30,259 nucleotides of DNA from a virus (taxonomy: Duplodnaviria > Caudoviricetes), in the IMG/VR virus record IMGVR_UViG_3300034411_000253, positions 1 through 30,259 of that record; one strand, written 5' to 3'. The notes under the pieces were generated by a model. That model ran no database searches. It was not told the origin of the DNA and saw only the letters and a list, made by a program, of their open reading frames with translations. A program made the translations under genes and the position numbers. Below, in pieces: positions 1 to 30,259 of this stretch. Numbering within the stretch: the first letter of the stretch is position 1; every line of letters begins with the position of its first letter.

Positions 1-2
1 CT

Positions 3-674
3 ATACCTTTTGAAGGTTTGCTTGCTCAGTTTGAAACTAGGAAAATATTTTCTCAGATTAAAATCGAAAGTGAAAGAGCCTCAAGAGATTTGGCGGAAAT
101 TTATGGAGAGCCTTTATGGTGTATTGGTACCGGTATGCGTAATACTCATCTCCGTGCTATTGCTCCTACTGTTTCTAATAGTAAGCTTAGTGGCAACGTT
201 AGTCCGGGTATTGAACCGTGGGCTGCAAATGTTTTTACAGAGCAGAGTTCGAAGGGGACTTTCATTAGGAAAAACCCAACATTAATAAAGTTATTAAGAA
301 AACATAAACTAAACAATGAAGAGATATGGAATAAAATATTGGCTGACGGTGGTAGCGTTCAAGGTTTATCTGAGCTTGACGATATTACAATGGGGCATGA
401 CATACCATCTAAAGAAGTTTTTAAAACATTTAAAGAGATCAATCAGCTGGAGCTCGTTACCCAAGCCGGATTAAGGCAACAGTACGTAGATCAATCAGTT
501 AGCTTAAACTTAGCTTTTCCAAGTGTTGCAACACCTAAATGGCTTAACAAAGTACACTTTGAGGCTTGGAAAAAAGGAGTTAAAACACTATATTACACTA
601 GAACTGAATCTGTGTTACGAGGTGATATAGCACAACAAGCAATGAGTGAAGATTGTTTGGCTTGTGATGGCTAA
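3..674 (+). CDS. nrdA: Ribonucleotide reductase class I alpha subunit, C-terminal part (5' truncated by window edge)
   Basis: Motifs AIAPT, GIEP, QQYVDQSVSLNL, KTLYY (tyrosine pair of the class I radical path) and C-terminal CxxC (DCLACDG). The frame is open from the window start (IPFEGLLAQ...), so TTG at 18 is not the true start. Confidence 0.95.
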   Translation: MPFEGLLAQFETRKIFSQIKIESERASRDLAEIYGEPLWCIGTGMRNTHLRAIAPTVSNSKLSGNVSPGIEPWAANVFTEQSSKGTFIRKNPTLIKLLRKHKLNNEEIWNKILADGGSVQGLSELDDITMGHDIPSKEVFKTFKEINQLELVTQAGLRQQYVDQSVSLNLAFPSVATPKWLNKVHFEAWKKGVKTLYYTRTESVLRGDIAQQAMSEDCLACDG

Positions 675-687
675 AGGCTAAAAGTTA

Positions 688-731
688 TGACTTTTTTATA
701 CATACAATAACTAATAGGTATAAAAAATTCA
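688..731. repeat. AT-rich inverted repeat (13 of 14 bp arms, 16-nt spacer)
   Basis: TGACTTTTTTATAC (688-701) and GTATAAAAAATTCA (718-731), with a perfect 10-bp core at 692-701 / 718-727. Confidence 0.6.
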
Positions 732-747
732 ATAATCTATACATATC

Positions 748-780
748 AAAAAAGGGCTCTCGTAATGAGGGCCCTTTCTG
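748..780. terminator. Intrinsic terminator, probably bidirectional, between convergent nrdA and the late operon
   Basis: Hairpin AAAGGGCTCTC-GTAAT-GAGGGCCCTTT (751-777). A6 run at 748-753 gives a U tract on the minus strand; TTTCT lies on the plus side. Confidence 0.8.
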
Positions 781-807
781 GTTACAGGAACTTTAGGTAT
801 GGTACGC

Positions 808-975
808 CTATTTTTTTTTGTTCCTTTCTTTTCTAAGCTTTAACCATTTGTCTATGGTGTAACCTATAGTGACTACTAATAGTAATATTTTTAAACCCAT
901 CTCTAATGTTGTAAATGTAGTTACCCCAAGAGTAGAGGCGTTTATAATGTATAATTTTACCTGGCCTGCATCCAT
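808..975 (-). CDS. Small membrane protein, 55 aa, holin candidate (not in ORF track)
   Basis: MDAGQVKLYIINASTLGVTTFTTLEMGLKILLLVVTIGYTIDKWLKLRKERNKKK has hydrophobic segments and a very basic C-tail. Its ATG overlaps the upstream stop (TAATG), and it is the last gene before the terminator, near the amidase. Confidence 0.7.
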   Translation of the reverse strand: MDAGQVKLYIINASTLGVTTFTTLEMGLKILLLVVTIGYTIDKWLKLRKERNKKK

Positions 976-1052
976 TATCTATATTTTTTAAACATTAATT
1001 TATATAATAATTTATTCCAGAAGTGCTGTAATTTGTCTATTAGTTTTTTCAT
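975..1052 (-). CDS. 25-aa amphipathic basic peptide (not in ORF track)
   Basis: MKKLIDKLQHFWNKLLYKLMFKKYR starts 4 nt after the previous stop, and its TAA overlaps the next ATG (TAATG), so it fills the gap exactly. Confidence 0.6.
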   Translation of the reverse strand: MKKLIDKLQHFWNKLLYKLMFKKYR

Positions 1053-1056
1053 TGTT

Positions 1057-1638
1057 TTATTGATTTTGATCTTTTATATTTTTAGCTGTTTTAATCCCTT
1101 TGTATCCATAATATAAACCTAATAAAGATTTAGTTGGGTTATTACTAACTTTTTTAACCGCGTTGTAAATAGGTTTGACTACTTTAGCTTTCTTTAAAAG
1201 TGCTGCTTTAGGATCTCCTTGTATTAAATCGTTTACTGTTGATGCCGTTAATACTGCTCCACTTGCCAATGCACCTATTTGAGACGCTGTATTAAAAGCT
1301 GAGCTCCTTGTTAACTCTTTTTTGACATCTTCTCTTTCAGATTCTTGTGCTCTTCTTAAATTAGAAAGACTACCGTAAACTCCATCTCTATCCCCTTGAT
1401 CTCTCATACCAAGTGATTCACGTATCCCTCCTCTTGTTTGGTTAACCAAAGCTCTTACTCCATCAAATGGATTACTAAGTAAAGTTCCTATTTGCTTAAA
1501 ATAACCGTCATCTGGGGTAGGCATACTTATAGTAGCAGGTGGATTTTTTGGATCTTCTGTCGCAAACTTATAATTATCTTGAGGCTTTTGTGCTGGTCCA
1601 AAATGAAAAGGTTTTATATTTCTTAGTTTATCTCTCAT
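1057..1638 (-). CDS. Hypothetical protein (about 193 aa), possibly virion-associated
   Basis: ORF in the operon. The start is more likely the ATG at 1638 (TAATG overlap with the upstream stop) than 1644. It has an Ala/Gly-rich hydrophobic stretch and a basic C-terminus. Confidence 0.7.
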   Translation of the reverse strand: MRDKLRNIKPFHFGPAQKPQDNYKFATEDPKNPPATISMPTPDDGYFKQIGTLLSNPFDGVRALVNQTRGGIRESLGMRDQGDRDGVYGSLSNLRRAQESEREDVKKELTRSSAFNTASQIGALASGAVLTASTVNDLIQGDPKAALLKKAKVVKPIYNAVKKVSNNPTKSLLGLYYGYKGIKTAKNIKDQNQ

Positions 1639-1898
1639 TACCATTTAACTTTATTAGCCCAGTAAGCTGCGCTCATTTTACCTTTAGCTATATTTTTTCC
1701 ATGACGAGCTTTAAAACTAGCTCTTCTAGCTTTTGATTTAGAATCTGTTTTCTTACCAGCTGTACTTACTCCTTGCTGACCAAACCTGATTATTTTTTCT
1801 CTACCATTTTCACATGCTTTAACTATGTGTGACTTGGTTTTGTGGCCTGGTGTTCTTCTTGGTTTATTACAAGATAGCGTTTTTTTATCTGTAGCCAT
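1638..1898 (-). CDS. Small basic phage protein (86 aa)
   Basis: K/R-rich, with the pattern IIRFGQQG...RRASFKARH...KMSAAYWANKVKW that I recall from aquatic virus hypothetical proteins. Translationally coupled at both ends (TAATG). Confidence 0.8.
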   Translation of the reverse strand: MATDKKTLSCNKPRRTPGHKTKSHIVKACENGREKIIRFGQQGVSTAGKKTDSKSKARRASFKARHGKNIAKGKMSAAYWANKVKW

Positions 1899-2044
1899 TA
1901 TTTTTTCTTTTTAGTAGGTTTGCAATCAGGAACCATTTTACCACCTTTCTTTTTAAACTGTGGTTTTCCGTTAACAATGTTGCTGTAACCTTTCCAACAG
2001 GTTGTTTTCTTTTTAGCAGGTCCTCCTATTATTCTATCTATCAT
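1898..2044 (-). CDS. Small basic phage protein (48 aa) with CWKGY...KKKGGKMVPDC motif
   Basis: The true start is probably ATG 2044 (MIDRIIGG...), 10 nt after the amidase stop; the track start at 2143 overlaps the amidase. The CWxGY...KxGKxVPxC motif is recalled from marine phage small proteins. Confidence 0.7.
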   Translation of the reverse strand: MIDRIIGGPAKKKTTCWKGYSNIVNGKPQFKKKGGKMVPDCKPTKKKK

Positions 2045-2054
2045 TTTTTTAGTT

Positions 2055-2480
2055 TTATATGTTACAATATTCTTTATAAGCGTCAAAGCACGGGCAACTT
2101 TTCGCGGCAAACTCATTGTGGCCGTGTATAGTAGCGTTAGCATGCATTTTTTTTAATGTTTTAAGAAGCAATAGTAAGCTTTCTTTTTGTTCAGGTGTTC
2201 TAGTATCTTTAGCTATCCATTTGCCATTAGAACCACGTTCTGATTCAACGCCTCCAATATAACAAATACCTATAGAACCTTTATTTTCATTCTTAACATG
2301 AGCACCTTGTTTGTATATAGAGCGACCATATTCTATAGTTCCATCTAGTAAAACTACGTAATGGTAACCTATTCCACTCCATCCTCTTTTTAAGTGCCAT
2401 CTATTTATTTCAGCAGCATCTAAATCTCTACCTTCCTGCGTGGCAGAGCAATGTACTATTATTTTATTTATTATTCTCAT
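2055..2480 (-). CDS. N-acetylmuramoyl-L-alanine amidase endolysin (Amidase_2, T7-lysozyme-like)
   Basis: Motifs IIVHCSAT, GWSGIGYHY, GAHVK, SIGICYIGG, HGHNEF and KSCPCF (Zn ligands His/His/Cys). ATGA overlap with the giant gene. Confidence 0.95.
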   Translation of the reverse strand: MRIINKIIVHCSATQEGRDLDAAEINRWHLKRGWSGIGYHYVVLLDGTIEYGRSIYKQGAHVKNENKGSIGICYIGGVESERGSNGKWIAKDTRTPEQKESLLLLLKTLKKMHANATIHGHNEFAAKSCPCFDAYKEYCNI

Positions 2481-5400
2481 TTTAAATCGTTGTATTTTTC
2501 TTCTAGTTTTTGCAACTTGAACGCAGGTGTTTTTATACCAGATTCTTTTTCTTTTTCATAAAGCTCCTGTCTTACTTCATCAGGTATCATGTATAAGATT
2601 TTTCTTCTATAAGCCTTGTATTCTTTTGATTTCTGCTTGTTTATTTTTCTAGTTTCTTTAGCTTTTTCCTTACCAGCTAATTTTCTAGCAGCTTTAGCTT
2701 TTGTTTTTATTAAATCGTGTTCTTCAATTTTAACACCTGTATCCCATGATCTCCAACCTAAAGCAAGAGCTAGTCTTTGCCACTGTGTATTCCTAGTATC
2801 TAAAGCTTCTGTTATAGAATTTACTTCGTCAACAGCTCTATCTAAGGGTAAGTTTAATGTTGCGGCGGATAAAGAACCTATCATGTTGTACGCAGGGCTT
2901 AACTGAAATTTACCATCTATCATAACATCAAAACCTCTTTCATTTATAACATCTTTCTCATATTGTAAAGTCTGTAATGCTGCATTTATTTTTCTAGCCT
3001 TAGAACCTATAGGTGGTGATATTTGAAGAGCAGCTAATATTATGTCTGCATTTTCCCTAGAGAATTGAGGTTTTTCTTGGTACTCAATAAATTCCCTTAT
3101 GGTGTTTTTAATAGTAACAGCTACAGCTCCTGCTAAACCAGATCCACGAACAATTGAATCAACCATACCGTTAGATATTCTAGCTATTTTATTTTCTTCG
3201 CCTCTAATTTTCTTTTCGTCGTACTTTTCTTTTTCTTTATCTGTTTCAAAATCCTCGTCTTCGTCATCAAATCCTGGTACTAAAGCAAACAATGCATTTT
3301 GAAGTGCGTTAAATATAAAGTTTTGTATAGCACCGTAATATAATATTTTAGATATGTTTTGTTTTTTACTACCTCTTCCATTTATAAGATCTTGACCAGC
3401 TTTTTTAATTAACCTAGTATACTGCATAGGTGTATTTTGAAAAGCTAAAACTAATCTACCTAAAACACTGGACTGTTGACCTGATATAAGCATTGGATCT
3501 GCAGACTGTTGTGTCTCATCTGATATAGCACTAAAGTCTTCAAAAGCTTTTGCTTCTGCTTCATCTGCTTCAAAACCTTGCTTTTTATAAGTATTAATTC
3601 TATTTCTATAAAAAGTTGCACCACCTGTAGATATAGCTATACTATCTGCTATTTGTGTTGGTGTAAAACCTATTTTAAGTAAGTAAGATATAACACCTGT
3701 CATTCCACCTTTTCTAGATGCTTGAGCAATTTCAGCTTCTTGTATATCACCTTCTAATCCAGATCTTCTTTGTTTTAGTTTATCTGAGTTAAATAACTTT
3801 ATAACATCTTTCCAATACTGAGGTTGATTTGCTAAAGCTAAAGCAGCTTGTGCTGGGTTGTTGTCTGACCAGTTAATAAAGTTAGCTGAAGACATTAGCT
3901 GTAATAACGCGGATCTTCTGTTGAAGAACATGATCGCGCCGACAGAATTGTTAACCCAATTATTCCAAGATTCTACTAACCTACCACCGCCACTTGTTTT
4001 GTTATTACCACTTTTCATTCTACGTATAGAATCTTCTAAAGCCTCTCTTACTCTAAATCCATATACCGCTTGTACTTTATTTAAGTTTTTTGGTGAAAAT
4101 ATTATATCTACATTTTCTATAAATTCGCTTAAGTATTCTTTTCTATTAACATCTCTACCAACTCTACTTAAATCACCTATTATAGTGCTAGCGTCCCAAA
4201 ATTCATTTGGCTCTACAAAAGTATCTAATCTAGTTACTAGCTCAACTCCATCGGCAAACTGCACCATGGATTCATTTTTAGATACTAAGTTTACAATCTT
4301 TGCTTGATCTGTTTTACTTAAACCTGGTATAGTAAACCCAGCTCTGTCCCATAAAAATATTCTTACAGCTTCATCTGTCGTATACTTGGTGCCTTCAAAT
4401 TTTTTTCTTAGTTTCTTTTTTATTTTTGGATACTTTTTTATTAAAGCTCTATAATCATTTGTTATCCTTTGCTTTGCTTGCTCTACAGCTCCAACGCCTC
4501 TCATGTAAGGTTTTATTAATGCTTTATCAAAAAATTCTTGATCAGCTTCACCTTGTTTACCTTTTCCAGCAAACGTATACATTGTTAAACCTCTAAAGTC
4601 ATCAGCTGACGGTGGTATAAAGAAAGAAAAACGTTTTTGTTTTTGACCTCTTCTTCTAGCTAGTGCGTCTGAAAAAGTAGCTTTAGCATCAACACCTTTG
4701 TTTCTTTCTATCATAGAGTTAAACTCGTCACTAAGCTTTTCGCTAAACTTTATTCTAGCTTGCTGTACTTTAGACTTAACATCTAAAACACTTAACACGT
4801 CTTTAACCGCTTTGACATTACCTAAGTGATCGTCTGTAAAATAAAAATCATTATATCCTTCAGCAAATTTACCTAACATCCAATCTGCTTTAGCTTGAGG
4901 TCTACCATCGGCTAATCCAGTTATATTTTTTAAAGGTATGTTTAAACCTAAGCTTCCTAAAAATTCTTTAATAGGGCCAGCTGCGTCTTGTGGTCTAGCT
5001 GTTAGTACAAATATATCTTCAGAACCTCTAGCGTCTTGTATCTTTTTTGCTACATCGAACAATGGCCCTTTCTTACCATTCATAACTTTACTGAACTCAG
5101 AAAAATCCCATACAGCTCCTTCTGCTTCCATTCTACCAGCGTCTTTAGCAAACGTACCAGCATCTATTTTACCTTTTGTACCATCAGGCATAGTGTATAA
5201 GACATTGCTTTTAGTTTGAGCTAATGTATCGTCAAAATCAAATACTCTAGCTTTTTTAATTTTCTCAGAGTACTTAGGGCTTCTAGCGTTTCTCATAGCT
5301 TTGTCAGCTATGTTGTCTTTTTTAACTTGCGATTTAGCTTCTGGTTTAAATGTACCTCTAATATAAGGACTACCATCTGCGTTTATATTGTATTTATTTT

Positions 5401-8400
5401 GGAAGTTAACACCATCAATGCTTATTAATCCTTTTGGATCTATACCTCCGTCTACAGTAGCTACTAGCTCGCTAAAATATCTATCGTACCACTTATTGTT
5501 TAACAAGTTCCAACCTATTGGCATTTCACTACGAAGTCCAACAGCTATTAGTTTTTTGTCCATAGCCTTGTCTAGCGATATAAGCTTGTAATTGTCTATA
5601 ACAAAATCATAAGCGCTTTCAAAAGCACTTTTAGATAAAGACACATCTAATAAATACAAATAAGCGGATGTAGCAGGCATAGCATGCTCGTATTCAAATC
5701 TGCTACCTGTAATTTTATTAGAGTAACCCACGAATTGAGCTCCAAGTTTATGCCAGTGTCCAGTGTCACTACCTGTTATTTTTAGATAATTACCTATTAC
5801 TTTAGCATTTTCCTTGTTTGACTGTATAGCTTTATTAAATCTATACCACATAGCTTGATGGATTTTCCCCACCTTTTTATTAAAAGCAGCTATATCACCT
5901 GATTTAACTTTTGCTTTTATAATTTCTTTTGTCTTAAAAAGTGTGTCGTAACCAGATATTGAAAAATCACTAACACCTCTTACAGGTGCACCGTATTTTT
6001 GATTAGTGTCTGTAGCAAGTTTTTTCATTTGATCTACGTAGTACTCTTTGTAAAGAGATTTAGCAATATCAGTTGTACCCAAAACTTTCGACGTTGGTGT
6101 AAATACAGTTCCATAATTACCTTTTTTATTTGGTTTTCCAAACCAAAAATCTTTAGGCATCAAAGGCAGTAAATTCTTTTTAACTTCAGCTACATATTTA
6201 TCTACGTCTTCTCTTGTTTTAAATTTAAAAGTACCATCTATACCATACGCTTTAAGCAATCCATCAACACCTCTTGTTTCTAACTTAAATACTGGGTTAG
6301 CTAGTATGCCTTTTACTTTTTCACTAAACTGAATATCAGATCTACCAGCGCCTATGTCTGCTTGTATTTGTTTAGGTGATCTAGAGGATCTTTGATTTAA
6401 CTTAGAGGCTTTATCTCTAGCTATAGTGTTAGCTACTATAGAACCTTTAAGCTTAGCTATACCACTTAAAAAAGTACCTATGTTTCTATCATACCTATTT
6501 AGTTGACCCATAGGTGTTATACCCATATCTTCTTGCAACTTCTTTACAGTTTCGTTAGATATAGTTCCAGTAAATTCAGGTTTTAATCTTCTCACAAAAG
6601 GTTGACTGCTTAATCCAGATGATCTTTCACCTGTTTTGTCAGCGTAAAAATAATTTAATACTCTACCTTTTAAACCTATAGATCTACCTTGAACGTCTTT
6701 AGATACAGGAATTTTTTCTCCTTTAGTCCCAACCTCAGATTCTTTTGAAGTTACATTTGTAGGAGGTAATAGCTTTATAAACTTTCTAACCTCTTGATCG
6801 TTTCTAAAGTCGTCTTGTATTCTACCTGCTTCAGAATTTTCAGGTATACCGTTTATTATTTTTTTAGCGTAAGTTAAGTTTGCGTTTTTATCAAGCTTAC
6901 CTTCTGATATGTTATAAATAGACGAAGCAATCTTAGTTCCAAATTTACTACTTATAGATTTAAAGTCAGCGTTAAAAGGAGCTATATCACTTTGAGATAT
7001 ATTAACTAGGTTTTCAAGTTTTTTAATATCTGGACTTACAATTTTAAACTTCCTAGGATCTATTTTAGATACTGTTTCTTTAGCTTCTCTAGCTTCTCTT
7101 TCTTCTAGCGTCTCGTTAGAATCTTGTGCAGCTATATCAAAGCCTACACCTATTCTAGTTTGTTTGAAATCTTTAGGTGCAAACTCTTGTTTGTAAAACT
7201 TGTTTGCTCGACCTGCTTTAAATACGTTAAATACGTATGTAGTAAAAGCTTGTTTATTACCATCTTTATCTACAGGTTTATAATTTTTTATAACGCTTTC
7301 AAATTCTGTAGCTACAAACTGAGATGCTTCATCAGCTAGTATATCACCTTTAGCAACATTGTAACCCATGGCATCTAAAGCTACTGATTGATATTGAGTA
7401 AAGAAGTCAAAATATTTATCACCTGTGTTAAATGAGCTAGGATCATTTTTATATTCAACAGCTAATTTGTTTACTGTAGATTTATCTGAAAACTTAGTAT
7501 CTTTACCTTCAAATTCTTGTAAAGCTTTTTTGGTTTTTTTACTTACCTTACCAGCTCTAAATGCCGCGTTATTAGCAGCTAGATAGCTTAAAGCTTTTTC
7601 TGGAGTGTTAAGTTTATTAGGGTTAGTGTTGTTAAACACTCTAGTCATAAAACTATCTTCTTGTTCTATCTGTACTTCATCTTCATAAGCATACAGATAC
7701 TCTTGCATATACTTAGTATATTCATCTCTGTACTTTTCACTATTCTCAAAAGTTAAGTTTTCGTCAGCATATAGATTGTCAAGCATGCTTCTAACGCTTT
7801 TATCTACAGCTTCTATAGCTTTATTATTTGTTTTAGCGGCTGCTGCGGCTAAGTTTTCAGCATATAGCTTTCTGTTCTCTGGTTTTATACGAGCATCATC
7901 AACTATGTGAGAAAATTCATGTAGTATAACTGTTCCAGCTTTAATTTGGCCTTTATCTAAATCTCTTTTTGCCTGATCTTTATCTTGTGTTATTATAGTG
8001 TTACCCATTACAGCACCATAAGTTTCACCATTATTGAATTTAGAAACAGCGTTTTTGTACTCTTCAGAATTAACATCTACACCTTGATTTTCAAGTGCTT
8101 CTTTTAGTTCTTCTTCTGTAGTATATTCTACAATTTTTACACTATTTATATCTGCAAATATATCACTAGCTTTAGCGCTTACGCCTTCTGCCACAGAAAT
8201 AGCTCTTGATCTATCTAAAGCCATTTGATCTCCAAGCTCTCTATATCTAACTTCTTTTTGTTTATTGTTTAAAGGCTTATCGTTTATAGTTTCGTTTTCT
8301 ACGATTTCTACAATCTCAGGATTTGCTTTTGCTGCTCTTTTACTTTCTCTGCTAACGCTCTCTCTTACGTGGTTTATAACAGCTACTATTTGGTCTTCAG

Positions 8401-11400
8401 TAGATTTGGATTTATAGTTATCTTTATTTACTTTTTTTAAATACTTATTGTTATTAGTCCATAGATCACCTAAGCTTTCTTTAGCTTTTTTAGTACTGGT
8501 TGGTTTTTCTTTTATATCTTTAATTTGACTGTCTAATACATTTAGCTGAGTTTCAAATACTTTAGCTTGCTCTTTGCTTAAAGACTCTTTATATGAGTTT
8601 ACAACTTCAGCTTTATCAACGTCAGACATACCAGGCATAACACCTGCTTGTGATAAAAGTTGTGATTTTATCAACTCACTACCTATTAACCTTTTTATGT
8701 CACCAACATCACGACCAAGAATATCCACACCTAATCTATCAAGTTCTAATCCTTGCTCTTGAAGGTTTGAAGCCATGTCAGACAATAATAGCTTTTTCTG
8801 TTTATCATCTAATTTAGAATCTTGTATTAACGTACTAAGCTCGTTATTATTTATTCTAAGCTTGTTTATTTTTTGCTCAAACTTTTTAGTGGCATTGTAG
8901 TTTACCATACCAGAATAAGCAACACCTGGGCTTTGTGAAACACCTAATGTTATTATAGTAGACATAGCGGTATCGTCCCATGCACTAAGATCTAGTTCTC
9001 TATCAAGTATACCATATTCTGTTATAAACTGCTGACCACCATATATTAATTCTTCTTCAGCAAGCTCTCCAGCACCTCTCAGCAACAACGGCTTACCTAT
9101 CAAACTTGCTACTTTTTGATAATTACCTGCGTATAAATTTTGAGCTATACTTGTTAAAGATGTTGGTGATTTAAAATCTTTTAAAAGTTTTATAGTGTTA
9201 GGAGCTGTACCTAAAAACCTAGTTACAGTACCCTCGATTATACCATTAGCTAATGAAGAGTTTACAATTTGAGCATCGCTTATCTCACTCATTGCTTTTG
9301 TTTTGTTTATATCTCTCATAGTTTTAGTATAAGTATATAAATCTATTATGCCACTCTCATAAGCGTTTAAAGCTATTTTAGCTTGCTTGTCAGCTGTTCC
9401 AACTATCTGTTGTTGTGTTTTTAGATCACGATAAGTTTGAGCTCCTGAAGACAAACCAAATAAACCACCAATAGCATTAGCTGTCATAGCAGAAGATAAA
9501 CCAGCCGCTGAACCAACACCACCTGTAGCTATAGCTAAGGTAATATTAGCAGACTGCTGACCTAGTGTTCTAAAAAAGTAAGTACCAAAGTTACCGTCAT
9601 CATAACTACCCATCTTTTCAAAATAGTCATTTTTAGCGTTTAATCTTTGCTGCGCTTCTACAGCCCATTCAGCGTTAACTAAGGTGGGTGCTGCTAACAG
9701 TATTCCAGCAAAAGCATCATTAACATCTTTAGCTAACAAACCACCTATACCGTACTCTTTCATTGAGTTTCTAAAAACATCAGCATCAGCGGGATTAGCT
9801 GCGTAAAATTCCGCAACTTCTCTCTGCATGTTTTCTAAAGTAGCTGAATAGTCTATTTGAAGATTAGCAAAGTCATTTTGTAGTTTGTACATTTCTGACT
9901 GAGCCTGTTTAAGTTTTTTACCTTCTTCAGAACTAAGATTTCTATCGTTAGAAACTGAAAATATAGCCTCACCGCTTGGAGTGTACTCTATACTAATCTC
10001 AGTTCCTTCTGGTGAGTTATTTGAAATTTCTTTAGCTTTTGCACTTAATATATCAACAAACTTTTTTTGTATATTAGGAAGTTCTTTAACTTGAGCTTTT
10101 ATTCTTTCGTCAAACTTTTTTTTCTCAATTTTAGCAACACCTTGACCTAATCTAATTAAGTTTTGATCACCAGAGTTAGCCATTATTTTTTCTGCTATAG
10201 TAGAAGATCTGTCAAGTAATTCTTGGTTTTTTACTTCCTTAATACCAGCAATATACATTTTTTTAATAAAATCCTCACCTCCAGCTTCCTCTATTTTATC
10301 TACAATGTTTTCAGGTAAACCACGCCAGTTTCTCATTCTGATAATATCGTCATCTATTTTACCTGGTACTTTAACCATTTTATCCAGCTTAGCATTATAA
10401 ACCATTTCGCCTATAGCATTGCTTTCCATGTACTCTCTTATTTGGTCTTGCTCTTCCTCGCTAAAACCTTCTGGTAAAACCTGATTTACGTTTGCTATTA
10501 TATCTTCTGCATACGTGTTTTTAAAATACTTTAAATCTAAAGATTTATTAGATTTTATTACTTTTTCTTCAGCTTCAACTTCTCTAGCTTTTGTCTCTAA
10601 GTAATTACTAGTTGCTTCGTAACTACTTTTCTTTATAGATTCATAACCTTCATCTCCTAGATCTTCTTTCATAAAAGATCTTAACTTATCGACATTTATT
10701 TTTTCTTGAACAACAACTCCATCTTTTAAAACATTATAAGAATAAGGTTGGTATGTTCCATCTTTTCTAGAACCACTTGATTGATTTATAGACACGCTAT
10801 AACCTGTAGATTCTAAAGCTTTATTTATAGCTCTATCGTCTTTTGTTTCATCTAGCACATCAGCTAGTTGACCAACAGTGTTAACAATAAGCTCTTCGTC
10901 TGTTTGGCTGTTGTAAACTTGATCTAATTTTTTTAAAACATCTACAGCTTCATCTCTACCGTCTAAAGTAAAAGGCTGTAAATCTAATTCTATTGGTTTG
11001 TCTGTTCCTGGTAGTATTATGTTTAAAGCATTTCTAACACCTGTTTGCTCTATAAAAACACCTGGATAAGCATCCATTAAAAACTCCTGCACCTCTTCCT
11101 CTGTTTTATCTATAATAGACATAGGCTTGCTTATGTCCATATTAGAACCTTGATATGCTTTCTTTAACTTACTTCTTACATTAGAATATCTTTCATCAAG
11201 ACGCATCTTACCTGCTCTAGTACCATTGTACTTGTCACCAAATATACCTCCCGGTTCAACTTTTTCGTATTCCGATAAAATATCTTCCAACTGAGATTCC
11301 AAAGCGAATGTCTCGTCTATCTCCGTTGCTACAGGTACATTCTCTCCTGCAACAACTACTGGCTTTCCCTCTTCAGGTCTTAACACTGTACCTGTTCCTA

Positions 11401-11542
11401 CTGGTTCTTTTTCCTTTATCTTTAAATTAAAAGCACTTACGTATTCTTCTAAAGACATTTCTTCGTAATTAGCATTGTCTTGTACCTCAGCAAGTGTTAA
11501 TTCACCTAAGACTGGGTGTATGTAAATAGGATCTATTGCCAT
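2477..11542 (-). CDS. Giant (3021 aa) virion ejection / polyvalent protein with zincin HExxH and HAD domains
   Basis: Lies after two ejection-type genes at the end of the tail module. Contains a Gly/Ala hydrophobic segment (~9440-9550), VILHEFSH (7907-7921), and HAD motifs DFDDT / LTAR / K / TDD (4751-5260). Largely helical and charged elsewhere. Confidence 0.85.
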   Translation of the reverse strand: MAIDPIYIHPVLGELTLAEVQDNANYEEMSLEEYVSAFNLKIKEKEPVGTGTVLRPEEGKPVVVAGENVPVATEIDETFALESQLEDILSEYEKVEPGGIFGDKYNGTRAGKMRLDERYSNVRSKLKKAYQGSNMDISKPMSIIDKTEEEVQEFLMDAYPGVFIEQTGVRNALNIILPGTDKPIELDLQPFTLDGRDEAVDVLKKLDQVYNSQTDEELIVNTVGQLADVLDETKDDRAINKALESTGYSVSINQSSGSRKDGTYQPYSYNVLKDGVVVQEKINVDKLRSFMKEDLGDEGYESIKKSSYEATSNYLETKAREVEAEEKVIKSNKSLDLKYFKNTYAEDIIANVNQVLPEGFSEEEQDQIREYMESNAIGEMVYNAKLDKMVKVPGKIDDDIIRMRNWRGLPENIVDKIEEAGGEDFIKKMYIAGIKEVKNQELLDRSSTIAEKIMANSGDQNLIRLGQGVAKIEKKKFDERIKAQVKELPNIQKKFVDILSAKAKEISNNSPEGTEISIEYTPSGEAIFSVSNDRNLSSEEGKKLKQAQSEMYKLQNDFANLQIDYSATLENMQREVAEFYAANPADADVFRNSMKEYGIGGLLAKDVNDAFAGILLAAPTLVNAEWAVEAQQRLNAKNDYFEKMGSYDDGNFGTYFFRTLGQQSANITLAIATGGVGSAAGLSSAMTANAIGGLFGLSSGAQTYRDLKTQQQIVGTADKQAKIALNAYESGIIDLYTYTKTMRDINKTKAMSEISDAQIVNSSLANGIIEGTVTRFLGTAPNTIKLLKDFKSPTSLTSIAQNLYAGNYQKVASLIGKPLLLRGAGELAEEELIYGGQQFITEYGILDRELDLSAWDDTAMSTIITLGVSQSPGVAYSGMVNYNATKKFEQKINKLRINNNELSTLIQDSKLDDKQKKLLLSDMASNLQEQGLELDRLGVDILGRDVGDIKRLIGSELIKSQLLSQAGVMPGMSDVDKAEVVNSYKESLSKEQAKVFETQLNVLDSQIKDIKEKPTSTKKAKESLGDLWTNNNKYLKKVNKDNYKSKSTEDQIVAVINHVRESVSRESKRAAKANPEIVEIVENETINDKPLNNKQKEVRYRELGDQMALDRSRAISVAEGVSAKASDIFADINSVKIVEYTTEEELKEALENQGVDVNSEEYKNAVSKFNNGETYGAVMGNTIITQDKDQAKRDLDKGQIKAGTVILHEFSHIVDDARIKPENRKLYAENLAAAAAKTNNKAIEAVDKSVRSMLDNLYADENLTFENSEKYRDEYTKYMQEYLYAYEDEVQIEQEDSFMTRVFNNTNPNKLNTPEKALSYLAANNAAFRAGKVSKKTKKALQEFEGKDTKFSDKSTVNKLAVEYKNDPSSFNTGDKYFDFFTQYQSVALDAMGYNVAKGDILADEASQFVATEFESVIKNYKPVDKDGNKQAFTTYVFNVFKAGRANKFYKQEFAPKDFKQTRIGVGFDIAAQDSNETLEEREAREAKETVSKIDPRKFKIVSPDIKKLENLVNISQSDIAPFNADFKSISSKFGTKIASSIYNISEGKLDKNANLTYAKKIINGIPENSEAGRIQDDFRNDQEVRKFIKLLPPTNVTSKESEVGTKGEKIPVSKDVQGRSIGLKGRVLNYFYADKTGERSSGLSSQPFVRRLKPEFTGTISNETVKKLQEDMGITPMGQLNRYDRNIGTFLSGIAKLKGSIVANTIARDKASKLNQRSSRSPKQIQADIGAGRSDIQFSEKVKGILANPVFKLETRGVDGLLKAYGIDGTFKFKTREDVDKYVAEVKKNLLPLMPKDFWFGKPNKKGNYGTVFTPTSKVLGTTDIAKSLYKEYYVDQMKKLATDTNQKYGAPVRGVSDFSISGYDTLFKTKEIIKAKVKSGDIAAFNKKVGKIHQAMWYRFNKAIQSNKENAKVIGNYLKITGSDTGHWHKLGAQFVGYSNKITGSRFEYEHAMPATSAYLYLLDVSLSKSAFESAYDFVIDNYKLISLDKAMDKKLIAVGLRSEMPIGWNLLNNKWYDRYFSELVATVDGGIDPKGLISIDGVNFQNKYNINADGSPYIRGTFKPEAKSQVKKDNIADKAMRNARSPKYSEKIKKARVFDFDDTLAQTKSNVLYTMPDGTKGKIDAGTFAKDAGRMEAEGAVWDFSEFSKVMNGKKGPLFDVAKKIQDARGSEDIFVLTARPQDAAGPIKEFLGSLGLNIPLKNITGLADGRPQAKADWMLGKFAEGYNDFYFTDDHLGNVKAVKDVLSVLDVKSKVQQARIKFSEKLSDEFNSMIERNKGVDAKATFSDALARRRGQKQKRFSFFIPPSADDFRGLTMYTFAGKGKQGEADQEFFDKALIKPYMRGVGAVEQAKQRITNDYRALIKKYPKIKKKLRKKFEGTKYTTDEAVRIFLWDRAGFTIPGLSKTDQAKIVNLVSKNESMVQFADGVELVTRLDTFVEPNEFWDASTIIGDLSRVGRDVNRKEYLSEFIENVDIIFSPKNLNKVQAVYGFRVREALEDSIRRMKSGNNKTSGGGRLVESWNNWVNNSVGAIMFFNRRSALLQLMSSANFINWSDNNPAQAALALANQPQYWKDVIKLFNSDKLKQRRSGLEGDIQEAEIAQASRKGGMTGVISYLLKIGFTPTQIADSIAISTGGATFYRNRINTYKKQGFEADEAEAKAFEDFSAISDETQQSADPMLISGQQSSVLGRLVLAFQNTPMQYTRLIKKAGQDLINGRGSKKQNISKILYYGAIQNFIFNALQNALFALVPGFDDEDEDFETDKEKEKYDEKKIRGEENKIARISNGMVDSIVRGSGLAGAVAVTIKNTIREFIEYQEKPQFSRENADIILAALQISPPIGSKARKINAALQTLQYEKDVINERGFDVMIDGKFQLSPAYNMIGSLSAATLNLPLDRAVDEVNSITEALDTRNTQWQRLALALGWRSWDTGVKIEEHDLIKTKAKAARKLAGKEKAKETRKINKQKSKEYKAYRRKILYMIPDEVRQELYEKEKESGIKTPAFKLQKLEEKYNDLK

Positions 11543-11560
11543 TTTTTTTATTATATTTAA

Positions 11561-13216
11561 TTAACGATAAAGTTTCTTAGCTTGTTCAAAAGTCTTACCT
11601 TCACCAGTTGGGTCTCCATCTTTATTTTCTATCATGAACAAGTCCGTTGATGGCTTGTAAATAAGTTTTCTACCACCTGTTCCATCGCCTAAAGTTCTTG
11701 CTACTTCAAAAAACTCTTTTGCTGCATCTTCACCTTCTGCAAACACGTCTTTATATAATTTAAGTCTTCTTTCGTTAGCATCTCCAGTAAATTCTTTTGA
11801 ATTGTTGCTGTTATTCTTTGAAGGTTTAGAAACATCACTTTCTTCTATGTAAAAATATTGCTCCGTGCCTGGTTTAACATTGCTTACATCAACTCCAGCT
11901 TCTTTAAGTTCATCTATCTGCTCTTGCGTTATCATTCTCTTTTGAAGTTCTAATCCATTAACTTTTTGATTAACAAACTTTCCAGTTGCAGCATCTCTTT
12001 CTTGACCTAAGTTAAAATGAGTTAAAAAATCATCGTTAATATATCCAAGTATTTCTTGCTGAACATCCTCTTCTGAGAATTTTCCAGATTTGATTTGATC
12101 AGCATAATCTATACCAGCTCTACCTAAAGATTCTAAGTAGTTATAAGCATCTTGCTGATCTGTAGGATTTCCTTGCAGCATTCTTGTTATTGTACCTGCT
12201 TTAGCGTTAAATAAATTTTTCATAGAGCTTAATGCTCCTTCTATATTAACAAACTCCATAGACTTAACTTGGTCTAAGGTATCTCCTTTTGTTTTTGTTC
12301 CTGCTAATTTATGTTTATATTGCTTGTTTAATTGCCCGTTTTTTACTACATTAAACTCTTTAGCCTGCGCATTATAATCTATTTCAGGTATTATGTTTTG
12401 TCTAGCAATATTACCATCCCAACTACCGTCAGATAAGTTTCTGCTCCAATCAACATTTATATAACCGTCAACTACAGGGTATTTACTTTCATCACTATAA
12501 GAAGCCGCTTCTGGGGTTCCTGCTTTTATCTTAAACGAAAGTTTCATTATTGATTCAAGATCTCCTTTTGAGTTTTGTACTCTTTCAAAAGCTCTATTTG
12601 TAACTTCTACATTACTAGGCAGAGGCTTGTTGTATATACTAGAACCAACTAAATAGTTAGTATATTGTCCAGCCCCTGTACCAGATAAATAGTAACCTTT
12701 TGCACCACTAATTACTTTTTCAAAATCTTCTTTGTCAGCTAATGGTATTGCAGCTTCTTTAGAAAAGTTACTAAAAGTTCTTTGTTGGCTTGCTATAGCC
12801 TTTTGGTATTTTTTTCTTGTCTCTGAATCTAAGTCTAGATTTGAGTTAACCTCTGCAGCCATCTTTATAGTACCTATTCCATAGTCTTTTTTAAAACCCT
12901 TGTACTCATAAACACCTCCATACATCTCAAACTCAACTTGCTCTCTTGCTTGTTCTATAAAGCCTTTATCAGCGCCCTCATCTTCTAATTTTATAAAGTT
13001 AGCTTCTGATGCTTCTAGAGCTTTTTGCTCTGCAGATATATATGATTTTTGATATATTTCTTTTTTCTTTTGTACTATGTCAGCTTGTTTATTTCTAGCC
13101 TCTACCACTTGGTTAAAGCCAGACACTAAAGCTGCTGAAACTTGGCTAGACGCATCGGCCCAAGCTTTTGCACCGTATAAATCTTGTATTATTGTTGGAT
13201 TAGTATATGCACTCAT
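11561..13216 (-). CDS. Putative internal virion (ejection/cargo) protein, 551 aa
   Basis: Middle gene of a small/medium/giant trio typical of podovirus ejectosome loci, with a coiled-coil-like N-terminus. Function inferred from synteny only. Confidence 0.6.
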   Translation of the reverse strand: MSAYTNPTIIQDLYGAKAWADASSQVSAALVSGFNQVVEARNKQADIVQKKKEIYQKSYISAEQKALEASEANFIKLEDEGADKGFIEQAREQVEFEMYGGVYEYKGFKKDYGIGTIKMAAEVNSNLDLDSETRKKYQKAIASQQRTFSNFSKEAAIPLADKEDFEKVISGAKGYYLSGTGAGQYTNYLVGSSIYNKPLPSNVEVTNRAFERVQNSKGDLESIMKLSFKIKAGTPEAASYSDESKYPVVDGYINVDWSRNLSDGSWDGNIARQNIIPEIDYNAQAKEFNVVKNGQLNKQYKHKLAGTKTKGDTLDQVKSMEFVNIEGALSSMKNLFNAKAGTITRMLQGNPTDQQDAYNYLESLGRAGIDYADQIKSGKFSEEDVQQEILGYINDDFLTHFNLGQERDAATGKFVNQKVNGLELQKRMITQEQIDELKEAGVDVSNVKPGTEQYFYIEESDVSKPSKNNSNNSKEFTGDANERRLKLYKDVFAEGEDAAKEFFEVARTLGDGTGGRKLIYKPSTDLFMIENKDGDPTGEGKTFEQAKKLYR

Positions 13217-13228
13217 GTTTTGTACTTT

Positions 13229-13966
13229 TTATGGGTTAAACCAGGTTCCTTGCTGAGCACCACCAACAGCCGACGCCATACCAACTACTCCTGATACAGC
13301 ACTACCCCATGCTTGAGCTTTTGCTTGGTTAGCGGAAGCTTGATTCGCCATGGCTTGCTGTTGTTGTCCAGCTGCTCTAGCTAAATCTGCGTTACTTCTG
13401 TTTTCCTCTGTTTGCATTACAAATTGTTCTCCAGCCGCCATTTGAGTTTGCATTCTCTGTCCTTCTGATATTTGTATACCTTGTATTCTTTGTGCTTCAC
13501 TCATTTGAAGCATTTCCATTTTTTGTTGACCTTGCGCTCTTAATTTTTCATTAGCAACTTCTTGTTGTTCTATACTAGCTGATACTCCTTTTTTACTAGC
13601 TAAAGCTGCTTGTGCTAAAGCAGTTGCACCACCAGCGCTTGCACCTGTAGTTGCTAGTGTATCTAAAGAATTAGCTAAAGCCATATCAGCTTGTTCCATT
13701 TGTATTTCAGAGGCTTGAGTGGCAACAGACATACTAGCGAAAGGATTAGATACCATATCACTTAAATTAGAAGCTAAACTAGATAGATTACTATTACCTG
13801 CATAAGGATTTGTTATAGGAACTCTTTCAGCTTTTATTCTGTCTATTTCTCGTTGAGCTCTTGATGCTGCTCTACCGGCTCTTTTAGCGGCCTTGTCCGC
13901 TTGATTCGCTGACACAGCTCCACCTATAAGAGAAACTCCAGCTCCAATTGCTGCTATTGCTGCCAT
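13229..13966 (-). CDS. Putative DNA ejection / pilot protein, 245 aa
   Basis: Hydrophobic Ala/Gly N- and C-termini (MAAIAAIGAGVSLIGGAVS; WGSAVSGVVGMASAVGG) flank an Ala/Gln coiled coil, the architecture of T7 gp14 / P22 gp7-type proteins. Confidence 0.7.
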   Translation of the reverse strand: MAAIAAIGAGVSLIGGAVSANQADKAAKRAGRAASRAQREIDRIKAERVPITNPYAGNSNLSSLASNLSDMVSNPFASMSVATQASEIQMEQADMALANSLDTLATTGASAGGATALAQAALASKKGVSASIEQQEVANEKLRAQGQQKMEMLQMSEAQRIQGIQISEGQRMQTQMAAGEQFVMQTEENRSNADLARAAGQQQQAMANQASANQAKAQAWGSAVSGVVGMASAVGGAQQGTWFNP

Positions 13967-13967
13967 A

Positions 13968-14381
13968 TTATTTTATTTTTTTAATTATTTCATGTGATGG
14001 ATTTTCGTCCACCGTGTACCCTAATTTTTTGTGTTTATCTATTAGACTTTTGCTTCTACCTATACTAAGTATTAATTTAAAACCTCCATCATAAGCCCAT
14101 TGCTCTAATGAATCTATTAACAGTAGTATAGCTTGCTCTCTGTCTTTTTTAATTCTATATTTTGGATTTGATATTATCCACTCCATCCAAGCTATTTTTG
14201 AATTTGTTGCATATAGAAAACCCGCTACTATAGGTTCACCTTCTTTTTCTATTATTATTCCACCTGTGCCATTTTCAGGTAACATTTCTTGTGACAAAGG
14301 TTCCCACTCAGGCCAAGACTTCCACCATTCTACGATAGTGTTATAGTCTTTTTCAATTAATCTTCTTGCTGTTAATTCCAT
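13968..14381 (-). CDS. GNAT-fold-like virion assembly protein, 137 aa
   Basis: GNAT-like pattern (RRLIEKDY...GIIIEKEGEPIVAGFLY...EWIISNPKYR...HKKLGY). Lies between the nozzle and ejection genes, like T7 gp13 / P22 gp14. Confidence 0.65.
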   Translation of the reverse strand: MELTARRLIEKDYNTIVEWWKSWPEWEPLSQEMLPENGTGGIIIEKEGEPIVAGFLYATNSKIAWMEWIISNPKYRIKKDREQAILLLIDSLEQWAYDGGFKLILSIGRSKSLIDKHKKLGYTVDENPSHEIIKKIK

Positions 14382-14391
14382 TTAATTTCAT

Positions 14392-15687
14392 TTAATAAGA
14401 TGATTCAGAGTAGTTTGATGATAGCGCAAATAACTCATTTGTTCCAGAGCTAGTTGTGTTTGTAGCTCTTAATTTTACTGTTGCAAAGAATCCTTTAACT
14501 CCGGATATTGATCTACCGTATATAACCTCACCTCCAGTAGCAGCCGATGTATTTATTAAGTTTGCAAAATACTTATCTTCTTTTCTTTTAAATTCATTTC
14601 TAAATAAACTACTTTCCATGTTAGCTAGCGTTGTCGGTAAAGTGTATACCGCTATTGGATTTGCTGAATCTTCATTTGTAACAAAGCTTTCCATAGACCA
14701 ATTAAAATTACCTTCGTAATTAACTGTTTTGAATGTTTTTATTAAAGAAGGATTTGTGTTTAATATACTAGTAACAGTTGAGTCATACTGAACTCCGTAA
14801 AAATTAGCTCTAGGTAAAACACCACCATTATTATCTCTATCAACATAATGCTTGTATAAAGAACCACTTTTAGTAGAAAAGAAACTGTTTTGTATGCTAA
14901 ACATTTGTCTAGGTATATAGCTTAACGTACTTGTCCAGCCTTTTACTTGCTCGTCAAAAGTTACAGTTACCGGTAAGCCTGACGTAGAGGTTTGTAAAGA
15001 CAAAACATAAGCTTTATTATATATATCGTAACCACCTACAGCTTTTCCAGCTTCTAATATACCAAACTGATCTCTAAAAAAGTCATACATACCATAGTTA
15101 GATATTTCAGTTATACCATCTCTAGACAGTCTAAGAACAGATCCTTGAGACGCGTCAGTGAAATATTTTCTGTAACCATAAACAGCAAAAGACTCTGGAT
15201 TTTTTGCAATTCCAAATTCACCTGCATATGGTTGTATAGCTCCAATAACTACATTAGATGTAGTTTGAACTGGTAAACCTTCTTGAGTGTATATAGCGTC
15301 TTTATCTATTAAAGCTCTATTAACTTTTCTTTCTTGAAATATAGTTAAATTAGTATCTTCAGCGTATAGTTTTTGTATACTACCTTTTGATGGGTCTACA
15401 GTTCTAGTTATATCTTGACCAGATGGAAAAACATTTGTTTGATTTACACCTGTTCTAGAGTTTACAACGCCAGAATATATAATAGAGTTAGCTAAAAGTT
15501 GTTGGGTGTTTTCATCTGAAGCTAAAAAAGCTCTAGGAGCTAACCCGGTTTGTACGTTGTTATAGCCACCTCTAATTCTAGCTTCTTCAATATACCAATC
15601 ATACTCAGTTCTAGAAGGCCCAGTCTGTCTGTTTATTTTTTTTAAAACGTATGTGTTATAATATTTTACTGGTATAGCTGTAGCCAT
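14392..15687 (-). CDS. Tail muzzle / stabilisation protein, C-terminal beta-propeller part
   Basis: Motifs GSIQKLYAEDTNLTIFQERKV, YAGEFGIAKNPESFA, YFTDASQGSVLRLSRDGITEIS, FDEQVKGWTS and FKTVNYEG resemble the C-terminal half of crAss-like muzzle (P22 gp10 / T7 gp12-equivalent) proteins. Confidence 0.7.
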   Translation of the reverse strand: MATAIPVKYYNTYVLKKINRQTGPSRTEYDWYIEEARIRGGYNNVQTGLAPRAFLASDENTQQLLANSIIYSGVVNSRTGVNQTNVFPSGQDITRTVDPSKGSIQKLYAEDTNLTIFQERKVNRALIDKDAIYTQEGLPVQTTSNVVIGAIQPYAGEFGIAKNPESFAVYGYRKYFTDASQGSVLRLSRDGITEISNYGMYDFFRDQFGILEAGKAVGGYDIYNKAYVLSLQTSTSGLPVTVTFDEQVKGWTSTLSYIPRQMFSIQNSFFSTKSGSLYKHYVDRDNNGGVLPRANFYGVQYDSTVTSILNTNPSLIKTFKTVNYEGNFNWSMESFVTNEDSANPIAVYTLPTTLANMESSLFRNEFKRKEDKYFANLINTSAATGGEVIYGRSISGVKGFFATVKLRATNTTSSGTNELFALSSNYSESSY

Positions 15688-15722
15688 ATTTTTATTATTA
15701 CTTGTTTTTTAAATTATTTAGG

Positions 15723-18700
15723 TTATGGTCCTACAAATCCACCTGATGGAACCACTGTTGGAAATACAGTTGGATCTGATGTACCAGTACCTCCTCTTAG
15801 ATAAAACGGTGGGTCTGCCATTGGAACTTGAGTTAAATTTGTTCCTGGGTTTTGTATAGTTGGTGTTTGGCTAGAAGGAAGGTACGTAACTATAGCACCA
15901 GCATAACCAGTTGGAGTAACACCTGGCCAGTTTTCATTTCGTGTCATTTCTATTTTTAAGTTAACCGCTGCACTAGGTTGAAAATTGTATGTGCCTGTAT
16001 TAGTTGTTGGTGTAGGATTTTTTTCACCTGGGCTAACTCCCTCTGTTATTTGAGTTGAAGTTCTAGAAAGACCTTGTAAAGTAGCGACTCTTTGAAAGGA
16101 ACCAGTAAAACCTGTATTTTGGTTTAAACCAGTACTCGTTTGGTCAAAAACACCATATCCACCTACAGTGGTAGTACCGCTACCTAATGTGCCATCAGGG
16201 TATGTACCTCCGTTTTCAGTGATGGCTCTAACATTACAAAAACCAGGGTTTTGTTTACTAGAGGCAACCCATATACTTATATCGTTTGCTGTCCAGTTTT
16301 GAACTTGACCTTGCCATATAGGTAAATTGGTTGAGCTTGTAATAGTGTTTAGTGATATATCTGACTGAGTCCCTTCATATGCTGGACTTGGATTTCCTTG
16401 TGTGTAAGAAGCATATACTACTTGACCAGTATAGTTAGCTGCCCCAACAGTGTAGCTCATATAGGTATACGTAACAGCTCCAACATCGTCTGTAAGACTA
16501 AAATATAAAGAATAAGAACCTACTTGATGGTAGTTACCAGTAGTACTGTTACCTGAACATACAAATTGTCTATACTTAATAGGGCTTGAGCCCGGTGAAG
16601 CTGTTTGGTTAGCTTGATACACAATGCTTGCAAAATCACTTATATTTCCAGAAGTACCAGAGTTGCCAGGGTAAACGCCCCAATATGTTGTAGTTCCAGA
16701 ATTATCTACATATCTAGCGCCTACAATATCCCAACCGTTGTTACTACTAAAAGTTGCAGAATCACCATTAGTTGGATACCCAATTCCTGATGTTATAGCG
16801 CTACCATTTAAACCTAATGGACTAAGACTACTTGCACCTGAATTTGGATACATACCGACTATTAGCCCTCCGGTATAAGGTATTGTAAAAGGAGGTAGAG
16901 TGTTAATTATAACAGGTGGATCGTTTTGCAATTGTAAAGTTACAGTTTCAAAAGTTTCAACACCACCTAAAGTCCATTTAAGATTAACTTCAAATTTACC
17001 TCTCCACGTAACATCATATAAGTTTGAGTTACTACCACCAGCAAAAAACCCGTTAGGATCATTAGGCCCTTGAGCTGTAGTTATGTTAAAACTACCATCA
17101 CCAACAGCTACTAAACCAAATCTACTTATATAATCTATATTAGTATCTATAGCTTGTGTTGATGGGTTGTAAGAAAAAATATTTACAATAGAACATGAAG
17201 CAGATGTAACTATTTGACCTCCACTTGTTGGAAAAAAGTTACCAGTTATAGTACTACCTACGGCATCATTTTCAGAAAAAGAAACTGTTACGCTTGAAAA
17301 AGTAGATCCATTTATATCACCACTTTCATTTTGTATATCAACATTTAAATCAGATATAAGTTGTGCTGAAGAGGTTTCGTAAAATAACTCTAACTGTGAT
17401 ACAAAAGGAGATGTTTCATAAACAGCTAAACCTAAATTAGCCGGATAAGGATTACTACCTGTAGGTATGGTGTACAGTTGCTCATCTAAACCTACTGGTT
17501 TTCTAGTAGATATTTTAGCTACATAAGGCTTAGTGTTGAAGTTGTATATAGAATACGGGTTAACCTCACCTGGATCTGATGGGATAGGTGTTGTTTCATC
17601 TCCAGTTAAAAGAGGAAATACATCTTTTATTGTCCCAACTAAATCAACTGAGTCAGGTGAGAACGCGGGATCAAATTGTTTTGTTTGAGTTGAAAAATTA
17701 TTTACAACTACTGGAACTATGTTTGTTACTCTAGGAAACATTGTTTCATCAGATGTAAATTGATCTTGTAGTGGACCAACATCCTGCAAGTTTCTAGGTA
17801 CTTTGTTTATGTTGTCAGATATTAATGTTATAAAACCAGTCTCTCCCTCTTCTAATGTAGAGGCTTTAATTGGATAACCGTTTACTATACCAGGTAAATA
17901 AACATTGTAATAATCTTGCTGTTGTTGTTTTACCCCAAACTTGTAAGTATAAAAACCATTTACGTTTATATCGTAAGTAGCACGAGTCATATTTGACGAC
18001 AAATCAGGTTCTGGTTGTTGAAGATCTGGTGTATTAGAAAACAAGTACTTAATGTCTATTTCTTCCTTAGTCTGTATTGTTATATCATATATAGGTGTTG
18101 AGCTAGAAGGTGTTACCGTTACTATATCAGTATAGTCTATGTATTGACCTGACATTTTTTTACCAACTGAAAAACATCTATTATAGTTTGTAGGAAAATT
18201 TTCAAACAAAAGCCCGGTACCATCAGAACGTACGCCAGCAGAACCTAACTTATATTGGTAGTATTTTTTAGGACCAAATAACAACTCCACTTTAACGTTG
18301 AACCCAGGGGTTATAGCACTACCAAAAACTACATTTACGTGAGCTAAACTAACACTTGCAGTATAATCAGAATTAAGTGTTTTTAATATCCAGCCATTAC
18401 CTTCATTAACATACACGTTAAGAGTGTTAGCATTATTTTGAAAGTCAACGGCTTTAATAGAATAAGCAAAAAACGTTGTTGTTAGAGTTGTTGTGTTTGC
18501 GGTAAAGTATTGGTAACTTTCACTTTCAAAAAAAGGATATAAAGCACCAGTACCTGTCCCGCTTGTTCCATCTTCAATGTTTACAGCGTAATACTCTCCT
18601 TGAGCATAAGATCCTGGATAACCTGATGTTAAAGAATTTTCTGGTATTGGTTGAAGATAATTTACCGAAAGCGTATCACCAGGCCAGTTTATGATGTTAC

Positions 18701-20645
18701 CATTAAACTGCAAAGTGTTATAATCAGAGAAAACGTTAGAGCCTGGTTGAGGATCGCCGTTGACATCAAGTAGTCCATCATAGTTAGACAAAACAATATC
18801 TGTTTGTCTACCAAACTTATCCGCTAAAACTATACCAACTTGATAATTTCTATTTTGCTTTAACGAATGCTGTGGATACTCTATAAATTGTTGAGTAGAT
18901 TTATCAGCAACAGAAGCATAATAGTCTAAACCTAACGGTGCAGTATAGCTTTCTACATAATTAGAATATAGTATTCTATTACCACTAGACTCTTGCGCTA
19001 AAGCTCTAACAGGCACTTTGTCAAAAACTCTAGTGGTTTCAGACTGCGGCATTGTTTTTATAGGTTGCTTTGACTGGTAGTTATATTGATATATATTAGT
19101 GTAATTTAAATTACTTATAAAAGCAGCATCAACATCTACTTTCTCTAATATTTGATAAGCCTGCTTATCTGACTCTTTATATATTATCTCTATAGCTTTT
19201 ACCTTATAGTTATTTATTATGTCTATACAGGGAAGTTGAATATTTAACACAGCATTGTTGATACTGTTTTGCATAAACTCAACTACAGTAGTAATAAAAG
19301 CTTGTGTTTCATCATCATTAATAAATTTACCTTGATGTTCAGGAATAAAAACATCTTGACTAAAAGGAGCTACTACTGAGTATTCGTTGTCATCAAACTT
19401 GAACCTGTAGCTAAATCTAACAAATTTGTCTTTTAACAATTCCGGATCTCCATTCCAACCGTTGTAACCTGCTTGTTTTATAACTCTTACAGACATTCCA
19501 TAAGAAGCTGGACTTGTTAAGTTTGTTACTGGCAGAGCATTAGTGTTGCTCCAATTAACGTAAAGATTATTTGTAGTAATAGCATCACTTGTCCAATATC
19601 TAGCTCTTGTGGTTAACTCTCTAAAGTCATTACTAATAGATGCACCTTGTCTCCAGCCACCAGGCTTGACGTTCATTCCGTTAGCATTTGTGTTTGCTTG
19701 AGGTGGATTGTCCCAAAGCGTTGTGCTTTTGAAAAGATTAGAAGTAGCTCCACCAGCGGCTATAATACCATTCCATTGTGCAGTTGTTGGTATTGTAAAC
19801 CCTATAGGCGCTAGACCTCTAGAATCCATTACAGCGTATTTGTTGTATAAAACACCATATGTTACTTCATTTCCTATATACTCATCATAATAACAAAAAG
19901 CACCGTACTCTCCAGTGTCAGCATCTTGCCATGAAGCTAAAGTCTGTGCTTCAACTATTGGATCTCCGTTTCTATATCTAGTCACAGCTAGGTTAGAGTC
20001 GCTAACCTCAAAAATACCTACCGGTACAGTGTCTGGGTCAGCAGCGTTTGTCATTGTAGAAGGATAGGTATCTGTTTCTGGTGTATAATTATTTATAAGA
20101 GGTGCTCTTAAGTTTAAATACTCAGGCGGAAATATTGGTGCAAACTTAGCTACAGAAATTTGATCTTCATTAAAGTAGTAAGTAGAAGGTTGCTCTATAT
20201 TTATTTTTCTAGGTTGATTTCTATTGTCTGTCCAAAACAATAAGTTTTCAACTAAATTAACACCAAGCACTGGGTTTAATGTTGAAAAGTTTAACCAATA
20301 TCCTTCAACTTTTACGTTTGTAGTACTAAGTATAGAATTGTATACTAATATCTGACACAGGGCTGTACTTGGCGCTAATCCAACACCACTCCAGTCTGTT
20401 TTAAAATAGTACACAAGAGAGTTAGCATCATCTACAAAATAACCTATTATTTCACCAGCATCATCATGTTCTTCAGATGTAACTTTGATATTACCTAATA
20501 TAGACTCTAAAGCACCTACATCGCTTGCTTCTGATCTAGAAACAGCTATATTTAAAGCGTCTCTGTATTCGTTATTTGGGATAAGTCTCTCGTCTAAATC
20601 TTTATTCATTTTAGACCTAATGAAACTATTCTTAGCTTCTGCCAT
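15723..20645 (-). CDS. Tail muzzle / stabilisation protein, N-terminal part, with inserted FISUMP and Ig/cadherin-like domains (1640 aa)
   Basis: Starts MAEAKNSFIRSKMNKDLDERLIPNNEYRDALNI and contains LLFWTDNRNQPRKINI, FVRFSYRFKFDDNEYS, GNRILYSNY and SLKQNRNYQVGIVLADKFGR, motifs typical of crAss-like tail stabilisation proteins. C-terminus is G/S/T/N-rich. Confidence 0.75.
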   Translation of the reverse strand: MAEAKNSFIRSKMNKDLDERLIPNNEYRDALNIAVSRSEASDVGALESILGNIKVTSEEHDDAGEIIGYFVDDANSLVYYFKTDWSGVGLAPSTALCQILVYNSILSTTNVKVEGYWLNFSTLNPVLGVNLVENLLFWTDNRNQPRKINIEQPSTYYFNEDQISVAKFAPIFPPEYLNLRAPLINNYTPETDTYPSTMTNAADPDTVPVGIFEVSDSNLAVTRYRNGDPIVEAQTLASWQDADTGEYGAFCYYDEYIGNEVTYGVLYNKYAVMDSRGLAPIGFTIPTTAQWNGIIAAGGATSNLFKSTTLWDNPPQANTNANGMNVKPGGWRQGASISNDFRELTTRARYWTSDAITTNNLYVNWSNTNALPVTNLTSPASYGMSVRVIKQAGYNGWNGDPELLKDKFVRFSYRFKFDDNEYSVVAPFSQDVFIPEHQGKFINDDETQAFITTVVEFMQNSINNAVLNIQLPCIDIINNYKVKAIEIIYKESDKQAYQILEKVDVDAAFISNLNYTNIYQYNYQSKQPIKTMPQSETTRVFDKVPVRALAQESSGNRILYSNYVESYTAPLGLDYYASVADKSTQQFIEYPQHSLKQNRNYQVGIVLADKFGRQTDIVLSNYDGLLDVNGDPQPGSNVFSDYNTLQFNGNIINWPGDTLSVNYLQPIPENSLTSGYPGSYAQGEYYAVNIEDGTSGTGTGALYPFFESESYQYFTANTTTLTTTFFAYSIKAVDFQNNANTLNVYVNEGNGWILKTLNSDYTASVSLAHVNVVFGSAITPGFNVKVELLFGPKKYYQYKLGSAGVRSDGTGLLFENFPTNYNRCFSVGKKMSGQYIDYTDIVTVTPSSSTPIYDITIQTKEEIDIKYLFSNTPDLQQPEPDLSSNMTRATYDINVNGFYTYKFGVKQQQQDYYNVYLPGIVNGYPIKASTLEEGETGFITLISDNINKVPRNLQDVGPLQDQFTSDETMFPRVTNIVPVVVNNFSTQTKQFDPAFSPDSVDLVGTIKDVFPLLTGDETTPIPSDPGEVNPYSIYNFNTKPYVAKISTRKPVGLDEQLYTIPTGSNPYPANLGLAVYETSPFVSQLELFYETSSAQLISDLNVDIQNESGDINGSTFSSVTVSFSENDAVGSTITGNFFPTSGGQIVTSASCSIVNIFSYNPSTQAIDTNIDYISRFGLVAVGDGSFNITTAQGPNDPNGFFAGGSNSNLYDVTWRGKFEVNLKWTLGGVETFETVTLQLQNDPPVIINTLPPFTIPYTGGLIVGMYPNSGASSLSPLGLNGSAITSGIGYPTNGDSATFSSNNGWDIVGARYVDNSGTTTYWGVYPGNSGTSGNISDFASIVYQANQTASPGSSPIKYRQFVCSGNSTTGNYHQVGSYSLYFSLTDDVGAVTYTYMSYTVGAANYTGQVVYASYTQGNPSPAYEGTQSDISLNTITSSTNLPIWQGQVQNWTANDISIWVASSKQNPGFCNVRAITENGGTYPDGTLGSGTTTVGGYGVFDQTSTGLNQNTGFTGSFQRVATLQGLSRTSTQITEGVSPGEKNPTPTTNTGTYNFQPSAAVNLKIEMTRNENWPGVTPTGYAGAIVTYLPSSQTPTIQNPGTNLTQVPMADPPFYLRGGTGTSDPTVFPTVVPSGGFVGP

Positions 20646-20648
20646 GTA

Positions 20649-21914
20649 TTATGATTTTATCCATTTAGATTTACCTCGCATCACTTGAACTATCTCGTCA
20701 AGTTTTATATTAGATAATCTTATTTTAGCATTTCTTAATTTAGAACTTTTTTCTCTTCTTAATCTTTGAACTATGTATTCAGGTTGGTTTATTCTAGTGG
20801 ATATAAGAGCATGTAGTATATAAGCATACATTGCGTCTTCAGCCATTTTAGGTATTCTACTATCTAAATCAAAAGCTAGTCCATCTGAGATATACTCTAG
20901 CACTATTATTTTACCAACTAAATTGCTTGAAAAAGAAATTTTACCTTCTCTTTCATTCATGTTAAACCACCCGTTCATTTGAGAATATTGAGGATCCATT
21001 CCGTACATTCTTCCGTAACCAGATCCAATATTACTACCTAAGTCACCCCAATTGTAAGCCCACATATCGTTTGTAAACTCATTAGTAAAATTACCATCAA
21101 TAAAATCAGTGTTAGCATTGTGCCATCTTTCTTGTGTTATAGATGTTCCCTCTATGTCATTACCCCATTGATCCTGAGTTGGTATACCTGCTGAGTCTTG
21201 AGCTTGAGTGTAATAAGGACTAGTTGTTAAGTTGTTAGCTGGGTATATAGGCCTTTTAACACCTAACTCATCTATCCAAGACATGCTTACGTAATTAACA
21301 TAATCTTGAGGTAATATTAATGTAAGTTCATTTGGTATAGTTAGTTCAGCTTTTTTTATACTTTTTAAAGTATCATAACTAAACTCCTGCATTGCTCTTT
21401 TAGTGTGGAATATTACATCTGTTCTTTTAGCGTTTGGTATTAATTTACCTTGCCCTATGTACCCTACTAAAAAATTACTAACAATATCATTTAGTTTAAT
21501 GTATTGATATCCTCCATAATTATCTTCTACTGTTTGTCCATATGCTTTTTCAGACTCCGTGTTAGCGTACTTACCACCACTCAGTGTTGTTAACTGAACA
21601 ACTATAAAAGCATTAGCTAAAGGAGATGCTGTTAAAGATATAGTCTTACCATCAGTAACTACTATCTCTGTAACCCATTGACTCCAAGTGCCAGCTAAAC
21701 CACTTTGACTTGTGTAAACTTTAAAATTGTTTAGACCATAATCGGGATCACTAGGATTCCAACTAGTAGAGCTTCCTAATATTAAGTCTGTATCAAAGTC
21801 TGTTGTAAATTTTTGATTAGGTGCTAATGATCCAGCTCTAAAGTCTTGTGTTCCTTGATAATACTGTTGAGAATTTTCAGTTATTGATCCGTTATTAGTA
21901 GGTTGTATAGCCAT
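20649..21914 (-). CDS. Tail ring / adaptor protein (tubular protein A-like), 421 aa
   Basis: Position between head genes and muzzle. Motifs LPQDYVNYV and IVLEYISDGL resemble crAss-like ring proteins; it has an extra N-terminal beta domain. Confidence 0.6.
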   Translation of the reverse strand: MAIQPTNNGSITENSQQYYQGTQDFRAGSLAPNQKFTTDFDTDLILGSSTSWNPSDPDYGLNNFKVYTSQSGLAGTWSQWVTEIVVTDGKTISLTASPLANAFIVVQLTTLSGGKYANTESEKAYGQTVEDNYGGYQYIKLNDIVSNFLVGYIGQGKLIPNAKRTDVIFHTKRAMQEFSYDTLKSIKKAELTIPNELTLILPQDYVNYVSMSWIDELGVKRPIYPANNLTTSPYYTQAQDSAGIPTQDQWGNDIEGTSITQERWHNANTDFIDGNFTNEFTNDMWAYNWGDLGSNIGSGYGRMYGMDPQYSQMNGWFNMNEREGKISFSSNLVGKIIVLEYISDGLAFDLDSRIPKMAEDAMYAYILHALISTRINQPEYIVQRLRREKSSKLRNAKIRLSNIKLDEIVQVMRGKSKWIKS

Positions 21915-21920
21915 TATATA

Positions 21921-22853
21921 TTAGTTTCTTTCGTTTTGTGCTTCTTGAGCGATTTCACTAGCAGCGGCTTGAACGATACTTGGGTCTTTTATTACAACTC
22001 CAGCATAAAGCAAAATTTGCAAAACAACGTTTGTTTGTTCTGTAATATCTAATTGAAAATCAACTGAAGTAGAAGGATCCCATATGTATGTGTAATCAGG
22101 CGCTGATGATGTAAAGTTCCAAACAACATCCGCTGGTTTTTTAACGTAAGTAGCTTGTACGTTAGAGTTTATTGATTGAGGATATATAGTTATCTTATTG
22201 TCCTCGTATAGGTAAACTGGAAAGTAACTTGAAGGTTTAGTTATTGTAGATAAATTTAATTGAGCTAACTCATTTCTTTGAACAACTTCAACCTCTTTGT
22301 CATCATTATAAATAACAGTACCTAATTTGTAAAAATCTAAAGGATATAATGTTATAACTATATTTACACCCACAGCTAAAGCTCCTGCTGTTAAATTGAA
22401 GTTACCACCTGTTATGTTGTAGTTAGTATATACAACACCGTTAACAGTCACAACCACTTGGCTTTGTTCAACTTGAGCCTGAGTTATAGTTGTTAAGGGG
22501 TATGATATATTGTTTAATATTCCTGTTAAGTTTTGAGTTCCAGTAGCTGCTCCTGAAGATGTTGGAGTTGTAAAGAAACCTGGCTGTGTAGTAGTTGGCG
22601 CTGTGTACGCGCAAGTGCCTATGGTTTTAAAAACGTCAAGTTTTTCTTGCACACTTTTATATCTGTTACCGTATTCACTTTCGTTTTGCGGCACTCGTAG
22701 TTGTTGGTTTATAGTTTCAAAATAAGTATCAACTATATCAAGTTGTACTTGAGTAGCTAGCTTGTTAAATTCATTAGGTGTAAGATAACCTCTTTGCTCC
22801 TTATTTATTATCAACAAGACTGTTTTATAAACTTGATCTACGTTTATTGCCAT
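21921..22853 (-). CDS. Tail ring / head-tail connector protein, 310 aa
   Basis: Motifs NKEQRGYLTPNEFN, PLDFYKLG, KITIYP and YVKKP, plus synteny with the connector module. Confidence 0.6.
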   Translation of the reverse strand: MAINVDQVYKTVLLIINKEQRGYLTPNEFNKLATQVQLDIVDTYFETINQQLRVPQNESEYGNRYKSVQEKLDVFKTIGTCAYTAPTTTQPGFFTTPTSSGAATGTQNLTGILNNISYPLTTITQAQVEQSQVVVTVNGVVYTNYNITGGNFNLTAGALAVGVNIVITLYPLDFYKLGTVIYNDDKEVEVVQRNELAQLNLSTITKPSSYFPVYLYEDNKITIYPQSINSNVQATYVKKPADVVWNFTSSAPDYTYIWDPSTSVDFQLDITEQTNVVLQILLYAGVVIKDPSIVQAAASEIAQEAQNERN

Positions 22854-22869
22854 TTTAATTTGTTTATTA

Positions 22870-22902
22870 TAATATAGGCCCGAGTGAACGAGCCCTATAT
22901 TA
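22870..22902 (-). promoter_or_regulatory. Intergenic stem-loop without U tract
   Basis: Minus strand reads TAATATAGGGCTCG-TTCACT-CGGGCCTATATTA, a stem of about 13 bp with one bulge and one G-U pair. Confidence 0.55.
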
Positions 22903-22912
22903 GTATTACATG

Positions 22913-23677
22913 TTATTTAAACTTTTTCTCGATAGACTTGTATATTTCTACTCCTTCATCAGTCTTCAAGAAAGCAGCAAATGCTGCGTATGGATTTTCA
23001 TCAAATGGTACAGTCATTAATTTTCTACCATTACTAGCCCAAGTAAACACGCGTTGATCTTGTGATAACTTTATTATTCTAGCTTCTGTGGCTTTTATAC
23101 CAAAATTTCTTAATTGTACATTTTCATCGTTCGCCAACTCCATAAATAATTGTGGATTAGATTTAGCAAACATTAGTAAATCTCTTTTTATTTCTTTAGA
23201 ACTTAGCTTGTTTATGCTAGTTCCTATTTCAACTCTCAACACAGCTTCAGCCTGATCTATATCCATATCTCTAGCTGCTAAAAGTGCTTGTATTTCCCAC
23301 TCCATCCACTGTAGTTCATTAACAGCGTTTTCTTGTGGTTTTAATTCTTTAAACCTATGACCTGATAAAGGGTGGTATAAAGATAATAGTTTTTGTAAGT
23401 TTTGTTTTTCCTTTGGAACAGCTAAAACACCGTCTCTAAAAGTTATATGACCCATTGTTGATTCTCCTTTGTGCTCATCTACAAATACAGAAGCTTGGTT
23501 TGTAGCGTACTTAAGTTCTCTTTGAGATCCTCTTGATTCGTCAAACCACAATAATGGATGTTTTTTTGTATGCTTACTAGGTATTGTATAAGTCAATGGT
23601 GACTCGTTACCTGTTAGATAGTAATTTCTATCTTTTATTTCCCACTCAGTAGGTTTAGTTTGTTTCTTTGTTGACAT
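22913..23677 (-). CDS. Conserved hypothetical protein downstream of the major capsid gene, 254 aa
   Basis: Intact ORF with an AT-rich initiation region, in the post-capsid position of crAss-like genomes. No motif recognised. Confidence 0.75.
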   Translation of the reverse strand: MSTKKQTKPTEWEIKDRNYYLTGNESPLTYTIPSKHTKKHPLLWFDESRGSQRELKYATNQASVFVDEHKGESTMGHITFRDGVLAVPKEKQNLQKLLSLYHPLSGHRFKELKPQENAVNELQWMEWEIQALLAARDMDIDQAEAVLRVEIGTSINKLSSKEIKRDLLMFAKSNPQLFMELANDENVQLRNFGIKATEARIIKLSQDQRVFTWASNGRKLMTVPFDENPYAAFAAFLKTDEGVEIYKSIEKKFK

Positions 23678-23706
23678 AATATAATATAATTAAATAATTT
23701 ATAAGG

Positions 23707-23747
23707 GTAATTGTTACCCCCGTAGTTACAACGAGGGTAAGAATTAC
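23707..23747 (-). promoter_or_regulatory. Long stem-loop just downstream of the major capsid gene
   Basis: Minus strand reads GTAATT-C-TTACCCTCGT-TGTAACT-ACGGGGGTAA-C-AATTAC, about 16 bp with one C/C mismatch. No clear U run follows. Confidence 0.65.
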
Positions 23748-23759
23748 ATTTGTTGAATC

Positions 23760-25238
23760 TTAGATTCCTTTGAACAATACGAAATTGTTCGCAGCTTGAG
23801 TTACTAAACATCTTTCTGATAAGAAGTTTACTTCCATTGCATCTAAAGATGAAGTAAAAGCACCTCCTACAGAACCAGTTAACCAAGACTTCATACGTCT
23901 GTCGTCAGCTTGTGAAGCTCTATAACGCACGTGTAAGAATGGTCTTCTAATGTTTGTTCCTAAGATTTGATCATATACCGTAGAAGTTCCAGCTGGTACT
24001 AATACACCTTCAATAGATGCAGGTCCAGCAATAGCTCCACGAGTAGAAGCATCGTTTAAGTATTTCCAGTCAGTTTTGTAGAAGTCATAAGAACCTCTTC
24101 TGAAACCAGAGAAACCTAAATTTAATGCCATTTCCTCAGAATTTTCAAATAATCCAAAAGCAGTACCTCCAGCAAATCCACCTGAGATAGAAGCAAGCAT
24201 ATCATCAAAATCAAGAGCAGTAGCTCTGTTTAAGAATAACATGTTTTCTTCAATAGCTCCTTGAGTATCTAAGTTTTTAAGTATTGCATCAAAAGCATCT
24301 AATCCAGCAGCAGCTGTAAATCCAGTTTGTACATTACCTCTCTGACTGATAGCAGAGAATAAACCTTGAGAACCACCACTTTGATTTGTCAATGCAGCAG
24401 GTCCACCAGCACTTAATTCTCCTTCAACCATTGCCATTTCTAAGTAATCTTCAAAACGTAAACGAGTTTCAGATTCAGCTTTTAAATACCATAGGTATCC
24501 TCCAGTTCCATCTTCAGTAGCAACTTCTACCCAACCGATCTGAGCAGTGTCAGAACCATTGATAGTATAAGTACTTCTAATAATTATTGGAGAGTTTGAG
24601 AATTGAGTAAAGCTAGGATCTACAGTAACCATAGGGTTAGCATTAGCAGCGTAAGTATTTGCTCCTACAGCTGCGTTTGCAGTTGAAGTTCCTTTCTGAA
24701 AATCAGAACCGTAAACAAATATCTTTTTTCCAGCACCATCAGCAATACCAGCAGCAGCTAAATTAGCAAAACCATAAGGCTCTACAACTAACTGTCCTGG
24801 ATTACCTCCTCCACCTGCTAAGCGAGTGTCAGAAGTTCTAACGAAACATTTTGCTTCACCACCGAATTGATCCATTACAACTATTGTTGCACCTGGAGAA
24901 ATTACGTTAACGATTGGCACAGCAGCACCTGCAGCTGTAACAGGAATTGTAATTGTTCCTGCTCCAGAAGCTGACGTACAGTCATTGTAAGCAATGTGTA
25001 ATCTATTTTGTTCAGACCAAATTACTTGATCAGATGTCATTGGCATTTCAGCGCCAACCATTCTTAAAAATCCTGATAACGTTCTGTTACCATATCTTTC
25101 TACCTCTGCTTCGTAAAGCTCTGGTAGGTATTGTTGTGAGAAATCGTTTTGTCCACCTGTAAAATTTAGGTAGTTGTTTGCCAACGTTTGTTGTTGTTGA
25201 CTAGGTACGATTGAACCAAATTGCGGAGCAATTGCCAT
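23760..25238 (-). CDS. Major capsid protein, 492 aa
   Basis: Follows the portal and scaffold genes, has a size typical of crAss-like MCPs and strong T/A-ending codon bias, and is followed by a stem-loop. Motifs VIWSEQNRLH, RFEDYLEMAMVEGE and C-terminal HK97-like FLSERCLVTQAANNFVLF. Confidence 0.88.
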   Translation of the reverse strand: MAIAPQFGSIVPSQQQQTLANNYLNFTGGQNDFSQQYLPELYEAEVERYGNRTLSGFLRMVGAEMPMTSDQVIWSEQNRLHIAYNDCTSASGAGTITIPVTAAGAAVPIVNVISPGATIVVMDQFGGEAKCFVRTSDTRLAGGGGNPGQLVVEPYGFANLAAAGIADGAGKKIFVYGSDFQKGTSTANAAVGANTYAANANPMVTVDPSFTQFSNSPIIIRSTYTINGSDTAQIGWVEVATEDGTGGYLWYLKAESETRLRFEDYLEMAMVEGELSAGGPAALTNQSGGSQGLFSAISQRGNVQTGFTAAAGLDAFDAILKNLDTQGAIEENMLFLNRATALDFDDMLASISGGFAGGTAFGLFENSEEMALNLGFSGFRRGSYDFYKTDWKYLNDASTRGAIAGPASIEGVLVPAGTSTVYDQILGTNIRRPFLHVRYRASQADDRRMKSWLTGSVGGAFTSSLDAMEVNFLSERCLVTQAANNFVLFKGI

Positions 25239-25253
25239 AATTTTAATTTTTAA

Positions 25254-26480
25254 TTAGTTAAACTTTTTAGTTTTAATTTTTAGTTTTGACGAGTCTAACC
25301 CACTAATTGCTTTAACTTTTAATCCGTTTATAAATACATTTCCGTCGGCAACTCGCCTAGGTTCGTCTTTAGATGGATTTTTAGATCCACTGATTATGCT
25401 TTTCACACCATCAGCTTTTCCTTGTTCGTAAAAATGATTAGCAAGTTTATCTGCGTTCATAGCAGCATACATCGCTTTATGGTAACCTGCAGCGTCTGTC
25501 ATTAATCCTTCTTCGTTTGTATATTTACCTACAAAGTTTTGTACATCAGCTTGTAGTTCACCTACTTTAACCGGATCTTTAATTCCATATCTAAATCTTT
25601 TTTCACCAAGATTAAATTCAAAACCTTTGAATTCACTGTTGAATAGTTTTTTAGTTCTGTCTCTAAAATCACCGTGCACTTGTGTAGCAACTTCTTGTTG
25701 CTGCTTATATTGGTCGTAAAAGCTAATAGCTTCTTGTTGTTCTTGAGTAACGCCCGGTCTCAACTTGATCTCGTCGTAGTATTTGCTCTTAGAATTCTCA
25801 AGAAATTGTTTTGCGTTTGCAACCTCTTCCTTAAACGCAAGTTTTTTCTTACGTATTTCTCTTGGCTCATCTACATCTTCATCAAAATCAAAATTATCTT
25901 CCATTAAAAAGCTAATTTCTTCTTGATCTAAATGTGGTTTTGCCTTTGTGTAATATTCTCTTAAAACATCTTTAGAGTTGTAAGAACTGTAGTCTTTGTT
26001 TAAAGCTACGTAGTCTTGTACAGTTCCACCAGTTTCTTCCATGAAAGATACTAGCTTTTCAATGTTTTCTGGTAAAGGTTTGCCTAAGATTTTTTCATCT
26101 CTTTTTGCTTCTTTAACTTCTTGAGCTATTTCCTTTACTTCCTCATTTGTTATTTCTTGGATGGGGGTAACTTCTTCAACAACCTTTTCGGGCTTTGATA
26201 CTTGTTCGTCCACTCCAGAGCTATCTCTGGCTTGTTCGCCCACATCCATCTTCTTTGTTTCTCCGATTTGAATGGCATTTTCTTCTTTTTTTAAAGCTTC
26301 AGTAGGTACTTCTACTTTTATAACTTCTGGAGTTATATCACCTGTTGCTTCTGGTTTTGTTAAGTCAACCTTAGTTATTTCTTCTTTAGATTGTAAACTT
26401 AGATTTTTAGGTTTTCTTTTTTTAACTTTAAACTCGCCTTCTTGCTTTACGGGTTCTTGTGGTTTTGTTTCTTCTGACAT
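25254..26480 (-). CDS. Putative capsid scaffolding protein, 408 aa
   Basis: Acidic, low-complexity N-terminus and helical body, located between portal and MCP. Confidence 0.65.
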   Translation of the reverse strand: MSEETKPQEPVKQEGEFKVKKRKPKNLSLQSKEEITKVDLTKPEATGDITPEVIKVEVPTEALKKEENAIQIGETKKMDVGEQARDSSGVDEQVSKPEKVVEEVTPIQEITNEEVKEIAQEVKEAKRDEKILGKPLPENIEKLVSFMEETGGTVQDYVALNKDYSSYNSKDVLREYYTKAKPHLDQEEISFLMEDNFDFDEDVDEPREIRKKKLAFKEEVANAKQFLENSKSKYYDEIKLRPGVTQEQQEAISFYDQYKQQQEVATQVHGDFRDRTKKLFNSEFKGFEFNLGEKRFRYGIKDPVKVGELQADVQNFVGKYTNEEGLMTDAAGYHKAMYAAMNADKLANHFYEQGKADGVKSIISGSKNPSKDEPRRVADGNVFINGLKVKAISGLDSSKLKIKTKKFN

Positions 26481-26508
26481 GATAAAATATTATATAATTA
26501 TTAAATAG

Positions 26509-28923
26509 TTAACTAGGCGGCATTATATTTTGTAAACCAAACGTGCCTAGTTGTGATGAATCTCCACTTTCAAAATCTACTGGAGCTGAATCATTTTGTC
26601 GTTGATTTATTAATTGACTTTGTTGAGTTCCTTGTAATCTAACTCTTTTATCTTTTCTATCTTCTATTTTGTTTTCTTTTTCAGACTCTACACCCATTTT
26701 AATTTGAGCTAATTGTTTTTGATATTCAAACTCTTGAGCCATTAACTGTTGTTTTACAGTCATTTCTGTTTGCATTCTCTGAATTTCAAACTGAGACTTA
26801 GCTTGTTCAACTTGAACTTTTGATTCTGTCATAGCTTGGTTTTTTTGAACCTCAGCCATAGCAGCAGCCTCTGTAGTTTTAGCGTTTGCTTGTGCTTGTG
26901 CTTGAATCATTTGTTGTTGTTGCGCTTGCTCTCTTGCTATTTTCTTTTTTCTTTTTTGCTTTAACAACTGATTAGCTAACTTAAGGTTTTTTATCTGCCT
27001 TATGTCTATAGCGTCTTCTAGATCAATACCTCCGCTTTGTAAAGCTATCTGTATATTTTGCTCTAACTGAGCTTGAGCTTCATCATCAGGTTCTAATTCT
27101 AAAAATATACCAAAATCATGCAAATTAAGCGTTGCAATCTCTGCTAATGTACTGGTGTTGAATAGAGAAATACTTTCTATTAAAGCATTTTTAGTTAAAG
27201 GAAAAGAAAGCACATCAACCATTTTTAAAGAAATGTTTTCGCATATTCTAAGAGCAAGAAACAAACTAGCTTGATTAACATGTTTGGTTGCTATATTAGA
27301 TTGATTAGCGGCCATCTTTGCTATGCCTACTAAAGCGTCTTTATCTTGCATGCTACCATCTCTAGCTTCGTTTAGACCCGTTACATCTCTTATCATTTGT
27401 AGATAATAGTTATAAGTCATTATTAAGCTTTGTAGTTTAGCACTTCCGGCTGATGATTGCAATTCTTGAATAGGTACTTTACCTCTATTTAGTTCACCAT
27501 CTTGAGTCAAAGATCTACCAACAATAGAACCAGTTTGAAAATACATGTTTAATGCTTCTGCTGGATTATAGTTTGTACCGTTACCTAAATCAACTTCAGC
27601 TAATCCGTCCATATCTAAAAACACACCGTCTGGCACCATTCTAGATAAAACCTGCTGCATTTTCAAATGTGTTATCTGAATCATATCAGCAAAACCTGTT
27701 ATCTTACTTACTATAGACTCTATTCTACCTTTGTACATTCTAGGTGCACATATCGCGTAGTTCATTTCAACCTTAGTGCTGTCAGAGTTAGGTCTAGTCA
27801 TATTTTCAGCAAGTTCCCATTTTAGCATTATATCTGTGCCAAGAACTTTTACGCCTGAATATAGAACCTCTATAGTTCTAGAAACTCTGTTATATGTATC
27901 AGCAGGAGGTGGATTAAATTCATCTGTTTTTTGAATAACTTTTTCTAAACCATTTTCTGTGTTCTTTAATTTAAACACTTGGTTCATGTATGTCTTATAT
28001 TCAAAATACATAACTTGAACTGTGTTACTATCATAGTTACCCCAACCTGTTATATACTGCCTATTACCTGGCATTTCTTGAATTCTTTGAAGCTCTTTTT
28101 CTGGTATATTAGGAAATTGTTTCTTTAATTCGGGTATTGTAATAGACTTAACCTCACCAACGTAGTAAACGTCTTCAAAGTTAGGATCTTCTGTGTAAGA
28201 ATATATTAAGTTAGCTGGATCAACATAATCAACAACTATACCGTTTGTTTTATTAAAGCTTGTTTTAGCACAAGCAATACCACAAACAACTAGATCTTCG
28301 TTTATTCTTCTTTTTGTTAACGGCCATCTATTGCTAGCCAACGTAGTTGTTATAGCTTCTTCTTCAGCTATTTCAACGGACTGCTTATATGAAAGCTGCA
28401 TATGCAACTCTAATTCCTCATTACTTTGAGGTAGTTGATCATCTGGTATTTTTGACTGCTTAGCGTCTATACCTAAAGCTTGCTTTGCTTGTTGCATTAG
28501 CTCTTTAGCATACATATCTTCAGCTATAGCTTCAGCATATTTTGTTCTTTTCTTTACAGATTCTGGATCTTGAGAGTAAGCTTTAATTTCAAACTGCTTA
28601 TTTGATATACCGTTTACAACTATATTCACAAACTTTGATATAACAGGAACTGGTTTCCAGTCTAAATTTAAATAAGACAAGTCGCCGTTTATAGATAACT
28701 CATCTTTGTATTTTTGAACAGATTGTTCTCCTCTAGCATACAGTCTTAGATTATGAAAATTATTCCAACTAGTAAGGTATCTATTACCGTTTGTTCTACC
28801 TTGATTAAACCACTCAGTTTCAATAGCAGAAGCTACTTGAGAGCCGTACTCTCTTGAAGCTTTTTCAGCGTCTGGTACTACCTGACTAGGAAAAGCGCTA
28901 TTTGAATTAGTATATATTTTCAT
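26509..28923 (-). CDS. Portal protein, 804 aa
   Basis: Immediately downstream of the terminase. Motifs VDYVDPANLIYS and MIRDVTGLNEARDG, and a Gln-rich C-terminal coiled-coil barrel as in P22-like / crAss-like portals. Confidence 0.88.
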   Translation of the reverse strand: MKIYTNSNSAFPSQVVPDAEKASREYGSQVASAIETEWFNQGRTNGNRYLTSWNNFHNLRLYARGEQSVQKYKDELSINGDLSYLNLDWKPVPVISKFVNIVVNGISNKQFEIKAYSQDPESVKKRTKYAEAIAEDMYAKELMQQAKQALGIDAKQSKIPDDQLPQSNEELELHMQLSYKQSVEIAEEEAITTTLASNRWPLTKRRINEDLVVCGIACAKTSFNKTNGIVVDYVDPANLIYSYTEDPNFEDVYYVGEVKSITIPELKKQFPNIPEKELQRIQEMPGNRQYITGWGNYDSNTVQVMYFEYKTYMNQVFKLKNTENGLEKVIQKTDEFNPPPADTYNRVSRTIEVLYSGVKVLGTDIMLKWELAENMTRPNSDSTKVEMNYAICAPRMYKGRIESIVSKITGFADMIQITHLKMQQVLSRMVPDGVFLDMDGLAEVDLGNGTNYNPAEALNMYFQTGSIVGRSLTQDGELNRGKVPIQELQSSAGSAKLQSLIMTYNYYLQMIRDVTGLNEARDGSMQDKDALVGIAKMAANQSNIATKHVNQASLFLALRICENISLKMVDVLSFPLTKNALIESISLFNTSTLAEIATLNLHDFGIFLELEPDDEAQAQLEQNIQIALQSGGIDLEDAIDIRQIKNLKLANQLLKQKRKKKIAREQAQQQQMIQAQAQANAKTTEAAAMAEVQKNQAMTESKVQVEQAKSQFEIQRMQTEMTVKQQLMAQEFEYQKQLAQIKMGVESEKENKIEDRKDKRVRLQGTQQSQLINQRQNDSAPVDFESGDSSQLGTFGLQNIMPPS

Positions 28924-30258
28924 TTATTCAATTATTTTTGACAATGTACCTTTGTTATTATATCTTTTAAAACCTAAATTATAAGAAGGTCTTTTAAATG
29001 TTGGATTTGGTTTATACTTATTTTTATTGCAAGCCATGATTGCTAAACCTGAACTTATAGATGCATCATGAGATGTTCTATTGTTTATATTGAATTTAGC
29101 CCAATCCTCAAGAGTTCTTTGAAAATAAACATCACCATAATTACCATCATCTTTTAAACCAACGTGGTGTTCTATGTAAGATTCTATAGCAGCTGCGTGA
29201 GCTTGCTTTATATCTTCACTAGAGTTTGGTATTCCACCTATCTCTCTTTCTGTGGTTGATAGTTTACTGTATTTTTTATCTGGTCTATTTATAGAGTAAC
29301 CTCTATAACCTCTACGTTTAAAATAATACAATAACCTAGGTTTGTTATTTTCAGCGAGTATTGGCATACCATAAAAAACACAAGCCATCAATACATCTTC
29401 AAAAAATATTTCAGCTGTTTGAGGTCTAGATATATATTCTAGAAAAAAATGATTTGATGGAACGTTGTCCATATTAAACTTAGTCAAACCATGTAAAGCT
29501 CCATTTGATCCTCTTCTGTCTACAGTTCCAGATATATCATAACTATCACAACCAAAAGCTCCCATGTAATCATTACCAGGCCATTTAAGTCCATTTTTCT
29601 TTATAACACTATTTTGCATCTCAACAGATGGTATCCAGGATACAAAAAATCTACCCTGCTTGCTAGGCATAAATATAACTTTAGTATCTTTTACACCGTT
29701 AACCCATTGAAAATTACCTTGTGTTATTATTCCGCTGTTTTTTAAATCAGCATTCCAATCTACTTGTTGGTATATTTTAGTAAGATTAAATAAAGACGAT
29801 TTAGCTTCGTCTCTAAACGCGTGTTCTTCTGTTCTTGGAAACTGACGGTAAAATTCGTTTAAACCATCTTGGTCTTCTTTTAAACCATTTACTTCGTTTT
29901 GCCAGTACTCAATTACACCTAATTTTATATCATAACCATGAGGATCTTTTACTGCTTTTTTAGGCGTGTCGAAGACAGGTATGCCATAAGAATCAATGTA
30001 TCCTTCGTAGTTCCATTCCATAGGTATGAACAAAGAATATAATCCCGAGCTAGTTTGCCCATTGGCGTTTCTTTTTGTAACGTCTGAAGCATTGTATAAG
30101 TTTTTAAAATTATCCCCTCCTTTATCTAAAGCGTTTGATGTACTTCCCATCATACACTTTCCTATAACTTTACTACCTAATCTTAATGTTGTTTTTGTAA
30201 CCCTCCAGTTGTTGAGGATGTTGTTCGGCCTTTCCCACTTCCCCGATTCATCGTGGAC
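28924..30258 (-). CDS. terL: Terminase large subunit (5' truncated by window edge)
   Basis: The frame is open beyond the track start: VHDESGKWERPNNILNNWRVTKTTLRLGSKVIGKC-MMGSTSN gives Walker B (HDE) and the coupling motif GST. The RNase H-like nuclease domain shows FGCDSYD, ENN and HDASIS. Confidence 0.93.
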   Translation of the reverse strand, partial: VHDESGKWERPNNILNNWRVTKTTLRLGSKVIGKCMMGSTSNALDKGGDNFKNLYNASDVTKRNANGQTSSGLYSLFIPMEWNYEGYIDSYGIPVFDTPKKAVKDPHGYDIKLGVIEYWQNEVNGLKEDQDGLNEFYRQFPRTEEHAFRDEAKSSLFNLTKIYQQVDWNADLKNSGIITQGNFQWVNGVKDTKVIFMPSKQGRFFVSWIPSVEMQNSVIKKNGLKWPGNDYMGAFGCDSYDISGTVDRRGSNGALHGLTKFNMDNVPSNHFFLEYISRPQTAEIFFEDVLMACVFYGMPILAENNKPRLLYYFKRRGYRGYSINRPDKKYSKLSTTEREIGGIPNSSEDIKQAHAAAIESYIEHHVGLKDDGNYGDVYFQRTLEDWAKFNINNRTSHDASISSGLAIMACNKNKYKPNPTFKRPSYNLGFKRYNNKGTLSKIIE

Positions 30259-30259
30259 G

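Follow-up and report, generated by a model that had tools for sequence, protein, structure and literature searches.

Known ways for a phage to begin early transcription are from host-like promoters, with an injected polymerase, or with injected enzymes that modify the host polymerase. The crAss-like and P23-45 phages carry a virion RNA polymerase, and so does N4 (PMC5512222). Very large proteins encoded at virion loci are also found among the zincin polyvalent proteins, in which an HExxH peptidase stands between swappable cargo domains (Iyer et al. 2017, PMC5512222); the main text of that survey does not contain the word 'sigma'. T4 gp55, a small free protein that is made during infection for the late genes and has gp33 and gp45 as partners, binds the β′ clamp helices through three acidic residues of its helix 3 (PMC7892883), and the cited sections of a jumbo-phage survey describe only free phage sigma factors (PMC7824862). 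For a virion-delivered sigma factor, a full-text literature search, judged by titles only, gave no matching title; if true, an injected sigma factor would be a further route to early transcription. Such a factor had been proposed by a first-pass annotation of the DNA described here, as a sigma70 region-2-like module embedded in an ejected protein. We find that the module is a sigma-derived domain 2 followed by a linker and a new basic domain, all inside a giant protein. The reading that we favour, at a little under an even chance, is that an injected gp55-like sigma module fires the first promoter class through the host core RNA polymerase.

The giant protein and its locus

The window, that is, the whole stretch of DNA that was analysed, is a virus record of 30,259 bases, about 47% complete, from an uncultured marine phage. 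Its minus strand holds a virion block with terminase, portal, capsid, and ring and muzzle genes, the last followed by genes for proteins of 137, 245, 551, and 3,021 aa and then by an amidase. The capsid is closest to those of Maribacter phage Panino and of ctfjg026, a Manatee Spring record (both 46%), followed by the elemo phages (38-39%) and Callevirus phi38:1 (34%), and from these affinities we infer a Flavobacteriia host. The parallel with crAss-like phages that had been drawn for this locus stands in part: the locus is of the virion type, and the phage falls outside the crAssviruses proper, with a capsid nearest to those of Panino, the elemo phages, and Callevirus. The gene order is that of phi38:1 gp097-gp101, all annotated as structural, of which gp098-gp101 are the last four genes of the equivalent block; and a profile of 55 family rows, searched against the ORFs of four loci, matches phi38:1 gp101 at aa 86-763 (E 4.3e-9). 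The 551-aa and 245-aa genes (11561..13966, minus strand) occupy the positions of the structural genes gp100 and gp099 and likely encode two further ejection proteins; for the 245-aa product the match to gp099 has E 6e-6. The 137-aa gene (13968-14381, minus strand) is conserved in this position in phi38:1, Panino, elemoF, and ctfjg026; its annotation is structural in phi38:1 and acetyltransferase-like in ctfjg026. The muzzle-like gene, single in phi38:1 and elemoF, is split in the window into two ORFs (15723-20645 and 14392-15687, minus strand), the first with a Fib_succ_major insertion (PF09603, E 8e-22).

The final gene of the block, at 2477..11542 on the minus strand and in the place of phi38:1 gp101, encodes the giant of 3,021 aa. 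By analogy it is likely an ejected polyvalent protein, packed in the particle and injected. Because cultured phages lack the module, packaging rests on the structural annotation of phi38:1 gp101; the cited parts of PMC13288928 and PMC8776804 hold no statement on gp101 in phi38:1 virions. Judged by its sequence, the giant has the marks of a polyvalent protein, being very large and multidomain with a zincin HExxH. This motif of a likely zincin metallopeptidase (aa 1208-1212; 7907..7921, minus strand) lies just upstream of the module, and its H, E, and H, together with a downstream E, hardly vary across 55 rows; the motif is found no more than 320 aa upstream of the sigma-like domain in 102 of 116 relatives. 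The module is bounded by short junctions of the form [KQ][FY]S[DE]K, which are candidate cleavage sites: KFSDK before it (aa 1350-1354; 7481..7495, minus strand) and QFSEK at its close (6317..6331, minus strand; Ser in 34 of 36 rows). Further copies follow along the giant at 5261-5275 and 4736-4750, which places the junctions after the module at aa 1738, 2090, and 2265. Two more FS-bounded cargoes are seen on the minus strand. One of about 350 aa (5276-6316), in which an EHAxP motif is conserved with a His upstream of it, is possibly a metal-binding nuclease-like domain; the other (4751-5275) has a DxDxT motif, presumably of the HAD-phosphatase type, and no Pfam match or PDB sequence match. 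Many relatives carry kinase-like domains (PF06414/PF13671) somewhere in the giant. Pfam and PHROGs scans of the window's giant and its pieces were empty.

Sequence evidence for a sigma domain 2

The stretch singled out by the first-pass annotation was recovered at 7180-7480 on the minus strand, as aa 1355-1454 of ORF 2477..11542, directly after KFSDK. It is part of a four-helix domain resembling domain 2 of the sigma70 family (aa 1350-1459; 7166..7495, minus strand; regions 1.2-2.4), a likeness that had been noticed by eye and that family profiles and the predicted fold bear out. Single sequences do not reveal it. Sigma70_r2 (PF04542), the profile against which the stretch was to be compared, matched neither the giant, nor its pieces, nor any of 15 members taken singly; it is absent among the 25 families listed for 51 members, again as single sequences, and has zero candidates in the window's own record. 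Across 50 relatives all 14 PF04542 matches fall in frames of 251-265 aa and none in the giant. With family profiles, Staphylococcus aureus SigB (8x6g_H) is the top PDB match of three profiles (E 4.4e-5, 9.2e-4, and 2.9e-4), followed in one of them by two ECF sigmas (E 0.11 and 0.64) with an unrelated enzyme in between (E 0.08). When a family profile was run against 73 bacterial ORFs from 19 sigma loci, 19 of which are sigma factors, the best eight were all sigma factors. Comparison by hhalign with a 19-sequence sigma-2 profile scored 26.4 (42%, E 2.6e-4), against 11.0 +/- 2.3 for 60 block shuffles (maximum 17.5), 12.4 for the reversed profile, and 31.7 for a true phage sigma. With 134 rows, that is, the matches covering most of the domain plus the query, this rose to 75% (E 2.5e-5) over 68 columns of regions 2.1-2.4. 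Against single RpoD or the separate sigma of the same phages, hhalign gave 0.2-0.3%, and the module is thus not a recent copy of that separate sigma. The ESM Atlas, which we take as a lead only, returned unnamed viral clusters (0.90) and one cluster (0.88) with 15% PF04542.

Predicted fold and functional positions

The predicted model of the module (pLDDT 83) has helices at residues 5-17, 26-43, 54-71, and 84-105, and is disordered at 107-126. A structure search of 48,161 chains gave 29 rows with Z of at least 5; 27 of these are, by entry title, sigma or sigma-like chains, and all the sigma rows at this level align on model residues 1-110. The best match is T4 gp55 (rmsd 3.3, 96 aligned residues) with Z 8.4, a value within the range that the search tool gives as common for helical bundles; SigB follows with Z 7.8. 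The Foldseek comparison that had been suggested, made with the two-domain model, went the same way in rank and fell short in significance: SigI1 came first, at an E of only 0.068, and no PDB match had E <= 0.001. A chance four-helix arrangement would account for the missing Pfam match, for the failure of hhalign against single RpoD or the phage's own sigma, and for a Z below 13; sequence profiles and the fold search, however, independently put sigma factors first and in the same register. The sigma-2 case is built on this agreement, and chance is so improbable that we give it next to no weight: the likeness exceeds chance and is visible only via family profiles and fold.

The NYxP...FTTY pattern, whose loss among homologues would have spoken against a sigma module, is conserved in the 134 rows as aromatic-[DNK]-P ... 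F-[STG]-[TE]-aromatic. Position 1421 is aromatic in 134/134 rows, F1433 is kept in 103, T1435 in 98, and 1436 is aromatic or His in 126; these four align with F419, F427, T429, and Y430 of sigma70, where T429 is the fulcrum and Y430 stacks on the -11A (PMC4496690). Conservation of the columns matching T429 and Y430, melting residues of region 2.3, may also serve the fold. Those matching W433/W434 hold A/N/S and N/T, so that the W-dyad is absent from the 134 rows. Helix 3, by which gp55 binds the polymerase, is acidic at 1404 in 78, at 1405 in 75, at 1408 in 57, and at 1412 in 68 of the 134 rows, with none of these positions invariant and with a register that is uncertain by the three residues separating HMMER from hhalign. 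Nor is any other core-binding position invariant in this set.

Linker and basic domain

Behind region 2.4 lies a disordered linker (aa 1456-1475; 7118..7177, minus strand; pLDDT < 50) at the start of an acidic stretch. In 74 of 129 rows region 2.4 is followed by a [ST][IL]D word, compared with 410 of 9202 background windows (4.5%); it is degenerate in the window copy and sits where a sigma-3.2-type linker would. We liken this word to sigma 3.2 by eye, and in one subfamily a longer word after region 2.4 presumably resembles the sigma-3.2 linker as well. Where sigma3 and sigma4 would be expected there is, in the predicted model (pLDDT 88, pTM 0.89), a basic domain of 252 aa (aa 1490-1741; 6320..7075, minus strand; pI 9.9), which is a candidate DNA-binding part. 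The region-4-like helix-turn-helix that the first-pass annotation had suggested looking for in aa 1480-1738 was not found there among the families compared (hhalign against sigma4 0.4%, E 0.13; no sigma4 row in the structure search, best Z 2.9), and neither sequence nor structure comparison with solved entries gave a known fold. The domain thus appears to be a confidently predicted fold without a solved match. Foldseek returned a single viral relative only, and bacterial genome contigs gave no match. Room for such a domain exists downstream in 123 of 150 listed representatives, and 67 carry it by profile; other downstream regions, among the matches listed, are more divergent basic domains ending at a similar FS junction.

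These features also bear on the possibility that the sigma-2 fold now serves a purpose unconnected with RNA polymerase, the module and its basic domain instead piloting or protecting the incoming DNA, for example at single-stranded ends or early repeats. Such a role would suit the basic character of the C domain, the lack of invariant core-binding residues, and the company of unrelated cargo (HExxH and DxDxT, with the kinase-like PF06414/PF13671 in relatives), and polyvalent proteins do occasionally carry DNA-binding domains (PMC5512222). It would leave unexplained why the linker motif and the acidic stripe of helix 3 are kept, and why these phages use non-host signals yet show no polymerase motif; we regard it as improbable.

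Spread and divergence of the module

The module belongs to a large family, and its conservation there speaks for the proposal. Of 7,894 candidates, 113 are relatives of the stretch aa 1350-1745, and a search of 1.84 billion representatives with a profile of the first 119 residues yields at least 227 clusters (50% identity, E <= 0.001). Large as it is, the family is without a cultured member: tblastn with the module, the N-terminal, and the C-terminal parts gave no match in 50,697 phage records. Seven short matches look like fragments and do not establish a stand-alone form. Between subfamilies the module region is 14-24% identical, compared with 54-73% for the separate sigma and 47-77% for the C-terminal part of the giant (alignments under 20% being rough, and the tail of G035 omitted, since the contig apparently ends within its giant), and the early signal described below is unchanged. 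The module has apparently been swapped between close relatives (L034, L036, and L043). G047 and G048 share 73% of the separate sigma and 77% of the giant's tail, and 23% of the module region. G046 and G048 were considered as genomes lacking the sigma and rejected, the separate sigma being present; likewise G047 and G050 were rejected as genomes lacking the module, since a divergent one lies at the same place, its pooled C domain matching at 98.6% and its pooled sigma-2 part at only 23% (E 9e-4).

Separate sigma factor and promoter-like signals

A separate sigma of 251-256 aa with regions 2 and 4, which the first-pass annotation did not consider, is present in all 11 relatives that are at least 90% complete, nine detected by PF04542 and two, one of them cut by the contig end, by a family profile. 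The full-length 251-aa form (L129:1402-2154; G001:C1:7528-8283) is 49-80% identical across the clade, and from its sequence it would compete with the module as reader of the early promoters. The phage sigma is also seen on contigs, most of them short, from metagenome bins that bear labels such as Aliivibrio, Arcobacter, Clostridium, and an archaeon (L135-L151); these contigs are likely misbinned phage DNA. In line with the suggestion that a sigma factor might stand in for the virion RNA polymerase of crAss-like phages, no RNA polymerase motif was found in 16 relatives: a search by motif patterns only, on ORFs cut at 20-kb borders, gave no DxDxD-type motif in the giant of G003 (94% identical) or in the long ORFs of these relatives, with the lone exception of a DLDID in one 462-aa ORF.

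The early arm opens with small genes, and these are preceded by the signal TACAAACTAAATAC[AG]-N10-GATAATATAW, with a 15-bp upstream block. A matrix trained on three genomes detects 56 sites in 10 genomes, with at most 0.3 expected in each, and 42 of the 56 lie in seven genomes outside the training set. There are 0 sites in phi38:1, ctfjg026, elemoF, and the window, which lacks the early arm; six more records hold 7, 7, 1, 6, 0, and 1 (weak), the last two apparently without the head of the arm. Copies number 1-8 per genome and are found at G001:C1 615-4804 and 68015-69038 and in 13 further relatives. In 12 genomes, four of whose records were read as circular, 63 of 65 sites precede the separate sigma gene and share its strand. 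The signal differs from the flavobacterial sigma-A box TAnnTTTG (PMC9723704) and is of a non-host type. Host-type TTG-N17-23-TAnnTTTG occurs 4-21 times per relative, compared with 7-16 expected, and does not cluster at the head of the early arm. A second signal, TAAA-N14/15-TGTRAK, was picked by eye from the same genomes used to test it and is found in 17 of 201 upstream gaps with 1 antisense (shuffles: mean 1.2, maximum 5). It directly follows the sigma gene in 9/9 genomes, and 6 genomes also have it where the virion arm begins, for example upstream of G001:C1 8346 (plus strand) and 67748 (minus strand), and in 9 further relatives.

A short box, AC[AT][AT]GT[AG]AT, precedes the 310-aa and 431-aa virion genes of the window (22918 and 15710, minus strand) and also virion genes of relatives; on its sequence it is possibly a late, -10-only signal. 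With this box before some virion genes, and with T4 gp55, itself a late factor, as the closest structure, one may ask whether the module acts late and not at entry, being produced along with the virion proteins to serve as a late factor of the gp55 kind or as a feedback regulator, with any packaged copy incidental. A gene at the far end of the late block, however, cannot supply the factor by which this block is started, and it is the separate sigma that sits just before the second promoter class; we hold a late role to be very improbable.

None of the relatives compared was seen to uncouple the module from the separate sigma and the early signal; all three are absent from phi38:1, ctfjg026, and elemoF. 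Because the three travel together, the reader of the early signal is not assignable by presence. The injected module might be a decoy or competitor on the host core polymerase (or on a host anti-sigma or regulator) that displaces host sigmas and does not read phage promoters, with the separate sigma reading the early signal after a leaky first transcription. The module changes far faster than its flanks, like a host-tuned effector, whereas the early signal goes with the separate sigma, which is conserved and whose sigma2 and sigma4 suit a two-block signal; moreover, the module lacks the W-dyad and is variable in region 2.4. Yet with nearly all early sites upstream of its own gene the separate sigma would be needed for its own first transcription, no reader would remain for the second non-host class, the T429/Y430-type positions are kept, and a large basic domain is always attached to the module. 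On balance we judge the decoy rather unlikely, though less so than the other alternatives.

A possible two-sigma cascade

In the reading that we favour, with the injected module itself firing the first promoter class, the giant would be packaged and ejected, as its gene position and its likeness to phi38:1 gp101 suggest. A module of about 390 aa would then be released at the FS junctions by the neighbouring HExxH peptidase, and its helix 3 would bind the β′ clamp helices in the manner of gp55. In the early signal the GATAAT box would be opened by the sigma-2 part, while the 15-bp upstream block TACAAACTAAATAC[AG] would be read by the basic domain that stands in for sigma4. The early block would make the separate 251-aa sigma, which in turn would read TAAA-N14/15-TGTRAK in front of the replication and virion genes. 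Such a cascade is consistent with two non-host signals and two sigma-like proteins in phages that show no polymerase motif. In its favour are the sigma-2 fold and profile, the T429/Y430-type positions, the acidic stripe of helix 3 in about half of the rows, and the absence of early signal and sigma from the records without the module. The main result against it is the divergence of the module under an unchanged early signal, since the reader of a fixed signal should not be what changes fastest; the absent W-dyad, the lack of an invariant core-binding position, and a Z that is common for helical bundles also count against it. That a widespread clade of marine flavobacterial phages opens infection with a virion-delivered sigma, complete with a self-processing giant, a new DNA-binding fold for sigma4, and a two-sigma cascade, is accordingly put forward as a tentative scenario whose chance of being right in full we set somewhat below one half.

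Comparison with known systems

The virion RNA polymerases of N4, the crAss-like phages, and P23-45 offer a functional parallel, that of a giant virion protein with a proposed role in launching early transcription at phage-specific signals; unlike them, the giant has no catalytic polymerase motif, here or in the 16 relatives, and only the specificity part would be delivered. At the same gene position lie phi38:1 gp101 (Pervagoviridae), whose N-terminal part is homologous, and the giants of Panino, elemoF, and ctfjg026, all without the module. A sigma-2-like domain in a longer chain is also seen in AR9 7S01_A (Z 6.2, rmsd 3.5, 101 residues), which we take to be the promoter-specificity subunit of the AR9 non-virion RNA polymerase; in contrast to the module it serves a phage-encoded polymerase, and the C domain has no match to it among the rows listed. 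With group 3 and ECF sigmas (SigB 8X6G, SigK, SigI, and SigE) the module shares regions 1.2-2.4, by profile and fold, and a linker after region 2.4, and it departs from them in having no sigma4 match and no W-dyad, in scoring below the PF04542 cut-off, and in not being a stand-alone gene. Like T4 gp55 (PDB 7D7D), it is a sigma-2 homology domain without sigma4 in a phage without its own polymerase (PMC7892883); whereas gp55 is a small free late factor, the module, 7% identical to it, forms part of a 3,021-aa protein from a virion locus, where it is joined to a basic domain of 250 aa. With the zincin polyvalent proteins the giant has in common its size, its virion locus, and an HExxH set between swappable cargo domains (PMC5512222). 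The module is thus a real sigma-2 homologue in a new setting, which extends the themes of both gp55 and the polyvalent proteins.
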